Shown here: positions 1-64,000 of the stretch, piece after piece
Layout: each line of letters starts with the position of its first letter
Position numbering within the stretch: the first letter of the stretch is position 1
Source of the DNA: Schizochytrium sp. TIO01
Lineage: Eukaryota; Protista; Bigyra: Labyrinthulomycetes
Length of the DNA stretch: 64,000 bases
Direction: 5' to 3'
Assembly (NCBI GenBank): GCA_004764695.1
Contig: SMSO01000037.1
Coordinates: 3,634,747-3,698,746, forward strand
Translations under genes and position numbers: made by a program
Notes under the pieces: generated by a model
What the model was told of the DNA's origin: nothing
The model's database searches: none
The model's input: only the letters and a program-made list of their open reading frames with translations

Positions 1-1886
1 GTCGCTGCAAGCTCTTGAATCTTCTTTTGCACAGTGGCTTCTTCTCTATAAATATTTGCTTCGACCTCTCTATTAGTGTGAGCCCAGTCTAGCATCTCCT
101 GAGGTGTAATTATTTTTACACCACTCCGTTCTTCAATAGACTTGAAAATTGTTTGAATTTCTCTTGGGCCATATTTATTGGTACCAAGTTGTTGTTGAAT
201 CTCTTTTGCATGCTTGCCTTTGTGACTGATAATAGATGCAATGTTAGCCATCTCCTGCTTAGCAAGCTTTGATTTAATACGAGCAGTCCGTCGACGGCTT
301 ACACCATGTTCTGGTATAGGATCCAATTCGCTCTCAAGCACTGCTCGTCCGCCAAGAACGCCTCCTTTACTAATTGCTGAATCCCCGATAGAACCCTCCC
401 CAACAAGCGATAGTAAACTTTTCGTAGAGCCTGCAGCCGCTCCAAGGTGTACTCTTTGTGAGCCTCCGTGCAGGTTTGAGTTGAGAGTGTCACTCGAAAA
501 CAGATTTTGAATGCTCGAGGCAAGGTAACCTGTCAAAGCGTCAACTTTCGCAATTTCGTCCCGCCGCTCTGCTAGAGCTTCAAAGTATTTTCGTTCAGTA
601 GCTCGAAGTGATATCTCGAGAGCAGCGCGTTGTTGTACAGCATGCTCTGACTCTCGTTTGGTCATTTTACAAAGTGCATTTGTCTCTTCCTCACCTTCTT
701 CAAGGATCTTCAAAGCTTCTACCTTCCCAGCTATGGAAGCCTGGCGAACTTTTTGCGAGTCCTCACTGCGCTCAAGCATGTATCGCATCGTGGGAAGGTA
801 ATTTACAAGATGTGAATTCTCGCTTTCCAGATCATGAAGCTGCGCTTCGAGTTTTGAGACTTGCGATTCTAAAGCTTCTCTTGCGTCCGAATCTTTCGCG
901 AGCTGTGCAGCTACTTCATTGCGCTTATCCCGAGCACTTTGGACCCTTGCAGTAAGCTCATTGACTTCCGCATGAATAGCGTTATAACTTGAATGCATAA
1001 CAACAATTCGTGATTCTACTTGGTCAAGAGCGGATGGTCCTGTGCCCCCAGCAGTATTGGGTCCACGTGAGGTTGGTGCTGGGGTTTCTGCAAGTACCTT
1101 GCTTGTTGTCGGGCGTTCTAGGTAGCTGCTTTGGAGATTTGCGTTGTTTGCAATCCCAGATTCGGAGTCCTCCGTTAAACCCACAATCACCTTTAGGTTT
1201 TGGTGTCCTGGGGCATGTTTTGTACTTTGGACGCACTGACTCCTCAGCTCCAGCAGCATGCGTCGCATCTGTGCTCGCAGGTCAGCAGTGTTGTCAGCAT
1301 CCATTGATGGCCGGTACGCTTCAATAACGCTGTCTTCATCCTCAGTTACTTTCGTCTCAGGAATTTTAGTACGTCCTCTCGGTGTACTGGTATGCGGTCG
1401 AACTCGAAGTTTGCGTGGACTGTGTTTACTGTAAGCTGGGTATGGCTTACGAGGCTGAGATGGTGCTGACTTTGGTCGCTCAAGCTCTGTCTCTGGCAAT
1501 GTGCTAATTTTGTTGCTTGTTGCATGAGGCGCTGTGATAGTCCGCACACACTCGTCGTCATTCTCGAATGAGTTTCGAGATTCTTGGCTGTCACTTTGTG
1601 TAGAACACTGCTTCTCTGGTCTCTGTTCTGCGACGGTCTTGGTTCGTCTGTTTTGATCAAAGTTGTTTAGGCCAAGAGAAGAGCCAGAGGACGGTGGCAC
1701 TCTCCTTCGCGCTGTTGAAGGTCGACTTAAAAAAACTTCTCGATGAAGGTTACTGGAGTTTGGCAAACTCGGTCCGGTGGTTTGCAAAAAGTACGACGAT
1801 ATCGGTCGATCTCGTCTCCGGCGAACACATGCTGTCACCTTCGCACTGCTGTTGCTACTGCTCGTGCTGTTGTTGTCGCTGCTCAT
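1..1886 (-). CDS. Hypothetical protein with disordered N-terminus and coiled-coil region; 3' end runs off the window
   Basis: Manual translation gives an uninterrupted frame from ATG at 1886 (MSSDNNSTSSSNSSAKVT...) to base 1 (...VQKKIQELAA). It is absent from the ORF track because there is no stop in the window. Heptad-like segment EVNELTARVQSARDKRNEVAAQLAKDSDAREALESQVSKLEAQLHDLESEN. Confidence 0.75.
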   Translation of the reverse strand, partial: MSSDNNSTSSSNSSAKVTACVRRRRDRPISSYFLQTTGPSLPNSSNLHREVFLSRPSTARRRVPPSSGSSLGLNNFDQNRRTKTVAEQRPEKQCSTQSDSQESRNSFENDDECVRTITAPHATSNKISTLPETELERPKSAPSQPRKPYPAYSKHSPRKLRVRPHTSTPRGRTKIPETKVTEDEDSVIEAYRPSMDADNTADLRAQMRRMLLELRSQCVQSTKHAPGHQNLKVIVGLTEDSESGIANNANLQSSYLERPTTSKVLAETPAPTSRGPNTAGGTGPSALDQVESRIVVMHSSYNAIHAEVNELTARVQSARDKRNEVAAQLAKDSDAREALESQVSKLEAQLHDLESENSHLVNYLPTMRYMLERSEDSQKVRQASIAGKVEALKILEEGEEETNALCKMTKRESEHAVQQRAALEISLRATERKYFEALAERRDEIAKVDALTGYLASSIQNLFSSDTLNSNLHGGSQRVHLGAAAGSTKSLLSLVGEGSIGDSAISKGGVLGGRAVLESELDPIPEHGVSRRRTARIKSKLAKQEMANIASIISHKGKHAKEIQQQLGTNKYGPREIQTIFKSIEERSGVKIITPQEMLDWAHTNREVEANIYREEATVQKKIQELAA

Positions 1887-2620
1887 GGTTCACAGCAAAA
1901 CTCGAGAGGCTTGTCAACTCAAATACCTTCCGCTTTCCACTGCAGCAGTGCTGACATGAATAGTGTGTATAACAACCCAAGCTAGCTTTCTCTCAAGACC
2001 GTGACATTCCCAAGCAAACGCAAATCGGCAGAGATCATCAAGACACCAACGATCGCCTTGTGGTCTCACATAACTTTTAATTTTTCTTTCACATAAAAAA
2101 GAAGCATTGACCGGATAGATTGGCAACACCTTAACGGATATAGAGGAAACACATATTTTTTTTGTTTAAATTCTTTCAAGCAAAAAAGAAAATCTTGAAG
2201 GTACCAGCGTAGAGATATGTAATTCTTCCAGCTGGTGCTCATGGCCCAAATAATCCTGAATGACACCACATTCGAGAACGTAAAATAGGTTGGGGCAACA
2301 CAGGAAAGAGAAAAGTGATCAAGTAGCTGGGAGATTTGGCGAGCTACCTTCAGGTAGTTGAAATATTAAAGTTGCAGTGGTAGCCTGCTCTGAAAAGAAA
2401 AAAGAAGTAGTTTCTACCTGCACTACTTCTCTTAACGTTCGGTCTATCAACTTGGGGGGGTTCGATGGGGTGCCGCTTGCTACGCGCTATGATTTGAAGT
2501 AAATCCATGATAGGCCAGTTGTGTTATCATGTGCTTAAAGTTGACTTGCATCTTATTTGGAGATTGCTATTCACCTTTCCTGGGGCTATAGAGGGGCATC
2601 GGTACAAAGGTTGATTTATT

Positions 2621-3229
2621 CTAGCTGTCTTCTCTTTGGATAGCGTGGCGAGTTCGCATGCTAATACGTTCCCCATAACACCTCATTAAAAAGAAGCAAA
2701 TGAAGGAAATCCCAGCTGTACCTACGGCGGAGGCGACTGGGTATTCATTGTAAATATAATGCACTAGCTCATCAGACTTGGTTACAAATGAGTCTGAAAG
2801 GATTGCATACCAAAGAAGAGCACCAAGAGATCCTGAAACAATACCAGCAATAACCTGGCCCATTGTGTGGCGGCCAATATGTACCCTCCAAAAGCTTCCC
2901 ATGAAAGCATAAACCAGACAAATGTATGGAATCCATTCAGGTGCACCAGGTGCATCCATCGCAAGGTTGGTGTAGAGTGAAAGGTACCAAAGCATGTGTG
3001 CATGGCTAGACGGAAATCCTGGGTCTTTCTTTCCACTTTTGAGAGCCTTTTCAGGACGTGGTTGGTTGAAAATGCGCTTCAGGAACTTCACAAGCACGCT
3101 ATTTAGTGCCGCGGCTACAAGCAGACGCACCATAAAGCCATTGCGAAGGTAAAAAAAGCTCGCAGCTGTAGCTGCAGCCGTGATATACTTTGTCTGCAGT
3201 ATTTTGCGTACAACAAACTCGAGATCCAT
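2621..3229 (-). CDS. PAP2-superfamily lipid phosphate phosphatase (dolichyldiphosphatase-like)
   Basis: PAP2 motifs C1 KRIFNQPRP, C2 FPSSH and C3 SFWRVHIGRHTMGQV, with hydrophobic helices. The first ATG is at 3229 (MDLEFVV); the ORF track extends to a non-ATG start at 3352. Confidence 0.85.
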   Translation of the reverse strand: MDLEFVVRKILQTKYITAAATAASFFYLRNGFMVRLLVAAALNSVLVKFLKRIFNQPRPEKALKSGKKDPGFPSSHAHMLWYLSLYTNLAMDAPGAPEWIPYICLVYAFMGSFWRVHIGRHTMGQVIAGIVSGSLGALLWYAILSDSFVTKSDELVHYIYNEYPVASAVGTAGISFICFFLMRCYGERISMRTRHAIQREDS

Positions 3230-5383
3230 CCTGTATGCGCAAGTTTTATTAAGTTTATGGTTCCTTGAACAAAATAGGGATTTGCAAAGGATAAAATTTC
3301 CCTTTGAAGTTTCTAAAGCCTGCGGCGCTTGCCCCTTGCACCAGCTTCGCACGACGACTTCGAGGCGATCTAGCTGTCCTGGAGATCCTGTTCGCGCACT
3401 CTCAAGAGTGCCGAACGGGATCTACAAGGCCTTGGCCTACGCTTACCGAGACCTCACGTAAGGTGGGGTAGTCTGGTGAAGCGCTCCTCAGCCAGACAGT
3501 TCTCGTGCAAAGATGAGTTTTGGTTTTGCGCTTCGGTCACGTTGGAACCATATTCATAGTACGCTGTGTGATAAGCCCTAAGAGAAGAAAAGGTTTTTAT
3601 GTTTTTAATCGGAATGTTGCCTGAGGGCGATGGTAAAGAAGGTTGACGCACCGTAAGTGTTGCAGATGTCATCGTCGCATGCCAGGTGGGTCTGCACCCA
3701 ATAGATGTATTTACTTCCTCTGGCATGAAGTTTGGCGAAATGGACAAACTCATATCCCCTACAGAGTAGTACGGAGGATGCTTAATTGGACTACCTAGAA
3801 CCATTAGAGTTTACTACTAGGTAGTAGGTGCCTGCCTACCTACCTCTTTTTCTCAATGTGTACAAGTTGAATTTCTTAGAAATGTGTTGCACGAGCCCAC
3901 GCGACTGCTCAATAAGGCCTGCCCACCTTATTTGTTGTTGTTGTTTGCTTACCCCCCAAAACAAAAATGATTGGACTCGGAGTGGTCGATACTTGAATTT
4001 GCAAGAATGTTATTTCTGTACAGAGTCGTGTCACCTATCTCTATTTATTTCTGCTGACTGCAATGGTGTGAAAATTAGATTCAATTTTTCTTGGTTCTGA
4101 GCTAGAGTGTAAATTCAAGTGCTAAGTCCTGGCCCCAACCAACGCGGTAAAGCAGATCTTGCGTCTTACAATTTTCGGGGGAGGTAGTGATAGCGGAGAA
4201 CTTTCGCAATTTACAACTTGGGTGGGAGTATCAGATAAAATGTTATCCCTCATTGTCCCCTACGAGGTGGTAAAGAAGATTTACGTAGTAACATTCGAAG
4301 TTTATATCTCAAAGTTTCGGGGAATCGTATGGCGAGGGAGAACTTTCGCGCTTTGCGTCGTGAGCTGGAATGCGACTTCGAGCGCTATCTCTGAACAAAC
4401 TTTCGTCCATAGCAATGCGGTAATGCAGATAGAAGACGTAGTGAGTTTAGTTTTTAGATTGGGGGGTTAATGGAGTGGTGAGGGAGAACTTGCGGAATTT
4501 ACTTTTTGAATTTACATGCGAATTTAACAAACTGCCACTTCTCGGCAATATTACGTACCAGCCCTAGGCAAAGTAGGAATTGACTCCGAAAAAAGAAAGA
4601 GAAAGAGAAAAAGAAAAGAGGTTAACGTGAAATAACCTGAACTCTTACAGAGCTATTGGAAATTACCTTATTTCATGATATCCTGGTGTAGCTCTGTTTA
4701 CTTCGCTTCATAAATCCCCATTTTCTAGCAATAAAAGGTCACAGAGGTTACTCTGCAAGACCTACGGACTGTTTCGAGCTACTGTGCAAACAAATCCACG
4801 TGCTGCAATGATAATTCACTGTTTTGGAAAGTTATTGCATCCAAGATCCGGAGTTATTTGCGACACATGAGCGATATGGAAGGTTTTTCAGGTGAAGAAA
4901 AGTATTACCATATCATTCAAGATAGTGCAACTTCAACGCATTTCTATTCCACTCCTAAAAAGTGATGGCAATTAAATTAAGATTTCCGAAAGGTGTCTTG
5001 ACTTTGAGGATATAGAACAGGTGGTAACAAGAGTGCTGCAAAATACTGGAAGGATATACCTCGACTTGAGTTTTACCCGAGTAAAGAATGGATATCAGCA
5101 GTTTGACTGGTGGTTGAGAATTGGTGAAGTTCTGGCAGTTGCCGAGCTCTTCCACACCATGTTGGACTGAGTATTGATTTCCTACCAACGTAATAGGTCA
5201 CTCAATCTTAAAAGTCAGAAGCTACCATGATACATGCCCCTATCGACCAATCAATCCTATTTTCATTTTTTGTTAAGCCTCAACCGTTCTATCTCTCGGT
5301 AGTAGCAGTAGTAGTAGTAGTAGTAGTAGTAGGTACTTAGTACCCCAATAGAAAGTAGTTCAGTGCATTTAGTGTGATGTTAA

Positions 5384-7090
5384 AATAACACTCCTTACTC
5401 TTGTAAGACATACGTGGAGTGGTATTTTTCCAGTCCATATGGTATTTCCAAGTGACTAACTTGAAATTAAGCAGCAAATTTAGTTCTCGAAAGTTTTCAT
5501 TACGGTGTGGAAAGTATGCTTCGCATGCGGTGGTGCTGCTCACTGAGAAGTCCTAACTGCCTTATACTTCTGATATCCAGTTGATAATGTGCACAAAGTT
5601 GCATAACCGGGCGTTGATACTGTATTCGTCACAAGCTACGTGCTTACTCACTCTTACTAGCGAAGGGTCATTCATATTAAAATTCTTTTACCTGATCAAA
5701 AAATCATTTAAGCATATTAGATCAGGTGTGAGTTACTTTTTTAAGACTTGACTTTCTTACCAAGTGAAAAGATTGGTGAGAGAAGTCTCTGATAAGCGAG
5801 AGTGCAATCTCGCAGTACTAAGGTGCATAGGTGGGTACTAATTAGTTCGGCACAGAAACATTCACTACAATGTCGAGTCTACCAATAACACTCCGTACTC
5901 GTGCAAGAAGCGCGCGTAAAGTGGCGTTTTATCAGTCGCATGATGTTTCCAAGTGCCTAACTTGAAACTTAGCAACAAACTTAGTTCTCGACAGTCTTAA
6001 ACAAAGGTGTCGAGAGTATGTGGTGGGTGATGCTGATTCAGAAGTCTAATATTGTACCTAGGTACATAACTAAATTCCACAGTCGTCAAGCTGGCGATAT
6101 CTCGTAAAGCCTCCACGTTGTATACCACGGCGTCAATCCTATGTTCGTCACAGACTAAGCGCATACTCATTCTCACTAGCCAATGGTGGTTCATGTTGAA
6201 ACCCCTTTTCTTCATCAAAAAACAAAGTAGAATCATCATCAATGCATATTAGATCAGGCATAAGTTAGTATTTGGAGACTTGAGTTTCTACCCAAGTGAG
6301 GAGTCTCCTCTGATTAGTGAGGCGAGTCTCACAGTACTAAGCTGTCTTCTACCAAATAGTTTGACTCAAATTTTTTCACTGATATGTGATGTCTAACACT
6401 CTGCATTCTTGCATGATTGTGTATTTTGCCAGTCCACATGATGTTTCCAAGTGGATAACTTCAAACTAAGCAACAAACTAGTTCTCTACAGTCTTTAGTA
6501 AAGATGTTGAGTGTAAACGGAGGTGTTGCTGATTTAGAAATCCAGCACTGCACCTAGCTGTTTAATACTACAAAGTTCAAGTTGGTGATGCCCCGTGTCA
6601 AACAAGCCATACTCGTGCAAGAAATGTGCGTAGAATAGTATTTCCTAGTGATTAACCTTAAACTAAGCCACGAAATTAGTTCTCTATGGTCTTTAATAAA
6701 GGTGTCTGTTTAGTAAAGATGTTAAGTGTAAACGGAGGTGTTGCTGATTTAGAAATCCAGCACTACACCTAGCTGTTTAATACTACAAAGTTCAAGTTGG
6801 TGATGCCCCGTGTCAAACAAGCCATACTCATGCAAGAAATGTGCGTAGAATGGTATTTCCTAGTGATTAACCTTAAACTAAGCCACAAATTTAGTTCTCT
6901 ATGGTCTTTAATAAAGGTGTCGCGAGTGTGCGGTGGGTGATGCTGATTCAGAAGTCTTTCATTGCAAGTATACTACAGACTTCAAGCTATATTCTAACGT
7001 CAATAAGTCTCGTGAATTCTCGCAATGTTGCTTGATTTATCATGAATTGCGCGCTTGCTTACTTTCGCTTACCACTCTCACTAGTCAGAG
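5384..7090. repeat. Degenerate ~500-bp tandem repeat array containing a younger 213-bp tandem duplication
   Basis: Diverged copies start near 5384, 5884 and 6395 and share blocks such as TAACACTC, TTTCCAAGTG..TAACTT.AAA and TAGTTCTC. The first two copies also share GCATATTAGATCAGG and CAGTACTAAG. A near-identical pair lies at 6494-6706 and 6709-6921. Confidence 0.8.
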
Positions 7091-8611
7091 GCGACGCCTC
7101 GAGATCTTTTCGCTTAGGTAAGACCCACGCCAGATGTTTAGGCCCAGTGCTATTTTCTACGAACCTAAGTCGTTCCTACTCCTTCCGCTAGCTAGTTGGC
7201 GCAGGTCCACGCTCTTTACGTACTCCAAGACGAGCCAGTGATTTATCTAATCACCGAGATCTTGATCGCGCTTTGCTACAATCATTGGTTCCTCACATCG
7301 CAAATTGTCGGGGATCGCTCCTTCTGCTTTAATACTTGGTACTTAAGAGCGCTCTCTTCTTTAGACCTGTTGGCTCATCTGCTCAACCTCAGTCCAGCTC
7401 AGCTGTGCATACAAAGGTCCATACAACGTGCTTGTAGGCTATATAGGCATCCGCGCCAAGGTCTGACATCTCAATCCAACCTCGCCAATAACATGCTCGA
7501 GCCTTTCGGTTGAAGCCCCAAGGTTCCGAGCCACGTTCTCTTGTCGCTTCTTGCTCTAGGAGCTCTCGGAGTTTGCAGTCACAAATTTTTTGCCAAGTTC
7601 AGGTTTGCCAACAGCTCAAGTTGATGACCGGATGGATGAAGGACTAAACCAGCTCAAAGCAAGATCACAGAGTTGAAAGAGGACTTTCATTCGACATATA
7701 TGTCTTCGCTTGAGTTCAAGTTCAAGTTGTCTCGGTACTGAGGTACTGTCATGTTCTCAAAAGCTATTCCTTTTCTTGGTAAAATTTCAAGTAAAAATAA
7801 AATAAAAATTATTAGATCAAACTACGCACTATACTTAGAGGGAAGACAACGCTTGAGACTCCTTTGATGGAATTTTAGGGTGTTATTGCTCTATCGATGA
7901 TTGTGCTTGTTGGTTTTTCTATCTCATAAGCACATGATCTTCACAGACATCGCAGCCGCTCTTCGCCTTCAGCGCAGTTCTAAGGGTTTCTTCCTCATCT
8001 CCTTGTTTCCGGTCTCTTCCTCTATTGAGTTCCGTTCCTTCGGGTATTCTAAGCCGGTCGAGCGACCCTCAATCAATCCATCGCTGGTTTTGTATTCGTC
8101 ATCGTGGCTGTTGACGCATTCTTTGTGTCGCCTTGAATCCCCATAATGAATGATATGATATATGCTGTTCTATTGATTATTTATTCAAGTCGCCTATCTA
8201 TTAGTAATTTGTGATCTTCTCTTTCTTTATATAGGTACATACTAGGCCTACTCTTTTTCTTCTCTTGGTTTTTTCAAGTTGATCTTTAGAAACTTGAATG
8301 AATAAATAACTTTGAAAATTAAGTCGAAAAGAAGAAAGTTCAAGTTGTTTCCTTATTTGTATTGTTTAGTTAGTTCGTTCGTTGTTTATTGGTCCATAAA
8401 AACCAAGTTTGGTTCAAACAGGCAGCGCTTTCAAATTTTGATACGGAGACCCAGGTTGACCAGCGCAATCACACATCGCTTCGCACGTCCAGGACGGGTG
8501 CGACGTGGATGCTGGCAAGGTGGAATTGGGGAAAAGGCGGCGAGAGACACGCGCTGGCCTGCTGGTTTGTGGCAACAGCAAAACCAACAGCTCCAGCTTC
8601 AGCCACAGCCC

Positions 8612-9625
8612 ATGACGTCGCTGCGACGTGAAGAGCGCCTTGACGAACTGCGTCAAAATGAGCTGCAAGAAACACATAAAGAGAAGAAGTCAGGCGCTGG
8701 CTCACAGAGAGGTAAGGAGTCCTTGGCAGGCATTATATCAGGCGTGATCTCGCGCGTGGTGGTTTCCCCTTTGGACGTACTCAAGATCAGGTTCCAATTG
8801 CAGATCAGCAAGCAAGATGGCTACAGTGGAATTGTGCAGAGTGCCAGGAAGATCTTCAACGAAGAGGGCGTCCGTGGGCTCTGGAAAGGAACAATGCCGT
8901 CATTGTTCCTTTGGGGCGCATATTCGGGCATTCAATTCCCTGTATATCATGATACCTTGCATTTTTTTGGACACACGCGAGACTCAGCGCCGTGGACCAT
9001 TGACTTGGTCGCGGGAGCATCGGGATCCTTTGCTGCAACTGCACTGTCATATCCTCTAGACACACTTCGTACTCAGCTCGTGTATAGGCAGATGGAACAC
9101 CGCAGTGTCCTGGCGCTCACCAAACATATCTACGTAAACGATGGGTTCAGTGGATTTTTCCGTGGATTCGTACCCACGGTAACACAAGTTGTGCCAGGCA
9201 TGGCGCTGTCATTTGCATTCTATGGTTTTTTTCGCCGCCACATTGTGACACCAAAATCTGGTGTGGACAGTGAGAATGCAAAGATTTCTCCTCTCTCGTT
9301 GGCTCAAACGTTACTTAACTTGTGTTCCGGTTCTCTAGCTGGGATGCTTTCTAAGATTTTCGTACATCCACTTGACACAGTCAAGAAACGTATCCAGGTG
9401 AACCATTTGCTCGAGCGTAGTCCAGAACATCAGGTCCGCTATAAGGGTATGCTACACTGTATCCAGGAAATGTACATACATGAAGGTGTGCGAAGCTTCT
9501 TTAGTGGCCTTTCTCCTACGTTGCTCAAATCAGCTGTTTCAACGGCTTTCACTTTCACAATCTATGATTACACTCTTGCACTACTTAACTCGGGAACCTG
9601 GAATGCAAATGAAACCAAAATTTAG
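8612..9625 (+). CDS. Mitochondrial carrier (SLC25 family), most like the thiamine pyrophosphate carrier
   Basis: Three PX[DE]XX[KR] signatures (PLDVLKIR, PLDTLRTQ, PLDTVKKR). SPLDVLKIRFQLQ and YSGIQF resemble SLC25A19/TPC1. The first ATG is at 8612. Confidence 0.85.
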   Translation: MTSLRREERLDELRQNELQETHKEKKSGAGSQRGKESLAGIISGVISRVVVSPLDVLKIRFQLQISKQDGYSGIVQSARKIFNEEGVRGLWKGTMPSLFLWGAYSGIQFPVYHDTLHFFGHTRDSAPWTIDLVAGASGSFAATALSYPLDTLRTQLVYRQMEHRSVLALTKHIYVNDGFSGFFRGFVPTVTQVVPGMALSFAFYGFFRRHIVTPKSGVDSENAKISPLSLAQTLLNLCSGSLAGMLSKIFVHPLDTVKKRIQVNHLLERSPEHQVRYKGMLHCIQEMYIHEGVRSFFSGLSPTLLKSAVSTAFTFTIYDYTLALLNSGTWNANETKI

Positions 9626-10150
9626 TGCATAATTTATTTTTCCAGATGGACATTTTTCGGAGACGATCACTGTCCATGTCACTCATGCATAAAATCATTA
9701 TGCGCAGTCCAAGACAGGTCCAGTTTCTTAATCCATCATTGGTGTGGCTATTATTAATTTACCTCCTGGAGAGCACAACTGATGAATTTGAGATTGAGAT
9801 TGGTACTGGATCCGTTATACCTGGCCCGTACATTTTTACTTTCAAAATATAGTGAAGCACGCTGCTTTGTTTATATTGAATTTTAGTCATAGTCCGAATT
9901 TGCAGTATATTGAGTTCTTTGGCCAACCTCAATTTAATACAAATTGCCTTCTTACCCTATCTTCATTGCCTCTCCTATCGAAACTTATACATTCAAAAGA
10001 TAAAATGAATTATCTTGTTTTCTTAAAAGTACAAATTGATTTCCAGTATGATTGTATCAGAAAAACAAAACAAAATATATGTACCCTTAATCAAGGTTTT
10101 GGGAACGCCCGGAGGAGAGAGAAGAACAAGGCTTCTCAACACCAAGATCT

Positions 10151-12241
10151 TCATTTAAATTCATAAGCACTCTTGCGACGAACTTGCTTCAGGAGACGGC
10201 TCTGTTTCTGTTCTCGCCGACGCGCATGCTCAAGAGCATTTCGAAGGTGATCCACTCGTGCTTCAACTTGAGAAGCGTACTTACGATGATATTCATTGAC
10301 AAATATATCTGGTTGTTCATCAAAATCGTCAAATGAAGGAGGTACTAAAGCACCTACCGGTTTAGCCTCACCGTGATCTTGTTTCGGCCAACCCTCCTGG
10401 GACTGGACCTGTTTCCAGGAGTACTGTTCATCATACTGCTGTTTAGTTAAAGTGTAGGTTGTTGGTGCCGGAGCAGTTTCACTGATCTCCTTGCGTTGTT
10501 GTGATACAGTAGAAATTACGGCTGACTGGAATGGTGTATCGTGAGTCCACTGAATAAGATGCTGGTATTCTTGAGACCTTATCGCAGTGGTATTTTCACC
10601 ATCGCTTATGCCAATACCTCTGGTGTACGGATCCTTTTCTGTCTCAAGATGCGTGTTGCGATCAATCTTGTGGATTTCCATATCACCATGTGGTAGTGTA
10701 CACTTGTCAAGTACGGGGTTTGTAGCAATCGAATCTTGCGGAATAACACGCTGAGTAGAATTTTGAGAGTTTGTCTGCGCCACAAGTTGAGATTCCTCCT
10801 CGGGGGTTAAATCTGCTACGGCAGTGGGTCGAGGCTCGGTAAGCAGTCTGTGCAACGTTCGTTCGCCACCAACCATGGATGCAATGGCGCCCACAACTTT
10901 TTTAGCATCAGATCGAGCTCTCTGTAATTCCTCTTTGAGGCGTTCAATCTCCTCTGCTTGTTCCCGCAAAGTCTCTTCACGTGCATGCGCCTTTTGAATT
11001 TCTTCTTTGAGCTCTACCACAGCAGCTCGACTAGCTTCCACTTCCCCCTGGAGTTGCTTCTTCAATTCGCGCTCATGATCAAGACAAGTTTGTGAGTCTT
11101 TTAGTTGCATTCGCAAGGCATCGACCTGGGTTTGTAATAAATTTTTGGCTTCTTTGAACCTTGTAGTCTCGTTTCGAGCCGCCTCAATCTCATGAGTTGC
11201 ATTTTGGGACTGTTTAACCTCCTTTTTCAAATGAGAGAGCTCTTGAAGGATTTTCTTCATCTCTTCTTTGCCAATTACATTCACCGTTGTAACAACAGGG
11301 GCTGCTGCAGCCGGCGCAGCAGAAGCGATCCCTGGATTTGCTGCATGTTGTGGCGGTGGCTTAAGTTGATTATGTTGCAATTGAGGGTTGATCTGCCCTG
11401 TACTCTGTGCCGATGCTAACGAATCAGCCTCCTGAAGTTGTGCGGGCTGAGGTGAATTACTTCTTGAGAAATGTTTCTGTAGACGAATTTCAGCTTCCAG
11501 AGGTGTCGGGGGAGGGGAAGGAGCGTTGGCGCCCTCTCCAGGATCAAATTTTGTTACAAGTTGGGTTAATTGCATATGCAACTGAGATCGATCCTTAACA
11601 CTTCTTGTTGGCTCTTCACTTGGATCAGGTGAGGGGGGAGGAGAAGGGATATCAACTATACTGGAGGCGTTTGATGCGGTGCGAGGGTTGCGATCTAAAG
11701 AAGCCTGTGATGACGAAGAATCCTGGTTGTTCTTATCCACAGAATTGACGCTGCGTTGAGAGGGAATTTTGCTTGGCAAAGCAAATTTGGGTTGTCGATT
11801 TTTTTGTGTTCCGGTGATTTCCGCTGCATTTTCAGAGAAGAGGGATTCAGGCGGAGGAGGCGGAGGTGGTGGCGGCTGCCTTTGACTACTATATGACCTA
11901 CGAGAGGACGAAGAATGTGTGGAGGGTAAGCTCTTAGATGATGACTTTCTACGAACCACCACAGACTCTCCCAAGGCACTGTTCAGATTATCTTTTTGTT
12001 CTTCTTCGTCGTCTCCTTTAGTTTCTAACTGTGCTGGGTCTTGGTCTTCGGATAATGATAGACTCCGATTGCTTAAGCTACGATTTGAGAGCTTTCTCAA
12101 GGAATGGAGCCGCTTGAGGCGCTCTGAGCCTATGGAGCGACCACTACTTTGACGTACTAACGAACCGAAGTGGCTTTCAACGTCATCCTCGACCTCAATA
12201 ACCTTGCGTCGCGCCCGAATTTGCGCGAAAACACCGTCCAT
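10151..12241 (-). CDS. Hypothetical protein with Ser/Pro-rich region and coiled coil (696 aa)
   Basis: Long ATG-initiated ORF with poly-Pro tracts (QPPPPPPPPP) and a central heptad region (KILQELSHLKKEV...ERLKEELQRAR). Confidence 0.75.
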   Translation of the reverse strand: MDGVFAQIRARRKVIEVEDDVESHFGSLVRQSSGRSIGSERLKRLHSLRKLSNRSLSNRSLSLSEDQDPAQLETKGDDEEEQKDNLNSALGESVVVRRKSSSKSLPSTHSSSSRRSYSSQRQPPPPPPPPPESLFSENAAEITGTQKNRQPKFALPSKIPSQRSVNSVDKNNQDSSSSQASLDRNPRTASNASSIVDIPSPPPSPDPSEEPTRSVKDRSQLHMQLTQLVTKFDPGEGANAPSPPPTPLEAEIRLQKHFSRSNSPQPAQLQEADSLASAQSTGQINPQLQHNQLKPPPQHAANPGIASAAPAAAAPVVTTVNVIGKEEMKKILQELSHLKKEVKQSQNATHEIEAARNETTRFKEAKNLLQTQVDALRMQLKDSQTCLDHERELKKQLQGEVEASRAAVVELKEEIQKAHAREETLREQAEEIERLKEELQRARSDAKKVVGAIASMVGGERTLHRLLTEPRPTAVADLTPEEESQLVAQTNSQNSTQRVIPQDSIATNPVLDKCTLPHGDMEIHKIDRNTHLETEKDPYTRGIGISDGENTTAIRSQEYQHLIQWTHDTPFQSAVISTVSQQRKEISETAPAPTTYTLTKQQYDEQYSWKQVQSQEGWPKQDHGEAKPVGALVPPSFDDFDEQPDIFVNEYHRKYASQVEARVDHLRNALEHARRREQKQSRLLKQVRRKSAYEFK

Positions 12242-13171
12242 ACTTCTTGAGCGCGTCTATGAGGACAGAAGGTAATAAGTTGTGGCAGAAATTTGCCTAT
12301 AAAGATATATTCTGGCACAAGTTATCGGATCAGAGGACTGACGTCGTGAACAAGAGAGTTTACAAGACTGGCACAATTAACCTCACCTTCGCATTTGCAG
12401 CAGGTCGGCCTGAACTTGCAGCGACCGAGGTTACCCTCAATAGGATTCAATTGTGCCACAAGTTACCCGAAAGTACTCGCGTCACTTGAAATTCAGGCTG
12501 CAGAATCCACGACTGATCTGGCACGAAAGATGGTGTGCACCGTGGATCCTCCAGCTCGTTCCAGCTGCTTTTCGCGGCCTTCCAACTTGAGATCGCCACG
12601 CGATGCTGCTTTATTTTCTAGGTATAGCTTCTTCCCCTCCGCGCGGGCATCAATACTTCCTGTGTGGCAAAGAAGAATAGCTATAACCTCATAGGTAGAA
12701 TGCCTTGTGGCGCGTGGACTTCTTGCGATTCCCGCACAGTAACACAGTAACAAAAAAGAAAGAAGATCCGTTGAGGTGTTCCTTATGTCCTTGTTCTGTT
12801 ATCGGATAGGGAAAGAACACTTCCGATATTACGCGCAACAATGTAAAAACCTCCAAAAGCCCAGCCTTTGTGAATCCATATTAAGTATGGCAGACTGGGT
12901 TTACGTGAAGGCCATGTTCGTGCAAGTGAGTTATGCGGTACGCATCAAGACGAGTTATTATCTGTTCGACAATGCCAGGAGGTAGACAACAGCAGTTGCA
13001 CGGGTATTGTTAAGAGTTATCTATGCATTCTTAGGAATAATAATATATTACATCACCAAAGCCCAAAAGTTCATTTACATAAACCTCGTGTCAAAACTAT
13101 TATTACTAGTTCTTGTTCAAGCTTGCGAGAGCCAAGGCCAAGTTTGGTTTGAAGCAAAGACATTTTTTGCC

Positions 13172-14770
13172 ATGAAGGACATTTCTGCAGAGCTGCTGCT
13201 GTCACCAGCTCGTCGTTCAAGCTGTGCGAAGCGTGGTTCTCCTGAAGTGCAACTACGGGAAGAAGAAGAGGATGGGGCTAGTGACTGCGACATGGATCAT
13301 CCCCAGCCCCAGCCCCAGGTATCAGAACCTCACGATAAAACGGAAGCTGAGGACGACTTGCGAAGTGCAAACAAGCGCTTGAAGCTCGAAGCAGGAGAGG
13401 GGTCGTGCCTCGACGATGTCTCCTTTGAACTAGATGAGAACTCCATGTCTGCGCTTGACGTGGCCAACGTCAGCAACCTTGATAATGCTAAACAGCTGCT
13501 CTCGAGTTTGCTCGCAGATAGACAAGCACTAAAAAGCGCACTAAGGTATTACTACCGGATGGATACCTCCCTGGAGCATGTGGAGGATCTTGAGGAAGAC
13601 GAAGGAGAAGACGAAAGAGAAGACGAAAGAGAAGACGAAGGGGAAGACGAAAGAGAAGACGAAGGGGAAGACGAAGAGGAAGACGAAGAGGAAGACGATG
13701 AGGAAGACGACGAGGAAGTTCACTTGTCTGGAGGAGAGGGGTTGGAAAGTATTTCTCCTTCGAAATCATCGTACGCTTCAACGACGCCAAGATCTTCTCC
13801 CGTTAAATCTCCACTTCCTCTCTATTGTCTATATGATGACTCATCCCTCCCTGATGAAAACTCTTTACATTTTGACTCCAGCATAGATCAAGCTGAGGTC
13901 GAAAGTGACATAGAGGACAATGACAATTTGAAGGTTGAAGTTAACGAGAGGGCGTCTTCATCTTCAAGTTTTACCTCGACTGACGCTTCCGCCGGAACCC
14001 CGAAGTCAGCAGTTAGCGAGGTTTGCAGCGACTGCGGCCTGAAATTCCAAAGTAGCAACACGAGAGATGCTCGCTTTGCGTCTGAATGTCTACAACATTT
14101 TGGCATATCAGTCTCACTTAGTGTGTGGAGACAAGGTCCGAACAGGAATCAAGAAGTGCTTATGCTTGTGGCTTCTCCGGAAGAAGCGGATGAAGGTTAC
14201 AACCCTCCTCAAGATAGACCTAATCTCAGCCTGGCAAATAGTACCGTGGGCTCTACTATGCTGGCCATACCTTCGACTAGCCTGGGACCAAGCGTGGGTT
14301 CTTGTGTTAGTCTTGCGGAGCCCCCGGTGCAGTTTGCACATGAGCAGAATTCTGCCCCTACTGACCCGTGTTCGCCGGAAACGGCGGCCCGTCGATTACT
14401 TTCTAAATGGCTGCCAAGTCTGCAGCAATCTACCCACATGTCGCTTGAGCTGCGTTGTTGCTCAGCTTACCCCATCCCCGGCACTGGCGAACTCCGCATT
14501 CACTACACCACGAATTTGCCTTTGCACAGTTCTTTAGGCCATATTGAGGGCAGTACTGCTATGAATGTCGGCACGAACTTAAGTGCTTTTCCTCCTCAAA
14601 CTGACGACTCGGACTCTTGCAACCGCCAAAGCCGCTACCAAGAAGAGCATCCTGCACGCGGAGCTATCTGGGTGATAAAAGACCAACTCGGAGTGGATGA
14701 TCATGCCCCGTTTTCACTTTGTCATCCGTCCACCAAAGTTGAGCTAGCATATGAGTCCTCAACCTCATGA
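13172..14770 (+). CDS. Hypothetical acidic protein with possible degenerate Nudix-like C-terminal domain
   Basis: Long ORF with first ATG at 13172 (MKDISAELL), a Glu/Asp tract, an NLS-like KRLKL and C-terminal EVLMLV..LAIPS..PETAARRLL..IWV. Confidence 0.7.
   Translation: MKDISAELLLSPARRSSCAKRGSPEVQLREEEEDGASDCDMDHPQPQPQVSEPHDKTEAEDDLRSANKRLKLEAGEGSCLDDVSFELDENSMSALDVANVSNLDNAKQLLSSLLADRQALKSALRYYYRMDTSLEHVEDLEEDEGEDEREDEREDEGEDEREDEGEDEEEDEEEDDEEDDEEVHLSGGEGLESISPSKSSYASTTPRSSPVKSPLPLYCLYDDSSLPDENSLHFDSSIDQAEVESDIEDNDNLKVEVNERASSSSSFTSTDASAGTPKSAVSEVCSDCGLKFQSSNTRDARFASECLQHFGISVSLSVWRQGPNRNQEVLMLVASPEEADEGYNPPQDRPNLSLANSTVGSTMLAIPSTSLGPSVGSCVSLAEPPVQFAHEQNSAPTDPCSPETAARRLLSKWLPSLQQSTHMSLELRCCSAYPIPGTGELRIHYTTNLPLHSSLGHIEGSTAMNVGTNLSAFPPQTDDSDSCNRQSRYQEEHPARGAIWVIKDQLGVDDHAPFSLCHPSTKVELAYESSTS
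13596..13717 (+). repeat. 12-bp coding tandem repeat (GAAGACGAAAGA/GGG/GAG) encoding an EDE[RGE] acidic tract
   Basis: Directly visible tandem units. Confidence 0.85.
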
Positions 14771-15755
14771 TGCATCTACGCCAAGAATGACGAGAGTGAT
14801 GAATATCCTCATCAATATCATCACGATCATGATCGCCCTCCTCATCTTGATCAGTAAAAACAGCTCCTGCTGGGTCCTTGCTGATGCGTAGAGAATTGGA
14901 GAAGATGTACGTACCTACACTTACCCTTTGCCAAAAGGAAAAGTGTTGCTAACAAGCCCAGAACTTCCTACGTAGACACGTAGGCTCTTTTATATTGCTG
15001 CGAACCTGGAACTCTCAGGACTCGGAATTCGTTTCTTGAACATCTCATGGATCGATGGTTTTCACGGCGCCAAATTGTGCCAGAACGTTCAGACAACGAG
15101 CCGCTCGGTTAGTCCTTTTTAGGTCCGCAGCATCATTCAGCGACCATGGCTCAGAACCGCAAAAGACGACGCACGTGCTCCACTCAGTATGATACCAGTA
15201 GCATTGACAGGCAGCCACAGAGGTCTAAAAGGTAGTAGGTACTGCTTTCAGGAATTGAAGAGATGACGACGATAGTGGTGACCATTCACGACAGATAGTT
15301 TTCATAAGCTCAAACTGAAGACATTCAGAACCCACGCATTGCATTGGTTCTTTCACGGCAGGGTCTCTCATTTAGCCGAATGCCAGCAACTTTCGATTGG
15401 TGCGATTGACCTTCTTCAGAACAAGGATGGCGAAAGGGCATGCAAGCAAGCAAGCAAGCAAGACCAGATTAGATGTTAGATCGCACTCAAGAACCGAGCT
15501 AGCATAGCCAGCCAGACCAATGAATAAACAACTTAGCTCTACAACTAACTAGCTTTACTAGCTCTTGTTTCTTCAGATTGACGCCAACCAATGCAGACGA
15601 AAGGCCTAACCTCGAGCTTCATGTGCTGCTTCTGTTGTCTTGCAAAGGCCGCTGGTCAGCGCCAAGACCTGAGTTGTTCGCCTGCTGGCTCTACTTCTAG
15701 AGTCTGTCGTAGCACAAGTTTTACAGGACCAATGCTTCAGAAAAGCTGACGTATT

Positions 15756-15865
15756 TCATGAACCATGAATCATGAATATGAACAATTCATGAATCATGAA
15801 TCATGAATCGTGAATCATGAATCGTGAATCACGGATTATGAATTATGATTCATGATTCACGATTC
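15756..15865. repeat. (CATGAAT)n 7-bp minisatellite that switches orientation, forming a 19-bp perfect inverted repeat
   Basis: GAATCGTGAATCATGAATC at 15805-15823 is the exact reverse complement of GATTCATGATTCACGATTC at 15847-15865. Confidence 0.85.
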
Positions 15866-18800
15866 GTTTGTAGAGAATCCCAAAGGCTTCCGAGTCGGGT
15901 CAAAGCAGTCGGAGGGCTTGGACAAGTGCTACTAACTAGTACGGGTACCAAAGGTGCCCTGGTGAGTGAGTGTGAATTTTCATTGGTACCTGTAGAGAGG
16001 CACCAACCCACTAAGTGCTGTTTTTGTACAAGGAGACCTCCATCATGAAGGAGTGTTGGCGATTGTCGCGGGTTTTCATAATAGCTGCGTCTGGCGATGA
16101 GGGAAGTGGTGGAGCGTGCGGGCGTGTGAGCGAGCCAACGAGCCAGTGGCACTTTTGCTGCGCGTGTTGTTTTTGATTCGCGCTCGCGTCAAACGTGGTG
16201 GGAAAACTTCCCTGAAAAAGCTCTTGTGGAAAATGAGAATAAAAACTTTGACGGAGCAATATTCCTTTATTTTCGTTAGTTTTTTATTATTATAAAATCA
16301 AAAAGAGAAAGAAAAGGCATGCAAGGAAAGGGGAAATAAAGAATAAATCGATCAAATGTTGATCTGGGTGCCTACAGTTTCTTATAAATTTAATAAGAAA
16401 GAAGAAGTATTTGCTACGATGGAAACCAGGGCTATCTAACCAGTAAGTCTGCAAGCTTTTCAAGGTGATGATGATGGAAAGAGACGATAGAGCCTTTGTC
16501 TTATTCGTTTGATGGTCTCTCAAAAGTTAGTTTTCCATTATTTTCATATCATAAATAAAAGCTCGGCTTTAAAAACATAAAAAATAAAATACTATCCCAT
16601 AAATTCCATTTCGTTCGCACCGCTTTTCGGATGCTGATGCTGAGTTGGTAATTATGGCAGTGAATGAAAAGCCGTATCCTTGACAACACCGGTTTCCATG
16701 AGTACTACGAGGTCGATCATGCGTTTGCGTACGATTAAAACGCAACGCAACGCCCCATATGGGTTCCTATCCACCGACTACTGGTAGGTGCCATGCTAGA
16801 AAGTAGTAAGTATACTATGGATGGCACTGGTTGGTCAAATTGAATGAATGAATGAATTAGGAATATTTGGTTAGAAATGCCCACTTCTAAGCGGATTGAC
16901 GCAGATAACTAAATCTGAGCAGGTGAGTATGGACAGAGAGAGATGCGAGTGTTATCGCAGAGGTTCAATTTACTCATCGATCTGTCTGAGCTAATGTTGA
17001 ACATTGCTCAGGTTGAGAATCGGAGTTGGAGATTCCTGAAGCACCCAAGGAAAACACATTTTATGCAAGAGCAATCTTGAATATGAATCATGCTTGGTTG
17101 GCGTTAATGGTGGGCAAATAGTAAAGCAAAAAACACAAGTGAGTAGGCTTTTGCTTCGCTTCAAGTTTCTTCGCAGCAGAATGTAGGTTTCTGGGCTGCT
17201 GCTGATAGTACGACCTCCTCAAGGTTAGCATCTAGAGCGAATTGGGCAATATTATGTATACGTCCAATTGCATACTTGTGTCAATATCTTGTTTCAACAG
17301 TCCACAAACGAGAGATGCTACAACTGCGGAATACAAGCTCCACAGCATGTCCGAGATTGTCAAAACCTCTCCTTTTAAACCCTACCGACGGCTCCACTTT
17401 AACCATTCGTTGACATACCTGGTACAAATCCTGCTCCAGATCGGCGAAGTGAACTAAGCCTAGCACAAAAATCAAAGACTCCTTGTGATGGTTCTAAGGA
17501 GCAGCTGTGACCCAGCAGCGGCGATCTTGGGCCTTGGGCTAGAGTACCGGTGGATAGCATCTGGGTATGCCATTCGGTTTTTAATGGAAATGACCCTCGC
17601 CCAAAGGTGCATCGTCTCCTTTACAGAGCGTCTGTAAGCATATCGCCGCAAACGAATAGACCAAACGAGCCTGCATGAGCTCGAAGTAATAGGATGGCAG
17701 AACCGGTGCTTCTCCCAGAGCGCTACCATGATAATATCGCCTAGGGTTGCATTTCATCTCCATGCGTGGCATCGAATTCCATCTCTTCAACTTTTCTCAT
17801 TCCTTCTGGGTACCTTAGGTATGTCGGAATTGCTTATGTGATCCTCTTCTATTATTAACATTTCATTATTAATGTATATATTGTTTACAAATTAATCATA
17901 GTCAGCTACTACTAGAGAGTAGTAAAACTATCACATTTAGAAACATTTTTCTTTTCTTTTCCTTGTTCTTCTTCTCTTTTAAAACTCTTGAACGAAGAGC
18001 CTGAGCAGTAAGTATTTATTTCACAACCTCAATTGCCAATTGACAATATAAATATACTCCACATACTATTTGTTTACTGTACAATTTTGTTTGGAGCGTT
18101 GTAATCCATCCTCACGCTCATTATCATTTTAATTGAGTTGAGACGATCGATCGATCGATAGATACATAGAGAGATAAGGCGGCGAACTCGAACCTTTGCG
18201 CTTTGTCTCCTCCACGAAGGGGTTTTTGGCAACCGCGACAGGCTCTGAAGGGCACGCGGACATGAATGAATGAGCGAGCGAGCGAGCAGCGCAGGACGCC
18301 TGAGGACGAGCGGGCTCCACTCAGCCTTGCGGTAGTGAGTGGAGAGCATCGCAGCAGTCGCCCGAAGTCGCAGAAAGAAGTGCTGTCGAAACGCCGCCAG
18401 AAGAAGGAAGGGCTCCTCTCTGAAAGAAAGAAAGAAAGAAAGAAAGAAAATAAATGAATTGTCAAGAATCACCGTTGAGAGAAATCGCTTTCCGACAAAG
18501 AAGAAAAGAAAAACAAGAGATACGTACGTAGGATATATATATATATACATGTATTATGTATATGCGCTGCTTAGTGCTGTACTTGAGAGGTCGCGCAGAA
18601 CCTATGGAACACTAGCGTTTCTTTCTGGCCTTCTTTTGCCGAAGGTGCCACGAAAGGGCGTTTGCTGAGACAGAGGATTCTCTCATCTCGTGAGGGACCT
18701 CTGTAGAAGAGCCTGCGCTGCGCTCGTATAACTGGGACACAGACGCCACCCATTGCACTGCAGTGCAGTGCTGCGTCTAATGCGAGGCGGTAGCGATAAG

Positions 18801-19459
18801 CGAATTCAATCATTTGTAATACTCCTGATTGCTGCACGGTATTATGATGGGATTCTTTTCTTTTCTCTAGCTAGAGCTATGTCCTGATAGCTGTAGTGAG
18901 TAAGTAAGTAAGTAGTAGGGGGTAAAGAGAAAGGAGATGACTTTGTCCAAGAGAGACAGAAAAAAGAACTTCTGCTGATTCCCTTTCTCGTTTTTTGTGA
19001 GCAGAACAGCACTCTTTCAAAGCGTTGTTCTCGCACTGAGTGGAAACTCGGTAAAACAGAAGAAGAAGAAGAAGAAGAAGAAGTGGAGGCAGGCAGGAAG
19101 GAAGTAAACTGTAGTAGTAGAGTTTTTAAATTTTGTTTTTCCAGCATTGAAAGGAAGATTTTCTAATTTAAAAAAACGCTTTTTTTTTTTTTGCGTTTTT
19201 TTTAAAAATTGAATTTTAAATTAAATATTAAAATATTAAAGCGCATATGATTTAAAGGAGCGCCTTTCACCGTGCAAACCCCGTTTGATCGCCCTTCCCG
19301 CGGCTCTGCAGTCTGCAGAAGGTCGGTCTCCTTGAGCCCTCCTTCCCCGGTCACTTCTTTCTGGCAGGAAGGCAGGACCTGCTGTGTCTCCTCTCTCCCT
19401 TCACGCTTGGTGTCTCTTTGAGCTCGTAGTCATCGCCAGCCAATCGTTCCGTCGCAACC

Positions 19460-20876
19460 ATGAGGTCCTTCTCAAGCTTGGTCAGTCTTTTGGCGCTTGC
19501 GTGCTGCTCGGTGGTAGTAGTGTCGCAGCCTTCCGCAGACGAGGTACCGGAGTTCTTTGACACAAGGTCCAAGTGGTTCGGATGTGGCCTGCATGTCGTG
19601 GACCAGGGTCAGTGCGGCAGCTGCTGGGCAGCTAGCGCTGCCTCGGTCTTTGGTGATCGCCTTTGCATTTGGCTTGCTGAGAACGGCACTGGTGTCGGTG
19701 CTGGGGGTGAGTTCACAGGAAACAGACTCTTTCAGAAGGCTGGCCAGTGCACGGAGGATCTTCACCAAGCTCACGACCACGGCTGCAAGCGCACAGCCAT
19801 GTTCGCTTCGCCGCAGGCGCTACTTTCTTGCGCCTCGTTCGATGCTGACAGCAAGCTCTTCCCGGACTCAGCCGGCTGCGGTGGTGGCTGGAATTCTGAC
19901 GCCTGGAGGTACATTTTTCTTTACGGATTGCCGCCCATGGAGGCGTCTGGAGCAGGAGGCTGTGTGCCATACACCTCGGGACACTGCAGCGGCAAAGACC
20001 CTAATGGAAACGGCTGCAGATCATGCAAAGGCGTGATTGACCAGTGCGAGGATTCCGGGCAAGAAACCTGTATTTTACAAAGCACAGAGCTTTGGATTTA
20101 TTCATGACAAAGAACTCAGGCCCCGAGGAAACACCGGAGTGCCAAGACCTGAATCTGATGCACCGGCATTGCAGAGGCAAGTACACGCGATGCAGGTGGA
20201 GATCATGACCAATGGACCGATTCAGGTCTGCATTGACTACTACGGAAATTTCGGCAAGTTCTTCAACGACTCGCCATTGGGAATTTACAACAGCACTGAT
20301 AAGTTCCCGCTAACTGGAGGACATTGCTTAAACATCATTGGATGGGGTCACGACAAGTCGTCCAAGCTCGACTACTGGATCGTTAAAAACAGCTGGGGCC
20401 CCAACTGGGGCAACGAAGGTGTTTTCCGCTTCATTCGTGGCGCCGATCTTTGTGGTATCGAGAGCGATATTTGGACAGGATGCCCTGCTAACTCTAAGTG
20501 CGAACTTACAGCTGGTGTTGTGCACAATGAGTCTCACGTGCCCAACGGCGCCGAGGACCACCCTATCCTCATGCAGCGCCTCTTTAGCGAGGGAGTTATG
20601 CTCTCGCTTGCTGACTCTGATACTTCCGAGGACAAGATCAATGTTGGCGGACCTAGTCGTGGCGGTTACTGGCACGAGCTCACACGTGGCGACTATGGTG
20701 AAGGCCCTTTTGCTCATTACATCGCCCACGCGTACGAGAAAGCCTACGGTGCCCCCAACACTATCGAGCATGCTGTGGCTGCAGCTCGCCGTGTGCGTAC
20801 TCAGGGTGGTGTGCGAGGCTTTAAGCTCAACGTTTTGTTTGAGAACGGTAAGGAGGTCAACCAGGACCACATCTAA
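19460..20876 (+). CDS. Secreted cathepsin-B-like papain-family (C1A) cysteine protease, split by a +1 frameshift near 20057-20060
   Basis: Signal peptide, then VPEFFDTRSKW, QGQCGSCWA (catalytic Cys) and GCGGGW in ORF 19460-20107. EIMTNGPI, GGHCLNIIGWG (His) and YWIVKNSWG (Asn) lie in the +1 frame ORF ending at 20876. The joined product is ~471 aa. Confidence 0.85.
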
Positions 20877-21909
20877 ACCCTGCTTTGTACCCTCCTCTGA
20901 TTGGTTCATACTTCATTCTCTCGGTACATAGTACAACATTCTCGGTGAGCTATAGGTATTGTATACTACATAGCTAGTGTGCATCAGCCATCGATCCATC
21001 GACAAATCTGCCTCTCTGAAACAATTAAGCATGAAAGAACAAGGCAATGAGATCGTTGATGCGGTAGTGATTCTTTTTTTTTTTTCAGATGATGAGGTTG
21101 GTGACGATAATATCTACGACGTTTTACGCTGTCACGCATATCTGCTTTCGTGATTGTGTATGGGTTGTTGGTCTTCTCCTTCGACTCACGCCCGCTCTAT
21201 ACAAACTCTTATATCCTTGCTAATGCACAGTAAGAGAACAGCAAACAGGGCCAGTAATATAATAAGGCTAGTCAGCTAGTTAGCTCCCCTACTTAGCTTC
21301 AAAACACTAGAAACTTGGCCTGATTGCTGTTAGTTCATACATTTCTTTCTTTTATAAATAAGAATATCGCTAATTATATAGATGTGTGATTTAAATGCTC
21401 TTGCAAAACTGGTTTCATTATTTTCTGCATAGACCAAAGGAAGCCCGATTGGCAGAATTATAGAGGCATTACATATACGCCGGGCTCTTTCACATGGTAT
21501 TTTTCAAGTATCGTCATGTTTTGGCTTTCCTAATTTATACGGAGGTAGAGCGTGGGTCGAGAATATAATTTGTGGATTGGCTTTGTGATTTACAATTGCA
21601 AGCAGGTAAATGAAGCAAGGAGCGACGTTTGCTCATATAGAACGGCTTGTCAGAGACATTTCAAAGTTATTGCTGACCTGGTCACACCAAAACAAAGCTA
21701 AAACCTCAAAAAGCAGTAGAAAAAAAAAGCTATACGAATAAGACGTGCACATGCAAATAGTAAAATTAATTCAAAATGCTAGGAAGATACGAAAGTAAGG
21801 TAGAGATGATCTCACATCTTTTCAACCCTTGCTCCTTTTCATTAACTCAACTCCTGAGGAGGAAGGATGACAAGACTTTAAACTTGCCAAATTCAAACAC
21901 AACTTATTT

Positions 21910-22602
21910 TTAAAGCTTAGGAAGAGTCTCCATGCCAACGAAGGGGCCGGCTTCAACCTTGAAAGTCATCTCACGGTCATATTCATCATTGACACCATTG
22001 CAGCCAAAGGTTACGGTATCGCCTGGGTTCATGGGACCAACACCAGAAGGAGTGCCAGTAAGGATGATATCACCCTTCTCAAGGGTCATGGAGTGAGTAA
22101 CAGCAGTAATGAGCTGGGCCACATCAAAGACCATATCTGCAACAACATTGCGCTGACGCTCCTCCCCATTAATAGAAAGCCAAAGCTCAATCTTCTTTGG
22201 GTCGGCAATCAACTCCTTCGGAATGAATGGACCAAGCGGGAGGAAGGTGTCGAAGCCTTTAGCTCGGGACCACGGCAGCTTCTTACTCTTGGCCTCATCC
22301 TGAAGCGTGCGACCAGTAATATCAACAGCAATGGCATATCCGGCCACATGGTCAAACGCCTCTTTGAGCGGCACCCGGGATGCTTTATCGCTGCCAATTA
22401 CTACAGCGAGCTCGATCTCGTGGTGCACCTCACCAACTCCCTGAGGAAGAAGAATCGGATCCGGCATTTGCACAATGCTGTTGGCTGGCTTAAGAAACCA
22501 AAACGGGTTCTTAGGGAGCTCATTCTTCAACTCCTTGGCATGGTTTACGTAATTGCGACCAATTGCAACGATTGTGCGCGGGCGAGCTGGAAATCCCTTC
22601 AT
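21910..22602 (-). CDS. FAHD1: Fumarylacetoacetate-hydrolase-family protein (acylpyruvase/oxaloacetate decarboxylase FAHD1-like)
   Basis: IGRNYVNHAKEL, HHEIELAVVIG, D-ITGR-LQ, PWSRAKGFDTF and GDIILTGTPSGVG. Confidence 0.9.
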   Translation of the reverse strand: MKGFPARPRTIVAIGRNYVNHAKELKNELPKNPFWFLKPANSIVQMPDPILLPQGVGEVHHEIELAVVIGSDKASRVPLKEAFDHVAGYAIAVDITGRTLQDEAKSKKLPWSRAKGFDTFLPLGPFIPKELIADPKKIELWLSINGEERQRNVVADMVFDVAQLITAVTHSMTLEKGDIILTGTPSGVGPMNPGDTVTFGCNGVNDEYDREMTFKVEAGPFVGMETLPKL

Positions 22603-23797
22603 TCTGTATGTCCCTGTACTATCTTCTGCACTTGAAATGCAAGACTCTCTCGTTTGCCTGATCTACACCTCGAAGCAAAGGTATCAAATCTAATCTTGGG
22701 GAAAGTAGACCGGTGATTGCTTTCGGGTCAGCTTGAGGTCAAACCTGCTTCTCCTCTGGGGTCTATCCCAATCAAGATTAAGTTTTGTGCGCAGGAATCA
22801 ACGAAGAGCCAATCTTATCTCTAAGCTTTTATTCCTGCTACTACAACATAGCAATGCCAAGATCTGCGTGTAAGCTCTGAATCACATTTCTATCAAAAGA
22901 ACCCGCGTACAAACCCTCTCTATATCATATTTATAGATTATTTGACCCGCGAAAGAATACTCTGGTACATATAATAAAAGCACATATCCAGAGTCTGCTC
23001 GCCTCGCCACGGCCGAGCATTCTCGCTAATTCAAGGATATCCTGTACTTCTCTATACAAATTCGCAATTGTAGGTCGGTATGTATACCATAAATGCTCAA
23101 GACGGAATAGCCACCTTTGAGACAAAGTAATGTGCAATTCGCATTGGCCCTTGGCGCACTATCACAACTTACCGAAGACGTCTTGAGCATCTCATAAGGA
23201 GGAGCTTGCAGATGTGATTTCTTGAAGAAGTTCTATTCTGGCAGTATCAAAGTTATAGCCTCTTTTCTTCTTTAAGTTCTCAAGAATTGTAAAGTTACAC
23301 ATAGATGAATCGAGATTTTTAACTTTCATTGTTGATCGTATCAGAAATAGATACATCCTTTTATATATGTAATCTCCATCACTAGAGCGTGCTTTGTCCC
23401 AAGAGTAAGAGCATGAACCAAACAATTACAGATATAATGTTGACGCTTTCTTCCTCGATTTCATTGTTCTCTCTGAAAGTCTCAATATGCCAATGCGAAA
23501 AGAATACACATCATAGCTACTATTAGTAAACTACTAACATAATAATTTCTTGCTATAATCAATTAAGAGGTGTATATGACGCAATAGTTATTATCTTCTA
23601 TCTTTTTGTAGTCTTTCCGAAAGACACACGCGTGCACTTGCGTCGTCGTTCGAACAGAGCAAAATCCTTGAGCGCTTGCAAGAGGCGAATTACAGTCCGT
23701 ACCTGAGTTACGGAAGTCTTGGAGCAGACGCTGCTGAGGATCTCTTTGTTGCCAGTGTTACCAGCCAATAAACACTCATTGATACGGCTTTTTCACC

Positions 23798-24748
23798 ATG
23801 CAGGAGCACCTTCTTCACGTTTTGGCCGCATTTGGCGCTCTTTACCTCGGTAAGATTGGCCTGAGCCTCTTGTGGTCGCTCTCGCAGTCGCTTCTTTCAG
23901 GTGGAGGCAAGAATCCGACCAAGTATGGCAAGTGGTGTGCTGTCACTGGAGCCACTGATGGCATTGGCAAGGCCTTCTGCCTTGAAATGGCTAAGAAGGG
24001 CATGAACGTCCTTCTTATTAGCCGCACTGAGAGTAAGCTCGTGGAGTGCAGCAAGGAGATCGAAGAGGCTTACCCGAACGTGCAGACCAAGCATCTTGCT
24101 ATCGACTATTCCAACTTTGACCAGGCTGCTCAAGACAAGGTTGCTAAGACATTTCAGGAGCTCGATGGCGGTCTTGGCGTGCTTGTTAACAACGTTGGCA
24201 TGTCTTACCCCTTCCCTCTTTACTTTCACGAACTCTCTGACGAGGATGTTCGTGGACTTCTTGAGCTCAACGTGACCTCAACCACTCTGATGACTCGCCT
24301 TGCGCTCCCAATTATGCTTGCTCAGAAGAAGGGTGCTATCCTTAACATCGGCTCAGCAGCTGGTCTTCACCCCAGTCCGCTTCTCGCTCTTTACAGTGCT
24401 ACCAAAGCCTTTGTTGAATACTTTTCGTACTCCCTTCATACCGAGTATGCCTCGAAAGGTATCGATGTTCAGTGCCACGCACCGCTCTTTATTGTCTCCA
24501 AGCTTTCCAAGTTCAAGAAGCCAAGTGCATTTATTCCGACTGCTGAAGACTATGCGCGAAAGGCCATGACCACCCTTGGTGGTGCTCCCGTGGTTTCTCC
24601 TCACGTACCTCATAAAGTTGCTTCATACCTCATGGATTGCGTGCCTGAGTCCCTCATCCAGTCCTTTTCCCTTAAGTACCATCTCAGCATTCGTGCCAAG
24701 GGCCTCCGCAAGCTGGCTCGCGAGGAGGAGTCCAAGAAGTCCAAGTGA
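23798..24748 (+). CDS. KCR: Very-long-chain 3-oxoacyl-CoA reductase (KCR/HSD17B12-type SDR)
   Basis: N-terminal membrane anchor, VTGATDGIGK, LVNNVG, catalytic YSATK and a C-terminal KKSK ER-retrieval motif. Confidence 0.88.
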   Translation: MQEHLLHVLAAFGALYLGKIGLSLLWSLSQSLLSGGGKNPTKYGKWCAVTGATDGIGKAFCLEMAKKGMNVLLISRTESKLVECSKEIEEAYPNVQTKHLAIDYSNFDQAAQDKVAKTFQELDGGLGVLVNNVGMSYPFPLYFHELSDEDVRGLLELNVTSTTLMTRLALPIMLAQKKGAILNIGSAAGLHPSPLLALYSATKAFVEYFSYSLHTEYASKGIDVQCHAPLFIVSKLSKFKKPSAFIPTAEDYARKAMTTLGGAPVVSPHVPHKVASYLMDCVPESLIQSFSLKYHLSIRAKGLRKLAREEESKKSK

Positions 24749-25762
24749 AGCCAAAGCGAGCTCGATGATGAAGTTGATCATTCCTCTCACGAGCAAACGC
24801 AGTTGTTACCTGTATGATCAGATCACCAAATTTACTTTGCTGAATGACAAAACATGAATAACCCTCTATTTTTCTTTTCCTTTTTTCTGTTAGGGTTGTC
24901 CAAAGAAACAAAAGAACATTTACTGATGATTAAATTCTTATAAGGAAGCAATCTTATGGTGAATAAATACACCTTGTACTTTTTCTACTGTACATCTGAA
25001 TTTTACTTTCCAAACCACTGTTTCGTCGAAGTGGAAATTCTCTCTAAAACTACCATGCGATTTTCGAGGGTTTCTCTTATCCACCTCCCTCTTTCTCCAA
25101 CCAGAACGTTTGATTTCCTACGAATACATGTATCAGAATCAACTAGTCAATTGTTATGCATACTCTGGACTTTCTCCTTGCACCAGTTGCTTATTGTGCG
25201 CTCTCAGGATTTCCTCTACTTGTTCATAGAATATGTCCAGGCCCTATACCTATAGAAAGCGGTTTCCACTTCTCCTCAAAAAAAATTCTTTTTAGTAATG
25301 GTCGTTGCACATTTGTCTATCTAATGGCCTTATTTCAAACATACTTCAATCGATAGTAAGTCACACTCTGTCAAGCACATCAGGGTGTATGTATGCTCTG
25401 TGCCTAGGCTTCGGTCCAACCACGCTATCTTCAGGTATCTATCATGTCCATTTGGTGGCCTCGCTTCTGTTCTAAAATCGACCCTATCAAATACAGCAAA
25501 TTCAAGAAACAAGCTTATTACTAGTAGGCCTATCAGAAAAGAAAAGATCTGGAGCACACACTATAGGCTATTGTATCTTAAAGTGACTTATACATACTCA
25601 CACAGTCGAATAAGGTGGACATAAGTGAGTTATGGCCCAGTAATGCTCTATGGCGGTCGTTGGCGCCGCAAGTCATTCGAATCAACCAAAGTATTCTGAT
25701 CATAAGCAGACTCTCATCAGCAGCGCGGCATCAGGTGTTCTGCGGCGTGAAGATCCACAAAT

Positions 25763-27475
25763 ATGACCTTTAGCTTTGGTGGCAGCAAGGGCGCCACTTC
25801 CGGCGGCTTCAGCTTCGGCAACTCGTCGTCTTCATCCACCTCAGGAGGTGGCGGAGGTTTCTTTGGGGGCAGCTCATCAAGCTCATCTACCGGCGGTGGC
25901 CTCTTTGGTGGCACCCCGTCGGCAGCAAAAACCTCCGAAGGGTCATCAAACTTGTTCGGAAGCACAACACCGGCACCGGCTCAGAGCAGCAGCTTTGGCA
26001 GTACCCCGTCGGGGTCAAGCTTTAGTTTTGGGGGCGCTTCTGAGTCCAAATCCGGGGAGGCCAAATCTGCAGATTCGACTTCGGCGTTCTCTTTTGGAGC
26101 GAGCAATTCGTCGAATACTACTTCAGGATCTTCCGGATCAGGCGCGACGGGAAGTCTGTTTGGAGGAGGTTCCGCTCCTGCTGCAGAGAAGGCGGGATCG
26201 TCGTCATCAACGGGGTTTTCGTTTGGAGGAGGATCCGCTCCTGCTACAGAGCAACCTGCAGAGAAGGCAGGATCGTCGTCATCAACGGGGTTTTCGTTTG
26301 GAGGAGGATCCGCTCCTGCTACAGAGCAACCTGCAGAGAAGGCAGGATCGTCGTCATCAACGGGGTTTTCGTTTGGAGGAGCCAGCGGCACCAGCACCAA
26401 CACTTCAGGTCTTTTTGGAAAATCCTCAACTGAAGAGAACAAACCAGCAGACTCTTCCGCTGCCTCTGGATCTTCTGGAGGTGGCCTCTTTGGCGGTAGT
26501 ACCACTACCACTGACAGCGGGGCCTCGTCTGGAACTGGTGGTCTGTTTGGAGGGTCAACGAATGCAAAGAAAGATGAGGGCGTGAGCTTTGGTGGCGCCT
26601 CCACAAACGCATTTTCAACTTCTTCTTCCTCATCCTCATCTTCTACTTCAGGTGGTCTCTTTGGTGGCAATAGTTCAAAGACTGATAGTAACTCTTCCGG
26701 CTCCGGCAATCTCTTTGGAGGTTCATCCAACGACACAAACAAAGCAAAGGATGAAGGTTCAGCAAACGTTTTTGGCTCCACTTCAAACAATAACAGTGCA
26801 TCAACTGAGCTTGTGCCTGCTGACTCCCAGGCAGATAACCGTAATGCAGCCTCAGCAAGCGCATTACTTGACTTGAATGGCCTTACTATTGAGCAGGTAG
26901 TTACCAAATGGAATCAATCTCTGCAGTCCCATATCGACAGTTTTTCTGAAGCAGCTGACCAGGTCAAGCGTCGTGATGTTCTTCTATTGGAAAACCAAAA
27001 GCGCATCACTCAACTTGCCAAGGAAGCACAGATCCTCAAGTCCTCTCACTCGAACCTAAAGACTGATTTAGACTCAGTCTGCGACTTACAGGTTGATTTG
27101 CACAACTCTCTCGAACAGCTCGAGCGTGAACTAGATAATCTTGAAATGGCCAATGCTGATCGCATCGACAGCAATGTTGACTCCGCCCGTCAGCAAGCAT
27201 ACGAAAAGGCATTTAGCCTCACCACACAACTCGACAATATGTCCTCCCAGATGAAGGAGATTATTGAAAAGCTCAACAAGTCTCATGACACGAACGCCGA
27301 AGTGGAGTCTCCTGAATTTTTTGTCATGCAAATTCTTAATAAGCATTACCTCTCTCTTAACTGGCTCGAGAACACTTCAGCTCAGCTTTCGCGTGAGATC
27401 GACGTTACATCCCGCCAGGTCTCCCGGGTTCAAGAAAACACCCAAGCTTATGCAAGGTCTCTGCATCCTCGCTAA
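25763..27475 (+). CDS. NUP62: Nucleoporin Nup62/Nsp1
   Basis: N-terminal FSFG/LFGG repeats and a C-terminal Nsp1_C-like coiled coil (TIEQVVTKWNQSL...FSEAADQVKRRD...QILNKHYLSLNWLE). Confidence 0.9.
   Translation: MTFSFGGSKGATSGGFSFGNSSSSSTSGGGGGFFGGSSSSSSTGGGLFGGTPSAAKTSEGSSNLFGSTTPAPAQSSSFGSTPSGSSFSFGGASESKSGEAKSADSTSAFSFGASNSSNTTSGSSGSGATGSLFGGGSAPAAEKAGSSSSTGFSFGGGSAPATEQPAEKAGSSSSTGFSFGGGSAPATEQPAEKAGSSSSTGFSFGGASGTSTNTSGLFGKSSTEENKPADSSAASGSSGGGLFGGSTTTTDSGASSGTGGLFGGSTNAKKDEGVSFGGASTNAFSTSSSSSSSSTSGGLFGGNSSKTDSNSSGSGNLFGGSSNDTNKAKDEGSANVFGSTSNNNSASTELVPADSQADNRNAASASALLDLNGLTIEQVVTKWNQSLQSHIDSFSEAADQVKRRDVLLLENQKRITQLAKEAQILKSSHSNLKTDLDSVCDLQVDLHNSLEQLERELDNLEMANADRIDSNVDSARQQAYEKAFSLTTQLDNMSSQMKEIIEKLNKSHDTNAEVESPEFFVMQILNKHYLSLNWLENTSAQLSREIDVTSRQVSRVQENTQAYARSLHPR
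26159..26380 (+). repeat. 75-bp coding tandem repeat in the Nup62 FG region
   Basis: Units start at 26159 (63-bp variant), 26222 and 26297 (identical 75-bp), encoding FGGGSAPATEQPAEKAGSSSSTGFS. Confidence 0.9.
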
Positions 27476-27813
27476 GACTATATTGTGTTGTCATGATTTC
27501 ATCTTAGCCCACCGCCCCCTCAGAAGAAAATCAATAAACAAATGCATCATCAATTATCATAACTTTATGAATACATCAGCAACTCATACTCAACCTCCAT
27601 ATCCATTTCAGTCTCTTTTCATATGATATCATGATTCAATATCCTGCCTTGCAGCACTCTTCACTGAGCATCGGTGCAAGTTGGAGGTGAGATTCATTCA
27701 TACACTATCAGTTTAAAACAGCAAATATTACAGGATTTAAGATGCTCAGAATACACTTCTCGTCTCTTCGTCAAAAAGTTCGAAACTAACTTTAGCCTCC
27801 ATGCTCACTATAC

Positions 27814-29203
27814 TTAATCTCTCTTCCCTTTCGATAAGAATTTAGAATTAAAGATGAGAAACACGCTACACAGGCTCTGCACAATTCCAAGAAATTGAAA
27901 GACCTCCTCAAGCGAATAAACGGAGGTAAGATGCACTCCAAACCAAACCACCAAGTTTAAGGGGACGCGCATAAGTGCTGTAACAGATCCCATAACACCC
28001 ACTGGAATGTGTTCTGCCCGTAAATTAGATGCCCAAGGCTCAAACGCTCCGCAGCAAATTTCGAATAGGCAAAAAGCTGCAAACAACCCGTGCGCAGGAG
28101 ATAAAAACGCCTCGTTTGCTACAGCCCGGCTAGATAAGACAATACTTGCACCAAAACAACTTGCACTTCCTGTTACCAAAAGAATAAAGCCAGTAATAGA
28201 AAGGTTCGCAACACCACGTAGACGATTAAATAGTAGCCCTCCTAAAGAAAGTGCAAGCATCAACGAAGAAAAAAGTAGTTCGATTGGAGCTCTTGCTTTG
28301 CCATTCGATTCTCCAAGTTGAATAAATGAAGGTACCCACATGGCAACAAAGGTGTACATTGACCCTTCAAAACAAATTTGTGAGACTGCAATGATCAAAA
28401 TTGCTGGGTTTCTGACCATTTCTAGGAAGTCGGTACCATAACAACTTTTCTTTCCAGGCTGCTCGTTATGCCCATAATTTTCAGGCCAATATTGTCTGAT
28501 ATATATGCCAGCCGCTGCAGATATAACAAGTGCAAGTCTAAATGGGCCAATCTCGCCAGATACTTGGCGTAAGCCATGTGCCAATACTCCAGCAAGCACT
28601 GCAGATACGCCATTCATAATTGATGCCAAGGAGAACATCCGCGATAGACTTTCCGTGGGCAGTTCTTTTCGTTTATGTTCTGTGATGATCCAGCTTTCAA
28701 AGGCAGAGAATAATAATGCTGTCGAGATTCCGCCAAGGACACGGCCTAAAAGAAGGACTTTCATGTTTGGTATGTGCTCAAGGATCTGGATGATCACCTC
28801 TAACATGCAATAAATAATCATGCCCTGTCTTCGACCATACCTATCAATCCAGGATCCTACAAATGTTCCAGCCAGAGCAGAGGTGAGGAACCCTGTCACG
28901 AAGAGTATACCAACGTCCATTCCATAAGAGTGGTACAGGGTATACATGTTAGTGCCTTGAAGCCAATCTGCCAGACGAATCATGAAGTACATCGCAAGGT
29001 ACTCTTTATGGACTGTGTTAAGCTTATAAGTGAAGTATTTGCTTTCTGGTGATGCTATTTTGGCCTTGCATGATTCGTTTTTTGTAGTGCCTTGGTTTAG
29101 AACGTGGCAGTTTGCTTTTCCACTGTTATAACTTTGCACAAAACTTGGCAAAGGTTAAAGCACTGAGACCACCAAGCCAGCACCAGGCATCGTGGTCGTC
29201 CAT
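27814..29203 (-). CDS. MFSD5: MFS transporter, MFSD5/molybdate-anion transporter (DUF791) family; probable +1 indel near 29150
   Basis: YLAMYFMIRLADWLQG..YTLY..YG, GRVLGGISTALLFSAFESW, FEGSMYTFVAMW and RVPLN. The main frame has no ATG before the first MFS helix. ATG at 29203 (MDDHDAWCWLGGLSALT) is one base out of frame. Confidence 0.8.
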
Positions 29204-29812
29204 AGGCCTCGTCAACTTTACTTCGTCACTACGTTTTTGTCGTTTACGTTGCGAGTTACATTACTTATGATATTTTCGATTAACTAGTTAGTAGAGTTGC
29301 TATCTATGTACCTTATGCAAGAGAGAAGAGAAGCACCTAACAAAAATATATACCTGCTAGTACTACTACTTAGTACCTGTCTCATAGGTACGTGGAAGCG
29401 GAATTCGATATTGCATTACCATCTTACTATTTGCTCCACGTGAGGAAAGTAAATTCAAAAAGTAAAAAGCGAAAAGACTCATTGGCATACGGACGGTTCT
29501 ATATTGATATTTAATTTATAGAGCTTAACACAGCTTTTGTTAAGTCTTAACTACAAAGAATCCCATGTTTATTCGTTCGATTATTGGAAAGTCGTTTAAA
29601 AGCAGGGGCTTTCGCGGCTATAGAAAGACATTAAAAAGGTAAAGCTCCCAAGCATGAAAGAGAAGCGCTGAAGAGCAAAAGTAGAGATTAGTTTGTGATA
29701 GTAATACGAGAATATATTTTTTCTTCAAAATTTCTACTACTCGATCAAGACATATAATAGCAGCAACAAAGCAATAAACTATACCTCACACCATGGACAT
29801 ACGCAAGTTTTG

Positions 29813-32008
29813 TCAGTAATGATACGGGTAAGAGTTGTGCTGAGAAAGCGGATGGAGTGCCGGTGAATTGCTTCGACCATCGCCATGATGGAGGTGGTGA
29901 TGATGCTGAGAGTGGTGGTGGTGATATTGCGAGAGCATGGCAGGGTTTGGAGAGTGCATCTGAGCCTTGTTGAGTGAGCGCATGTGATAGTGCTGAACAG
30001 GGTCGTACATGGAAGATGCCATGCTCAAAGCAGGCGAAAGCGAAGGTGAGGGTGGCGAAGGCGTTACAGGGCGGCTACGTACACGGTCCTGGGGCACCAG
30101 GTTAAGATCCACACAAAGAGATACATGATCAGAAGGGAAACATGTGTTGGGGATGTGGGTATCCTCTGTACCACGCAGGGTCTCCTCATCAGGAATCTTC
30201 ATGACGGCAAGTGGAACTAAGCTACCTGCTGACACGTAGATGTAATCAAGGCAACCACTAAAGTGAGCAGTGTAGTTTGTAGTTTCCGGGTTCTGTCCGT
30301 TGACCATTTCGTACACGCTAGCGAGGTCGAGGTTGTGATTAACATGTGAGAGACCGGGTAAGATGTTCATAGGGTCAATACTCATATCGGGGTGGCTAGG
30401 GTCCACCGAGTCTTGGCTAAGCAACCGCACTACGGCGCTATCCGGGGTGGAGTTGAGATCACCACAGATAACAAGAGATGTGTGAACCTGTTGCTGTGAA
30501 AGTAGGTGGCTAAGCTCCTGAACAAGCGCGAAGGTTTGGAAAAACTTGACATCGCTAAATTCGGGGTCCCAGAAAATGTGTGTGGAGACGACACAGATGC
30601 GCTGTGGACCAGCCTGACGCGCGGACTGTCCCTGCGGGGTGTTAGGGTCGAACCCATCCGGGATTGTTTCGAAGATGGCGACCTGTGCAACGTTATCGCG
30701 GCAGAGGCGGCTAAGGATGCGTTTGGTGCGGTTCTGGTTGTCTAACTGGGAGAGCTCAGGCCGGTGGAAACCGCCTGCAGCAGCGTGACTCATTGCGATG
30801 GAGTTGTATTCAAGTGCTCGTTGTTGGATTAGGTGGAGGCGATTACGCTTGTAAATGATTGCGCAGCCATCGATCTTGCCCTTGCGACCCATGGCCTCGC
30901 GTGTCTTTGACTTGATGATACCGTTGTAACCGTTCTTAGCAAGCTCCGGCACAACATATGAGTCAAAATGGTCAAGCTGCATTTCCTGCAGGCAGATGAC
31001 ATCCGGGGAGTGGTGTCGAAGTTCCTGGAGGATGAGTTGCTTACGGTAGCCCCAGCTCAATGCCCACATGGGAGTGTATGAATACAGCTGTTTGGTTGCG
31101 TATACCTCTGCGAGAATATTGTATGTCATGACGCGGATTACCGCGCCTCCACCCTCCTGTTTGAGATAATTAGCAACGCTCTGCCTCTGGCGCACGATCT
31201 GTGAGAGCACAAGCTCGCGTGCGTACAGTCTCGGGTTTTCGTTGGGAATACCAATTACCACAGCAGTCTCCCTCGATTGTGTTGTCGAAACGCGACCATC
31301 TTCTGCGACCACTGCGCGGCACTCGACGCGAATGACATGGCCCACATCTCCTCGCGTTGGCATGTACATTTTCTGATCCCCGACCTCTACCCACGCCTCG
31401 TCCTCTGTAAATGGTCTCACGCGCCAACCTTTGCATTTATCCCTTGATAGTTCCTCTCCAACAAAATCATCAGCGTCGCCATTCGTCGCGAGAGACCCAA
31501 GCGAGTCTGCAGATGCTGAGTTCACATTAGACTTGGCCAACTTCGAGTTCGCATTGGCAGCTGCACTGCCTTTATTTGAGTCCTTGTCACCGTCGGTGGT
31601 CTTGCCCAAACTAGATAACTGTTCCGTCTCGTCTTCAGGGAGCAGCATGTCTTCTCGTACCGCGCCCCTGGCGGCTGCCCCGATCGTCCTGGCATCTGCA
31701 GCCAGGCATGCTCCTGAGCAATACCTCCGTCCGCTTACCAGCGACTGTATTGCCGCCGTCTCACGCGGCCTCGGGCACCCCGCAAACTCGCAGTTCCGAC
31801 GGGTTACTGAACGGAGCCAGCGATACTCAATCTTCCGCGTGCTGGGAGTCAGAACACCGCCGTCCACGCCTCGAAGCAAAGTATGCGCCGCAAGCTGCAC
31901 GTTTTCGATGGGCTGGTCCAGGCGTACCGTGAGACGCTCCATTGCGTCTTCAGAAGTGCGGATGGGCGGGGGCGCAGGGCGAGGTGGGGAAGAGGAAAGC
32001 GACGCCAT
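29813..32008 (-). CDS. CCR4: CCR4-type deadenylase (EEP superfamily), plant CCR4a/b-like architecture without LRR
   Basis: VMTYNILAEVY, DVICLQE, DGCAI, THIFWDP, ICGDLNS, TNYT..F.GCLDYI and FPSDH. N-terminal Cys cluster (CEFAGC...YCSGAC) and Y.PT..DVGH.IRVEC as in plant CCR4. Confidence 0.88.
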   Translation of the reverse strand: MASLSSSPPRPAPPPIRTSEDAMERLTVRLDQPIENVQLAAHTLLRGVDGGVLTPSTRKIEYRWLRSVTRRNCEFAGCPRPRETAAIQSLVSGRRYCSGACLAADARTIGAAARGAVREDMLLPEDETEQLSSLGKTTDGDKDSNKGSAAANANSKLAKSNVNSASADSLGSLATNGDADDFVGEELSRDKCKGWRVRPFTEDEAWVEVGDQKMYMPTRGDVGHVIRVECRAVVAEDGRVSTTQSRETAVVIGIPNENPRLYARELVLSQIVRQRQSVANYLKQEGGGAVIRVMTYNILAEVYATKQLYSYTPMWALSWGYRKQLILQELRHHSPDVICLQEMQLDHFDSYVVPELAKNGYNGIIKSKTREAMGRKGKIDGCAIIYKRNRLHLIQQRALEYNSIAMSHAAAGGFHRPELSQLDNQNRTKRILSRLCRDNVAQVAIFETIPDGFDPNTPQGQSARQAGPQRICVVSTHIFWDPEFSDVKFFQTFALVQELSHLLSQQQVHTSLVICGDLNSTPDSAVVRLLSQDSVDPSHPDMSIDPMNILPGLSHVNHNLDLASVYEMVNGQNPETTNYTAHFSGCLDYIYVSAGSLVPLAVMKIPDEETLRGTEDTHIPNTCFPSDHVSLCVDLNLVPQDRVRSRPVTPSPPSPSLSPALSMASSMYDPVQHYHMRSLNKAQMHSPNPAMLSQYHHHHSQHHHHLHHGDGRSNSPALHPLSQHNSYPYHY

Positions 32009-32302
32009 TGTGAGAAGATGAAGGGGATGAAGAAGGAGATGAGGGAGTGGGGGATACCGGAGAAGTAGAGGGAGGAGAAGATAGCAAAGTTGCAGAAGAT
32101 AAGCCGGAGAAGACAGAGAAGAAGCTGGAGTTGAAGAAGGCGACAGATACCTCCACGCAGGAGAAGAGGAACACGAGGAGACTCAGAGGAGAAGGGAATA
32201 TAGAAGCGGCGGCGGGAGGCGCCCGCAGCGGCGGGGGCGGCGAATGCGCGCACTCAGAGGCTGGTGTTCTCCGCCGTCTGGTCTTGAGCTTTGCTTTGAT
32301 TT

Positions 32303-32334
<32 letters not shown>

Positions 32335-32573
32335 TTCTTACCTTTGTCACTTGCTTCCTCTCTATATATATACATATCTATCTCTCTCTCTCTCTCTCTC
32401 TCTCTCGCTTAATTAAAAAAGAATACAATCAACAACTAGATGAAGAAGAAGAAGAAGAAGAAGTTGAAGAGCAATGACTAATGACACTCCTACTCACCTA
32501 ACAGGTTTGTTTGTTTGTTCACATTCATGACACGGAGGGACATAACCTGAAGAGCAAAAAGGCGCGAAGAAAG

Positions 32574-32655
32574 AAATGCAATGCAAGACATGCAATGCAA
32601 GAAATGCAATGCAAGAAACGCAATGCAAGAAATGCAATGCAATGCAATGCAAGAA
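32574..32655. repeat. (AATGC/AAGAAATGC)n minisatellite upstream of CCR4, near (CT)n and (GAA)n microsatellites
   Basis: Directly visible. (CT)n at about 32381-32407 and (GAA)n at about 32442-32463. Confidence 0.8.
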
Positions 32656-34427
32656 ACACACACACACACCTGCCACATCTGGGGCTGAAGACGACTCGGT
32701 TTGCGATGACGAAATGTAGACGAAATGTAGATACAGCAAGCATATCTATCTCGATCTGCCTCGCTCTATATCTTTCTCCTCTCTCCTCGATGGCCTTCCT
32801 TCCTCCTCCATTCCCAGCTCTAGCTACACTAGAAGCCGCTTGCTTTCCTTTTAGTCAAAGCTAAGCTAAGCTGCGCCAATTAGTTAGTCCAAATCCATAG
32901 CACCGCATCGCCATCCTAAAGTCAACTTTCCGTGCTTTCTCTTCTTTAAGGCTGGCCTACGCACACTTAGGCGCCTACGCACTGGCTGGTACAACAACTC
33001 GGATGGAATTTAGGCTCTTTACAGCGAAGACAATGCCGACCAAAGTTGTTATCGCCACAGGCAGGTGCCTTTCTGCATGTCTCTGCTGCCTGTCTGTGTC
33101 TGTGTCTACCTGTGTGCCTGCGCAGGGATGTATGATGACGATCTTCGGTCTCCACTTTGCACCTCTCCTTCAGGATGGACGATCTACGCTACACAGTACC
33201 TACGAGGTTACTAAGGAGGCACCAACTGGATAGTCTGTCTGTCTGTCTGTCTGTCTATGTCTATCTATCTATCCTTCCTTTCTCTCTTCTCGTTTTCTGT
33301 TATTTTTTGATGGGAAAATTTCAATCATTCGATCGATCATGGGTGTGCGCCTATGCATGTAATCTACAAGGTTAATTTTAGTGTATTTGGACTGTGAAAG
33401 TGAAGAAGAGGTAGCTAGCTGCGCACTGGACACCCAGGGACTACGAGTTGGGAACAACAGGCTGCAGGCGTAAAGCATGAGCGAAATTTGTTGGACTCCT
33501 TCTTATTTCGAAATTAGTGCGTGGTATATGAAAAAGCACGAGCCGTGGACATCGAACCATGTAGCCAGGAATCAAGCGAGCGCTTTATGAGGCATGAATT
33601 TGCAAACGCAGATTCGCATATGGAGAGGTTGAAAATGAGTCGATGCAGCCATGAAGTATATCATGTTTTAACCTTCTTCTTCTTCTTTTTTAACAAAACA
33701 TATTGATATAGTTGCTCCTTTGTTTTGCTTTGTTTTGCTAATTTAGACCAAACTCCAAGCCAGGCCTTCTAACACATCAGCTTTGGTTTTTACCCATGCA
33801 ACATGACTTATGGGAATGTTATGAGGAAAAAAAAAAATAAATAAAAAAAACTGGAGTTGGCATATTTCTATTCAGTAGAAGTAAAACAGCAATACGTCTT
33901 TGGACACGTCTGCCTCGGAAAGAAGAAACCAAAGACACAGAAAGAAATTCTTGGAATACAAGAAGAAGTAGTTATAGTCAGACAAATTTTCCCCTTGCAG
34001 ACCCTACACACTTCAAAGCATTCAAATGTGAAGATTAGAGACCAAAATTGCAATATCACAATATGATTCACCGCTTGTGTCGCTCTATCTGCTCACTTGC
34101 AGCGCTACAACTAATGTCAAGACAAAAAGTTACAACTTAGCACAAAGCTGCCAGGCAGTAAACACCAAATTATTCTAATTCTGTTTAAGTTTCCCAAATC
34201 TATGCTTCACAGTTTTCTTTTATCGATCAAGATTAATTCAAAATGTCAGAATGAGAAATACAAGTGGAATTACATCACTAGAGTTGGCGCCACAAATTCA
34301 AATAATAATACAAGACTTGTCAGCAGACGAAGTCGAAGGTTTTGTGCAAGTTCCAAGGTATACATTTTAAAAGGACAAAATGAAATAAGCATAAACAAAA
34401 GTGCTACTAAATCAAACAAAAGTCATT

Positions 34428-37400
34428 TTACTGTGAGCTGTCTATGCCGGCAACTTGAATACCCCGGGCAACTCCACGTTCTTCGTCTTGCTGGCTTGCA
34501 AACATATTAAAAATAGACTCTAGAGAAACCTGAGATACCGCATACTCCTCAATATGGAGTCTGTCCTTGTTCCGCTCAATAAAGTCAAAAGTATCAGCGA
34601 TGCTGCGCTCCGGAAGACTATAGCGAATCGACAACTCATGTCTTTCTGTCAAGAGAGCTCCAGGGAATCTCTTTACAATTGCATCATGTACCAATGAGCT
34701 TGCCTCCTCAATAAGCCACCACTCCAACAGCGCAGCGGAATTCACTTCGCCGTACTCATCGAGATGGTGAGATAAAACCCAGGCTTCATCAGAATGACCC
34801 AAAATCATAGCCACGCGTTCTTCATTACCTAAGGGATCCAACATTCCAGATGTGATGTCCTCTAGCGTAATTACATCTGGAAAATCATACTGTATCTGTA
34901 AGTCACCCCGGGCCTCCACGCTCGGTATCTTGAGAGTTGCCTCAAGCAAAAGACCCTTGCCAAAGCGAGCTTTCAAGTGTTGGGCAGAACCAAGGCAGCG
35001 AAAGCGCCCTCCAACCATAATGCCTAGACGTGTGGAAAGAGCTTCAACTTCTTCCATAGAATGGCTAGTAAGAATCAAAGTAGACTTATGTCCTAACAAA
35101 CCATCCCGTACATCATCTAACACATCCCAGATGAATCGCTTCGAAATTGCATCAACGCCCGTAGTCGGTTCATCAAGAAAAATCACGCGTGGAGCTCCAA
35201 TCAAGGCAATTGCAAGACTTAGTTTGCGCCTTGTGCCTCCTGATAGCCCTCCTGCCAGTTTATTTTCAAAGGGCTTTAATGTCAACGTCCGCAAGAGCCG
35301 CTGAATGTTCATTTCTAAAGCTTTACCACGAAAACCCTTGATAGAACCAAACAACTCTAGATGCTCACGTACAGTGAGTAAGTCTAAAAGTGCATCAAAC
35401 TGGGGACAGTAGCCAATAAGACGGCGTGCTTGGCGTGGATGTGTGGCAATTGGAAAACCGCCAATTGATGCAGATCCGGAGGTGCTAGTGAGCTCGCCCG
35501 TTAGCATCTTAAGAGTTGTCGTTTTGCCAGCACCATTGACACCTAGAAGACCAAAGGTTTCACCTGCAGGGATGCCCAACGTGATATCCCGCACTGCAAT
35601 TTTGCCAGACCCATAGACCTTATGAAGATCCTTGATAATGACGGCCTCCCCATTTGCTCCTCCGTCATGAACTCGACTAGCTTCGCGAATGACATCCTCA
35701 TCAGTTGACGAATAAATGGAATGACTTGGGACAACTTCGGATTCATATGGAGACTTCGCCTTTCTAAGACGCTGTATAATCGCCTGTAGCCGTACATTCG
35801 GAATTGTTGGCAGGCGCGCACGAAGAGCTGGGTATGCGGAGAGGAACTCGATCACAAGGACCCCAATGAAGAAGAACAGCGCTTCAATGTATAAGTAGCG
35901 CAGAGAGGCACCTGCAATATCGTCATCATATGGTGAGGGCAGTTGGTAAGTAGGCCCTACAAATCCTGACATGACCTTAATGATGCTCAATTGAATCAAC
36001 GCATCGCCAAGACAAAAACCTGGAAATATGCGATAGAAACCCTTGAGTTTAGCATTTGCATCCTGCACCGGCTGGTTGTCCAGATTATCCATTACAAAGG
36101 AAGCTATCATTAGTACTAGGCCTGTCAGAAGATTTATGAAGAGGGTCATAATCAGTGCCTTGGTGTGAGTAGAAAAGAAATTACTGGTCAAATAAGCAAA
36201 TGGGATCACTGCTAAACCATAACCGAGGAGTAGCAAGAAAACGACCACATACACACCATTTTCCATATAGGTGTCAATATCAAATGCTCGAATCAATGCC
36301 AAAGCACCAGCAAGTGGAACGAGGAAGTTGAGCATATCAAAAACATAAAGCGACAACCAATAAGGAAGGACGCCTGCCCCAGACACAATTTGCGAAAGCT
36401 TTACGTTCGCTGTATCCTCTCTTTCTTGTACAACATAAGAAGCTACAGATGCGGGTACAAAAGCAAATGCAATAAGTGCGAAAATTGCTGCTGTAAATGC
36501 CAAAATACCAGAAATCAGAGTTTGTAAGCTTGTCGTTACTGGCATCGGATGCGTATTCGTTCGAATATAGCTATTTGTCAGAGGCAAACCTAGCTCTTTT
36601 GCTTTCTGCCTCAAAAGTGCATTATGAATGGCATTCGCAAGAATAGGAGCTCCATGACTTGCTGTTGAGTTGATCAGTGCTGTGTAGCCAAATCGATATG
36701 GCTCCGGGGGGCACCAAGTAGATGTTCCATTGGAAAATGTGTCCAGTGTAGCATTATACAAAAGTGCGTCAAGGTCATCAGCCTCACAATTCCCTCCAGA
36801 TCGGCAGTCATCATTACAAAGCGTCGTGTTGCATTCGAAAATTGCCACATCTTCAAATGATGATTCTGAAGCTAATATTGGAATGTATGCGTACGTTATT
36901 TCTGAAAAGTCATCACGACAACCAACCGGAGCACATAGAGTACCGCCAACAAAAGAAATTTGTGAAAGCAGGCAAGTATCTGAAGAGTTAGTGCACTGCA
37001 CCACTGTGTTGTTCGCATTGTATATGTTTTGCACTGATTGAGTTAATAGTGCCTGCACTTCTGGATCATTAAGAAATTCTGTTGCATTAAAACCATCGGG
37101 GGTTGTAACATCGTCTGGTAGAATCGTTTCCAGGGCAGCTTCAATAGTTTCCTGTGTTGGGTTTGCCATGGCGACTAAGATCGCCGCAGTTGCCTCTGGA
37201 TTATCTTGCAACGCCTCTGTTAGGTTGAAATCTGCGAGGGTAAAATTGTCTGCGGTCAGCGAACCATCTAAGATGCTATTTATGGTCTCGTTGAGCTGTG
37301 CTCCAGAATTGTCCAATATTGCTACTGCCTCAAGTTGAACAAGGTCAATTGTTGAATCACATATTGTAGAGGTGTAATTGCATGTGTAACGAGTGCCGGA

Positions 37401-40400
37401 CGCAAGAGTGTCATTAAAACCAGGTACTGATTCTTCAACGACTGCAATAGCAGCTTCTCTATCCTCCACGCAGCTGTCATAAATACAAACCTGCGGGATA
37501 TTAGCCGCAGACATATCAAGAGCGACAAAAGAGCAGGGGAGACTTGTGTTGAGGCACTGAACATTGACAGGATCAGATGAATTCGTTGATCCGTCGAGGC
37601 TACTAAAGTCAACTGTACTTAAACCCGAGGCGATGGTTTCATTGGACAATGAAGACAAATACATCTGGAGGAGTTCAATAAAGGCCTCAGCAAGAACATC
37701 TCCAATACCAGAAGAATAGCAATACCCAGTGTCAGGAAGGTTTGAGGTAGTAGGAGCCGCCGTCGGACTGGAAGCGGAACCTGAACCGCCATTTCGGGTT
37801 GAGTCACAATAATCCACCTCTGAACCGCTTGCCTCGTAAATTTCGTAGGTTGAAGAGTCAATTTTGTACGCAGTCAAATCATCTGGGATACAGTAGTCAG
37901 TGGCAGATGCACGACAGACACTCGTGTCAAATATACTTGCTGGACCTGAATTACAGAGTTCTCCCTCACAGGTTAGAAGAAGAGAGTTCGCCAGAAACGT
38001 GTCCATATCGTCAGATCCAATTAAAGAAGAGATATCGATGCCATAGACAGAACCTGTCAGAATCGCAGAATCAATGGTATCCGAAGTCATCAGATTTGAA
38101 TAGCACCCTACAGGTAGGCAGATACGCTGATCCTCAAGCTCGAACTCCACATATGCACAGGGCGATCCAGATTCAGTACAAACTTCCGAAACATAGTCAG
38201 TAATGATACTTTCTGTGCCCAAATCAACACTAGCCACAAGACAGCTATAATCTACAACAGCACGCATAGGTTGCACAATGGCAGCAGTATAAAGTGATGC
38301 TCCCATGCGAGTCGTGCTTGGGTTGTTGATCATTTGATCCGCTAGATTCAAAAGACCAGTACCATGTAGTTCTGAAGGCATATCTTCACTACAATCCAGA
38401 GCTTCACTCGAACAGGTGTCAGATGCAGGGATGCCGTCTTCATAATCTCGCTCAAAAATTGTTTCTATAGCGTGTGTTGGATAGCGAGTAAGATTATTAA
38501 CCTCTAGGCCCCATGCTGGGAAATTGTCATCTTCAGATACGCGGGTGGTAGCAGTGCCATTTTCGTCAAACTCGATGATAGGCATTGCTGCAGCTTTAAG
38601 ACCTGCAGTGCTTTGTAAGTCGGTATTCCAATCCTTTGGCGACAGCTCATATAAGGGTGGGTCGCCACCAATTGGTGCATACTTTAGCACTAGAAGACCT
38701 ACGGCAAAAAGAACAATAGGCATAAGCATCGAGCAACAACATGCTTGGTAGTCGCGTCGAGCATAATGTATGCGTTTAAGAAAAAGTGCCTTAAAGTGCA
38801 TCAAAGCATTTGGACGAGGGGCCTCATCGAGCTGGGTAGAAGTTTCGCCTTGTTCGAGACGGGAAGCTTTATCGTGTTCATCGCCGTTATCATCCAAGGG
38901 GTCTGACTTGAATTCTGGGGCTTCTTTTTCTACCTGGATGTCTGTGGAAGACAGAATTCTTGCTTTGCTCTCGCTGAATTCACGACGCTGATCGTCAGCT
39001 CGAGCTACTTGCAAAAATACCTCCTCGAGAGTAGTCACCGAAACACCATACTGATCAATAGGAAGTGATTTAGAGATCTCCAGCTCTTTGAAAAGTGCAG
39101 GGAACTTGCTTACCGAGGCGGTAGGAAGCTGAAATGCGACTTCTGTGCCTACGTTGCTTGACATGACAGCACTGGGCACATATTTCTTGATGATGGAGGA
39201 AATTTGCTTCACGTTGATTGCATCTTGATGAGGGTTTTCTTCAACCTTTTTTATCATCGTGAGCAGATACCCAGCTCCATAACGGTGTTTGAGGAAAAGG
39301 CTGGAACCCTGACATTGTAGCTTACCCTCAGCCATAATAGCAATTTGGTCACCAAGCAAATCAGCTTCATCCATGAAGTGGGTCGTAAGGACAATGACTC
39401 GCCCCTCGCGTGCATTTTGGAGAACTTGCCAGATTGACCGCCGAGACCACGGGTCCACACCAGACGTAGGCTCATCCACAAAAATGACTTTGGAATTGCC
39501 AAGAAGTGCAATTGCTACAGAAAGTTTTCTCTTCATACCACCTGAAAGTGCAGAGGATTTCACATTGGCCTTTTCAGTCAGACCCACCTCTGTGATGCTA
39601 TCTGTAACAGCATCTTTGAGAGTTTGACCTGACATTCCTTTAATTCGGCCATAGAACCAAAGGTGCTCACGAACAGTAAGAGTGGGATACAAAACGTCAT
39701 GCTGAGGGCAAAATCCGAGGCTTTGACGGACACTGTCCATATTTGTGACAATCGATGCACCGTTGATGAAAGCATCACCGTCAGTGACAGGTGTCATGCC
39801 TGACAGAATTTGCAAAGTTGTTGTTTTGCCGGCACCATTGTGGCCAAGAAGCGCTAGAATTTCACCTTCATACATGTCCATGGAGAGATGATCTACTGCC
39901 TTCTTTGGGCCAGATGGAGTGGAAAAGGTTTTGCACAGTTCGCGGATCTGAATTCGAGGCGTATTCATTCCTGCAGAAGAACGTTTTTCAATACTATCCA
40001 TAATTTCAGGAGGGTATTTTGGAGGTCCAACATCGACTTTCTTGTCCCCTGACGGAACCTTCAAGCGGCTTCTGCAACAACACAGCTGAAGGGTGCTATG
40101 CCAATAACTCGGTTTGAGGAAGAATATTACAGAGCGACGCTGGCCGAATTCAGAAGGTAGAACATTGCTTAAGTAGGCACCAACAACAGTCCAGAAGAAG
40201 ATATCGAAAATGATATTACCCATTGCATGGCGGACGGTGAAGCCAGACACAAATTCCCCAAAAGTAACACTAGATAGGCCAACATTATTAGCTTCTAGTG
40301 TTGCGATACTTTGAAGAGCTAAGGAGAATGGCACTTGCGGGAACAATAAAGCAATAAAAGGTTTGGATTCGTCGTCTGTAGAATTGACTGCGTAGTAGAT

Positions 40401-41654
40401 GAAAAAACCCATAAAGTAGATCATCACTCCAATGTATGAAGCAGTCTTCGCATGCCAAAAGAATGTACTAAACGCATACGAGTACGCAGTTATGGAGATT
40501 CCAAAGAAAAAGCAAAGAAACCAAAGTAGGGTGGAGCCACTACCAGTGGATGCGGTACTTGGTAGCATTGATTTTGCACAAAGAGTGATGATTAATGAAA
40601 GAATGCCGAAGAACATCATGTACATTATGTACCAAGACGTCACAATATAAAATTCACTAACGCCCATAATCTTTAGCATTTCTGATACTCTTGTCTCACG
40701 CTCACGTACTAGACCTTCGAAAATAAGAGCAACAGGGTACAAAAACACCAGAGTGAAGACGAGGGGAAGGACTTCTCCTACGTAAAAGAAGAACTCATCA
40801 TAGGTATGCGAAAACACTGGGAAGGGGACAAAGGTTGCCTGAGAAGGCTGCCAGATGTCATCATAAGCAGATATGTTGCCAATAGTAGAGATTATCCAAG
40901 AGTCCACAACTCGCTGGAAAGACATGAAGCCACCCTGGATGTATGTTGGGTTGTCAGACGATGTGACCCACTGAAGGCTTTGCTGAGTATTATCTGTGGG
41001 AGAAGAAAGAGTGCTAGGTACTGAGAAAGTAGTGCCATCAGATGAGCTATTTAGACGCAATGTGTATGTGAAAAATGCGTTTTCAAAGTCCATTTCATCA
41101 AAGACGAGGGCCATGGCACATTCGGGGCTTTCGCTAGTAAATTCTGGGTTTCCATAATTGGCAGAACGGACGTAACTCTCAAAAGCAGAAACCGATCCAT
41201 CACCAGGAGTGAATGTAAGATTTGAGAAGTCGCTTTGGGTTCCTTCTACTGGTCCAACGTCTTCCACCCATTGAATAAATTGATTGAGGGCGTCAACTTC
41301 CCGCGTGTTGCCCGACGAGGTTGCCAGACAAAGTTTTGCAGTTTCATGACCTGTCCAACGTCCTCGAATATTGTTTGCAAGCAGATCAAAGGCAGAAACG
41401 TCGCTTACGTATGTGCCATACGATCTGGTACACGTGAGGTTAGCGCTATCTTCCGGCACCGGATACGGACATGAGCTGACAGATTCTCTGGTCCAGCCCG
41501 AATGAACGCGTGCAATACTGGTAATTGTCTTGAGCGAGGCTAGCAAAGCTATGAAGAGCAGAGGGATTAAGAATTCAAGTACCAGTGTTCGCGGCGCTCG
41601 AAGCTTCAGCTTTATATTTTTGATAAGCAACGTTCTCAGCACCCAAAAAAACAT
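34428..41654 (-). CDS. ABCA: Full-size ABCA-subfamily lipid transporter with an enlarged second extracellular domain
   Basis: NBD1 GHNGAGKTT / LSGGMKRKL / VDEPTSG and NBD2 GVNGAGKTT / LSGGTRRKL / LDEPTTG. ABCA N-terminal LLIKNIKLKLR and TLEEVF motifs. First ATG at 41654. Confidence 0.92.
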   Translation of the reverse strand: MFFWVLRTLLIKNIKLKLRAPRTLVLEFLIPLLFIALLASLKTITSIARVHSGWTRESVSSCPYPVPEDSANLTCTRSYGTYVSDVSAFDLLANNIRGRWTGHETAKLCLATSSGNTREVDALNQFIQWVEDVGPVEGTQSDFSNLTFTPGDGSVSAFESYVRSANYGNPEFTSESPECAMALVFDEMDFENAFFTYTLRLNSSSDGTTFSVPSTLSSPTDNTQQSLQWVTSSDNPTYIQGGFMSFQRVVDSWIISTIGNISAYDDIWQPSQATFVPFPVFSHTYDEFFFYVGEVLPLVFTLVFLYPVALIFEGLVRERETRVSEMLKIMGVSEFYIVTSWYIMYMMFFGILSLIITLCAKSMLPSTASTGSGSTLLWFLCFFFGISITAYSYAFSTFFWHAKTASYIGVMIYFMGFFIYYAVNSTDDESKPFIALLFPQVPFSLALQSIATLEANNVGLSSVTFGEFVSGFTVRHAMGNIIFDIFFWTVVGAYLSNVLPSEFGQRRSVIFFLKPSYWHSTLQLCCCRSRLKVPSGDKKVDVGPPKYPPEIMDSIEKRSSAGMNTPRIQIRELCKTFSTPSGPKKAVDHLSMDMYEGEILALLGHNGAGKTTTLQILSGMTPVTDGDAFINGASIVTNMDSVRQSLGFCPQHDVLYPTLTVREHLWFYGRIKGMSGQTLKDAVTDSITEVGLTEKANVKSSALSGGMKRKLSVAIALLGNSKVIFVDEPTSGVDPWSRRSIWQVLQNAREGRVIVLTTHFMDEADLLGDQIAIMAEGKLQCQGSSLFLKHRYGAGYLLTMIKKVEENPHQDAINVKQISSIIKKYVPSAVMSSNVGTEVAFQLPTASVSKFPALFKELEISKSLPIDQYGVSVTTLEEVFLQVARADDQRREFSESKARILSSTDIQVEKEAPEFKSDPLDDNGDEHDKASRLEQGETSTQLDEAPRPNALMHFKALFLKRIHYARRDYQACCCSMLMPIVLFAVGLLVLKYAPIGGDPPLYELSPKDWNTDLQSTAGLKAAAMPIIEFDENGTATTRVSEDDNFPAWGLEVNNLTRYPTHAIETIFERDYEDGIPASDTCSSEALDCSEDMPSELHGTGLLNLADQMINNPSTTRMGASLYTAAIVQPMRAVVDYSCLVASVDLGTESIITDYVSEVCTESGSPCAYVEFELEDQRICLPVGCYSNLMTSDTIDSAILTGSVYGIDISSLIGSDDMDTFLANSLLLTCEGELCNSGPASIFDTSVCRASATDYCIPDDLTAYKIDSSTYEIYEASGSEVDYCDSTRNGGSGSASSPTAAPTTSNLPDTGYCYSSGIGDVLAEAFIELLQMYLSSLSNETIASGLSTVDFSSLDGSTNSSDPVNVQCLNTSLPCSFVALDMSAANIPQVCIYDSCVEDREAAIAVVEESVPGFNDTLASGTRYTCNYTSTICDSTIDLVQLEAVAILDNSGAQLNETINSILDGSLTADNFTLADFNLTEALQDNPEATAAILVAMANPTQETIEAALETILPDDVTTPDGFNATEFLNDPEVQALLTQSVQNIYNANNTVVQCTNSSDTCLLSQISFVGGTLCAPVGCRDDFSEITYAYIPILASESSFEDVAIFECNTTLCNDDCRSGGNCEADDLDALLYNATLDTFSNGTSTWCPPEPYRFGYTALINSTASHGAPILANAIHNALLRQKAKELGLPLTNSYIRTNTHPMPVTTSLQTLISGILAFTAAIFALIAFAFVPASVASYVVQEREDTANVKLSQIVSGAGVLPYWLSLYVFDMLNFLVPLAGALALIRAFDIDTYMENGVYVVVFLLLLGYGLAVIPFAYLTSNFFSTHTKALIMTLFINLLTGLVLMIASFVMDNLDNQPVQDANAKLKGFYRIFPGFCLGDALIQLSIIKVMSGFVGPTYQLPSPYDDDIAGASLRYLYIEALFFFIGVLVIEFLSAYPALRARLPTIPNVRLQAIIQRLRKAKSPYESEVVPSHSIYSSTDEDVIREASRVHDGGANGEAVIIKDLHKVYGSGKIAVRDITLGIPAGETFGLLGVNGAGKTTTLKMLTGELTSTSGSASIGGFPIATHPRQARRLIGYCPQFDALLDLLTVREHLELFGSIKGFRGKALEMNIQRLLRTLTLKPFENKLAGGLSGGTRRKLSLAIALIGAPRVIFLDEPTTGVDAISKRFIWDVLDDVRDGLLGHKSTLILTSHSMEEVEALSTRLGIMVGGRFRCLGSAQHLKARFGKGLLLEATLKIPSVEARGDLQIQYDFPDVITLEDITSGMLDPLGNEERVAMILGHSDEAWVLSHHLDEYGEVNSAALLEWWLIEEASSLVHDAIVKRFPGALLTERHELSIRYSLPERSIADTFDFIERNKDRLHIEEYAVSQVSLESIFNMFASQQDEERGVARGIQVAGIDSSQ

Positions 41655-44600
41655 TTTGCTTTGTTTTACCGAGCTTTTGAACTCTCCCACGCCTTGGCCC
41701 GTGAGTTCGCAGTTGATTAAACTAAACTTTGGAAGTCAATCGAAACCTCAATACTTCAGATCAAACCATAAAAATTCTCCCGAAATCTTCAGATTCCTTA
41801 TTTTGATCTATTGAGAAACCTCTCAAAAAGGCTTCGTCTCAGCAAATCAAATGAGGTAGCAGTTCTGAATATGTATTCTGCAATATGGCGCAATTTATCA
41901 AAGCGGAATCAAATACGATGGGTTTAGATAAAGGAAAACCAAGTTTGGTGATGGTCAAAGCAGTCGTCAATTTATTACAACCCTTTACATCAAGTAATAT
42001 CGATTCTTTCACAAACTATATTCCTCGTGTCTTGGCACTTGGCTCGCTTAATCGCGATTTATGTGCCTTTCCACTGCAGCAGATCGGCGAGTTCGAGTTT
42101 ACTGAGAGCTCTTCCTCTGTTCTGTTTTCCGCTTCAAGTCACGACAGCACGTGCACAGAAGAACGAAGAACACAATGACGCGGCACCGACCACCAGAGTA
42201 CGACAAGAACAGCTGCTCGAGGCTGGAGGCTGCACAGGCCACTTAGTGGATCAGTAGACTGAGGAGGGAAAGGCCAGCCTGGGTTGCAGCAGCAGATAGG
42301 TTTACACTCGAACCCCAGATGGCAGGGATGTCTTGCAAAGGTTTTTGCTGTCTATAATTCCGCGGTGCTACCTCAAATGAAAGGAAAGGAGGAAAAAGGA
42401 AAATTATCAATATAAAGAAAACAAACCATTATACATTGCACTACACTCCACGTTAATTTTGTCGAGCAGCAACATGCTGATAGCAGAGAATATTTAAAGA
42501 GGTATGTTTATTCTCTTTGGTGGAAATGAAATCGCGCAAAGTCCTTTGTCAGACCTTGAGAAGAGAGGACTTGAAGTTCAAGCGGGCATTAGTTCTTCAT
42601 GCTCGATTTTGTTTTCAAAGTACATAGATAAATGTTAGCATACTACTAACGATACTCTTATTATTTTAAAAGATTGAAAATGGCAACTGGAAGTTCTGTC
42701 TTATTACAATTCAACTTACTTGGACTTGCATCATGAAAAATTTCGACCTAAGAAAACTGAAGAAGAAATAGCCCTTTGAAAGGAAATAAATGGACGAGTA
42801 AGTTGCTGTCGTTTTCGAGCTCTTGGACCTGCACTAGGCTCGAGTCAGAGCTCAAAACCCCCTCGAAGCCTTTAGAGTTGCTGCTGCGAGAAGTGCCATT
42901 TGCGGTGCATTGTTTTATGCATGCATGCATCATCCCGAACTACTCTGCTCCCTCCCTCGCGCCTGTTTCATTGCATCTTTCATTCCAAATTGAATTGGTT
43001 AACATTGGATAAACGTGAGAGAAATTACAAAAAATTGTTGGTTTGGCCCTCAACAAAACCCTCCGATGGCCATTAAGCCGTCTCTGTAATCCGCGAGCCA
43101 GCTCGTCGCAAGTTGCCCAGCGTGGGAGCAGACAGCACCGCCCACCTTCTCTTTTATTTACAATTCGTTTCTACAGATCATCACGATGCTAGCTACTCGT
43201 AAATAAATCATCATAAAAGTTAATAAATCAAAACTTTAAAATATCGCTCAATGAACTATAATGGACGAACAAATGAACGCGGAGTGGAAATAAGTCTCAA
43301 ATTCGTCTACACAGCAGCAGAAAGGAAAGCGATGAATGCTCTTCATCCAATACGAATCATGCATAAACGGGCAAGCGAATAGTTAGGACGAAGTGAACTT
43401 GTGGTGGATAAACGAATCAAGGCTGAGATCGTACAATGAAGCTGGATCATGAGGACTGCTGGGGAGGAGTCGGGCGAAGAGTTTGTTCAAAGCTTGGAAT
43501 TAGGTAGTTGAGGATGTGCTCCGCCATTGAATTGCAGAGAAGTCTAACTTAAGGGATTCTTAGGGAGCAATAGGCGTGTGCACGCACGCGCACTAAAATT
43601 ATGATCGCCATTGCGAACATGATCATTTGGCTCATCATCCTCGCCGTGACCCTGACGTTGAGGTGAGCAATTATAAGATTCTAACTCTAGCAATTACTTT
43701 GCTTACAGTGCCTCATAGTAGTCGTCGTTGGCAAACTCCGTCAGAAATGCGAGAGATTAACGAGGTGTTGCGCTCAAAGCAAAGCAGAACAGCATCTACT
43801 CAACACAGGGGTGGCTAAGAAATAAATAACTAGAACTTGAACCCGGGTGGTTCAACTTAGCCCCTCGACCTACCATGCAATCAATCACTATGAGCAATAC
43901 AGGCACCAACAGCAGGTGCCCACCTGCTATGACGCCCAGGAATAAGCTTTCAAGGTGTATATGGGCAGCCTGAGTAAAAGTGTGCCGGGAGTAGTTATTC
44001 TTTGTTCACAACTCATGCATAGTTAAGCCTCTTTTTCGTTTTTTTATAAAAGTTTTTCTTAATTTCGGAAAGGCAGCACAATAGGTTCTAGGCTTCCCAT
44101 CTGATAGATAGAATGTAATGTATGTATCAACTGGCCTCATGATTCTGACAAAAGCTTATGAACTTTCCGTTTGTAAAACTCCTTGAGACTGCTAGCGTTG
44201 GAGTGGCCCTCACCAATTTTGAGTAGTGGGTTGCTGACTCCCACTGGTCGTGGGACATCCATGCCTCTTATGGTGTGATTAAACTGAGGTTATAAATAAG
44301 TGGCTACTTTATTTCTCTCAAGGTTCATCTTTTCGGTGTCCCTCCGTGTCCGATGATGGTCGGAGAAACTGAATCGTGTATCATGATGGGGAGGCCGGTT
44401 AATTTTGAGCAAGGGCAAAGCATGAATTTTTATGGTCCGTATGAATATATGAGCCAAACACTGTCTAGGTTAAGAAATTTCAAGCACCCTCGCTAGTCAG
44501 AGGCAGTAGCAGTTTTCAACTAGCAAAATTTAGCGAGAGGCCGCCTTGCATGAAAACTCACACGTTGTCATATCAGGATCGGCATCCGTATCACGAGATC

Positions 44601-47323
44601 ACACCTAGAAGTAGCAAAACTTGATTTTTAGTGAACTCCATTGCTGACGTTCATGAGGACTTTATCATTGGATTTCGCAAAAACGAAATTTTAGTGCAGC
44701 ATGGCCGATGAATTCCAATGTGTCCAGGCCTCCGTCAGAGGGTCAAAACTCGCAATCGCTGCAAATTTGGCTTCAAGTTGTAGATAATACTCACGTTGTG
44801 ATATGATACAATAGGTGGAGTTACTGAAGAATAAGGAAGGAGAGCAGCCCACACGAATGAAACAATCAACTTGAACGACAGAAGGCTTCACCTAGGCTTC
44901 TGTGTCATACAGTGGCCGTTGCATGGCGATTCGTTAATCATTGTCGTCCAATGTGAAAATAAGAAGACTAAGTCAATCTAAACTTATTAAACTTACTAAC
45001 CTGGGATAGGCCTGGCTGAATATTTGGCTGTAGTACTTCGTTATTTAATCACTTGACCACCATTCCATACTCCAATAGTTACTAAGCTTAGCGTTGCGTA
45101 CATAGAGACCCCAAACTAGCTGCTTACGCCATCAAAATATACGAGCTCAAGGATGGGATACGCTATTATTGTTTATGTAGTTGTTTTTCTTTGAGTTTTT
45201 ATCCAGGCAAAGATTAATAAGATTAGCCTCTGACTGGTGGGGGTGTTGTTTTTCTTGTTTATGCTAACATATTACTAGATCAAAATTCCTTTTGAACTGT
45301 CTTGTCTTAGGCCGCTAACACACAAAGATTGCGAGCAGATCAAATACAAATATTCAGTCACTTGGCCATCACATTATGATTCTGTTTACCCGGCGTCTAA
45401 TATCAACAAAATCGTGGTCTTCGAGTACCTATGTGTCTTGCAATCTACAGCGTACTTTTAGGCTGTAGTGGTCTTTAGGCCTGTTGGTTCTGGGGATGAT
45501 TCCCATTCATGTTTATTGAAATTGAAAATGGCGATATCAACGACTGAGTCATTCAGTGTCCCTTTTGGAGCTGCTGAGAGACAACCCTCGAGAGTGGCCT
45601 ATCGGAGTCCATGAAGCTCCTCTTCGAAATCAGATATTCAAGAGCATAAAGAGGTCTTGGGCCAGTCCTTCTCGTGGTACACTGCGCTGAGTCCTGGGAT
45701 AGGTACGGCAGCCCTCATTGGCTTCCTGTTGAGTGCTTCAGCACTTCAAACAAGTTGCATTCCATGTTTTCAAAAGGCCCATAACGTATTTCAGGTACCC
45801 TCCCTATACCCAACCTTACCGTGCAAATGGTATTTTCATAATGAAGAGCACTCTGTTGTGGAATTATTTTGTGTGACCAGATGTAGAAAAGTCATCCCAT
45901 TTATCCTACCCAGAGGATCCCAGGATGTATCATATTCATAACCGAATGGAGAAAAGCGCTTTTCTTCCAGGCAGTCCCTTTGCTTGGACACCAATTCTCC
46001 ACTCACCGTCCACCTGTCATGGCAAAACCCATCCCCAAGGCAGTATCAGTCGCCCAGTCTTTGCAATCAGCCCCTTTCGTCTTGCATTCGTATCTGTAGC
46101 GCTTTCCTCATTTCTCGTGCTTTTCAACTAGCTCTCAAAAAATACCAGAATTTACCACGTCATCTGAGCCTTCTTCTATCAGACTTACAATCAAGGCCTG
46201 AGAAGCAAGAACCATAGAAACTAGTGCCTTACTTCGACTCCGGTTATAATATGGCTATCTAGGTTATGGCAGTGACTCGGAGCGCGTATAATTATGAGCG
46301 TACGACCCTTTTTACTCCACTACTTTAGAGGTGCTCACGGTAGAATCGTAGTAGACAGATAATATGGGATCATTTGGTATGAATGATAATCGTCTTCTTT
46401 TTATAGATAGACAGATGTACCTCTACATAGCATTCATATAGCGATCTATAGAAGCAATGCACACCACCTTCTCGGGAAATCGGCTAAACTAAATCTTACA
46501 CACTAATGCCACGGGTAAACTATTTTATTGTCATTTTGGCAGCAAATAGAGCAACTCTTTTACATTTTCCCGAGACCCGGCGAAGGGGAACGAAGAGGAT
46601 CTTTTAAAAAGTTTGTTTCTCAAGTTTTCAATGAAAAAATCTTTGCAAGATACAGTCGGTCATTAGGAACTCTTACCTGAGTCAGTAAGCACCAGCGAGT
46701 GTAAGTCAAAGTGGAGCATTTAAGCGTGTGCAAGTGGGGTATTTAGCAAATCTCTTTTATGGTTGAAAGGTCTACTTTATATTAAAGTAGAGTATACAAA
46801 GTAGAAGTGCAGGGTAAATAGAACAAAGTTGAAGGGGCGAAGAGGAAGAAGAGAGGAGAGAAAAGAGAAAGAAATATAATAATAAATTATTTATTGATTG
46901 AATAATTATTATCCAGGCGGGCAGGAGGCAGTCAATTGACAATCTCTTGATCCCCCGTTGCGCGCGCCCTCGCACGGACTGGCCACTGCTGCCGCTCCAC
47001 GCTCCTCCTCGCCCTCCACACCTTAACTGCCTCGCAGAAGTACTGCACGAGCTGCGTTGCAGTCCTTCTCGCCGCCATCGCGAGCGTGTGAGCTCGTGAA
47101 GGAGGACAACTAAACTCGATATAGTGAACAATACTTTACAACACAATATATAACTCGAAACCCTTTGAGCTAAAGGCGGGATCCTCTTAGTCGTTCGCCG
47201 AGAACAAATTGCTTTTCCTCTCGTCGGAAACGAGCATATCTCTCGCAGACTCTTCACGTGTGAGCTTTTGGTTTACTTTGCTAGTTGATTCCGCGGTTTT
47301 AAGCTTACCCAACCTCTAGCACC

Positions 47324-48217
47324 ATGATCTTTTTGGAGGCAGGCCACCCTATCATTGAGGATACTCTTCTTGAGAAGCTCAACCCCGAGACGAAGCCCGA
47401 GCCTCTTGACATTACCTGCTCTGACTTCGATGACGTCAGGTACCACATCGTGTCCACTCCGGACGCGAAGGATATTATCTCCTTCCGCCTCTCAATGCCG
47501 TACTGGTCTACGATGGCCAAACTCGGCAGCACCGCCGCTGTTGACTCCATGTACGGTCGCTACAAGTCAAGCACAACTGCTGACGGCTACGACCTTGTTT
47601 TCGATATTGACAAGAACGATGTCGGCGACGATATTGCGGTTGTGGCCAAGAACTTTGGCGAGATCAAGCGTAACATCATGGCCGCACCTTTCCGTCGATG
47701 CTTCGAAGCTCTTGCTGCAGGCCAGTCCAGCAGCATCAAACCCATGGTTATCCCCTTTCGCCCCAAGGAACGCATTGTGCTTGCTCCCGGCAGCGATCGT
47801 GTGATGGTTTTCTTCACCTTTCACTTTGCTGACGTCACTGACCGCGCCCTTGCTCGCGTGTTTTTGCAGGAAATGTCTGAGGCTGGTCGTAAGGTTCCTC
47901 AGGCTCCTGCCGTGACTTTCACGCAGGAGATCCCTGGAGATCTTGCTAAGGTGCGCGATTTCACTGCTGACAGTGATCTTGTTGGATATGTTATGTTTCA
48001 GGTCTTCAAGAGTCATGTTGAGGGTGCTGAGAAGATGGAGAAAATTATCACGCGTTTTCAAGGCTTTCGCGCGTACCTTCACTACCACATTAAGGCATCC
48101 AAGTCGCACTTGCACTCGCGTATGCGCAACCGTGTAGAGCTTTTGCTCAAGGTGCTTAAGCGCGCAGACCCCAACTCGGAAGAGAACACCTCCAAGAAGG
48201 CCTACCGTACTTACTAG
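47324..48217 (+). CDS. ARPC2: Arp2/3 complex 34-kDa subunit
   Basis: MIFLE...DFDDVRYH, D.ALARVFLQE and FRAYLHYHIKASKSHLHSRMRNRV. Confidence 0.93.
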   Translation: MIFLEAGHPIIEDTLLEKLNPETKPEPLDITCSDFDDVRYHIVSTPDAKDIISFRLSMPYWSTMAKLGSTAAVDSMYGRYKSSTTADGYDLVFDIDKNDVGDDIAVVAKNFGEIKRNIMAAPFRRCFEALAAGQSSSIKPMVIPFRPKERIVLAPGSDRVMVFFTFHFADVTDRALARVFLQEMSEAGRKVPQAPAVTFTQEIPGDLAKVRDFTADSDLVGYVMFQVFKSHVEGAEKMEKIITRFQGFRAYLHYHIKASKSHLHSRMRNRVELLLKVLKRADPNSEENTSKKAYRTY

Positions 48218-48958
48218 AAGATTGAACCCCACGATGGATCACTTCTCCATCCAGCATTACATGCGCTGCTTGCAATAAACTCGGCTCTCTCACGCTCGCT
48301 TTCAGACGTTAATACAACAACACCTAATGTGAAAAAGTTTCCAAACCCGTTTTTGTTTCGTACGATCGTTTTTTACTTTACTGTTGCTACCTGAATATAG
48401 TTGTAGTATTTTCTGTTCCTGATCATATCCACTCTTAATGCGGATGTTTCAAACCTAGGATTCAACGATGGTCTGTATGGAAACAGCTTGGTGACACTTG
48501 AAATTCTGGTATTTTTGAGCCAAAGCTCAGCTGACACTCCTTTGAGTTCCCGAAGTTGCCGTCTATCGTTTTTGCGTAGGATAGGATGTAGGTCAACAAT
48601 CTTGTACATTGCAAGAAGTCAATCAGGGAATAGAAACATTGTGAATTTAATATTCTTTTTAGTTTGAAAGCTTTGAAATACCTAAGTAATATTGTGATAA
48701 GTGTTAAAGACAATAGCTGTGTTTCCGTCGCAATGACCTTAAAAGCAATTGCATTTAAAAGTCTTAGTCTTTGTTTAAAATCAATGCCACATCCAAAGAA
48801 GAAACATGGCTCTGCGCATAAACGAATGGCATATAGGAAACATTGGACTGAGTTGGCAAGCAGGTAGCCTTGCAGACCAGCAGACGAGCAAATGAGCAGC
48901 AAGCTGAGTATAGCGATAAATAACAAGCTACACAACAACAAAAAATCGCACCATTGGT

Positions 48959-49870
48959 CTATTGCTTCGGGCGTTTAGCCTGGTAGTTTGAAGCATTTTT
49001 ATCAGGCGATTTCTTGCGCTTCGAAGACTTCTGCTGTTCCTTCGCGCGTTTCTCGTGCTCTGCTTTTTGTTTCTTAAAATTCTCTGCAAATCTATCCCGA
49101 ACTAATTTCATAACTTTGGGTATGTTCTGGGTGGTGCTGAGCGCCGTTTTTGCACGGCTTTGATACATGTCCATGATTAGGTTCACAATGTCACGAATTG
49201 CTTCAAGACGGACATTGAGCCTACTAAACCACGCCTTTGAGTCAGTCCCAGAGTGTACACACGCCATGTAGAGCGCTGCCATGGCGATCAAATATGGCGG
49301 GTACATCAAAATGACGTCCGAGAGATAAGAGTCGTTCAAAATAGTCCAAGCAGCATCTATACAGGCTTTGTTCTCAATTTGAGCATCCTTGATGTATTTA
49401 GTTAGCTCCTGGTACGGGTGGAAAACTACTAGATCGAAGCTGAGCGCTCCGAGGATGTGAAACTCAAAGTCGTGTACATGTTGTTGTCCAAAATGTGGAA
49501 ACTCGTACTTTCTGGCTTCCTGGATTTCATGTACTTTTGAGAGGATAGTTTTCACGGAGTATTGGCCAAGTTCCTCAATTTTTGCTGCAAGGTACAGACA
49601 TGTGATAGCGATGAGCCGCGGGTCGTAGAGTATATTCATTCTTTCTTTAATGAAGAAGCGTTTGTACAGGAGTTTGCTAGAGGCAATAACAGTTTGCCTC
49701 CATTTTAGACTTTCGCCCACGAGATTCATGAGGCGCATCATTTCATCATTCATAATCTGCACTTGTTCCTCATTCAAGAATGGTTTACATTTGGCACGAT
49801 GCTCCTCAAGCTCTTCTGCCGTGAAAAGCCATCTTTTGCAGTGTGAGGACTCCCAGAAGCTGCACGCCAT
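48959..49870 (-). CDS. CCNC: Cyclin C (Mediator kinase module)
   Basis: MACSFWESSH..W, RQTVIAS...YKRF, TCLYLAAKIEE, LVVFHPY, AWTILNDSY and YPPYLIA. Confidence 0.9.
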   Translation of the reverse strand: MACSFWESSHCKRWLFTAEELEEHRAKCKPFLNEEQVQIMNDEMMRLMNLVGESLKWRQTVIASSKLLYKRFFIKERMNILYDPRLIAITCLYLAAKIEELGQYSVKTILSKVHEIQEARKYEFPHFGQQHVHDFEFHILGALSFDLVVFHPYQELTKYIKDAQIENKACIDAAWTILNDSYLSDVILMYPPYLIAMAALYMACVHSGTDSKAWFSRLNVRLEAIRDIVNLIMDMYQSRAKTALSTTQNIPKVMKLVRDRFAENFKKQKAEHEKRAKEQQKSSKRKKSPDKNASNYQAKRPKQ

Positions 49871-50674
49871 TCTCTCTCAAGCCTCTGATGACGCAGCCGC
49901 TGCCACCGCGGTTTAGCTCAGAGAGATCTGAACGTAAGCTTGAACCACCCCGTTGTCACAAGGGGACTTCCGACGTATGTGGCAGTCACCGTGGGCACTG
50001 CGCAATCAAAGGGCACGCTCCACGCGAGGACCTGATCGATTGCTTTGGCGCGAAGGTCGCTCGCTCTTTCATGATTAAACCCGTATTTACATTTTCTCCA
50101 CACTTTGTTGTATTCCCTAATTACCTCTATTCCTAAGTATGATCAGATGATGAGGTGGTACTAAGGCTCAAACAGAGGGAATACATGCATGAAACTTGTA
50201 TTATGGAATGACCGAGGGAGAAAGCAGAATAGGTGGAATGAGTGATTGAAAAAACAGGAGTGAAATTTTGAAACAACCGACAAAGACAATCTGCAAAAGC
50301 TGTTGGGAACTCCAAGTTATTTCAATGTGACAAGAGCAAAGTAGTGATTTACTAGATATCAGCAGCATGTCTTCTTACACATCGACTGCAATCAATTGAT
50401 ATAATTGTAGTCTGCAGCATTAATTTGTAGCTTTACAGCCTAATTGTTTTTTCTTGTTTTTATGTTGTCATCATTAATGAAATATAAATAATGGTGATAG
50501 AAGAACACTTATTGATGATCGATCAATCGTGAATGTTATTTTGCTCCACAAAGGGAGACCCAAAGCCTAAGCTCAAATCTTATATAAATCGCAGACCTCC
50601 GCTTCTCAAACTTTCATAAGGTATCTTGAAGCTAGGTTAGCTGCTTTGACCGCCGGCTAGTGTCTGACGCAACC

Positions 50675-50844
50675 ATGGGCGACCAGGAGAGCCAAAACTG
50701 GCGCCAGGCCGCAGGCACAGGAGTACCAAGGCGCGGACCAGGCGAAGCAGCAACCGCAGCAGCAGCAACAGCAGCAACAGCTCACGATTCTGGACAACCC
50801 AAACCTACGGGAATTGCGGCTCTAGCTGCGAGAGTTAAGAATCA

Positions 50845-50875
<31 letters not shown>

Positions 50876-52879
50876 TATTTTCACCATCGTCAAAACCACC
50901 AAGAACAAGAGCCGCCAAATTATTATCAAGCAAAACATGTTCAGCAGCACTCACAGCGGCAGTACCAATCATCAAGACAACAGAATGGTGCAAATGCAGC
51001 ACATACAAATGGTAGCTCTCAAAAGAAAGTTTCATTAGCACCAACGAATCCGTGGAAAATACTGCAACCGCCTCGAAACCAAGACGCCAATATTGACAAG
51101 TCAGATAGTTCAATGTCGAAGTCTCCTACACAGCCTTTGGGACAGGATATATCCAAGGAGGCTCATCAAAAAGACCTTGATGAATCAGTATTTGCAAGCA
51201 ACACAACTACGACCTCTGCGTCAGATCAGGATCACAAACCGAAACAAGGAAAACGTCAAGGCCAGCAGAAACAGCAACAAGCTGGTGGGAAGCCCAACAA
51301 ATCTCCAAGTGCACCAAGCAACCAACAGCACCAGACTAATGGGCGCCGTAGAAACAATAAAAAGGGCCCTCGTGAGCCCCAGCGTCCAATGGTCATTCTC
51401 CCCGCAGGAGTGGATATGATGAATAAACCTGTGGCAATTTTAGGTGCGAAGCGAATCGACACTTCTGCGATAGCTATTGCAGGTAAGGGAAAAGAATTGT
51501 CCCCGGGGAACTCAGCTTCTCGCTCTGGAGCTGGAAAGAAGCAGTCTAAATCACCAGCCTCTGGAAAACAACAGGATGGAAATAGTGCAGGCTCCAAATC
51601 ACCTTCTGCCCGAGCACCTCTAGCGTCTCCAAGCAAACCCCCTACCCCTAAAGAGAAATCACGTTGGGCACACGAACTAGTAGATGCAAGATTTGGATTC
51701 GCAGCCTCATCTGCTTCTTTGCCAAGTCATTTATGGCATGCCTCAAATAATAAATACCGCGTTGTTGGTGTGTTGGGCACACAAAGCAGTGGGAAAAGCG
51801 CTCTTCTGAACGCATTGGCGACGTCAAGCCTAACATCTAACCCTGCACAAAATGAAGTTCCTTTTGTGGAGAAGGATTTCGAAGATAGACATGGAATTCT
51901 TCATCAAACAAGGGGCATTCAGTCCTCCTTTTGCACTATTGGTGGAGAACGAGTGCTGCTGTTAGATACCCAGCCGGTTTTAAGTCCGTCAATTTTATAC
52001 GACCTCATTGAGCGTCAAGCGAATCTAAACCTGTGCAGTTCGCATGCTTCACTAGCGACCTTACACGACCTTCAGCTTGCGGTATTCTTGCTCTCCGTGT
52101 GTGATGCAGTGTTGGTCGTTGAGGATGACAATGTGCGGGCTCGGGGTCTATGGAAACTCTTACGTTTTGCTTATCTTTCTAAGACTGGCGATGCTATCAA
52201 AGATAAGGTTGCAGATCTAGTTTTAGTGCGAAACTTTATGAGCACCGCAAGGCTTGAATGCGCCGAGACTCTTGGCAAAGAGCAAGATGCCTGGATCAGC
52301 TTTTTCACTGATCTGATCCCATATGCTGCAAGTCATCCAAAACTCTATTTTTGCCCTCTAGGGTTATATGGAAAGTCCATTGATTCCACCGCCTCAGAAG
52401 TAGACTTTATAAAGCACGTTCTTATGTACGAAGTATTTGATGCTGACGGTTCAGCCTCCACCGGGAGAGCTGGGGCATGGTTAGATCATTCTCGAGCAAC
52501 TGATAGCGCATGGTGGCCATCTGTGGCGCTCCCAGACGACTATAACACAGATGGTCATGACTCAATGACCGAGGAGGAAAGCGATTCTGATAGTGATACT
52601 GATGATGGCATTGAAAATGATTCTGGCTGCAACGCCGTTTGCCCGAGTGCAGGAGATTCTTTCGCACATTTGCATACGCTGCTTGCCTACCGTCGAGCTC
52701 ACCCAATTTTTAAGCTGATAGCGTCTTTGAATGCATCAGCACGATCTACATGTACCGATCGCATTAGTGAATCTGACTGGGTTGACCTTGCTAGTCGGCT
52801 TTGGATGCGAGAAATCCCGCATTCAATCCCGCTGCGAGAGTTTGCAGTTGTTTGTGACGGCTTGCTGCTCTCGACGTAA
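50675..52879 (+). CDS. SMG9: Nonsense-mediated decay factor SMG9 (P-loop G-domain) with Gln-rich disordered N-terminus
   Basis: VVGVLGTQSSGKS, HQTRGI, ERVLLLDTQPVLSPSIL and LQLAVFLLSVC. First ATG at 50675. Confidence 0.85.
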
Positions 52880-53335
52880 GCTGATCTCCCCCAATCCCAA
52901 TCCATTTGTCTTCTTCTCTCCAATTTTATATTCATTTGATTCTACTAGCCATCTGTCTGTATTAAGCATTGGATAAGGAAAAGGTGCCTACGCATAATTT
53001 TTACAAGGGTTTCACTTAGTATTTTCGAAATACTTGAATTTTGACCTAGCAATTCAAAGCACCAAGGCATATATTTCTTGTGGCGCAACCTGATATTCTG
53101 GAGACGCAGCACGAGTGAAAAAATAGGAAATGTAAAAGGATGATAATGATATGATGTTCTTATTCTGTTATTTAATAATTGGGGTTGTGTACAACAAACT
53201 CTTTTCGCACTAGTTCGCGATGCATTTGAATTCCAGAAATCATTCAGATCACCATAGTTTCACTAATGGATACAATACAGCTATGTTTACCATAACCTCT
53301 ACGGATCTGAAGAACTCGACTTCGATCTTACTTGG

Positions 53336-56300
53336 CTAAAGAGCCACCTCGGGGGAAGGATAGATGCCGTAAGCCCGAACACGGTTGATGCCTCCATCGG
53401 GAAAAACCTTCAGACGAAGCTGAGAGACTTCTGGACACGCATCACTGATCTGAAAAACTTTGGCATTGCCAGCGTATGCTTTTACAGGAGTAAGTGCAGC
53501 CATTTCAACCCATTTGCCAGACTTTGACAGGCCCTCCATGGAGATCTCTCTTGGATTGTTATTAACAAAAAAGGTGAAGTCCAGTTCAACGCGCTGCAGC
53601 TTCACAGGCACAGAGAGTTGAATCACTAATTCCTCGTGATGGTTCGGCTCGCGGGAGCGTGCACATTCAAAGCCATCATGCATGGACAAAGGAATAAAAG
53701 GAGAGAGAACTTGGGCAGCTGGGCCATAATGCTGGTTTGTAACGGAAACTAGCTTGCCACCAAATGCAAGACTTGCAGCATCAAACTCTTTTCCTACTAC
53801 AAGAGTAGACAAGTTATGCGCAACCTCCTCAGGTGTTGGCTCATAAAGAAGTTGAAGAGGTTTTTTGGTACTGGGAATTGCATCACTATAGCGAGTGCAC
53901 TTTGAATCCTCTACAGGCACAAAAGTGTCAGTCAAAGATGAGAGCAGAGAGTCTTCTTCGAAGAGTCCCACACGAGAGAGACCCCCATCAGGAAATATGT
54001 CCACTTGAACTTTATCTACCAAAATGGCAGATTGGTAGTCTGGAACCAAAACACGCTTTTCAGCATGACCATCAAGGTGGGTCTTGGGTACTAAAACGAT
54101 CCAGTCATCAGAGTCTTTGCATTTTCCAGAGATTCGCACGTACTCAGCCTGGTTGCCCAAGTGATACTTAGTCGAGATACTAATGTAACGAATACGGCCA
54201 GGACGAGCGAGCGCAAAAATCGCAAAGTCATACTCTTCTGGGTTGTGACGAGCTGTCTCCCAGCTGTCCATAACTTTACCCATAGGGCAAAATAACTCAG
54301 GATCAAATTTGGGTAAGTGATCAGACCCAAGTTGGCACGCTCGCGCGAAGCGCTGGTTAGAGACGCGCTCGACAGTCGAACCAACCAGCAGGTTCGCTGT
54401 TGCTAAAGGGTCCACAGGTCCTTGATCAATGATTTCAGATGGGAGAGTTGGTTCGAACGCCACAAAAACAAGATTCTTGTAGCCAAAGTTAACAATTTCC
54501 TCCTGAGGAATCTGATTGATGTCAACGCTGGAGGTAGGAAACTTCGAGACATCAACACCCTTGAGGTTCATCAGACGGAGAATCGCCTGGCAAGACTCAG
54601 CAATAAAAAACATCGCCCGATTGTCACCATTGGCAAACGCAGTAATACCCTCCCCAGCGTTTGGCCCATCGAAACAATGAATGTAGATGGCACGGTAACC
54701 ATCGTTTGCACCTTGGTGAATCGCAAAGCGGTTAGGGCCTGCCTCACCTACAAAGACGCCAAGTCCCATCAAAACACCCATAAAGTCACGGCACCCTTTA
54801 TCAGTACCATGAAGCATTTTGATAGCGGTATCATGGGAGATTGGACCACAACCTTCCTTGTTGCGGTATGCTTGTCCAAGCTGGTCAAGGAATCGCGTCA
54901 TACCACGCGGGGTACCCAGCGCGCCTGCAGCAAAGGCAGGAAACATCTTTCGAGTTGCCTTAATTGTGCAGCCAATATCATCATAGCCGCATGCAACGTC
55001 ACTGTTCTCGGGTTTGTAAGCAAAGGTAATATCATGTTCGATACCAAGAGCTTGGAGGAAAGGCCTGGTCAATTCGTCAATCGATTTGTCACCACCTTCA
55101 AGCTGCTCAATCAAATGTTGAAGGACAAGAAACCCACCACCGCTGTATTGAAATAAACTTCCAGGCTTACCAACAACATCAATAGGTGGGTATCCATACC
55201 TTTCATTGCCTTCAAGAAAGTCCCGAGTGTCGGGCATTGTTTCATCAAGGGGAACTCCGTTGACGTAATGCATGTTGAGGGCGCTGTGACTCATAAGATG
55301 CCATAGAAGAACCTTGTCACCGTATTTACTGTGACGAATACGAAACGTCGAGGTTGTTTTCTCCAGCAGATCATTGACAGGAGTGTTCAAAGAGATATTG
55401 CGTTCACCAAAGTACTCGATTGCAAACGCAGATCCGATGGTTTTGGAGAGTGAAGCAATTTCAAACATGGTATCTGGCTTGACCGCGGCCTTCATACGGT
55501 GGGCATCCCCGAAGCACACGGGTTGGCCATTAAGGCAAAAGCTAGCGCCAGCAACCTCGTGCTTCTTGCGCAATGACTCAATAGTCTCCAGTAAGTCATC
55601 AGTGGGCTCATCGATGAGACGTTTCATTGTGATTTGCCACAACGCTTCACGTGCATTCTCAAGTTCTTGTTCTGCAGAATTGTTAATTCTATTTTCAAGG
55701 ACGTCGAGAAGTTCTTGGGCTGACTTGCCCTTGGCCGAAACAAGAAACTTGACACCGAACTTTGCAATGTACTCAGCCCCTAATTCACAAAGTCGAAGCC
55801 GAGCATTTTCAGCGTTATCATCCACCGAAGCGAAAACCTTAGCCTGTTCAGCACTTGCAAGCTTGTCGAGCTTACCTGCACCTTGACCAATGTCACCATG
55901 GAACCCAGCAGACTCGATAACTTCTTCTAGGTTGAAACTGCGAATAACTCGTTCTGCTAGTTCCATGTCTGTGGCTACCGTTTTTGCCATGGTTCGCGCA
56001 AATCTCATGGCACCACAACGCTCAAAGAAGTAATGAAATCGCTTTGCATAGGGGTCCTGCATTGCGTATTTTACTGCATCGAATGCGGCCGCAGCCTCCC
56101 ATGGATTTTCACTTGTGCGAATACGATCCACAGTGAATGGATACAACAGTTCAGTCACGAACTCCACTGGTTTGGCGTCACAGACAAACTTGAGAAGGAG
56201 CTCCATAGCGACTGGATACCACTTTGCAGTTTTAGGAGACCACTCTACGTGCACAAGCTTACCTTCGCGCACTTTTCCACGACGGATAGCATTGAGCTCT

Positions 56301-58090
56301 TCATGCGCAATGCGAAGAAAATCCTCTATCGGGAAGCGGCCATGGTGGATCTCAGCCCAGAGCTCCCAACGAGAGCGTTCAATGGTTGCCAAGTCATCAA
56401 GGACCAAAACTTGAACATTGTCCACCCGAGCTGGAAGTCCAACGCAGCCGTTGCCTGCTAGCCAGTCAGCGAGATATTGGAGGGACTGGAAAATGTTATA
56501 TCGGATTTCTTCGGGATCATTGTTTGCAACTTGTGCTGACTCGGCAACGTTAGCAACCACAAGTGAGCGAGCAAAGTTTGGTGCACCAACCTCAACAGGC
56601 CCAGCAGGATCTTGACCTTGAGCAAATGCAAGGATTTCTTCTTGATGAATTTTATCAAGAAGAGTCTCTTTGACGAGCTGTTCAAATGCAGGCATGTCTT
56701 TGTCCCATGTAAGCGCAATGGCAGTGGCCACACGAACATAGCGAGGGTCTGCAAGCCAGAAGCCAGTAAGACCTCTGCGAAGTTGTGTGACAATATCTTT
56801 GAAAAGACCACGCAGAGCAATCTGCAATGAAGCATCTTTTGTGTCCCACGACAAAGGCAAAACACCATACATACCTCCAATAGGCAAGCCTCCACGTCCT
56901 CCAATGACACGAGAAACCAATTCATGGGAAGCCTTGACATGTTTAAGTACAATAGTTGTATCGGCTTTAACCGGAATTCGAAAGTTCGGATCTTCCTTAT
57001 ATAATCGTGCTGTTGCTGCCAGGTAGTCATGCCAGCCCAATGAAGCGCCAGCAAAGTAAGGATGTAAGGCGTCGGCAATCTCATTGGCGCGAAAGATTGC
57101 ACGCGGGTTCTCGAGTACAACTAAAACTCGAACAGTGCCAATCACATATGCTGTATGGATGGCTTTGATTTCGCGCTCAACAGTTTGAATAAGATGTGCA
57201 AGATAGGCAGCCTCTTCTTCGTTTTCAAGTTTCGGCATGTAAAAAACTAAAGCTTCTGGTTTGTCCCAGTGTTCAAGGATATGGAGGGCGAGCTCGAGGA
57301 TGTGGAAAGGTACAGGCTCGCTGTTCGCCTGAAAGACGTACGTACAGGGTAGAGCCAAACCCGGGAGACGCTTGAAAGCTTGAGAGAGAGATGCAGGAGA
57401 GCTAGAGCCCTGGGTCATTTCAGGTTTGCGTTGAAAACATGCTGAGAGGTTAGCGTTGGCAGTTTCGGTCGTATCACGCAAAGGTGTTTGAGAATCTTCA
57501 AAGTCAACACCCCATCGAGGAGGTTTATCTGTGGTAGCCAAAATCTTCTCAACGCAAGCCGGTTCACTTGCAAGGCGAGCGTCATGCGCACAGAGTGCCT
57601 TCTGGCATCCCTCTGCGCTGTCCGCCAGGCCAAAAACTGTAACGTGTTCACCTTTAAGAAATTCCGGTAAAGCTTCGATTTGCTTGCCGGAAGGCTGTGC
57701 AAAGTTGTCGGTAATTGGGCCTATTACCACACGGCCATCAGCATCTCGCTGGCCAAAGATGGTGCCATAGGACTCGTCATTTAGCTTGCGGCCTAGTTTC
57801 GCATTGAGGCCTGCGCAAGCTCGCATGCGCTGGTCAATGAATGCTCTATCTTTTTTGCGTTGCGCAAGGACTTTGGCTAGTTCTTTACGCATCTCGCGAC
57901 AGACTTTTGCCACAAGGCCAGATCCTTGACCAAGGAGTCTCTGCGGGACTGGTTCAGAGACTAAAAGATGTTCATTTGAAACGTGCGCCATCGCATCATC
58001 GCCATCTTCATCTTGGCAGATCTTGCGAGCATCTGACGCAAGGCGCTTTGCAAGCTCCTTCGGGATTGTTTCTTCAAAAAGCATTGTCAT
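53336..58090 (-). CDS. Four-domain purine-catabolism fusion: malate synthase-like + OHCU decarboxylase + beta-lactamase-family serine hydrolase + allantoicase (1584 aa)
   Basis: aa ~50-655: DFEDS, KRLPGL, FYMPKLENEEEA, VVLEN, LGWHDY, GGMYG, WLAGNGCV, DDLATIERSRWELW. aa ~683-826: HGDIG, SAEQ, YIAKFGVKFLVSAKGK, RINNSAEQE, ITMKRL. aa ~832-1175: FEIASLSK, LMSHS, PGSLFQYSGGG, HQGAND. aa ~1232-1576: two allantoicase repeats (MDSWETAR..FPDGGLSRV and DGFECARSR..FPDGGINRVRAYG). Confidence 0.9.
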   Translation of the reverse strand: MTMLFEETIPKELAKRLASDARKICQDEDGDDAMAHVSNEHLLVSEPVPQRLLGQGSGLVAKVCREMRKELAKVLAQRKKDRAFIDQRMRACAGLNAKLGRKLNDESYGTIFGQRDADGRVVIGPITDNFAQPSGKQIEALPEFLKGEHVTVFGLADSAEGCQKALCAHDARLASEPACVEKILATTDKPPRWGVDFEDSQTPLRDTTETANANLSACFQRKPEMTQGSSSPASLSQAFKRLPGLALPCTYVFQANSEPVPFHILELALHILEHWDKPEALVFYMPKLENEEEAAYLAHLIQTVEREIKAIHTAYVIGTVRVLVVLENPRAIFRANEIADALHPYFAGASLGWHDYLAATARLYKEDPNFRIPVKADTTIVLKHVKASHELVSRVIGGRGGLPIGGMYGVLPLSWDTKDASLQIALRGLFKDIVTQLRRGLTGFWLADPRYVRVATAIALTWDKDMPAFEQLVKETLLDKIHQEEILAFAQGQDPAGPVEVGAPNFARSLVVANVAESAQVANNDPEEIRYNIFQSLQYLADWLAGNGCVGLPARVDNVQVLVLDDLATIERSRWELWAEIHHGRFPIEDFLRIAHEELNAIRRGKVREGKLVHVEWSPKTAKWYPVAMELLLKFVCDAKPVEFVTELLYPFTVDRIRTSENPWEAAAAFDAVKYAMQDPYAKRFHYFFERCGAMRFARTMAKTVATDMELAERVIRSFNLEEVIESAGFHGDIGQGAGKLDKLASAEQAKVFASVDDNAENARLRLCELGAEYIAKFGVKFLVSAKGKSAQELLDVLENRINNSAEQELENAREALWQITMKRLIDEPTDDLLETIESLRKKHEVAGASFCLNGQPVCFGDAHRMKAAVKPDTMFEIASLSKTIGSAFAIEYFGERNISLNTPVNDLLEKTTSTFRIRHSKYGDKVLLWHLMSHSALNMHYVNGVPLDETMPDTRDFLEGNERYGYPPIDVVGKPGSLFQYSGGGFLVLQHLIEQLEGGDKSIDELTRPFLQALGIEHDITFAYKPENSDVACGYDDIGCTIKATRKMFPAFAAGALGTPRGMTRFLDQLGQAYRNKEGCGPISHDTAIKMLHGTDKGCRDFMGVLMGLGVFVGEAGPNRFAIHQGANDGYRAIYIHCFDGPNAGEGITAFANGDNRAMFFIAESCQAILRLMNLKGVDVSKFPTSSVDINQIPQEEIVNFGYKNLVFVAFEPTLPSEIIDQGPVDPLATANLLVGSTVERVSNQRFARACQLGSDHLPKFDPELFCPMGKVMDSWETARHNPEEYDFAIFALARPGRIRYISISTKYHLGNQAEYVRISGKCKDSDDWIVLVPKTHLDGHAEKRVLVPDYQSAILVDKVQVDIFPDGGLSRVGLFEEDSLLSSLTDTFVPVEDSKCTRYSDAIPSTKKPLQLLYEPTPEEVAHNLSTLVVGKEFDAASLAFGGKLVSVTNQHYGPAAQVLSPFIPLSMHDGFECARSREPNHHEELVIQLSVPVKLQRVELDFTFFVNNNPREISMEGLSKSGKWVEMAALTPVKAYAGNAKVFQISDACPEVSQLRLKVFPDGGINRVRAYGIYPSPEVAL

Positions 58091-58517
58091 TCGTGCACCT
58101 CAGGTCTGTCGCGTCTGACTCCAAGACCTTCGTTTCAATTCGCTGTTTATTTCTGCAGCTTTGTCCAATCTGAGTTGACCTTCGTCGTTTCACGTCTTCT
58201 TCTCTGCCAATCCTCCAGGACAAGGCAGGACACGCAGGATGAAGGCAGAAATAGAAATAGGCGAGAAGCTTTCAAAAGCTCCACTTCTTGACGCGAGCAA
58301 GTTCGTTGTGCCTGCTGCCGGCCTTCTCTTGTACTTGGGGGCTGGATGGCTCTGCGTGGGTGTAGCTGTGATCGCTTGCAGCGCTTGCGGTTCAGGCAGC
58401 GCGGAGTCCCTTGCGCACGGGGCGCAGACGCACGAACGGGATTCGAGTTCTGCCGTTCCTTGCGCTCAAGCAAACTAGGAAACAAAGAAAGAAGGAAAAA
58501 GACAGAGAGAAAAGAGA

Positions 58518-58518
<1 letters not shown>

Positions 58519-58548
<30 letters not shown>
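58519..58548. repeat. (GAAA)n microsatellite upstream of the fusion gene
   Basis: Directly visible. Similar tracts lie at 18422-18448 and 32302-32331, with (CT)n at 59373-59404. Confidence 0.8.
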
Positions 58549-58549
<1 letters not shown>

Positions 58550-59367
58550 GAGAACACAGAGTAATCGCTAACGAAGTATGTATCGAAACTTAGCTTTCTA
58601 TTTCATTCAAATATAAAAGAGTTTTTCAAGAAGAGTGCTTTTGCAAATGAAGAGCTTCGCCCACTGGACGCATACGATGCGTCAGACGAGCAAGCAAGCA
58701 AGCAAGCAAAGCAAGCAAGCATGCTAAAATAAATCTTTCCTTTCTTTCAAAAGAAGCAATTCCAAGATAGGGATTGAAACGATAACAATCAACAGTCAAA
58801 CAGTTTAACAAAATACCAAACAACCAAACAACCAGACACCTCAGCTCATGGTGGAGAAGAAGACATTCTCGTCAAGTTACCCCAAAAGCTCAGCAGCCCC
58901 GTCTTCTCTGTCTAGAGACCGCCTCTTATGCTCTCGCAGGCTGCGAGCACGGAGAAAAGTCCTCTCGTTTCGTATGTGCTTATCAACCAACACCTTGTAA
59001 AGGAAAGGAAAGGAAAGAAAATGAATGCAACTTATACAATTAAAGATAAATTAAAAGACCAATTAAAAGATAAATTAAAAAATAAATTAAAGTTTTGAGC
59101 TAACATTTCGATTCCCTGATTTTGGCATTTTCTCAGAGCGAATCGCTGCCGCGTCGAGATAGTGTCCTAAAGGCGGGGAAACGCCGCGCATACAGTGCGA
59201 ACTTGCGTGCAATGGGGCTCGTCACCGCGCGTATCGGGGCCCCTCCCACTTCCTTTCCGTCCTTCAGCCACGACGTCTGCCCATGCGCAGATGTCATCGC
59301 AGTGTCCACAGCAAATCAAATCGACCCAACCAGAACTACTAAGAATAAGAGGCACCAAACGAACACG

Positions 59368-59409
<42 letters not shown>

Positions 59410-62400
59410 GTGAATAAAAATGAGATCCCTTTTCGCGCCCTCCTCCCCACTGCGCCTGAGAGAGCCTTCTCCTCACAGGGATTTACAGAGGGCTGTGAGG
59501 GGCTGCACTAAGTTTTAAAAAAAAAAAGCTCATGTGAGGTGATTTTTACAATTTATATATATATTTAAAAAGGAATAATAGATTTTTTTCTATCAGATTT
59601 TCCGTCCACAACACCTGCTCTGCTTCATACACACTCGAAGGTGTAAAACAAAGAAATCTAAAAATCCTCCCACCTTTGCATCGACGGCGAACCCGGTATA
59701 GTAGGTATAACGGAGTGAATGCGCTGATCGATAGTGGATACAAGTTTGATAATGGTCGAGCGCGAACCGTCTCTCTACTGCTTTCGTAGGGAAATCGAGG
59801 CGCAGGCTTCTTTGGGAGGAGTATGGATGTTGATGTTCCGCCGTGCCGACGTAGGCACTTGTAGATAAAACTCACTCTGTGAAGATGTAGAATGGGAACC
59901 CACAAGGGCGGAGGACCCCAGCGCCTGATGCAAGCAGGTTTCGGCAAGCAGGTTTCGAAGTAAGTAGAAAAATTCGAAGAGCGTATGCACAATCGCTTGC
60001 CTACAGCGAATTGGCAACAGAGAAGGTACCTACCTACCTACCTACCCGTTTGGATTTCTTATTCAAGGAAAGAAGTCTGATATTTGGAGCATGAGACCTT
60101 GGTCATGTAGTTGTGTATTTCTATGTTCGCAGCGGACGATGGCACCCACTGGCATGCTTAAGTAAGTATGCTGCGAGGCATTCATTCATATGTTTGGGGG
60201 CGTTAGAGCTGTATGCCAGGGTAAAATCACACTGCTGTGTTTTCAGGAATTTGGCAGTAGGGGTTGTTTACGCATCGTCACATGTTTAACATTTTAGGTG
60301 AAGAATATGAGCAATCTACATGGCTCATGTGCTAAATTTGACAGTTCTGCAACCTAGCGCTAGTGCCTACATTTTATTTTTTACCATTCTGCTAGACCTA
60401 TGCCCTGGCACATTCAAGCTGTAGCAGCCAGAAGGTATACTTTGTTCCTAAATTATTGGAATTTTACAACGAAACAAAACGCAAATGAGCGAGGACTCAA
60501 CCTTTCTGTGTGTTTTGCAGACTCCTCTCCAGAGTCTTGAAGTTGTCGCTGCTCATTGAGCTCATTTGAAGGATGGCTACTTTATCGAGTTTCAGCAGCT
60601 TCTCGATCTCAATTTTCGTTACATCATTCGAGTAAAGACAGCAATCTGTAGTCCAAATAGGCACTCTATCAAAATCACATTTGGTAATGTCAGCTCTTCC
60701 TCCGCCCTGGGGAACCCGTATCTTCCTATACTAATTCTCTATGAAGCCGCGAGTTCCTTGACCTAAGAATTGCAGTGCGTAGCGAGCCTTGATACCAACG
60801 AGTACCTTTTTAAGTCCACGTCTTACGGCATTGGAGCATGTATGGTAGGTTTAACCAAGCCATCGGGCAATCAAGAGCAGCTTTGTTCTCACCCTCACGA
60901 GCCATTCAACTAAATCGAAGGCTGCTGCGTGCTTCTCTACTGCCTAGCCCTCAGACATATTCATGGCTGCTAGCTTGATCCTTTTCTTACATACCTACCT
61001 CTCTGATGTACGCTGCACAGAAATTGAAGGAGTGTCTTGTGGCCTGATACCTATCGTGGATTGCTCAAATCGTGGCTCACAGAGCTCACTTGGTGATCAT
61101 CTCGAGCAATCTCGAGCAATGGGGTGCTAGCAAGCTACCTGAACTCTGGTGGTCCTGCCCTTAGGAGGTGTGGCTACGAATCACAGGGGCAGGCGGAGTA
61201 ATATGTACTTCGGTATTATCATTTATCCCATGATATCTTTACTTTCGGAGCGAACGTGAAGTGTGAATGGACATGAATGTGCCGCCCTAAGCAAGCCAGA
61301 AGGTCGGCAAACGGGTGGCTTTGGGTGCTCCATCCATCTTCCACCCTCGACGTTCGATTGTGCCTTCTGCATGGACACTGGCTCGACCTGGCGAGGTAAA
61401 CTCGAGCCGCATAGATAAAGTCTGTGATGTCTAGTTGCATACGCTTGAATCGAAACTCAAGCTCCTTCAAGAGATACTGAAGCGCCTGAGTTCACGGGCT
61501 TCTTTACTAAACGGAGACCATGAATTTCTAAAATTTAGTTTTAATTTCTTTTTAATTTTGGTAAAACAGGAGTAGGAATGAATACTACTAGGAGCTTACA
61601 GATGGAACTTTGTAAGCTCATTGTAGTAGAACGAAATTAAAAAGATTTTGAAGAGGATTTCAAGTCTGGGTGGATTTGAGAATCAAAGATGCACAGTTGA
61701 CTCATTCATTGATGCATTCAATCCCAGTCCAAAACGAGCTGTACCATATTTGTACCGATAGTGTACCAATACTTCATCATTTGTAGGTTCTCTTTGCATC
61801 TCGCAAATTTAGGGTCGTGTTCCTGCCTTTGTCTGGACCCAGCTTAAAGCCTGTGCTCTAATTCGCTTTAAAATCATAACGAGAGGCAAAGCAACTTCAC
61901 TCATTATAGTACTACGTTGGTCACGCGTTACCCACAATCCTCCACCCTTTGATCGACGGCGAACCTCATATTCTGACCTAAATATCTTCCAAAAGGCATG
62001 TTCCGCCGGGTACTCTGCAAGTCTTTCCCTTTTTCCGCCTCCAAGTTCTAATATCTACATTAAGTACATTTAACTACATGCATCATAAAATGCCCCCTGA
62101 CGCTGCAGCTGGGAGACTCCCTGGTGGGCGAGGAAAAGGTGAGGAAAAGGAAAGAGAGATAGAGGGCACACTGAAAGACCCTTTTCACAATGCTCAGTGT
62201 GATGTGAGAGATGAGGCCTCAGTGGTATGAGAGGGAGAGAGTATTTCTTTCTAGGTTTCTTGAAAAAATAAAAGAAAAAATAGTTGTTAAATTTATATGT
62301 CTAAGAGAGTGAGTGCTACTCCCCATGAAACCTTTTTTTTTTTTCGTCGGCTTAGAAGGCCCTGCTATGTGTGGCTATAGGTATTCCTTAGGAATAGGCC

Positions 62401-62831
62401 GATCCTTAGCAATAGGGGAAGAAGGAGAGCAAAGAAAGAATGCAATAGAAAAAGAATGCGAAAGAAAGCGAAAGGAAGAAAGAACGAAGCAGAGACAGAA
62501 CTATTTCTAGCAAGAGCTTGAGTCGGGACAGGTAAGCCGCAAACCTTTGCAGCGAAGTTGCAGCATACACGATACGACACAGCACGACGCAAGATATTGT
62601 TACAGAGAAATATAAATTGGCCGCAGGTCTGTAAAGTTTACCTCTGCGCTCGCGAGCAGTCCTGAAATCGAGAACTGGCCTGTCGATATCACTGTTGTTA
62701 TCCAACAGCAGCAAGAAAAAGCACTCCAAGGCCATCCTGGACGGAGATATAAGCGACAATAAAGATTGCGAGGTTGCAAGCTCAAAGCTCCAGCTCTTTG
62801 TGAGGGACTGCACAGACCAGAAAGGGCCAAC

Positions 62832-64000
62832 ATGTTTGATTTGGATGTAGTTATCGTTGGAGGCGGCATCGCTGGCCTCAGCACCGCGCTGTTCCTTAAG
62901 CGCTTTGGTTACAATGTAGTTGTCTACGAGCGGACTCCTAAAATCTTGCCCGTGGGTGCTGCAATTTCTGTGTGGAGTAATGGTGTCAAGGTAATGAACC
63001 GTCTTGGCTTTGGCAAACAAATGCAGGAGCTTGGAGGCCAGATGGATTCAATGATCTATCGCGACGAAAAGGGCACAGAGCTAGTCAACATGGACTTGCG
63101 TCCGGTATACAAGGAAGTCGGGGAGCGTTGTTATCCGGTACCTCGTGCTGATCTGCAGCAGATGCTCATGGACCAGTATGTCGCCGAGGGTGGCAACTTG
63201 GTCTTGGGTCGTTCCTGCGTCAGCGTTCACAAAGTGGATGAGAGCGACGAGAACAGCAAGCTATATGTGAAGTTCGATGATGGGTCAAAGTCGATGGAGT
63301 GTGACCTTTTGGTCGGTGCTGACGGGATTCGCTCAAATGTTCGCACCTATGTGCTTGAAAAGGAGGTTGCGCCTGTATACCACTACACAAACTGGAATGG
63401 TCTTGTTACCATGGACTCTGCAATTGGCGAGCAGACTGAATGGGTTATGCACGTTGGAGAGGGCAAACGCGCATCGGTCATGCCTGTCGGAAATGGACGA
63501 TTTTACTTTTTCATGGGTGCTCCTATCGCAGAAGATGCCCCCGCACCCGAACGCGGATCGGAGGCTATGCGTGAGGAGCTCAAGCAGATCTTCAAGGGCT
63601 GGCCCGCAAAGGTTCAGAATTTGATTGATGCTATTGATGTTAACACGTTGAACCGCATACCCATTTGCGATGTCGACCCTCTTCCTCACTTGTGGCGTGG
63701 CCACGCGGTACTGATTGGCGATGCTGCTCACTCGACCACACCAACTCTCGGCCAAGGCGGCTGCCAGGCGCTTGAGGACTCGGAGGTGCTTGCATCCTTC
63801 CTCACAACCACCAATGTGGGGGTTGCTGATGCTCTATCTCGTTACCAGCAGCACCGCCTCGAGCGAGTCCACACAATGGTGCTTAAGGCTCGTGAACGTA
63901 CAGCACAAATCTACCCTCGTAATGCAGAACAGGAACGTGCAACACAAGAATGGTATAATGAACTCAAGACTTCCAAGGACATTGGAACTAATATTCTTCG
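62832..64000 (+). CDS. hpxO: FAD-dependent urate hydroxylase (HpxO-like flavin monooxygenase); 3' end runs off the window
   Basis: Manual translation from ATG 62832 (in-frame TAA upstream at 62760): VIVGGGIAGL, GAAISVWSNGVK, RADLQ, LVGADGIRS, YTNWNGLV, VGEGKRASVMPV..GRFYFF, LIGDAAHSTTPTLGQGGCQALED, MVLKARER and WYNEL. These match recalled HpxO-specific motifs beyond the generic monooxygenase fingerprints. Confidence 0.88.
   Translation, partial: MFDLDVVIVGGGIAGLSTALFLKRFGYNVVVYERTPKILPVGAAISVWSNGVKVMNRLGFGKQMQELGGQMDSMIYRDEKGTELVNMDLRPVYKEVGERCYPVPRADLQQMLMDQYVAEGGNLVLGRSCVSVHKVDESDENSKLYVKFDDGSKSMECDLLVGADGIRSNVRTYVLEKEVAPVYHYTNWNGLVTMDSAIGEQTEWVMHVGEGKRASVMPVGNGRFYFFMGAPIAEDAPAPERGSEAMREELKQIFKGWPAKVQNLIDAIDVNTLNRIPICDVDPLPHLWRGHAVLIGDAAHSTTPTLGQGGCQALEDSEVLASFLTTTNVGVADALSRYQQHRLERVHTMVLKARERTAQIYPRNAEQERATQEWYNELKTSKDIGTNIL

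What the first reader, a model, noticed from the sequence alone, without database searches (positions are those of the whole stretch)
53336..58090. Single-polypeptide ureide degradation line: malate synthase, OHCU decarboxylase, serine hydrolase and allantoicase
Seen: one uninterrupted, intronless 1584-codon ORF with four recognisable domains. These are malate synthase-like (nt ~57940-56130), OHCU decarboxylase/UraD (~56040-55610, with the conserved His and Glu in HGDIG and SAEQ), beta-lactamase family (~55600-54570) and a two-repeat allantoicase (~54400-53360). Established: the pathway runs urate -> HIU -> OHCU -> (S)-allantoin -> allantoate -> ureidoglycolate + urea -> glyoxylate -> malate, and yeast DAL7 is a malate synthase dedicated to allantoin catabolism. 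The fusions I know in this pathway are two-domain, such as UraD-UraH allantoin synthase. Inference: this protein handles most of the route from OHCU to malate, releasing nitrogen as urea and capturing carbon as malate, possibly with channelling of unstable intermediates. I know of no description of this architecture.
Basis: partly seen in the sequence, partly recalled or inferred. Interest (0 to 1): 0.95.

Follow-up and report, generated by a model that had tools for sequence, protein, structure and literature searches.

The report
Four-enzyme purine-breakdown fusion protein
A marine protist (thraustochytrid) carries one expressed gene, shared with hundreds of predatory bacteria, that strings four purine-waste enzymes into one protein. 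Its penicillinase-like part is probably a previously unrecognised kind of allantoinase, and its "malate synthase" part probably splits ureidoglycolate rather than making malate.

Summary
Window 53336-58090 (-) is one intronless 1584-codon ORF with malate-synthase-like (MSL), OHCU decarboxylase, beta-lactamase-family (Blac) and two-repeat allantoicase domains. A 5.3-kb MMETSP transcript and contigs from four independent studies cover it end to end.

The architecture is not unique. At least 232 bacterial species, mostly Bdellovibrionota and some Planctomycetota, and several thraustochytrids encode it under uninformative names. I found no paper describing it.

In bacteria it sits in operons of urate oxidase, HIU hydrolase and the fusion, often with xanthine dehydrogenase.

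Among 116 Bdellovibrionota genomes, the 6 with an ordinary allantoicase all have AllB allantoinase. The 25 with the fusion-type allantoicase have neither AllB nor PuuE, and all 25 have the Blac domain in the same ORF. Shorter forms (Blac+Allc, UraD+Blac+Allc) keep the same order. Blac is therefore very probably a serine-type allantoinase.

The MSL domain keeps the glyoxylate and catalytic residues but has Arg276 changed to Trp. In eukaryotes its acetyl-CoA segment is degenerate. It coexists with a canonical malate synthase. In the one genome lacking it, AllA ureidoglycolate lyase sits next to the gene. It probably is a ureidoglycolate lyase.

The likely route is OHCU to glyoxylate plus 2 urea, not to malate.

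The parts
53336..58090 (-). Whole gene: 1584-codon intronless ORF for the four-domain protein (MSL-UraD-Blac-Allantoicase)
   Evidence: The transcript-level protein P0241 is 1582/1584 identical. Contigs of 4 runs cover it without joints.
56111..58090 (-). Malate-synthase-like (MSL) domain, aa 1-660: N-terminal clasp, TIM barrel and C-terminal plug. Probable (S)-ureidoglycolate urea-lyase.
   Evidence: Pfam PF01274 and PF20659. The best PDB hit by sequence is E. coli MSA 3CUZ. The AF2 model has pLDDT 90.7 and matches 3CV2 with target-normalised TM 0.82. R241, E327, D355, M407, W445 and D566 equal MSA R166, E250, D278, M330, W365 and D447. MSA R276 is replaced by W353. The CoA segment is degenerate.
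55613..56047 (-). OHCU decarboxylase (UraD) domain, aa 682-826
   Evidence: PF09349 at 66 bits. NCBIfam PRK13798 covers aa 682-825. H731, E748, Q749 and R801 are invariant in A1.
54491..55615 (-). Beta-lactamase/DD-peptidase-fold serine hydrolase domain, aa 826-1200. Motifs: S880-L-S-K883, Y982-S-G, H1125-Q-G. Candidate serine-type allantoinase.
   Evidence: PF00144. Invariant motifs. AF2 pLDDT 94.8. The nearest PDB folds reach only TM 0.62-0.72 at 15-20% identity. Phyletic complementarity with AllB.
53351..54391 (-). Allantoicase domain, two jelly-roll repeats, aa 1234-1580
   Evidence: PF03561 at 160.7 bits with 2 stretches. TIGR02961 at 156 bits, below the 277.9 cut-off, so it is a divergent subtype.
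53234..58484 (-). Extent of a transcript-sized contig (5,250 nt), with about 100 nt of 3' and about 390 nt of 5' flank around the ORF
   Evidence: run X13 record 4. The neighbouring contigs have different depth. The run's RNA nature is a guess by the tool.
62766..64000 (+). Context: HpxO-type FAD-dependent urate hydroxylase gene, divergent from the fusion gene. It runs 49 nt past the window end.
   Evidence: NF033623 at 476.7 bits over the full-length model (cut-off 500). The next family scores 195 bits.

Best explanation
The gene encodes one cytosolic or peroxisomal polypeptide that performs the four steps between OHCU and glyoxylate in aerobic purine breakdown.

1. The UraD domain decarboxylates OHCU to (S)-allantoin.
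2. The beta-lactamase-fold domain opens the hydantoin ring through a Ser880/Lys883/Tyr982 acyl-enzyme mechanism and gives allantoate. This would make it a third, serine-type allantoinase analogous to AllB/DAL1 and PuuE.
3. The allantoicase domain releases urea and (S)-ureidoglycolate.
4. The malate-synthase-like domain cleaves ureidoglycolate to glyoxylate and a second urea. It works like the vertebrate MS-like ureidoglycolate lyase.

In this organism HpxO (4.7 kb upstream, divergent) and a separate HIU hydrolase feed the protein. A single-chain urease and a canonical malate synthase G deal with the products.

The gene family is bacterial, and the thraustochytrid ancestor most likely acquired the whole fusion by horizontal transfer.

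Shown here: the domains, their conservation, expression as one mRNA, the operon context and the phyletic patterns. Inferred: the two new catalytic assignments, substrate channelling and the direction of transfer.
For: Real, single, expressed gene.

Purine context:
- In 80 bacterial genome loci the gene is flanked by HIUase (65 loci), PuuD-type urate oxidase (59), XDH subunits (23-26) and uricase (6).
- The same holds in 80 metagenome loci.
- In G000 there are HpxO next door, an HIUase, a urease and MSG.

Blac = allantoinase:
- G000 and 9 fusion-bearing bacterial genomes have no AllB over cut-off. G000 and the four Bdellovibrionota genomes among them were also searched for PuuE and have none. 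Their best amidohydrolase hits are dihydroorotase or dihydropyrimidinase.
- In 116 Bdellovibrionota genomes, 6/6 with a canonical allantoicase have AllB (adjacent in 5) against 0/25 with the fusion type (Fisher p about 1.4e-6). PuuE is 0/116. The Blac subfamily occurs in exactly those 25 genomes, always in the allantoicase ORF.
- The modular series is Blac+Allc, UraD+Blac+Allc and MSL+UraD+Blac+Allc, always in that order.
- The catalytic SxxK, Tyr and HxG motifs are invariant, and the fold model is confident.

MSL = UGL:
- The glyoxylate and catalytic residues are invariant. MSA Arg276 is Trp in all members; this position is Ile in zebrafish UGL (PMC10120013).
- The acetyl-CoA segment (MSA 94-108, 368-369; residues from PMC3112382) is degenerate in the 7 eukaryote sequences.
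- AllA-type lyase is absent from all 24 four-domain genomes and from G000.
- The only Blac+Allc genome without MSL (G055) has allA 19 nt upstream of the Blac-Allc gene.
- A stand-alone MSL sits in a PuuE / racemase / allantoate amidohydrolase / ureidoglycine aminohydrolase operon where only the ureidoglycolate step is missing.
- A canonical MS accompanies ICL in every fusion genome that has ICL, so MSL never replaces it.

Bacterial origin: stand-alone bacterial MSL proteins are basal, and the eukaryote clade is nested.
Against: - No enzyme assay exists. Both new assignments rest on comparative genomics.
- The bacterial MSL domains, fused and stand-alone, retain the MSA-like acetyl-CoA/adenine segment (P97, K101, M/L102, I104, N105, N108, H368, P369). 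They may still bind acetyl-CoA and make malate, or be bifunctional.
- Trp365, replaced in zebrafish UGL, is retained here. Only half of the published UGL signature is met.
- I could not obtain UGL sequences, so there is no phylogenetic placement against the UGL group.
- The AllA displacement rests on a single genome (p = 0.04).
- 14 fusion genomes have no other malate synthase, which is also compatible with MSL being their MS.
- Some allantoicases are reported to cleave ureidoglycolate themselves (my own knowledge).
- The unrooted full-length tree does not by itself give the direction of transfer.
Confidence: 0.6

Rival explanations
1. The N-terminal domain is a true, pathway-dedicated malate synthase like yeast DAL7, so the protein runs OHCU to malate. 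Ureidoglycolate is then cleaved by the allantoicase domain itself or decays spontaneously. Blac is still the allantoinase.
For: - The MS fold and all catalytic residues (R166, E250, D278, D447 equivalents) are invariant.
- Bacterial members keep the MSA acetyl-CoA/adenine segment and Met330/Pro369.
- 14 of 24 fusion genomes have no other MS.
- A precedent is DAL7 in the yeast DAL cluster (PMC13751858).
Against: - In the window's own clade the CoA segment is degenerate while the rest of the domain stays conserved.
- Arg276, invariant in MSA, is Trp in every member.
- The domain scores 88 bits against the 594.5 equivalog cut-off.
- G000 and every ICL-containing fusion genome keep a canonical MS.
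- AllA sits next to the gene exactly where MSL is missing.
- The stand-alone MSL fills the ureidoglycolate gap in an AAH operon.
Confidence: 0.2
2. The MSL domain is bifunctional, at least in bacteria. It cleaves ureidoglycolate and condenses the enzyme-bound glyoxylate with acetyl-CoA, so free glyoxylate is never released. The eukaryotic copy has lost the second half-reaction.
For: This reconciles the retained CoA segment in bacteria with the Arg276Trp change and the AllA displacement. It also fits the relative relaxation of MSL in eukaryotes, where mean identity is 55% against 68% within bacteria while the other domains show the opposite trend.
Against: It is pure inference with no precedent that I know of. 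Zebrafish UGL and Nematostella MS were each monofunctional (PMC10120013).
Confidence: 0.1
3. The Blac domain is not an allantoinase. It has another role (regulatory, peptidase, esterase, or hydrolysis of a different ureide), and allantoin is hydrolysed by an unrecognised enzyme elsewhere.
For: The second motif is Y-S-G, not Y-x-N, and the third is H-Q-G, not K-T-G. The nearest solved structures are esterases, LACTB, DD-peptidases and class C beta-lactamases. No beta-lactamase-fold enzyme is known to open a hydantoin ring (my own knowledge).
Against: - There is perfect co-occurrence with fusion-type allantoicase and perfect exclusion with AllB in 116 genomes.
- The domain is placed between UraD and allantoicase in every architecture.
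- In G055 every other step is assigned to a separate gene and only allantoinase is missing.
Confidence: 0.08
4. The gene is an artefact: a mis-assembly, bacterial contamination or a read-through of separate genes.
For: None was found.
Against: The gene lies on a 5.0-Mb contig between eukaryotic genes. The same ORF appears in an MMETSP transcript and in 24 runs from 11 studies. Orthologues exist in Hondaea and Thraustochytrium.
Confidence: 0.01

Closest known systems
Vertebrate malate-synthase-like ureidoglycolate lyase (UGL; Danio rerio MSL, Dembech et al. 2023, PMC10120013)
   Same: It has the malate synthase A-type fold with the glyoxylate site preserved and the conserved Arg276 lost. The acetyl-CoA site is not conserved, which holds in the window's eukaryote clade. 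[quoted passage not shown]
   Different: Here Arg276 becomes Trp (not Ile) and Trp365 is kept (not Met). The domain is about 150 aa longer, is fused to three other enzymes, and belongs to a mainly bacterial family in which the CoA segment is still conserved. The paper describes the UGL group as eukaryote-only. Membership in that clade could not be tested.
Allantoinases AllB/DAL1/PucH (binuclear-metal amidohydrolase) and PuuE (polysaccharide-deacetylase fold)
   Same: The inferred reaction is the same, (S)-allantoin to allantoate. The position in purine gene clusters is the same, and occurrence is mutually exclusive. PuuE itself was identified by this kind of phyletic and fusion logic (Ramazzina et al. 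2008, my own knowledge).
   Different: The fold is unrelated (class C beta-lactamase / DD-peptidase). The predicted chemistry is a serine nucleophile rather than metal-dependent or deacetylase-like catalysis. There is no sequence similarity.
Known two-domain uricolytic fusions (UraD-HIUase 'allantoin synthase', Bacillus PucL UraD-uricase, PuuE-UraD)
   Same: Consecutive purine-catabolic enzymes are fused, presumably to handle unstable or stereolabile intermediates. UraD is a frequent partner.
   Different: Here four domains cover four consecutive steps, and two of them come from families not previously assigned to the pathway in bacteria.
Yeast DAL7 / canonical malate synthases A and G
   Same: They share the protein superfamily and the catalytic Arg, Glu, Asp, Asp set, and they are genetically associated with allantoin catabolism.
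   Different: DAL7 is a bona fide MSA. The window's domain fails the MSA equivalog cut-off by a wide margin, lacks Arg276 and lacks the CoA-binding segment. The genome has a separate MSG at 1024.7 bits.
Family VIII esterases, LACTB, R61 DD-peptidase, class C beta-lactamases, D-amino-acid amidase (nearest solved folds)
   Same: They share the overall fold, the SxxK nucleophile/base motif and the conserved Tyr.
   Different: Identity is only 15-20% and TM 0.62-0.72. Subfamily-specific motifs (H-S/T-x-L-x-M-H-Y-V-N-G, Y-S-G-G-G-F, F-P-x-x-A-A-G, H-Q-A/G-A-N-D/E-G-F-R) occur both in the fusions and in stand-alone proteins of haptophytes, dinoflagellates and bacteria.

Membership tests
Malate synthase A (EC 2.3.3.9) | MS fold: N-terminal clasp, TIM barrel and C-terminal plug | tested here: met
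   PF01274 at 63.1 bits and PF20659 at 37.3 bits. The AF2 model (pLDDT 90.7) matches 3CV2 and 3CUZ with target-normalised TM 0.80-0.82.
Malate synthase A (EC 2.3.3.9) | Catalytic Asp447 and Arg166, and Mg ligands Glu250 and Asp278 | tested here: met
   D566, R241, E327 and D355 are invariant in 54 aligned sequences.
Malate synthase A (EC 2.3.3.9) | Acetyl-CoA/adenine-binding residues (MSA Ile94, Thr95, Gly96, Met102, Met330, Pro369; PMC3112382) | tested here: not met
   The window has V, F, G, G, M, P at these positions, and the following I104/N105/N108 are Q/K/C. The segment is variable across the 7 eukaryote sequences but conserved in bacterial members.
Malate synthase A (EC 2.3.3.9) | Curated equivalog score (TIGR01344 cut-off 594.5) and conserved Arg276 | tested here: not met
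   88.3 bits. Arg276 is Trp353 in all members.
MS-like ureidoglycolate lyase (UGL group, PMC10120013) | Substitutions Arg276Ile and Trp365Met with the rest of the glyoxylate site preserved | tested here: inconclusive
   Arg276 is replaced, but by Trp. Trp365 is retained. The other glyoxylate-site residues are preserved.
MS-like ureidoglycolate lyase (UGL group, PMC10120013) | Acetyl-CoA site not conserved | tested here: met
   This is met for the window and the 6 other eukaryote-clade sequences. It is not met for bacterial homologues.
MS-like ureidoglycolate lyase (UGL group, PMC10120013) | 2-aa insertion at the glyoxylate/acetyl-CoA interface, and placement inside the UGL clade | not testable with these tools
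   A 5-13-aa insertion lies just before the catalytic Asp. No UGL sequence or supplementary alignment was available, so I could not check whether the position is equivalent or where the domain falls in the tree.
OHCU decarboxylase (UraD, PF09349) | Pfam gathering score, and the conserved His (H-x-x-I-G), Glu (S-x-E-Q) and Arg | tested here: met
   66 bits against a cut-off of 24. H731, E748, Q749 and R801 are invariant. It falls below the NCBIfam equivalog cut-offs at 63.6 against 139.4. The catalytic roles come from my own knowledge of the zebrafish Urad structure.
Allantoicase (PF03561) | Two allantoicase repeats above the Pfam cut-off | tested here: met
   160.7 bits with 2 stretches. TIGR02961 scores 156.1 against 277.9, so this is a divergent subtype, distinct from the canonical allantoicases of the same phylum at 173-181 bits per repeat.
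Beta-lactamase/transpeptidase-like serine hydrolases (PF00144) | Fold, the SxxK nucleophile motif and the conserved Tyr | tested here: met
   68.4 bits. S880-x-x-K883 and Y982 are invariant. AF2 pLDDT is 94.8 and Foldseek probability is 1.0 to esterase IS11, LACTB and R61. YxN is Y-S-G and KTG is H-Q-G.
Allantoinase (functional class; AllB TIGR03178 / PuuE TIGR03212) | Sequence membership in a known allantoinase family | tested here: not met
   No domain of the protein matches either family. The assignment is one of function (analogy), not of family.
Allantoinase (functional class; AllB TIGR03178 / PuuE TIGR03212) | Catalysis of (S)-allantoin to allantoate | not testable with these tools
   Only indirect support: phyletic complementarity of 6/6 against 0/25 and the domain order.

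The most novel reading that the evidence does not exclude
The beta-lactamase-fold domain is a third, serine-nucleophile class of allantoinase. It is widespread in predatory bacteria and, as a stand-alone protein, in marine protists (haptophytes, dinoflagellates, thraustochytrids).

The MSL domain is a bacterial-origin ureidoglycolate lyase derived from the malate synthase fold, separately from or ancestrally to the animal UGL.

Together with UraD and allantoicase they form a four-step single-chain metabolon that was transferred whole from bacteria to a eukaryote.
Probability: 0.5. Interest if true: 0.85.

Novelty: new variant of a known kind. Interest (0 to 1): 0.78.

Why it matters
Allantoinase is known in only two unrelated forms. 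A serine-hydrolase form would fill 'missing allantoinase' gaps in many genomes, namely Bdellovibrionota, some Planctomycetota, thraustochytrids and probably haptophytes and dinoflagellates. It would also extend the chemistry of the beta-lactamase fold to hydantoin rings.

If the MSL domain is a ureidoglycolate lyase, the recently found animal enzyme has a large bacterial counterpart. Hundreds of database entries named 'malate synthase' or 'serine hydrolase' would then be mis-annotated.

The fusion is also a clean example of a whole multi-step bacterial pathway module fixed in a eukaryotic nucleus next to another bacterial-type gene (HpxO). It gives a single recombinant protein with which to study channelling of stereolabile ureides.

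Thraustochytrids are industrial DHA producers, so their nitrogen recycling has practical interest.

Tried and rejected
I obtained gene context through the search for related loci and the genome search instead.
- **Lohman 2008 (PMC2578798)** is not held, and no supplement of PMC10120013 is held. I took the MSA acetyl-CoA residues from PMC3112382. I could not compare the domain with UGL sequences.
- **The metagenome scan with stand-alone MSL proteins** returned mostly fused genes. Only L104 and L171 were stand-alone with flanks.
- **A Planctomycetota replicate** of the phyletic test had only one fusion genome among 201 sampled, so it gave no statistics.
- **DUF6986 as a specific UGL candidate.** It is present in all 6 canonical clusters but also in many genomes without allantoicase, so it is not specific.
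- **A peroxisomal PTS1.** The window protein ends in VAL, while the Thraustochytrium orthologue ends in AKL. This says nothing firm about location.
- **The protein Atlas search** gave only generic beta-lactamase clusters.
- **Failed or mis-set calls:** 68, 82 and 89 had bad coordinates, handle or size, and 77 timed out.
- **Contamination or mis-assembly** was rejected.
Full report
**1. The observation**

Window 53336-58090 (-) is a single ATG-initiated ORF of 1584 codons. Pfam finds five domain models above their gathering cut-offs:

| Model | Residues | Score |
|---|---|---|
| MS_TIM-barrel | 255-475 | 63.1 bits |
| MS_C | 527-650 | 37.3 bits |
| OHCU_decarbox | 709-825 | 66 bits |
| Beta-lactamase | 836-1157 | 68.4 bits |
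| Allantoicase (two repeats) | 1237-1377 (best-scoring repeat) | 160.7 bits |

All four domains are divergent. None reaches NCBI's equivalog cut-offs: allantoicase 156 against 278, malate synthase A 88 against 594.5, UraD 64 against 139.

The window lies on a 5.0-Mb contig of a 64-Mb, 37-contig genome. Its neighbours are eukaryotic genes: cyclin, Arp2/3 p34, an ABCA transporter, Nsp1 and an MFS transporter.

**2. It is a real, singly transcribed gene**

The 90% cluster of the protein contains an MMETSP transcript of 5,297 nt. Its complete ORF is 1582/1584 identical.

Twenty-four public runs from 11 studies hold the stretch. Contigs of four runs from four studies cover the ORF end to end with no joints and no indels inside it. 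One 5,250-nt contig spans exactly 53234-58484, and its flanking contigs have different depth, as expected of a transcript. The tool only guesses that these runs are RNA.

Orthologues with the same four domains occur in Hondaea fermentalgiana (72% identity, named 'Malate synthase, glyoxysomal'), in Thraustochytrium sp. LLF1b (MMETSP0198) and in other MMETSP transcriptomes. The host is therefore a thraustochytrid. I infer it is probably an Aurantiochytrium-like one.

**3. The architecture is common in databases and absent from the literature I searched**

The full-length search gave 640 hits. The best 120 all have the same architecture and are about 48-50% identical. They come from Bacteriovoracaceae, Bdellovibrio, Halobacteriovorax, Oligoflexus and Planctomycetota, and are named 'serine hydrolase', 'malate synthase' or a slash-list of domains.

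A scan of one genome per bacterial species found relatives in 232 species.

Six literature searches found no description of the fusion, of a beta-lactamase-type allantoinase, or of purine catabolism in thraustochytrids or Bdellovibrio.

**4. Gene context proves purine catabolism**

Conserved neighbours over 80 bacterial genome loci:

| Neighbour | Loci |
|---|---|
| HIU hydrolase | 65 |
| PuuD-type urate oxidase (PF06181) | 59 |
| XdhC | 26 |
| XDH Mo subunit | 25 |
| XDH FAD/FeS subunit | 23 |
| Deaminase (guanine-deaminase-like) | 8 |
| Uricase | 6 |

Molybdenum-cofactor biosynthesis genes (MoaC 7 loci, MoeA 6) also recur.

Eighty metagenome loci show the same operons, (PuuD or uricase) - HIUase - fusion.

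In this eukaryote an HpxO-type urate hydroxylase lies 4.7 kb upstream in divergent orientation, at window 62766 to past the window end. It scores 476.7 bits over the full-length model against NF033623. The genome also has:

- one HIUase;
- no uricase and no PuuD;
- a single-chain urease;
- a canonical malate synthase G at 1024.7 bits.

**5. The beta-lactamase-fold domain as the missing allantoinase**

UraD makes (S)-allantoin and allantoicase needs allantoate, so an allantoinase must exist.

- G000 and four fusion-bearing Bdellovibrionota genomes have no AllB over cut-off and no PuuE. Their best amidohydrolase hits are dihydroorotases or a dihydropyrimidinase.
- Five Planctomycetota fusion genomes likewise lack AllB.

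In the phylum of Oligoflexus (116 genomes at least 80% complete), 31 have allantoicase. Six are canonical stand-alone genes and 25 are the fusion type.

| Genome class | n | AllB over cut-off | PuuE | Blac subfamily |
|---|---|---|---|---|
| Canonical allantoicase | 6 | 6 (adjacent gene in 5) | 0 | 0 |
| Fusion-type allantoicase | 25 | 0 | 0 | 25, always in the allantoicase ORF |
| No allantoicase | 85 | 1 | 0 | 0 |

For AllB, 6/6 against 0/25 gives a Fisher exact p of about 1.4e-6 (my calculation).

An exhaustive profile search shows about 60 representative clusters of this subfamily. They have four architectures:

- stand-alone, 390-490 aa;
- Blac+Allc, about 750 aa;
- UraD+Blac+Allc, about 1000 aa;
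- the four-domain form.

The order is always [MSL]-[UraD]-Blac-Allc, which puts Blac at the allantoinase position.

The Ser-x-x-Lys motif, Tyr982 and His1125-x-Gly are invariant. The AF2 model is very confident (pLDDT 94.8). Its nearest solved structures reach only TM 0.62-0.72 at 15-20% identity: family VIII esterase IS11, LACTB, a Pyrococcus PBP homologue, R61 DD-peptidase, class C beta-lactamases, ClbP and D-amino-acid amidase (the best sequence E-value is 4.5e-5).

Stand-alone homologues at 38-47% identity over the full length share all the subfamily motifs. They include Prymnesium parvum, a Symbiodinium fragment and several MMETSP and EukProt proteins.

I put Blac = allantoinase at about 0.8.

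**6. The malate-synthase-like domain**

Fold and catalytic residues are those of MSA. However:

- **(a)** MSA Arg276, one of the two glyoxylate-site residues changed in zebrafish UGL (PMC10120013), is Trp in all 50 family members aligned. Trp365 is retained.
- **(b)** The acetyl-CoA/adenine contacts of MSA (Ile94, Thr95, Gly96, Met102, Met330, Pro369; PMC3112382) lie in a segment that bacterial members keep as VTLFGPPDxAK(M/L)SINAMN. In the seven eukaryote sequences that segment is degenerate; the window reads VTVFGLADSAEGCQKALC. His368 and Pro369 are variable there as well.
- **(c)** The rest of the domain remains conserved in eukaryotes at 55% mean identity, similar to the other domains. In bacteria it is the best-conserved domain at 68%.
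- **(d)** G000, and every fusion genome that has isocitrate lyase, keeps a canonical MS at 260-376 bits. The other 14 fusion genomes have neither ICL nor MS. MSL therefore never stands in for the glyoxylate-shunt enzyme.
- **(e)** AllA-type ureidoglycolate lyase is absent from G000 and from all 24 four-domain genomes.
- **(f)** MSL is present in 24 of the 25 Blac genomes. The exception, G055, has a two-domain Blac+Allc gene preceded by allA 19 nt upstream. Separate uraD, puuD, hiuH and XDH genes lie beside it, and only a canonical MS is found elsewhere.
- **(g)** A stand-alone MSL (689 aa) sits inside an operon of the following genes:
  - PuuE (525 against cut-off 424.6);
  - an ABC transporter;
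  - a hydantoin-racemase-family protein;
  - (S)-ureidoglycine aminohydrolase (328.6 against 200);
  - allantoate amidohydrolase (469.5 against 452);
  - a GntR regulator.

  Only the ureidoglycolate step is unassigned there.

I conclude that the window's domain most likely works as a ureidoglycolate lyase (about 0.6). True or additional malate synthase activity remains possible, especially in bacteria.

I do not file it as a member of the animal UGL clade. That test could not be run, and the published group is eukaryote-only.

**7. Origin**

In the full-length tree, seven eukaryote-type sequences form one clade (support 100) against all bacteria.

In the MSL-domain tree rooted on canonical MSA, the family sits on a very long branch. 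Stand-alone bacterial proteins (Myxococcota and Bradymonadales types) are basal. The eukaryote clade is sister to a clade of Planctomycetota fusions, Desulfobulbales stand-alone proteins and Bdellovibrionota fusions.

This pattern, the bacterial operon context and the modular bacterial series favour one ancient bacterium-to-thraustochytrid transfer of the complete fusion. The direction is inferred, not proven.

**8. Verdict**

The protein most likely runs OHCU to (S)-allantoin, allantoate, (S)-ureidoglycolate and then glyoxylate, releasing two urea. Urease and a separate malate synthase G act downstream. It does not run to malate itself.

The novelty lies in two unrecognised enzyme assignments and in the four-step fusion with its cross-domain distribution, not in the uniqueness of the ORF.

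Noticed in passing
window 62766-64000 (+), continuing 49 nt past the window end (L103:1013-2296): A bacterial-type FAD-dependent urate hydroxylase HpxO (NF033623, 476.7 bits, full-length) lies 4.7 kb from the fusion gene in divergent orientation. The 4.7-kb spacer has no long ORF. G000 has no uricase and no PuuD, so HpxO is probably its urate-oxidising enzyme.
   Followed up: partly
L100:7544-8887 (G038). Also G090:C2:18111-19400, G031:C305:5719-7014, G030, G035, G053: DUF6986 (PF22484, about 450 aa, with a weak hit to the malate synthase TIM barrel) sits inside the canonical puuD-allB-allantoicase-uraD-hiuH clusters, next to a class V aminotransferase. It also occurs in 24 other genomes of the phylum, so its link to purines is not exclusive. 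No paper mentions it.
   Followed up: partly
G071:C19:143994-147074 and G054:C64:11866-14952. Also G001:C1:3002959-3006070 (L086) and G063:C167: Bdellovibrionota genomes carry a second, divergent malate synthase (about 165 bits). It lies next to a 753-aa isocitrate-lyase-like gene or is fused to one in a single 1420-1465-aa open frame. This is a bacterial counterpart of the nematode bifunctional ICL-MS protein.
   Followed up: no
P0274 (Prymnesium parvum), P0280, P0289, P0328 (MMETSP), P0282, P0307, P0308 (EukProt), P0342 (Symbiodinium pilosum): Stand-alone 400-470-aa proteins of marine protists share every subfamily motif of the fusion's beta-lactamase-fold domain at 39-44% identity. They may be these organisms' allantoinases. 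Whether those genomes lack DAL1/PuuE could not be tested here.
   Followed up: partly
G176:C186:9063-9992 and G278:C355:10435-11394 (Planctomycetota): Canonical-type allantoicase repeats lie in open frames of 921 and 1075 aa, which suggests other allantoicase fusions not examined here.
   Followed up: no
window 53000-53002 and leftwards: Contigs of runs X1 and X4 stop matching the window just left of 53002 and continue with unrelated letters, while X6 and X13 match. This looks like a strain or allele structural difference in the 3' flank of the gene.
   Followed up: no
window 50660-52879 (+): A 739-aa ORF convergent with the fusion gene has no Pfam match at E <= 0.001.
   Followed up: no
C-termini of orthologues (P0004/P0243, P0002, window): The Thraustochytrium sp. 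LLF1b orthologue ends in AKL (PTS1-like) and the Hondaea one in ANI, while the window protein ends in VAL. Peroxisomal targeting may differ between species.
   Followed up: no

What the first reader, a model, noticed from the sequence alone, without database searches (positions are those of the whole stretch)
54570..55600. Beta-lactamase-fold serine hydrolase as a candidate new class of allantoinase
Seen: an intact SxxK nucleophile motif (S880-L-S-K883), a Tyr motif (Y982-S-G in place of YxN) and an HxG motif (H1125-Q-G). The domain lies between the enzyme that makes allantoin and the enzyme that consumes allantoate. Established: known allantoinases are metal-dependent amidohydrolases (AllB/DAL1) or polysaccharide-deacetylase-fold PuuE, while beta-lactamase-family enzymes hydrolyse cyclic and other amide bonds through an acyl-serine. 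Inference by Rosetta-stone logic: the domain opens the hydantoin ring of allantoin, giving a third, serine-dependent allantoinase. The alternative is HIU hydrolase, the other cyclic-amide step not otherwise encoded here.
Basis: inference. Interest (0 to 1): 0.9.

Follow-up and report, generated by a model that had tools for sequence, protein, structure and literature searches.

The report
Candidate serine-type allantoinase in ureide fusion enzyme
A beta-lactamase-fold domain inside a four-enzyme purine-breakdown protein of a thraustochytrid protist is very probably a new, serine-based kind of allantoinase, because it occurs where the two known allantoinases are missing, but no enzyme assay has been done.

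Summary
Window 53336-58090 (-) is one intact 1584-aa ORF. Its domains are malate-synthase-like, OHCU decarboxylase, a PF00144 beta-lactamase-fold domain (aa ~834-1217) and allantoicase.

The allantoinase reading is strongly supported by comparative genomics but is not proven biochemically.
- This genome has no AllB or PuuE. It does have a canonical HIU hydrolase and an HpxO urate hydroxylase 4.7 kb upstream of the fusion.
- In bacteria the same fusion sits in a conserved operon: PuuD urate oxidase, HIUase, fusion. No other neighbour is conserved except xanthine dehydrogenase.
- Of 93 genomes with the domain, 1 has AllB. Of 51 allantoicase genomes without it, 46 have AllB, usually adjacent to allantoicase. 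This holds in two phyla.
- HIUase is present in both groups, so the HIU-hydrolase alternative is rejected.
- Stand-alone eukaryotic homologues often end in peroxisomal PTS1 signals.

I found no paper describing such an enzyme. It would be a third, mechanistically distinct allantoinase class, and it still needs an assay.

The parts
53336..58090 (-). Intact 1584-aa ORF (stop codon included) encoding the four-domain ureide-degradation fusion protein.
   Evidence: The same architecture is found in Hondaea fermentalgiana (78% identity over the BL domain) and in hundreds of bacterial proteins. It is single-copy in this genome.
56141..57514 (-). Malate-synthase-like TIM-barrel domain (aa ~193-650), a candidate ureidoglycolate lyase, or less likely a true malate synthase.
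   Evidence: PF01274 and PF20659 match, but TIGR01344 scores only 88 bits against a cut-off of 594. It aligns to E. coli malate synthase A (3cuz) with the Arg, Glu, Asp and Asp active-site positions kept. There is precedent for MS-like proteins acting as ureidoglycolate lyase (PMC10120013). Its nearest stand-alone relatives are ~690-aa bacterial proteins.
55616..56047 (-). OHCU decarboxylase domain (aa ~682-825), which makes (S)-allantoin.
   Evidence: PF09349 E 7.6e-18 and NF010372 at aa 682-825. The H-G-[DN]-I-G motif is conserved in 118 of 120 fusion proteins.
54440..55591 (-). Beta-lactamase/transpeptidase-fold serine hydrolase domain (aa 834-1217), the candidate serine-dependent allantoinase.
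   Evidence: PF00144 E 8e-19. AlphaFold2 pLDDT 92.3. Foldseek probability 1.0 to family VIII esterase, LACTB, R61 DD-peptidase, AmpC/ADC and D-amino-acid amidase. Comparative genomics.
55442..55453 (-). S880-L-S-K883, the predicted nucleophile Ser and general-base Lys.
   Evidence: Invariant in 167 of 167 domains. Aligns with the S-x-x-K motif of class C beta-lactamases.
55139..55147 (-). Y982-S-G, the second motif (Tyr of YxN, with Asn replaced by Gly). It is part of the invariant stretch Y-S-G-x-G-F.
   Evidence: Aligns with Y-S-N of a class C enzyme.
54692..54718 (-). H1125-Q-G-A-N-D-G-Y-R1133, the third motif on strand beta-3 (R61-type HxG) plus the family-specific invariant Asn1129 and Arg1133.
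   Evidence: This is the peptide pattern HQ[AG]AN[DE]G[FY]R that retrieved 226 bacterial genomes.
53339..54391 (-). Two allantoicase repeats (aa ~1234-1584), which convert allantoate to ureidoglycolate plus urea.
   Evidence: PF03561 E 3e-47 with 2 stretches and TIGR02961.
62832..64000 (+). HpxO-type FAD-dependent urate hydroxylase gene. It is transcribed divergently, 4.7 kb upstream of the fusion gene, and runs about 49 bases past the window end. Its product ends in -PRL.
   Evidence: NF033623 urate_HpxO 476.9 bits over the full length (cut-off 500). The next best family scores 195.6 bits.

Best explanation
The PF00144 domain (aa ~834-1217) is an allantoinase of a new, serine-dependent kind.

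Inferred pathway. HpxO in this protist, or PuuD in the bacteria, oxidises urate to HIU. A separately encoded canonical HIUase converts HIU to OHCU. The fusion protein then carries out the rest:
- OHCU decarboxylase makes (S)-allantoin.
- The beta-lactamase-fold domain opens the hydantoin ring to give allantoate.
- Allantoicase releases urea and ureidoglycolate.
- The malate-synthase-like domain most likely acts as ureidoglycolate lyase, giving glyoxylate and urea.

[quoted passage not shown] Ser880, activated by Lys883 and Tyr982, attacks the C4 carbonyl of allantoin. A diureidoacetyl-serine ester forms, stabilised by the oxyanion hole at Ser880 and the H1125-Q-G strand. Water then hydrolyses it. 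The family-invariant polar residues (His935, His941, Gln1126, Asn1129, Arg1133) probably bind the small ureide substrate.

Shown: the fold, the intact motifs, the domain order, the operon context and the near-exclusive distribution against AllB. Inferred: the substrate, the bond cleaved and the roles of individual residues.
For: 1. Gap and candidate coincide. This genome has HpxO, a YRGS-type HIUase and the fusion in a single copy. It has no AllB (best hit 32.9 bits, in an ORF with no amidohydrolase domain), no PuuE, no uricase or PuuD and no AllA-type lyase.
2. Conserved operon. At least 226 bacterial species genomes encode the domain. In the 39 loci of 17 kb or more, the only conserved neighbours are HIUase (37), PuuD (36) and xanthine dehydrogenase genes (14-15). 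No other gene could hide an allantoinase.
3. Canonical allantoinases are absent. 0 of 50 fusion genomes have AllB above the cut-off, and 0 of 50 have PuuE even at 1e-10. The best AllB-like hits are dihydroorotase or dihydropyrimidinase equivalogs.
4. Complementary distribution. In a 401-genome sample of the phylum of G001, 78 allantoicase genomes split as BL+/AllB+ 1, BL+/AllB- 42, BL-/AllB+ 31 and BL-/AllB- 4 (Fisher p 2.9e-16). In the phylum of G031, 15 of 16 BL-negative allantoicase genomes have AllB next to allantoicase, and the BL-positive genome has none.
5. One-for-one replacement. The AllB-type operon reads AllB, allantoicase, OHCU decarboxylase, HIUase, DUF6986. So BL takes the place of AllB one for one.
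6. HIUase does not anticorrelate. It is present in 74 of 78 genomes across both types.
7. Architectures. BL+allantoicase, OHCU+BL and OHCU+BL+allantoicase forms exist, and the domain order is preserved.
8. Catalytic motifs are invariant in 167 of 167 domains, and the model is confident.
9. Among stand-alone homologues, 17 of 67 end in PTS1-like tripeptides such as -SKL, -SRL, -ARL and -AKL. This fits peroxisomal ureide metabolism.
Against: - No biochemical data exist, and allantoin has never been shown to be a substrate of this fold.
- The Asn of the YxN motif is Gly here.
- One genome (G310) carries both an AllB locus and a BL+allantoicase locus.
- Four allantoicase genomes have neither enzyme, so incompleteness or further unknown enzymes exist.
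- The genomes are related, so Fisher's p overstates independence. The contrast may rest on few evolutionary events, although it recurs in a second phylum.
- Many genomes are incomplete MAGs.
- Some fusion genomes carry a dihydropyrimidinase, once about 5 kb from the fusion, which could in principle act on allantoin.
- The eukaryotic algae with stand-alone homologues could not be checked for AllB.
- The role of the MS-like domain is itself unproven.
Confidence: 0.75

Rival explanations
1. The domain is an HIU hydrolase that opens the N1-C6 amide of 5-hydroxyisourate.
For: HIU hydrolysis is also a cyclic-amide cleavage. No HIUase lies inside the window itself.
Against: A canonical HIUase with the diagnostic YRGS end is encoded in this genome. 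In bacteria an HIUase gene lies directly upstream of the fusion: in 5 of 5 good genomes and in 37 of 39 long loci. HIUase is found in 74 of 78 genomes whether or not they carry the domain. The domain instead anticorrelates with AllB.
Confidence: 0.03
2. The domain catalyses another ureide-related reaction. Examples are ureidoglycolate amidohydrolase or lyase, with the MS-like domain as a true malate synthase, or allantoin racemisation, or clearing of a side product. Allantoin hydrolysis would then be done by an unrecognised enzyme.
For: AllA-type ureidoglycolate lyase is also absent from this genome and from 0 of 50 fusion genomes. The MS-like domain keeps the malate-synthase catalytic positions. 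So two steps and two unassigned domains exist.
Against: No other conserved gene accompanies the operon. The domain substitutes specifically for AllB, while a different MS/CitE-like protein (DUF6986) accompanies the AllB-type operon. Three of five fusion genomes also have a canonical malate synthase. An MS-like protein is an experimentally shown ureidoglycolate lyase (PMC10120013). From general knowledge: ureidoglycolate decays spontaneously and allantoicase is reported to act on it, whereas allantoin hydrolysis needs an enzyme. OHCU decarboxylase gives only (S)-allantoin, so a racemase is not needed.
Confidence: 0.12
3. The domain has no role in the pathway's chemistry. It would be a structural or oligomerisation spacer, a regulatory ligand-binding module, or a peptidase/esterase fused by chance.
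For: PF00144 is a very large and functionally diverse family. Some members, such as LACTB, form filaments.
Against: The Ser, Lys, Tyr and His motifs plus Asn1129 and Arg1133 are invariant in 167 of 167 domains across bacteria and eukaryotes. Every homologue found is either fused to ureide enzymes or a stand-alone protein, often with a PTS1 end. This reading leaves the allantoinase gap unexplained in 92 genomes.
Confidence: 0.05

Closest known systems
AllB/DAL1/PucH allantoinase (cyclic amidohydrolase superfamily, TIGR03178)
   Same: It has the proposed reaction, (S)-allantoin to allantoate. It occupies the same place in the operon, adjacent to allantoicase, OHCU decarboxylase and HIUase.
   Different: AllB is an unrelated TIM-barrel enzyme with a binuclear metal centre and a carbamylated lysine. 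The domain here has a beta-lactamase fold with a Ser-Lys-Tyr active site and no metal ligands. The two are almost mutually exclusive in genomes.
PuuE/HpxB metal-independent allantoinase (polysaccharide-deacetylase fold, TIGR03212)
   Same: It is an earlier example of a non-homologous allantoinase found by genome-context logic, and it is metal-independent.
   Different: The fold is different and it has no serine acyl-enzyme. PuuE is absent from this genome and from all 67 genomes tested for it.
Class C beta-lactamases, Streptomyces R61 DD-peptidase, family VIII esterases (IS11, EstB), D-amino-acid amidase, LACTB (PF00144)
   Same: The fold is shared (Foldseek probability 1.0, TM 0.6-0.68). S-x-x-K sits at a helix start, and there is a Tyr motif and an R61-type H-x-G strand motif.
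   Different: Identity is only 15-20%. NCBIfam class C scores 25.8 bits against a cut-off of 415. Asn of YxN is Gly. The family has its own invariant residues (H935, H941-Y942, Q1126, N1129, R1133). The protein is cytosolic or peroxisomal, is fused to ureide enzymes, and has no link to cell-wall or antibiotic chemistry.
Natural uricolytic fusions: allantoin synthase (HIUase + OHCU decarboxylase) of plants, diatoms and bacteria
   Same: Consecutive purine-catabolic enzymes are joined in one polypeptide (PMC13751858).
   Different: Here four domains are joined, HIUase stays separate, and one of the domains is of a family not previously linked to the pathway.
Malate-synthase-like ureidoglycolate lyase (zebrafish MSL/UGL, Dembech et al. 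2023, PMC10120013)
   Same: It gives a precedent for the N-terminal MS-like domain acting in purine catabolism rather than in the glyoxylate cycle.
   Different: The domain here belongs to a ~690-aa, mainly bacterial family, whereas the paper describes its UGL group as eukaryote-only. Whether this one is a UGL or a malate synthase was not resolved.

Membership tests
PF00144 beta-lactamase/transpeptidase-like serine hydrolases | Profile match above Pfam's gathering score | tested here: met
   68.4 bits against a cut-off of 27, E 8e-19, aa 836-1157.
PF00144 beta-lactamase/transpeptidase-like serine hydrolases | Two-domain alpha/beta plus all-alpha fold | tested here: met
   AlphaFold2 pLDDT 92.3. 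Foldseek probability 1.0 and TM 0.6-0.68 to 7spn, 2qmi, 7v21, 1ikg, ADC/AmpC and 2drw.
PF00144 beta-lactamase/transpeptidase-like serine hydrolases | Motif 1, S-x-x-K at the N-terminus of helix alpha-2 | tested here: met
   S880-L-S-K883. A helix starts at model residue 57. It aligns with SVSK and SLSK of class C enzymes. Invariant in 167 of 167 domains.
PF00144 beta-lactamase/transpeptidase-like serine hydrolases | Motif 2, Y-x-N | tested here: inconclusive
   Tyr982 is present and invariant, and it aligns with Y-S-N of a class C enzyme. The Asn is Gly984 in all 167 members.
PF00144 beta-lactamase/transpeptidase-like serine hydrolases | Motif 3, K-T-G or H-x-G on strand beta-3 | tested here: met
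   H1125-Q-G lies on a predicted strand. H and Q are invariant and the third position is G or A.
Class C beta-lactamase proper (NF033085) | Equivalog score above the curated cut-off | tested here: not met
   25.8 bits against a cut-off of 415. It is not an antibiotic-resistance beta-lactamase by this test.
AllB/DAL1 allantoinase (TIGR03178) | Homology to the cyclic amidohydrolase family | tested here: not met
   No amidohydrolase family matches the ORF. If the domain is an allantoinase, it is an analogue and not a member.
PuuE allantoinase (TIGR03212) | Homology to the polysaccharide-deacetylase-like family | tested here: not met
   There is no match in the ORF or anywhere in the genome.
Allantoinase as an activity (EC 3.5.2.5) | Hydrolysis of (S)-allantoin to allantoate | not testable with these tools
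   Only indirect support is available: pathway gap, operon context and near-exclusive distribution against AllB.
HIU hydrolase (PF00576, transthyretin-like) | Transthyretin-like fold with a C-terminal YRGS | tested here: not met
   The domain is not transthyretin-like. The true HIUase is a separate 129-aa ORF ending in YRGS on contig C33.

The most novel reading that the evidence does not exclude
A third, mechanistically distinct class of allantoinase exists. It is a beta-lactamase-fold enzyme that works through an acyl-serine intermediate. It has displaced AllB in most uricolytic Bdellovibrionota and in some Planctomycetia. It is fused into a four-enzyme ureide-degradation line in those bacteria and in thraustochytrids. 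It also occurs as a stand-alone, PTS1-tagged, probably peroxisomal enzyme in marine algae such as Prymnesium and Symbiodinium.
Probability: 0.72. Interest if true: 0.85.

Novelty: new variant of a known kind. Interest (0 to 1): 0.8.

Why it matters
- Allantoinase is a textbook step of purine nitrogen recycling, with two known non-homologous solutions (AllB/DAL1 and PuuE). A third, serine-based one would add a new reaction type to the beta-lactamase/penicillin-binding fold.
- It would fill an annotation gap in hundreds of genomes, where the protein is now called 'serine hydrolase' or 'malate synthase'.
- It would correct metabolic models of predatory bacteria, thraustochytrids (which are industrial DHA producers) and marine algae that appear unable to use allantoin.
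- It would give a metal-independent, covalent-mechanism enzyme of possible use in biocatalysis of hydantoins.
- The four-domain polypeptide is also a natural model for the co-localisation of consecutive enzymes. Its sharing between bacteria and protists raises a question of gene transfer.

Tried and rejected
- HIU hydrolase reading: rejected.
- Hidden canonical allantoinase: the strongest AllB-like hits (250-291 bits) in fusion genomes were fetched and turned out to be dihydroorotase or dihydropyrimidinase equivalogs. The one weak hit in this genome has no amidohydrolase domain.
- Hidden conserved neighbour: clustering all ORFs of 39 long loci found nothing conserved beyond PuuD, HIUase and xanthine dehydrogenase. 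The L012-specific neighbours (PAP2, a kinase-like protein, a 292-aa ORF) occur in only 2-3 loci.
- Literature: six full-text searches found no description of a beta-lactamase-fold allantoinase or of this fusion.
- ESM Atlas returned only generic PF00144 clusters.
- Expression: 24 public runs hold the ORF, but none is on record as RNA.
- MS versus UGL for the N-terminal domain was not resolved.
Full report
**What is in the window.** Window 53336-58090 (- strand) is one uninterrupted ORF of 1584 codons.
- Pfam finds a malate-synthase TIM barrel and C-terminal domain (aa 255-650) and an OHCU decarboxylase (aa 709-825).
- It also finds PF00144 Beta-lactamase (aa 836-1157, E 8e-19) and two allantoicase repeats (aa 1237 to the end). 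NCBIfam agrees.
- The finding's coordinates 54570-55600 are aa 831-1174.
- The three motifs are at exactly the stated residues: S880-L-S-K883, Y982-S-G and H1125-Q-G.
- The window looks eukaryotic, with sparse ORFs, cyclin, Arp2/3 p34 and an ABCA transporter.
- The closest named protein is from the thraustochytrid Hondaea fermentalgiana, at 78% identity over the domain.
- The genome has 64 Mb in 37 contigs.

**The domain is a real, probably active serine hydrolase.**
- An AlphaFold2 model built on 23 homologues has mean pLDDT 92.3.
- Foldseek matches it with probability 1.0 (TM 0.6-0.68, 15-20% identity) to a family VIII esterase, a Pyrococcus PBP homologue, LACTB, R61 DD-peptidase, AmpC/ADC class C beta-lactamases and D-amino-acid amidase.
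- A profile search of PDB sequences aligns S-L-S-K with the class C nucleophile motif and Y-S-G with Y-S-N.
- In 167 near-complete domains from fusions and stand-alone proteins, SLSK, YSG, H1125, Q1126, N1129 and R1133 are invariant in 167 of 167. H935, H941, F1050-P1051 and others are invariant or nearly so.
- It is not a class C beta-lactamase proper: 25.8 bits against a cut-off of 415.

**Distribution and architectures.**
- The four-domain architecture recurs in hundreds of protein clusters. The named ones come mostly from Bacteriovorax, Halobacteriovorax, Oligoflexus, Bdellovibrionales and Planctomycetes.
- Shorter forms lack the MS-like part, and one form carries an added uricase domain.
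- Searching with the domain alone finds BL+allantoicase and OHCU+BL two-domain forms. It also finds about 400-450-aa stand-alone proteins from Prymnesium parvum, Symbiodinium, MMETSP and EukProt sets.
- 17 of 67 stand-alone proteins end in PTS1-like tripeptides: SKL, ARL, SRL, AKL and others.
- A FastTree of 101 domains separates a stand-alone clade from a fused clade. The window groups with Hondaea and seven others (support 98), beside the bacterial fusions. The direction of any transfer is unresolved.
- At least 226 species-level bacterial genomes encode a relative.

**The pathway in this genome.**
- A canonical HIU hydrolase (125.6 bits) ending in YRGS lies on contig C33.
- An HpxO-type urate hydroxylase starts at window 62832. 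It is divergent from the fusion gene and 4.7 kb away. It scores 476.9 bits for NF033623 and ends in -PRL.
- There is no AllB. The best hit is 32.9 bits, in an ORF without any amidohydrolase domain.
- There is also no PuuE, no uricase, no PuuD and no AllA-type ureidoglycolate lyase.
- There is no other malate synthase A, and the domain has a single copy.
- So every step from urate to ureidoglycolate has a gene except allantoinase, and the only unassigned catalytic domain sits between the allantoin-making and the allantoate-using domains.

**Bacterial operons.**
- In Peredibacter sp. (L012) the order is PuuD-type urate oxidase, HIUase, fusion gene. XdhC and xanthine dehydrogenase lie downstream on the other strand.
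- Across 80 loci, tblastn finds HIUase in 60 and PuuD in 59. Most of the loci that lack them are short contigs.
- In the 39 loci of 17 kb or more, ORF clustering finds the fusion in 39, HIUase in 37, PuuD in 36, xanthine dehydrogenase genes in 14-15, and nothing else conserved.
- No AllB above the cut-off was found in 50 fusion genomes (maximum 290.9 bits against 357.85). No PuuE was found even at 1e-10.
- The best AllB-like hits are dihydroorotases or dihydropyrimidinases that pass their own equivalog cut-offs.

**Complementary distribution, the strongest evidence.**
- In 401 genomes sampled from the phylum of G001, 95 carry allantoicase. By record titles this phylum is Bdellovibrionota.
- The allantoicases are of two kinds: stand-alone genes of about 350 aa, and frames of about 1550 aa.
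- I tested 78 of them; the other 17 were already among the 50. AllB is above the cut-off in 31 of 34 stand-alone-type genomes, nearly always directly adjacent to allantoicase.
- Only one genome on the fusion-type list has AllB (G288), and it proved to lack the domain.
- The table is BL+/AllB+ 1 (G310, which has both loci), BL+/AllB- 42, BL-/AllB+ 31 and BL-/AllB- 4. Fisher p is 2.9e-16.
- HIUase is present in 74 of 78 genomes, in both types.
- An AllB-type operon (G114) reads AllB, allantoicase, OHCU decarboxylase, HIUase, DUF6986. The beta-lactamase-fold domain therefore replaces AllB one for one.
- In a second phylum, that of G031 (labelled Planctomycetia), 17 of 351 genomes have allantoicase. 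Of the 16 without the domain, 15 have AllB next to allantoicase. The one with the fusion has neither AllB nor PuuE.
- Overall, 1 of 93 domain-bearing genomes has AllB, against 46 of 51 allantoicase genomes without the domain.
- Caveats: the genomes are related, so these are not independent observations, and many are incomplete MAGs.

**The other domains.**
- The MS-like domain aligns with E. coli malate synthase A with the Arg, Glu, Asp and Asp active-site positions kept.
- It scores far below the malate synthase cut-off, and its nearest stand-alone relatives are ~690-aa bacterial proteins.
- Dembech et al. 2023 showed that vertebrate malate-synthase-like proteins are (S)-ureidoglycolate lyases (PMC10120013).
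- AllA-type lyase is absent from 50 of 50 fusion genomes, and three of five also have a canonical malate synthase. I therefore favour ureidoglycolate lyase for this domain, but I did not resolve it.
- Either way, allantoin hydrolysis is the one step with no other candidate.

**Mechanism, novelty and limits.**
[quoted passage not shown] Ser880 attacks the C4 carbonyl of the hydantoin ring, a diureidoacetyl-enzyme forms, and it is hydrolysed with Tyr982 and Lys883 as acid/base.
- Six literature searches found no description of such an enzyme or of this fusion. A 2026 review of uricolytic enzymes lists only the metal-dependent and metal-independent allantoinases.

Noticed in passing
window 62832-64000 (+), continuing about 49 bases beyond the window end (L102:79-1296): A bacterial-type FAD-dependent urate hydroxylase (HpxO, 476.9 bits, just under the cut-off of 500) lies divergently 4.7 kb from the fusion gene and ends in -PRL. 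The genome has neither classical uricase nor PuuD. Together with the fusion it forms a small purine-catabolism gene pair in a eukaryote, which may point to gene transfer with bacteria.
   Followed up: partly
L104:8071-9477 (+), genome G114: In AllB-type uricolytic operons of the same bacterial phylum, a DUF6986 protein (PF22484, 468 aa) follows HIUase. It aligns weakly but collinearly with the MS-like domain over the HpcH/CitE/malate-synthase motifs (BLASTP E 0.13), and its best PDB hit is citrate lyase beta-like protein (E 0.44). It may be the counterpart of the MS-like domain, that is, another candidate ureidoglycolate lyase.
   Followed up: partly
window 56141-57514 (-), aa ~193-650 of the ORF: The MS-like domain belongs to a large family of ~690-aa stand-alone bacterial proteins (Desulfogranum, Desulfosediminicola, Myxococcota, Bradymonadaceae, Planctomycetota; 45-49% identity). 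These are annotated only as aldolase/citrate lyase/malate synthase family. The 2023 paper that defined MS-like ureidoglycolate lyases describes its UGL group as eukaryote-only.
   Followed up: partly
window 55616-56047 (-), OHCU decarboxylase domain: The conserved histidine motif reads H-G-[DN]-I-G in 118 of 120 fusion proteins. From memory, stand-alone OHCU decarboxylases have H-P-x-[IL]-G there. I did not check this against reference sequences.
   Followed up: no
genome G310 (contigs C1, C12, C16): This is the only genome with both an AllB, allantoicase, HIUase locus and a BL+allantoicase frame (774 aa). It could be a true double system, an intermediate in the displacement, or a mixed metagenomic bin.
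   Followed up: no
L009:17220 (+), genome G007 contig C4: A dihydropyrimidinase (TIGR02033, 606 bits) lies about 5 kb downstream of the fusion gene in one Bdellovibrionales MAG, so pyrimidine and purine ring-opening genes are neighbours there.
   Followed up: partly
They lie in a low-complexity stretch of the intergenic region upstream of the fusion gene.
   Followed up: no
window 50660-52879 (+): A 739-aa ORF lies next to the 3' end of the fusion gene on the opposite strand, so the two genes converge. It has no Pfam match at E 1e-4.
   Followed up: no

Follow-up and report, generated by a model that had tools for sequence, protein, structure and literature searches.

A eukaryotic HpxO-type gene and a four-domain fusion gene stand head-to-head near one end of the window, the whole 64,000-nucleotide stretch of Schizochytrium sp. 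TIO01 DNA analysed here, and taken as a whole the pair is probably best explained as one of two halves into which an ancestral cluster of purine-catabolism genes has split. The HpxO-type enzyme would convert urate to 5-hydroxyisourate in a flavin- and NAD(P)H-dependent reaction, replacing the cofactor-free uricase (Uox) usual in eukaryotes, and the fusion would cover the OHCU decarboxylase and allantoicase reactions and probably a further two steps in ureide breakdown. In the proposed ancestral arrangement, guanine deaminase, a TauD-family dioxygenase, HIU hydrolase, HpxO and the fusion would have lain side by side; in this genome the cluster would have split between contig 36 (fusion and HpxO) and contig 33 (TauD, guanine deaminase and HIU hydrolase), and the HpxO-fusion spacer would have grown to 4.7 kb. 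The features are as follows.

62832..64000, + strand: gene for a putative HpxO-type FAD-dependent urate hydroxylase, running off the window (family profile and PDB matches)
62859..62876, + strand: FAD-domain GxGxxG motif for dinucleotide binding, G10-G15; G10, G12 and G15 invariant in alignment A1
63456..63470, + strand: GEGKR at residues 209-213, with Arg213 corresponding to Arg204 of Klebsiella HpxO
63717..63779, + strand: GD motif region, G296-D316, with residues invariant in alignment A1
58091..62831, no strand: divergent spacer between the two start codons, 4741 bp, microsatellites only
53336-58090, - strand: four-domain fusion gene, 1584 aa (ORF list and Pfam)
56141..58090, - strand: divergent malate-synthase-like domain, residues 1-650 (Pfam MS_TIM-barrel 63 bits, MS_C 37 bits)
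55613..56047, - strand: OHCU decarboxylase domain, residues 682-826, the genome's only copy
54620..55585, - strand: beta-lactamase-fold serine hydrolase domain, residues 836-1157 (Pfam PF00144, 68 bits)
53336..54391, - strand: allantoicase, two repeats, residues 1234-1584 (Pfam PF03561, 160.7 bits, 2 stretches)

Family and conserved residues of the HpxO-type protein

The HpxO ORF is intronless, encodes 405 aa and begins with an ATG at 62832 on the + strand (full span L001:1533-2750), which is the true start because MFDL is common to the start of all relatives. In the sequence beyond 64000, which was inspected as well, the ORF ends 49 bases past the window, so that its final 16 codons and stop codon fall outside, and its C-terminus reads GPWPPRL, ending in the PTS1-like tripeptide PRL. 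A Pfam FAD_binding_3 match spans residues 4-350, over the full length of the family. Against the NCBIfam HpxO profile NF033623, the full-length ORF matches positions 1-381 and reaches 476.6 bits, below the curated cut-off of 500, which was set for bacterial annotation and which cyanobacterial and Acinetobacter HpxO exceed with 603 and 632 bits; the next NCBIfam family scores 196 against 466-477 bits for HpxO. By sequence, the gene is an HpxO-type sister-clade member rather than a strict equivalog, missing the cut-off narrowly. Among PDB entries, Klebsiella HpxO 3rp6 matches with 282 bits (E 6e-83) and the next match, tropone 2-monooxygenase, with 130 bits (E 8e-37). In both PDB and NCBIfam, the ORF is nearer to characterised HpxO than to other characterised flavoprotein monooxygenases.

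The protein is 83% identical to one from Hondaea fermentalgiana and 59-64% identical to protist transcriptome proteins, versus 46-50% to any bacterial HpxO. This gradient speaks against bacterial contamination or misassembly as the source of a bacterial-type gene, as do its position 1.3 Mb inside the end of a 5.0-Mb contig and its eukaryote-type flanking genes, which encode ARM-repeat and polyQ proteins. The cyanobacterial identity of its nearest non-eukaryotic relatives is what can be said for contamination, an explanation that we consider negligible.

The class A flavoprotein monooxygenase motifs are conserved in alignment A1, which comprises 23 HpxO sequences, 19 eukaryotic and four cyanobacterial. 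Besides the glycines of the dinucleotide-binding motif, D164-G165 of the DG motif and, within the GD region, G296, D297, P304, G307-G310, A313, E315 and D316 are invariant; the GD motif of this enzyme class binds the ribityl and pyrophosphate moieties of FAD. The arginine of GEGKR had been equated with Arg204 of Klebsiella HpxO, and the alignment bears this out. Specifically, R213 aligns in the PDB alignment with the sole difference between 3rp6 (GEGKR) and 3rp8 (GEGKQ), and it is invariant in 23/23 of the aligned sequences. We take 3rp8 to be the R204Q mutant of Klebsiella HpxO and Arg204 to be an active-site residue; a literature search found it named in no open paper.

The fusion gene, its neighbourhood and the gene inventory

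The divergent arrangement described in the first-pass annotation stands: the HpxO ORF (62832, + strand) and the fusion (58090, - strand) point away from each other across 4741 bp without a recognisable gene. This spacer contains no ORF longer than 148 aa wholly inside it and no Pfam match, Rfam match, tRNA or recognisable mobile element, and it is single-copy apart from microsatellites. Neither in it nor downstream of HpxO are there relics of HIU hydrolase, TauD or the deaminase (all matches E > 0.2). The spacer also ranks among the three largest of the 13 gene-free gaps between long ORFs in the window, and the word "compact", applied earlier to this locus, was too strong.

The compact form is found in a distant relative. 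In L013, a metagenome contig, the orthologous fusion and HpxO lie head-to-head at most 114 bp apart and are followed by genes for HIU hydrolase, a TauD-family dioxygenase and a tandem guanine deaminase, making five genes in a row, separated from each other by tens to a few hundred bases. Measured against this genome, HpxO is 64% identical and the fusion 52% over its full length. The comparison covers the locus of this one relative, whose eukaryotic nature we infer from its position in the tree, its PTS1-like ends and shared lineage-specific ORFs. In our genome, the orthologues of the three further genes lie on contig 33 within 10 kb of each other, whereas the fusion and HpxO are on contig 36; the best match of the cluster deaminase is the guanine deaminase of B. 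subtilis. Because the head-to-head pairing recurs in a distant relative together with further purine genes, it reflects real linkage, and because the other three members are together on another contig here, the window appears to hold half of a split ancestral cluster. As in a metabolic cluster, non-homologous pathway genes are adjacent at each locus (two here, three on contig 33 and five in L013).

Whether the adjacency still has a regulatory role is a separate matter. HpxO and the fusion may be co-regulated, and the head-to-head orientation has been retained while the other members scattered. It is quite possible, though, that the genes are linked by descent only, with separate promoters and no present regulatory role for their adjacency. 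This fits with the size of the spacer, with the presence of the remaining cluster genes on another contig, and with the upstream regions of the five cluster genes, which share no k-mer beyond background. The k-mer comparison has low power with five sequences, and a trans-acting factor could regulate the genes without a shared promoter.

The cluster was also sought elsewhere. Among the genomes sampled, en-bloc transfer of the whole cluster from HpxO-bearing bacteria is rejected, since an HIU hydrolase gene accompanies hpxO at 35 of 88 bacterial loci but malate-synthase-like, beta-lactamase-fold or TauD genes accompany it at none. A scan of a viral contig collection for misbinned eukaryotic contigs found none. 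For an HpxO protein (P0003, 72% identical) and a TauD protein (P0130, 66%), the longest contig listed is 170,950 bases in each case, an indirect hint of synteny.

The genome inventory agrees with an HpxO-based route in place of Uox, as had been surmised. HpxO shares the genome with both OHCU decarboxylase and HIU hydrolase, and a search for other urate oxidases that covered Uox and PuuD found neither. No molybdenum xanthine dehydrogenase (XDH) domains and no canonical or PuuE-type allantoinase were found in the genome; urease is present, and the single HIU hydrolase gene lies on another contig than HpxO.

These data bear on the substrate of the + strand gene product, which we predict to be urate. 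The protein could instead hydroxylate another purine, a hydroxypyridine or a phenolic compound, urate oxidation then being absent or left to another enzyme. Class A flavoprotein monooxygenases readily change substrate, and both the score under the equivalog cut-off and the long eukaryotic HpxO stem (1.06 changes per site) would suit such a shift. Against it, the runner-up family and structure both reach less than half the HpxO score, the Arg204 equivalent is invariant, and the genome is without Uox or PuuD. Moreover, HpxO of L013 sits between the OHCU-decarboxylase fusion and HIU hydrolase, both enzymes that act only on products of urate oxidation, and HIU hydrolase also follows hpxO at the 35 bacterial loci mentioned above. 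A substrate other than urate is therefore very unlikely.

The malate-synthase-like domain of the fusion deviates from the canonical enzyme. It scores 88 bits on TIGR01344, the MS-A equivalog, far from the cut-off of 594, and carries LGWHDY in place of the CGRWDY of E. coli MS-A, so that Arg276 (E. coli MS-A numbering as in PMC10120013) is replaced by Trp. Its nearest relatives are bacterial proteins of about 680 aa, 45-50% identical, some of them fused to OHCU decarboxylase; membership in the published eukaryote-only UGL clade is thus unsupported. The domain is a candidate ureidoglycolate lyase rather than a canonical malate synthase, and a canonical malate synthase G, ending in SKL, is encoded elsewhere in the genome. 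Two adjacent genes had been credited with covering urate to malate almost completely. This overstates the case, since HIU hydrolase is unlinked, no canonical allantoinase was found and the malate-synthase-like domain is noncanonical.

Origin of the eukaryotic clade and its compartment

Eukaryotic HpxO proteins (n=18) form a single clade with support of 100/100, which unites labyrinthulomycetes and chlorarachniophytes. A split supported at 97/100 separates the eukaryotes and 13 cyanobacteria from two cyanobacteria and seven proteobacteria. The tree was built without the paralogues of this genome and is unrooted because the paralogue outgroups saturated: rooting with them was dropped when their branches reached length 10, wandered and depressed support. 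Acquisition from bacteria, as conjectured earlier, is plausible on this tree, and the source is most likely cyanobacterial unless the root falls on the eukaryotic stem. Most likely, the eukaryotic clade derives from one cyanobacterial-type gene that would have gained a short PTS1-like C-terminal extension.

This extension is widespread. PTS1-like ends (PRL, ARL, AKL or SKL) occur in 13 of the 19 eukaryotic HpxO sequences, with SKL in the chlorarachniophytes, and the four aligned cyanobacterial proteins stop before it. The tripeptide fits [SAP][KR][LM] and is conserved among orthologues. PRL is an experimentally validated PTS1 in plants (PMC3427985), a validation that does not extend to stramenopiles. 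These ends argue for a peroxisomal rather than cytosolic HpxO.

The first-pass annotation had raised the possibility that just two genes take urate to malate in the cytosol without making peroxide. Its observation that the fusion lacks a PTS1 is correct in both genomes: the fusion ends in EVAL here and in SQD in L013, with no PTS2 match, and HpxO chemistry gives water rather than peroxide (PMC4562309). The cytosolic route drawn from this does not hold up well, and we consider it unlikely. The PTS1-like end of HpxO is conserved, up to the canonical SKL of chlorarachniophytes; the TauD protein of L013 ends in SRL, and the canonical malate synthase G carries SKL. In addition, the route would need HIU hydrolase, a third, unlinked gene, and a canonical malate synthase, which the fusion domain is not. 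HIU hydrolase and the TauD protein of this genome, like the fusion, have no recognisable PTS1 or PTS2, and the pathway may therefore not occupy a single compartment.

Comparison with known systems and the wider pathway

HpxO of Klebsiella pneumoniae/oxytoca (EC 1.14.13.113; PDB 3rp6-3rp8) shares the family, fold, FAD motifs and active-site arginine, and the Klebsiella hpx cluster likewise places it beside purine-catabolic genes in a genome without Uox. The protist gene differs in being nuclear, in forming a long-stemmed separate clade just under the curated cut-off, and in its PTS1-like C-terminal extension, which bacteria lack; its partners are the four-domain fusion and the TauD-family enzyme, not HpxDE or HpxT-type genes. 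Compared with the eukaryotic peroxisomal Uox pathway, the three steps from urate to allantoin are the same, HIU hydrolase and OHCU decarboxylase are present here too, and the first enzyme is apparently peroxisome-targeted. However, a reduced-flavin hydroxylase uses NAD(P)H and yields water, whereas Uox is cofactor-free and yields peroxide (PMC4562309). In published surveys, HpxO is confined to bacteria and the urate oxidase of eukaryotes is Uox (PMC4562309). If eukaryotic HpxO is a monophyletic, PTS1-tagged clade, at least two protist lineages would have exchanged the enzyme for the first step of uricolysis. That the replacement is sent to peroxisomes although it is peroxide-free would bear on why uricolysis is peroxisomal.

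Metazoan DrMSL, a malate-synthase-like ureidoglycolate lyase (PMC10120013), is likewise a divergent malate synthase homologue tied to allantoicase and purine catabolism, with the Arg276 equivalent replaced and the glyoxylate- and metal-binding residues retained. The replacement is Trp here and Ile there, and the Trp365 equivalent is kept here. Furthermore, the nearest relatives are bacterial here, in contrast to the published eukaryote-only UGL clade, and the domain is fused to three others.

The TauD-family enzyme invites another comparison. Fungal XanA is, as we understand it, an alpha-ketoglutarate-dependent xanthine dioxygenase of the TauD family, and by analogy the protist enzyme could make urate from xanthine without a molybdenum XDH. 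Its substrate is suggested by its gene neighbourhood. Its nearest relatives, unlike XanA, are protist and Bacteroidota/ciliate proteins, and its best PDB match reaches only 56 bits. Attempts to name the enzyme failed: none of its relatives is a named XanA, its matches in the PDB are generic, and a protein atlas gives no more than "TauD family".

A broader reading is that labyrinthulomycete-type protists run the whole purine-to-glyoxylate pathway with noncanonical enzymes from one ancestral cluster of largely bacterial-type parts, which we offer tentatively and regard as somewhat doubtful. Upstream, the route would begin with a CDA-fold guanine deaminase, and a TauD-family xanthine hydroxylase would substitute for molybdenum XDH. 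PTS1-tagged, cyanobacterial-type HpxO would then stand in for Uox, with HIU hydrolase after it, and the fusion, a single polypeptide, would contribute OHCU decarboxylase and allantoicase together with a new allantoinase of beta-lactamase fold and a ureidoglycolate lyase of malate-synthase fold. If true, purine catabolism in these eukaryotes would need no molybdenum and would oxidise urate without producing peroxide. The cluster provides candidates for three steps for which this genome yielded no gene: molybdenum-free xanthine oxidation, allantoin hydrolysis and ureidoglycolate cleavage. Genetic tools are reported for thraustochytrids (PMC7200600), which would make these predictions directly testable.

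Among eukaryotic clusters, the Saccharomyces DAL cluster is described as serving allantoin catabolism and including a malate-synthase-type gene (PMC13751858; Wong and Wolfe 2005 via PMC10120013). Both clusters bring together non-homologous genes that act one after another in recovering purine nitrogen. Distinct from DAL, the genes here comprise HpxO, TauD, guanine deaminase and a multi-domain fusion, covering steps upstream of allantoin, and the cluster is split in two in this genome and compact only in the relative, a rare instance of a eukaryotic catabolic cluster caught both compact and dispersed.

The HpxO gene and its surroundings

The window covers 3634747-3698746 of contig 36, a 5.0-Mb contig of the 64-Mb, 37-contig Schizochytrium sp. 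TIO01 assembly, in which all genes treated here are single ORFs, with no spliced models used. Two genes stand head-to-head towards the end of the window:

62832 (ATG) to 49 bases past the window end (1533-2750 of L001, an excerpt spanning that end), + strand: HpxO ORF, 405 aa
53336-58090, - strand: fusion ORF, 1584 aa, with a malate-synthase-like (MS-like) domain, OHCU decarboxylase, a beta-lactamase fold and two allantoicase repeats

The HpxO start codon is supported by the identical first residues of HpxO in all 22 aligned relatives. The ORF indeed encodes an HpxO-type enzyme, as the first-pass annotation had claimed. Specifically, the full ORF scores 476.6 bits across the whole profile of the NCBIfam HpxO equivalog, which does not reach the curated cut-off of 500 bits and is 2.4 times the score of the next NCBIfam family. 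Among solved structures, Klebsiella HpxO is the best match (E 6e-83, 282 bits), followed by the next enzyme at 130 bits. The Arg of the GEGKR motif aligns to the sole residue that differs between 3rp6 and 3rp8, the latter being the R204Q mutant. Neither this Arg nor the flavin motifs GxGxxG, DG and GD vary in 23 aligned sequences. The nearest named relative, from the thraustochytrid Hondaea fermentalgiana (GBG28753.1, 83% identity), is annotated only as 'Monooxygenase 3'; this kinship identifies TIO01 as a stramenopile of labyrinthulomycete type.

The start codons of the two genes are separated by 4741 bases. This spacer contains microsatellites and otherwise sequence unique in the genome; no ORF longer than 148 aa lies wholly inside it, and no Pfam or Rfam match and no tRNA were found in it. 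Because only two of the 13 window gaps between ORFs of at least 250 aa are larger, the locus is not compact by local standards, contrary to the earlier description. On the other side of the fusion gene, tail-to-tail and 456 bp away, lies a 739-aa ORF (50660-52879, + strand). A long polyQ tract and low-complexity sequence occupy its N-terminal half; the C-terminal half holds a P-loop, GTQSSGKS.

Gene order in a relative and ancestry of HpxO

The same divergent pair occurs in L013, a 15.9-kb metagenome contig (about 41% GC) of a distant relative, which bears out, on one relative, the clustering proposed in the first-pass annotation. HpxO of L013 is 64% identical to that of the window and likewise ends PRL. 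A divergent 1434-aa ORF immediately upstream shares the four-domain order of the fusion and is 52% identical to it over the full length; no more than 114 bp separate the two ATGs. HpxO is followed downstream by an HIU hydrolase, a TauD-family dioxygenase (TauD) and a protein that carries two CDA-fold deaminase domains. Their TIO01 orthologues (50%, 58% and 66-68% identical) lie less than 10 kb apart on contig 33, with unrelated genes at the flanks and no recognisable gene in the 6-kb interval between TauD and the deaminase, whose best match is B. subtilis guanine deaminase (E 1e-34):

L013, 9675-10154, - strand: HIU hydrolase with an N-terminal extension containing RLSKLSCQM
L013, 10219-11103, - strand: TauD
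Contig 33, 2888567-2898186 (excerpts L018 and L020): second purine sub-cluster (TauD, guanine deaminase, HIU hydrolase)
Contig 33, 2888567-2889481 (L018, 6568-7482), - strand: TauD
L020, 4370-5596, + strand: tandem CDA-fold guanine deaminase
L020, 6798-7187, - strand: HIU hydrolase

Taken together, these gene orders suggest that the cluster, compact in one lineage, has been split in TIO01, where the window pair makes up one half of it. L013 is taken as eukaryotic from its sequence, since its HpxO falls inside the eukaryotic clade beside Aplanochytrium-type sequences, its HpxO and TauD end in PRL and SRL, the best matches of its ion channel are KCNH/KAT channels of eukaryotes, and TIO01 has a homologue of one of its ORFs in which no known domain is recognised.

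A word search recovers a set of HpxO relatives at 59-83% identity, whose named members are labyrinthulomycetes (Hondaea, Aplanochytrium) and chlorarachniophytes (Bigelowiella, Lotharella, Chlorarachnion); the next matches below this set are cyanobacterial HpxO at 46-51%. With one genome taken per species, 79 of the best 80 bacterial loci are cyanobacterial or unclassified (four without a phylum in the title), and one is from Acinetobacter. A tree built from 18 eukaryotic sequences together with 15 from cyanobacteria and 7 from proteobacteria unites the eukaryotic HpxO in a single clade (support 100/100, stem 1.06), and a 97/100 split places this clade with 13 cyanobacteria, apart from two cyanobacteria and the proteobacteria. 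With the root placed anywhere but on the stem of the eukaryotes, this topology argues for descent of eukaryotic HpxO from a cyanobacterial-type HpxO, in agreement with the bacterial ancestry suspected initially; the paralogue outgroups are saturated and do not settle the root.

Of 88 bacterial hpxO loci, mostly cyanobacterial and including L021-L100, 35 carry an HIU hydrolase directly 3' of hpxO on the same strand, and the other cluster genes do not occur beside it. This suggests that the cluster was assembled in eukaryotes or from several sources. Literature searches on eukaryotic HpxO or urate hydroxylase in labyrinthulomycetes or chlorarachniophytes yielded no account of the clade or the cluster, and the plant 'FAD-dependent urate hydroxylase' appears to be an annotation label for plant genes that are not HpxO orthologues. 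In Acinetobacter stercoris, an allantoicase gene adjoins hpxO.

Purine gene complement and proposed activities of the fusion domains

The substrates of HIU hydrolase and OHCU decarboxylase are solely products of urate oxidation. TIO01 encodes a single HIU hydrolase, whose C-terminus is the YRGS of its family, and its sole OHCU decarboxylase domain is that of the fusion. The genome search suggested at the outset also finds urease, and finds neither Uox nor the two domains of molybdenum xanthine dehydrogenase that were searched for; PuuD, the membrane cytochrome c urate oxidase, was likewise not found in the genome. The occurrence of HIU hydrolase and OHCU decarboxylase with HpxO alone forms the same phylogenetic-profile argument as that used for urate oxidases (PMC4562309). 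TauD neighbours purine genes in TIO01 as well as in L013 and is a candidate xanthine hydroxylase in a genome without the molybdenum xanthine dehydrogenase domains. A role analogous to that of fungal XanA is proposed, although TauD is not close to any named protein.

The N-terminal domain of the fusion (56141-58090, - strand) is not a canonical malate synthase, since it scores 88 bits against TIGR01344, whose cut-off is 594. In this domain, a Trp replaces Arg276 of E. coli MS-A; the catalytic residues Arg and Asp remain, as do the metal ligands. Metazoan MS-like proteins in which Arg276 is likewise replaced have been shown to be ureidoglycolate lyases (PMC10120013). A canonical malate synthase is encoded elsewhere:

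Contig 13, 4640228-4642423 (L011, 493-2688), + strand: malate synthase G, 731 aa, SKL end

Its SKL end means that conversion of glyoxylate to malate is possible in peroxisomes by another enzyme. Additionally, no AllA-type ureidoglycolate lyase was found in the TIO01 genome. Together with the Arg276 replacement, these features lead us to regard ureidoglycolate lyase as the somewhat more probable activity of the MS-like domain, in which case the fusion would yield glyoxylate and urea, not malate. The nearly complete two-gene route from urate to malate envisaged in the first-pass annotation is overstated or mistaken, in completeness as well as in its end point, with HIU hydrolase on contig 33 and the MS-like domain failing TIGR01344.

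The MS-like domain is 45-50% identical to proteins of about 680 aa from Desulfobacterota, Myxococcota and Bdellovibrionota; in some of these proteins, OHCU decarboxylase and a beta-lactamase-fold domain are already part of the same chain. Membership in the published eukaryote-only ureidoglycolate lyase clade was therefore rejected: the domain shares the Arg276 replacement with the metazoan proteins, but its nearest relatives are bacterial. The family (including proteins P0169, P0192, P0200 and P0257) is large and mostly bacterial, with generic names or none, and a version combining MS-like and OHCU decarboxylase domains occurs in the brown alga Cladosiphon.

By elimination, the beta-lactamase-fold domain (54620-55585, - strand) is the candidate for converting allantoin to allantoate, since neither a DAL1-type nor a PuuE-type allantoinase was found in the TIO01 genome and the domain sits between OHCU decarboxylase and allantoicase.

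Putative targeting signals

Cyanobacterial HpxO stops directly after a conserved GPL, and eukaryotic HpxO continues for a few residues more. In 13 of 19 eukaryotic sequences the protein ends in PRL, ARL, AKL or SKL, the last in two of the three aligned chlorarachniophytes (Chlorarachnion and Bigelowiella). PRL is among the experimentally validated plant PTS1 tripeptides (PMC3427985). This C-terminal pattern argues for a peroxisomal rather than cytosolic HpxO and contradicts the cytosolic route proposed earlier. The fusion was correctly described as having no PTS1; neither PTS1 nor PTS2 was found in it, in TIO01 or in L013. HIU hydrolase has no extension in TIO01, and the RLSKLSCQM of the L013 protein, absent from the TIO01 orthologue, misses the PTS2 consensus by one residue. 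TauD ends in GKM in TIO01 and in SRL in L013.
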